A DNA stretch of 5,587 nucleotides from Chthonomonadales bacterium (lineage in GTDB: Bacteria; Armatimonadota; Chthonomonadetes; Chthonomonadales; Chthonomonadaceae). The stretch's first letter is position 1. Every line of letters starts with the position of its first letter. Below, piece by piece: positions 1-5,587 of the stretch. A program made the translations under genes and the position numbers. Where the stretch lies: assembly GCA_038217285.1 (NCBI GenBank), contig JBBQPO010000339.1, positions 1-5,587 of the forward strand, in the 5' to 3' direction. The notes under the pieces are model-generated. The model was not told the origin of the DNA. It searched no databases and was given only the letters and a program-made list of their open reading frames with translations.

Positions 1-234
1 AAACACCTCGTGACACGGTTTGCCCTGCGCCTCTTCTTCGTTCCAGCCGGTGAGCGTGACGGCCACCCGGTTCATAAATGTGACGAAGCCCTGGGCATCC
101 GTCGCGATGACCGCGTCGCCGATGTTTTCGAGCGTGGTGAACAGCCACTCCTCACTCTCCCCAATGGTCTTGGCAGAACGGGGGTGGGTTCGAGCCTTCT
201 GCTTGGTTTCTGTGGGGTTGGGCTTGTTTTGCAT
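1..234 (-). CDS. PAS-domain signal-transduction protein, N-terminal 78 aa only (continues beyond the left edge); output domain unknown (histidine kinase or diguanylate cyclase possible)
   Basis: Manual minus-strand translation from ATG at 234: [78 protein letters not shown], with no stop before the edge. It matches the classic PAS S-box start (ESE..TLE.IGDAVI.TD..G.V.FMN..A..LTGW...EA.GK). The RBS is weak, so the start codon is less certain. Confidence 0.9.
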
Positions 235-296
235 AGTCTTCGAGGGAACTTTCCGGCTTTCGCCAGCAATGCAAGCGTACCAGGAAAGGAGGGGTG

Positions 297-401
297 TCAG
301 AGAGTGACGGCAAGGTCGTCCGTGACGGAAGTCACGCCCGGAGCAGACCAGGCGGCCATGACAGCCTCGTCCCGCTCCGAAAAGGAGGATACGCTTCCAC
401 T
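297..401 (-). pseudogene. C-terminal remnant of a BON-domain (OsmY-like) protein gene
   Basis: Minus strand reads [34 protein letters not shown], matching the BON C-terminal pattern (L.G.V.SW.E+..A..AAW.APGV..V.N.L.V). Upstream of about 401-410 the frame loses BON similarity and runs into promoter sequence, and there is no credible start or RBS. Confidence 0.75.
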
Positions 402-446
402 AGTATAGACAGGTAGGAGGAAAGAAACATCCGCCAAATGGCCGAT
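402..446 (-). promoter_or_regulatory. Leftward promoter: palindromic operator (429-446), 21-bp spacer, -10 box TATACT (407-402)
   Basis: 429-446 is ATCCGCCAAATGGCCGAT, one mismatch to the consensus palindrome. On the minus strand a 21-nt spacer (428-408) is followed by TATACT. The spacing equals that upstream of both usp genes. Confidence 0.7.
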
Positions 447-565
447 TGTGCATCTATCCTTCTCCTGCCTCCGCCTCGACAGCCGATCAATCCTGCTGGA
501 TTGTATATGCGATGACAACTACATCTTCAACAGAACCCTTTCCAGGCCAGTGAGAAAGAGGAGAG

Positions 566-583
566 ATCTGCGAAACGGCGGAT
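566..583. promoter_or_regulatory. Degenerate or auxiliary copy of the 18-bp operator
   Basis: ATCTGCGAAACGGCGGAT. Its reverse complement with flank is CACAATCCGCCGTTTCGCAGAT, versus CACAATCCGCCATTTCGCGGAT at 1704-1725 (20/22 identical). No -10 box at 21 bp on either side. Confidence 0.55.
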
Positions 584-662
584 TGTGGCGCTTGAAGAGC
601 AGGCGTCAACGCCGGGGCTTCCAACGTGTCAAGCGGGCCGTTGTCTGAGGCATAGGCTCTCA

Positions 663-707
663 ATCCGTCATTTGGCGGATGTGCGGACCTGTCTCCTGCG
701 CTACCAT
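663..707 (+). promoter_or_regulatory. Promoter of first usp gene: operator (663-680), 21-bp spacer, -10 box TACCAT (702-707)
   Basis: ATCCGTCATTTGGCGGAT, then GTGCGGACCTGTCTCCTGCGC (21 nt), then TACCAT. RBS GGAGG at 747-751 and ATG at 758. Confidence 0.7.
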
Positions 708-757
708 AGGCGTATGCATACCCTGGCGGTCTGAGGAAGCGTGTTCGGAGGAAAATA

Positions 758-1654
758 ATGTTCAAAACGATTCTTGTCTGTTCCGATGGTTCAGAGGCGG
801 CGCTTCAAGCGGCTCAGGCTGCCGTGTCGCTAGCCCGGAGGCATCCTTGCCGGGTAACGCTGTTGTATGTCCTGGATCTGCAGGTCGTTATCCACCCCTC
901 TATTGGAACCTTGGAAGGCCCACGAGAGGTCGCCCATTATCAGCAAAAGGCACGCGAAGTCGTAGAGGATCCCACAGCAAAGTTTTTCTGCGACGCCGAC
1001 GTACCTTATGAGTGGCGATTTGAGATCGGTCATCCTGTCGAAAAGATTCTGGAGGTCGCGAAAGAGCAGGGGGGCGACCTGATCGTAATCGGCACGCGGG
1101 GTCAGCGCGGATGGAAGCGGTTACTCCTGGGCAGCGTCTCTGAGGGCGTGCTGCACCACGCCTCGTGTGCAGTCCTGTTGGTAAACGGGAAGAGCGGCTT
1201 GCACGAATCAAAAGGTTTCGAGCATATCCTGCTCGCTTCCGATGGATCCGCAAGCGCCGACAGGGCTGCTCTCGTGGCGGTGGAGATCGCACAGACGTTC
1301 GCCACCTCCCTGCGGGCGCTCAATGTCGTGGAGCCGTTCTCGTTCGGCCCGGTGCTGTCGGACGACGACTATACGCTCCTGACCAACTCGGATCCGGAAG
1401 TCGTGGCAAGTCACTATTTGGCGCATCTCCGGAGCTGCCTCGGCGGTGCGGTCGCCGACGCAGGCGTCTACTGTAGCTTCCACCAGGAGCGGGGACCGGC
1501 AGAGGATACGATCGTTCGTTTTGCGGAAGAGCATGGCACCGATCTGATCGTCATGGGCAGTCGCGGGCTGGGTGGCTTTGACCGGATGCTGCTGGGCAGC
1601 GTCTCCACCTATGTCGCGCATCACGCGACCTGCCCTGTGCTAATCATACGCTGA
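758..1654 (+). CDS. Universal stress protein with two tandem USP domains (298 aa)
   Basis: Two USP repeats: FKTILVCSDGS...GHP...DLIVIGTRGQRGWKRLLLGSVSEGVLHHASCAVLLV and FEHILLASDGS...DLIVMGSRGLGGFDRMLLGSVSTYVAHHATCPVLII. Both retain the ATP-binding G-2X-G-9X-GS motif. RBS GGAGG at 747-751. Confidence 0.97.
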   Translation: MFKTILVCSDGSEAALQAAQAAVSLARRHPCRVTLLYVLDLQVVIHPSIGTLEGPREVAHYQQKAREVVEDPTAKFFCDADVPYEWRFEIGHPVEKILEVAKEQGGDLIVIGTRGQRGWKRLLLGSVSEGVLHHASCAVLLVNGKSGLHESKGFEHILLASDGSASADRAALVAVEIAQTFATSLRALNVVEPFSFGPVLSDDDYTLLTNSDPEVVASHYLAHLRSCLGGAVADAGVYCSFHQERGPAEDTIVRFAEEHGTDLIVMGSRGLGGFDRMLLGSVSTYVAHHATCPVLIIR

Positions 1655-1707
1655 ACGCCCCGGCCCCTGCTACAGGAGTTGAAAAGGCCCATAGTATCTT
1701 GGGCACA

Positions 1708-1752
1708 ATCCGCCATTTCGCGGATGAAAACGGACCCCGCCTGCGCTAAAAT
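1708..1752 (+). promoter_or_regulatory. Promoter of second usp gene (probably a usp-acg operon): operator (1708-1725), 21-bp spacer, -10 box TAAAAT (1747-1752)
   Basis: ATCCGCCATTTCGCGGAT, then GAAAACGGACCCCGCCTGCGC (21 nt), then TAAAAT. RBS AGGAGGT at 1786-1792 and ATG at 1798. Confidence 0.72.
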
Positions 1753-1797
1753 GCACTATGCTTAGATTCGCGTCCCTTACCTTTCAGGAGGTATACC

Positions 1798-2565
1798 ATG
1801 TTTCACAAAATTCTTATCGGCTCGGATGGCTCCGAATGTGCGTGCAACGCCGCCCTGCTTGCTGCCGAGATCGCCAAGCGCTTCCAATCGCAGACGATCA
1901 TTGTCAGTCCTCTCTTAGCATCGTTGCTGCCGCCGTATCGAGTGATCCAGGAGTTGGGCCATCCGGTGGATGCTCTGCTTACGGTCGCAGAGAGCGAGCA
2001 GGCCGACCTGATCGTGGTGGGCAGTCAGGGGCTGACACGACTGAAAGAGTTTTTCCGGGGCAGCGTCTCTTCTGGCGTCCTGCATCATGCCCACTGCCCG
2101 GTGCTGGTCGAGCGAGGACCGGTAAAGCCTTTTGAGCGTATACTCTTGGCTTCCGACGGTTCTGCCGGATCGCAGAAAGCCGCCGCCGCCGCGTTCGCAC
2201 TCGCGAAGGGATTTGACGCCTGCCTGAGCGTTTTAAGTGTCAAGGAGCCTTCTGAACGGTTCCACGTGGAGGATGCCAATCCGCATGCCGTGAAGACGCC
2301 CGAAGAGTTGGACGAGAGGGACAAACGCTGGCAAGCCGTTGAAGAAAGCGTGCAGGCATCGGCAAAGGAGACAGCAGTTCCCTACCGTATCTGCGAGGAG
2401 CAAGGGCATGCCGGCGAGGCCATAGTGTGCTATGCCGATAATGGCAGATACGATCTGATCGTCATGGGCAGCCGGGGTCTGGGCGGGTTTGAGCGTTTGC
2501 TACTGGGCAGTGTCTCGGACCACGTGCTTCATCATGCCCATTGCTCGGTGTTGGTCGTACGCTGA
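1798..2565 (+). CDS. Universal stress protein with two tandem USP domains (255 aa); first domain has an apparent in-frame deletion of about 37 aa
   Basis: FHKILIGSDGS...GHP...DLIVVGSQGLTRLKEFFRGSVSSGVLHHAHCPVLV and FERILLASDGS...DLIVMGSRGLGGFERLLLGSVSDHVLHHAHCSVLVV. Strong RBS. The GHP motif is at residue 54 versus 91 in the upstream paralogue. Confidence 0.95.
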   Translation: MFHKILIGSDGSECACNAALLAAEIAKRFQSQTIIVSPLLASLLPPYRVIQELGHPVDALLTVAESEQADLIVVGSQGLTRLKEFFRGSVSSGVLHHAHCPVLVERGPVKPFERILLASDGSAGSQKAAAAAFALAKGFDACLSVLSVKEPSERFHVEDANPHAVKTPEELDERDKRWQAVEESVQASAKETAVPYRICEEQGHAGEAIVCYADNGRYDLIVMGSRGLGGFERLLLGSVSDHVLHHAHCSVLVVR

Positions 2566-2622
2566 CACACGGAGTGTGGGGCAGGAATCGCTCAAAACGA
2601 GCAGGAGAAAAGGAGGGGTCTT

Positions 2623-3645
2623 ATGAGTAATACAGATCCGTGGCAGATCAGCCCAGAGGACTTTCCCTGGCAAGGAGAACCTGCCGAGAGGCTGAAGTTC
2701 CTGGTCGGGTTCGCCATTCTGGCGCCTTCTGTGTACAACACGCAGCCCTGGATCTTCTCCGTCGACGGCGATACGATCCAGGTTTTTATAGACGCGACCC
2801 GCTGGCTGCAGTCCGGCGACAAAGACCAGCGCGACCTCCATCTGAGCGTCGGATGCGCGCTGGAGAACCTGCTGGTCGCCGCCTATCACTTCGGGTATCA
2901 ATGCCAGGTGGATTACTTTCCGAGTCCGGCTCATCCTATGTTGGCTGCGACTGTCCGGTTGACGGCCGGCAATGCGGGCGTTTCTCCTCGAGAAGACCCG
3001 CTCTTTGATGCGATCCTGCATCGAAGCACAGATCACCATATCTTTTCCGCCGAGCCCGTTCCACCCCACATGATCCATCAATTGACAGGATGCTGTACAA
3101 AAATGGGGATCGTACTCCATACAACCACTGATCGCGAACTCCTGCGGCACGTCGATGCGCTTACCCTCCAGGCGGACGCCGTCAAGTTCGCCGATCCTGC
3201 TTACAGGAAGGTGATTGCCTACTGCATCAAACAGGGAGTCTTCGACACAGACTGGCTCTTGACGAAGCTGTCCCAACTCGCGGCGAGTCATCTGCGGCAC
3301 ACCAGCAATCAAGTCAAAGAGGAGTTCCAGATTCTCAAGGGTGCGCCGGTGCTGGGAATCCTGGTTTCCGAAACAGACGACCCTCCGACGCAACTGAGGG
3401 TAGGTCAGGTTTTCGAGCGGATCTTCCTGACGTCCGTGTCGTTAGGACTGCGCGTGGAGCCTATCACGCACGTGTTGCAGGTGCCGGAGACCCGATCAGC
3501 ACTGGCAAAGCTTCCCCTGATAAACGGCCTCATTCCACAGATCCTGTTCCGACTGGGGGATGCGGCGGGTGACCTTACGCATACCCCGCGCCGCCCTGGC
3601 GAAGAGGTTTTGCGGGAGAGCGTCCCGATGGACGCGGGACGATAG
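2623..3645 (+). CDS. Acg-family FMN-binding oxidoreductase (nitroreductase superfamily), 340 aa
   Basis: Motifs LAPSVYNTQPW.F, D...R.L.LS.GCALENL.VAA...G, LF.AI..R.T, GQ.FER..L.....GL and PQIL.RLG......TPRRP are characteristic of Acg/Rv2032/Rv3131-like proteins. RBS AAGGAGG at 2610-2616. Confidence 0.92.
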   Translation: MSNTDPWQISPEDFPWQGEPAERLKFLVGFAILAPSVYNTQPWIFSVDGDTIQVFIDATRWLQSGDKDQRDLHLSVGCALENLLVAAYHFGYQCQVDYFPSPAHPMLAATVRLTAGNAGVSPREDPLFDAILHRSTDHHIFSAEPVPPHMIHQLTGCCTKMGIVLHTTTDRELLRHVDALTLQADAVKFADPAYRKVIAYCIKQGVFDTDWLLTKLSQLAASHLRHTSNQVKEEFQILKGAPVLGILVSETDDPPTQLRVGQVFERIFLTSVSLGLRVEPITHVLQVPETRSALAKLPLINGLIPQILFRLGDAAGDLTHTPRRPGEEVLRESVPMDAGR

Positions 3646-3746
3646 CGACGCAAGACCGACTCGAAAGTTCGATGCTCTCGGTTCGCGGTGGCCCGCCATT
3701 CGAAGGCGAGCATCTAATAGGCGGATCGCCTGCCAAAAAGAAGCCG

Positions 3747-3863
3747 ATGTTTTCCAAAATCCTTGTTTGTTCCGATGGCTCCGACTTCTCGCTGGCCGCC
3801 GCGCGCATAGGCGCTTCCATCGCAGGCCATTTTCGTTCGGAGGTTCTGGCCCTCAACGTGTTT
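3747..3863 (+). pseudogene. Truncated universal stress protein (first ~39 aa only); frame continues with an unrelated tail to a stop at 3929
   Basis: MFSKILVCSDGSDFSLAAARIGASIAGHFRSEVLALNVF aligns with the N-termini of both upstream USPs. After it the sequence is the antisense of the HD gene fragment. Confidence 0.88.
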
Positions 3864-4104
3864 CATTTTTCAAAACATCACCAGAGCGTTCAATCAAGGC
3901 ATCGTAGAGACGGGTGGCAACGTGCATGACGCCAAGAGAATGTTCAAATCGTGTGTGCATTGCTCCTGGATAAAGATAATCCGTCCAAGCGAGTTGCCGA
4001 AGACGTTGACAGGCGGGATGCGCCAGAATCTGCTTTTCCCATTCATCTACGACTATGAATCCGTGAACCGGGCATCGAAATTCATATTGGCGATTCCCAG
4101 CCAT
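3853..4104 (-). pseudogene. Truncated HD-domain phosphohydrolase (dNTP triphosphohydrolase, SAMHD1/YwfO-like), N-terminal ~81 aa only
   Basis: R(C)PVHGFI...E.QIL.HP..QRLR-QL....LYPGAMHTRFEHSLGVMH is the N-terminal signature of this family. The ORF stops before the LLHDxGH motif, whereas family members run several hundred aa. RBS AAGGAG at 4115-4110. Confidence 0.88.
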
Positions 4105-4115
4105 ACTCTCTCCTT

Positions 4116-4144
4116 ATTATAGCATATATTTGTCTACTATGCAA
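4116..4144 (-). promoter_or_regulatory. Near-consensus sigma70 promoter for the HD gene
   Basis: Minus strand: TTGCAT (4144-4139), 17 bp, TATAAT (4121-4116), with an extended -10 TGn (TGCTATAAT), in an AT-rich intergenic region. Confidence 0.65.
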
Positions 4145-4201
4145 TAGTTGGCCTTGAAAATGTGGAACGTCTCGGTTGTCTACTGTATACATGATGCAAT
4201 G

Positions 4202-4216
4202 GCGCGCATAGCGCGC
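4202..4216 (-). terminator. Possible hairpin downstream of oppC
   Basis: GCGCGC-ATA-GCGCGC, 13 nt past the oppC stop codon. There is no U-tract, so terminator function is doubtful. Confidence 0.25.
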
Positions 4217-4229
4217 TTGAGGCGGTCGG

Positions 4230-5156
4230 CTATTCGCGCAGGCGCGGGTCGAGGGCGTCGCGCAGGGCGTCCCCGAAGAAGTTGAAGGCCATGACGGTCA
4301 GGGCGAGCAACAGGCCGGGGGCTAGCAGCAGCAGGGGATGCGTCTCTTTGTAGACCAGGGCGTCTTCGATCATGCGCCCCCAGCTCGGAAAGGGAGGCTG
4401 AACGCCCAGGCCGAGGAACGACAGCGTGGCCTCCGCGAGAATGACGCCTGCGATGTCCTGCGTCACCTGCACGATGATCGGGCTGAGCAGGTTGGGCAGC
4501 AGGTGGCGGAGGATGATGTGGCGATCCTTCACGCCGATGGCGCGCGCTGCCTCGATATACTCCTTTTCCCGCAGGGCGAGCGCCTGCCCGCGCACCAGGC
4601 GGGCGAGGCCGGGCCAGCCGACGACCCCAAGCGCGAAGAACAGCACTACAAAACTGCTGGAAGCGGGCAGGGCCTGACTGCCGGAGCGCACGATCGCGGA
4701 GAGCATAATGGCCAGCAGGATGTCGGGGAAGGCGAACATCACATCGGTCAGGCGCATGAGCGCCGTGTCTGTCTTACCGCCGTAGTAGCCCGCCGCCAGC
4801 CCGAGCGTCACCCCGACCAGTATCTCCACGACGACAACGATGAGGGAGACGCCCAGCGACACGCGTGCCCCGTAGAGCAGACGGCTCAGAATATCCTCGC
4901 CCAGCCCGTCGGTACCCAGAGGGTGATGGCTGTCGGGTGGGGACGGGAGCGAGTTGTAGTTTTTGGTGTCCAGATAGTCGTAGGCGTAGTGCGTGAAGAG
5001 AGGCGCGCAGATCGCGACGAGCACGAGGAGAACGATAAAGAGCCCACTGACCACGGCAACAGGGTTGCGGCGCAGCCGCCGCCACGCCTCCGCGCCAGGA
5101 CTCAGGCTCTTGCGGGCAGTCAGAAGAACAGGTTGGGATTCGGGAAGAGCGGCCAT
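4230..5156 (-). CDS. oppC: Oligopeptide/dipeptide ABC transporter permease (OppC/DppC family), 308 aa
   Basis: N-terminal AWRRLRRNPVA, HPLGTDGLGEDILSRLLYGARVSL, EAA loop (EYIEAARAIG...ILRHLLPN), EATLSFLGLG..PP.PSWG, and C-terminal FNFFGDALRDALDPR. Starts 2 nt after the oppB stop. Substrate (Opp, Dpp or Nik type) cannot be resolved. Confidence 0.97.
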   Translation of the reverse strand: MAALPESQPVLLTARKSLSPGAEAWRRLRRNPVAVVSGLFIVLLVLVAICAPLFTHYAYDYLDTKNYNSLPSPPDSHHPLGTDGLGEDILSRLLYGARVSLGVSLIVVVVEILVGVTLGLAAGYYGGKTDTALMRLTDVMFAFPDILLAIMLSAIVRSGSQALPASSSFVVLFFALGVVGWPGLARLVRGQALALREKEYIEAARAIGVKDRHIILRHLLPNLLSPIIVQVTQDIAGVILAEATLSFLGLGVQPPFPSWGRMIEDALVYKETHPLLLLAPGLLLALTVMAFNFFGDALRDALDPRLRE

Positions 5157-5158
5157 CG

Positions 5159-5587
5159 TTACGCCTCCCGCCGCACACGCGGGTCTACCACGCCGTACAG
5201 AATATCTACCACGAGATTGACCACCAGAAAGACGACGGCGACGAGCAGCGCCATCCCCTGGATGACGGCGTAGTCGCGCTTGGTGATGCTGTCGATAGAG
5301 GTGTAGCCGATGCCCGGGATCTGAAAGATCGTCTCGATGACGAAGGATCCGGTCAGCAGATAGCCGAAGTTGGTGCCTACGATCGTCAGCACCGGCAGCG
5401 CCGCATTCTTCAGCGCATGTCGCCAGACGGCCTGACTGCGTGAGAGCCCCTTCGCTATCGCTGTGCGCAGATAGTCCTGCCTGAGCACTTCCAGCAGCGA
5501 GGCCCGCATGAACCGGGCCATGAGCGCGGCGGAACGCGAACCGAGCGCGATCGTCGGCAGAATCAGATATTTGGGATTGACCACGGT
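5159..5587 (-). CDS. oppB: Oligopeptide/dipeptide ABC transporter permease (OppB/DppB family), C-terminal part; start lies beyond the right edge
   Basis: LILPTIALG...ARFMRASLLEVLRQDYLRTAIAKGL...RHALKNA, GSFVIETIFQIPGIG, RDY.VIQG, NLVVDILYGVVDPR. The frame is open to the window edge. Confidence 0.96.
   Translation of the reverse strand, partial: TVVNPKYLILPTIALGSRSAALMARFMRASLLEVLRQDYLRTAIAKGLSRSQAVWRHALKNAALPVLTIVGTNFGYLLTGSFVIETIFQIPGIGYTSIDSITKRDYAVIQGMALLVAVVFLVVNLVVDILYGVVDPRVRREA

Follow-up and report, generated by a model that had tools for sequence, protein, structure and literature searches.

The closest described systems are DosR (DevR) with DosS/DosT in mycobacteria, OsdR/OsdK in Streptomyces coelicolor (PMC5069765) and NarL at the yeaR promoter of Escherichia coli. 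DosR acts at hspX from -43.5 over a weak -35 element and has an atypical four-strand receiver fold, as described in PMC13486717. Sites of DevR overlap the -35 element, and its targets often need cooperative pairs of sites (PMC3029386). At yeaR a single NarL dimer is placed at -43.5 over a weak -35 (PMC10853779). In the haem-binding GAF domain, His149 is given as the proximal haem ligand and Tyr171 as the O2-discriminating residue (PMC4082495).

The DNA analysed here (the window, 5,587 nucleotides) is contig C339 of a Chthonomonadales genome, G000 (6.2 Mb, 459 contigs, 95% complete). It carries four copies of a box that is a directional promoter element and probably the site of a NarL-family regulator, predicted to be switched on at low oxygen by an adjoining haem-GAF kinase. 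The system shares with DosR-DosS/DosT and OsdR/OsdK a haem-type GAF domain with proximal His and distal Tyr, and genes for universal stress proteins (USPs), Acg/nitroreductase, Hsp20 and Zn alcohol dehydrogenase near the pair. A NarL-family regulator and a site near -43 overlapping a weak -35 are common to it and DosR. The box is not that of DosR, as the earlier note had held: the column profile of 131 sites reads ATCCGCCR..GSGGAT, compared with GGGACT/TGTCCC for DosR. It also differs from the OsdR box, AGGGCCGGTCGGCCCC. The recognition helix of the regulator, most commonly AESTVKTHVEH, has Ser, Lys and Thr where DosR has Lys179, Lys182 and Asn183, so that two of the three differ. The regulator scores 150 bits against NarL, 142 against VraR and 127 against DevR. 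Its kinase has a PAS and one GAF domain, or GAF alone, whereas the DosS/DosT type has GAF-A plus GAF-B, and most promoters here have one box, unlike the frequent cooperative pairs of DevR targets. With box, recognition residues and kinase architecture all different, the system appears to work like DosR/OsdR without being a member of that group.

The likeness to NarL lies in the 7-2-7 layout and the single dimer predicted at -43.5. The helix ESTVK-H aligns with NarL, which is the best full-length PDB and NCBIfam match of the regulator, but the score is below the NarL family cut-off (186.7 vs 250) and Val189 and Lys192 of NarL are replaced by Thr and Glu. The yeaR box, TAACCAATAAATGGTA, differs from the box described here, and the sensor is a soluble-looking PAS-GAF kinase that scores far under the NarX/NarQ cut-offs.

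No such box and no DosR-like regulon of Armatimonadota was found among the papers listed in searches of a largely open-access literature. The box is real and lineage-wide, is probably undescribed and belongs to a DosR-like regulon. It would give a largely uncultured soil and sediment phylum a predicted low-oxygen regulon with box, regulator and sensor, and would extend the DosS-type haem sensor and the DosR-like gene set beyond Actinobacteria, with another regulator specificity. The box may also be used to annotate dormancy genes, for example those of two small conserved proteins that belong to no Pfam family.

The box and the genes of the window

The earlier note had placed an 18-bp palindrome at 429-446, 663-680 and 1708-1725 (one mismatch each) and at 566-583 (three mismatches). 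All of these coordinates are correct, and the gene calls bear out that the four copies are intergenic. Four matches compare with a chance expectation of 0.03, and at least four were found in none of 200 shuffles. The one-sided flank is real, CACAAT at 429 (minus), 566 (minus) and 1708 (plus) and CTCAAT at 663 (plus), and a recount gave exactly 21 nt to each of TATACT, TACCAT and TAAAAT. A directional, asymmetric 22-mer with the consensus CACAATCCGCCRTTTNGSGGAT, designated class B, is a better description than the palindrome.

Genome-wide and in relatives the gap between box and -10 is 21 or 22 nt. When the hexamer is taken as -12 to -7, the centre of the site, earlier put at about -42, is refined to about -42.5 or -43.5. 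The core pairs, with this gap, form a 7-2-7 inverted repeat near -43, the centre being inferred from the position of the -10. The core is a dyad. The arms are asymmetric, with a longer upstream arm and a TG closing the downstream arm. This TG, at box positions 22-23, appears to be in the register of the TTG of a -35 element and is the only trace of one, which qualifies the earlier statement that there is no good -35 box. The longer upstream arm and the TG may explain the strict direction of the box. In the column profile the conserved columns are the 23 box columns and the -10, and no other column carried appreciable information.

Table 1. Features of the window, with matrix scores from a matrix built on other genomes only
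Feature	Positions	Strand	Remarks
PAS-domain gene, 5' part, cut by contig end	1..234	-	80% identity to a broken PAS gene of C283; distinct from the haem-GAF kinase
BON-domain gene, C-terminal remnant	297..410	-	Pfam BON E 4.8e-6, profile positions 36-67 of 69
-10 hexamer TATACT	402..407	-	predicted start near 395; transcript would run through the BON remnant toward the PAS gene
Activator box, class B (putative)	429..450	-	34.0 bits; 21 nt before TATACT
Box with decayed -10 (relic promoter or upstream secondary site)	566..587	-	31.4 bits
Putative activator box before usp1	659..680	+	28.3 bits; conserved in two G001 promoters
-10 hexamer TACCAT	702..707	+	predicted start near 714
usp1, tandem universal stress protein	758..1654	+	follows the box at 659..680
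Putative activator box before usp2-acg	1704..1725	+	39.3 bits, joint best of the genome
-10 hexamer TAAAAT	1747..1752	+	predicted start near 1759
usp2, tandem USP	1798..2565	+	compared with the G003 orthologue, 40 residues of the first domain are deleted in frame
Acg-family (Rv3131-type) FMN-binding oxidoreductase	2623..3645	+	NCBIfam NF047509, 246.6 bits vs cut-off 199
Third usp, truncated	3747..3929	+	Pfam Usp positions 1-45 of 141

The 429 and 566 copies both face the BON gene. The BON assignment of this target stands, but the gene is a C-terminal remnant only. The 566 copy has no -10, and the aligned place in two promoters of the congener G001 keeps the hexamer. ABC permeases are also encoded in the window. 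The PAS gene was tried as the cognate kinase and rejected, since the kinases of the class-B system match it weakly (29%, E 2e-4) and its close match is the broken gene on C283.

Contigs of run X1, a metagenome, are identical to the window over 537-990, 1346-1977 and 3240-4376, so that assembly error cannot account for three of the four boxes or for the truncations. Runs X2-X4 contained related strains only. At 3747-4104 the truncated usp3 lies head-on with an 83-aa ORF without Pfam match, which presumably resembles the N-terminus of an HD phosphohydrolase. An X1 contig crosses this junction without differences, and the deletion is therefore likely to be real.

The box in G000 and in relatives

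An iterated matrix seeded with the four window sites converged on 37 intergenic sites in G000. The set for the spacing test consisted of the 40 rows with at least 21 bits minus one inside a called gene (C343, no -10), giving 39 sites. A YAnnnT hexamer at 21 or 22 nt was found at 36 of the 39 in the flank-defined direction, at none in the opposite direction and at 4.7% of 5000 random intergenic positions. The 39 sites split into class A (25 sites, consensus CAAAATMTGCCRTTTCGCAGATGT) and class B (14 sites), the latter including all four window copies; 12 of the 14 class-B copies have the -10 at 21-22 nt. A foreign matrix, from 56 sites in other genomes, ranked 13 class-B sites of G000 as its top 13, with 28-39 bits.

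The genes headed by class B in G000 encode USPs, Acg, Zn alcohol dehydrogenase, P-type ATPases, acetyl-CoA hydrolase and YflT. A globin with a reductase and an Fe-S/molybdopterin oxidoreductase cluster also belong here, and one copy is divergent from a RIC gene. The boxed globin-reductase pair (G000:C7 27667-28688, L024) comes after an Rrf2-family gene, a hint that NO or Fe-S is sensed as a second input. Fermentation and stress clusters without a scoring box are found on C283 and C349 (phosphoketolase-like, YflT-like, BON-like, broken PAS kinase; names from translations).

The class-B pattern was found in 20 of the 68 genomes of the order, and the reversed control gave none. There are 18 copies in G013 and 14 in G056, where a single 66-kb contig accounts for ten. 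Searching 185,579 species genomes for exact occurrences returned 41, with about 4 expected by chance under uniform composition: 31 in Armatimonadota records and 10 singletons elsewhere. The titles of the 31 records name Chthonomonadaceae, Chthonomonadales, Chthonomonadia, Abditibacteriaceae, Capsulimonadaceae or Armatimonadota, and the families named are taken to belong to this phylum. A -10 follows 25 of the 31 Armatimonadota matches and 1 of the 10 others.

Outside G000, 117 of 132 distinct sites, matrix training sites included, have the -10 at 21 or 22 nt. First genes were called for 104 of the 132 and include 13 USPs, 7 RIC/hemerythrins, 7 copies of a small Cys protein, 5 alcohol dehydrogenases and 4 BON genes, as well as Hsp20, Acg-type nitroreductase, rubrerythrin, cytochrome bd, COX1-family oxidase, 2-oxoacid:ferredoxin oxidoreductase and an S30AE protein (named from 31 of 55 cluster representatives scanned). 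The enrichment at constant spacing that had been predicted for USP, Acg, BON and Hsp20 genes was found. CBS, also predicted as a target, was represented by one gene inside one island.

The 66-kb contig of G056 (C131, L070-L073) is an island whose ten boxes accompany USP, Acg, BON, rubrerythrin, RIC, glycogen phosphorylase and multihaem cytochrome c genes and a kinase-regulator pair. The small Cys protein, conserved and of 80-100 aa, belongs to no Pfam or NCBIfam family. Its gene often comes first behind a box that itself follows the regulator gene closely, as in L086:2570-2806 (G003:C265), L045:1133-1438 and five more. Atlas matches of the protein are unnamed proteins and weak CPxCG zinc-finger-like models. 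Another conserved protein of 69-82 aa, also without a Pfam family, lies under the box in several genomes (L020:8872-9078 in G000:C154, L082:471-677, G000:C128 12487-12699), and in G001 it sits after the promoter homologous to window site 566.

The candidate regulator, its kinase and the sister pilus system

A reader of the NarL/FixJ family had been proposed from the form of the box, and the linkage of a regulator with receiver and GerE domains to the box across genomes supports this assignment at the level of gene content. Six of the box-centred loci of relatives contain a NarL-type gene, and in five of these a HisKA_3 kinase is found in the same locus. The kinase is of the form PAS-GAF-HisKA_3-HATPase, with a single GAF in all five scanned and a PAS before it in four. 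Compared with PDB, the kinase GAF gave five matches only (at 1e-10), all of them GAF-A of DosT/DevS (E 7e-34 to 3e-32). The equivalents of His149 and Tyr171 are kept in 59 of 69 GAF matches and in 54 of the 55 with at least 60% identity, counts that include repeated genes at some loci.

Among the genomes of the order, 19 of the 29 with this kinase and 0 of the 38 without it have the box; the genomes are kin, so the p of 8e-10 overstates the association. In 23 of 71 loci a copy of the box follows the regulator gene within 250 nt, and in G001 one stands immediately in front of the kinase. The regulator clade is present in 61 of 401 genomes of the phylum, in six families. A held-out set was made of 39 of the 46 regulator matches outside the order (the 7 weakest omitted), which come from four other families, and G032, in all 40 loci and 442 kb. 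With the matrix trained on sites of the order, 40 sites were found in this set, 35 with a -10, and none in the reversed control. Of the held-out loci 23 have a site and 17 do not. Sites are found in 19 of the 28 loci with the haem His and in none of the 5 without, the other 7 loci having no GAF.

Ten kinase-positive genomes gave no match at up to one mismatch; with the matrix, the short loci of these genomes yielded class-B sites for three and a single pilus-type site for a fourth. The three genomes of genus g22 have the same recognition helix, no haem His and no box match, with one borderline 17.8-bit site in G032. The regulators of L116, L117 and L128 (G032, G027, G028), L209, L216, L218 and L220 are close relatives paired with GAF kinases without the haem His, and form further offshoots.

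The targets, and a DosS/DosT-like GAF kinase that tracks the box, support the earlier suggestion of an uncharacterised activator of a hypoxia or dormancy regulon. By analogy with DosS/DosT, the kinase, presumed to carry haem, would sense gas and activate the regulator as O2 falls. With haem free of O2, or bound to NO or CO, the PAS-GAF-HisKA_3 kinase would phosphorylate the regulator, a dimer of which would bind the 7-2-7 core near -43. The bound dimer would recruit RNA polymerase to promoters with only a TG trace of a -35, leading to induction of USPs, Acg, BON, Hsp20, globin, RIC, cytochrome bd and the fermentation and nitrate genes.

The class-A sister box shares frame, spacing and direction with class B and in G000 heads a type IV pilus ATPase, prepilins and a GGDEF gene, among others. 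The pilus regulator of G000, on C279, is 63-73% identical to the B-type regulators. The pilus regulators have a helix reading EGT compared with EST in the B type, and form a separate clade (support 90 in a quick tree). The kinase of the pilus system on C279 has no haem motif, unlike the B kinases. At least two copies of the pilus box were found only in seven genomes of genera g1 and g8, all seven of which have a member of the clade. This pattern fits a duplication. The two box classes stay distinct and follow the two regulator clades. The sister regulators differ at about two recognition-helix positions and the boxes at three or four bases, and the pair appears to be a compact case of a NarL-family regulon splitting after duplication. 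In L194 and L202 (G321, G234) haem-type kinases accompany regulators with the EGT helix, and the boxes begin with AAAT; these loci may be intermediate between the classes.

The pair in G000 and alternative readings

Neither the haem-GAF kinase nor the B-type regulator was found in the G000 assembly, and no haem-GAF motif in its six frames. The nearest regulator in G000 is the pilus regulator on C279, with a near-identical helix. Most likely the pair is present in the organism but unassembled or unbinned. X1 contigs cover the G001 regulator at 82% and the kinase at 86% identity, with depths of 9.95 and 7.89; the window contigs in X1 have depths of 3.8-9.6, and orthologues of G000 and G001 are 74-87% identical. 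A second set of kinase and regulator contigs has a depth of 5-6, and because this metagenome contains two or more such loci, its pair contigs are not tied to G000. They fit an unbinned G000 copy without proving one. C348 and C423 were considered as pieces of the absent kinase and rejected; they contain no haem motif and appear to be the halves of a different sensor.

Alternatively, the haem-sensing pair has been lost from G000. Its boxes would then be orphaned in a decaying regulon, or recognised by the paralogous pilus regulator. This is unlikely but deserves the most weight among the alternatives. The pair is absent from the syntenic position as well as from the assembly, other genes being found after SulP on C341 where G001 has it, and the cytochrome bd genes adjoining the pair in G001 have no match in G000. 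The neighbours of the pair differ among congeners, however, so that lost synteny says little. The decay of several targets (the BON remnant, the usp2 deletion, the truncated usp3 and the dead -10 at 566), and the closeness of the C279 regulator are further points for this reading. Against this, all four congeners keep the pair, thirteen boxes score high on a matrix built without G000, most class-B copies keep their -10, the box classes remain distinct and X1 contigs of compatible depth exist. A longer account builds on such a loss and is rather improbable: Armatimonadota would have joined a DosS-type sensor to a NarL/VraR-like regulator independently of DosR, duplication would have given the pilus regulator, and in G000 this regulator, with its haem-less kinase, would have taken over both regulons in a handover still in progress.

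An activator of the CRP/FNR family with altered specificity, binding a 5-6-5 repeat at a class II position, is very unlikely. The sister box has a 22-bp frame similar to the geometry of CRP sites, and the CRP-family genes of G000 comprise two of full length and two fragments, the latter on C143, which also has a box. The ordinary RE helix motif of the CRP family would read TGTGA, and it is this motif that the G000 helices carry. CRP-family genes are present in 38 of the 48 genomes that lack the box and in 17 of the 19 that have it, and none is found on the island contigs of G056, G057, G001 and G018. As they track the box neither by presence nor by position, this reader was rejected, in agreement with the earlier statement that the box is not that of FNR or CRP. 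A tblastn search for CRP genes in 228 loci found none, a result of no weight since it likewise missed the known C143 fragments.

About as improbable is the view that no activator takes part and that an alternative sigma factor itself recognises the element as a bipartite promoter. This would explain the strict direction and the asymmetric arms, direction and spacing being almost absolute. The dyad core, the TATAAT-like -10, the co-occurrence and co-location with a two-component pair and the two box classes that follow two regulator clades argue against it.

A REP-like repeat or chance is ruled out by the spacing data. With a threshold of 18 bits the foreign matrix gave 19 matches in G000 and 10 in its reversed sequence, but with 22 bits 16 and 0; no control match has a -10, one-mismatch copies number only 5 in 6.2 Mb, and the sites are intergenic, face gene starts and are conserved in the box and -10 columns alone. 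The ten control matches of 18-22 bits suggest another repeated element with a mirror-like sequence.
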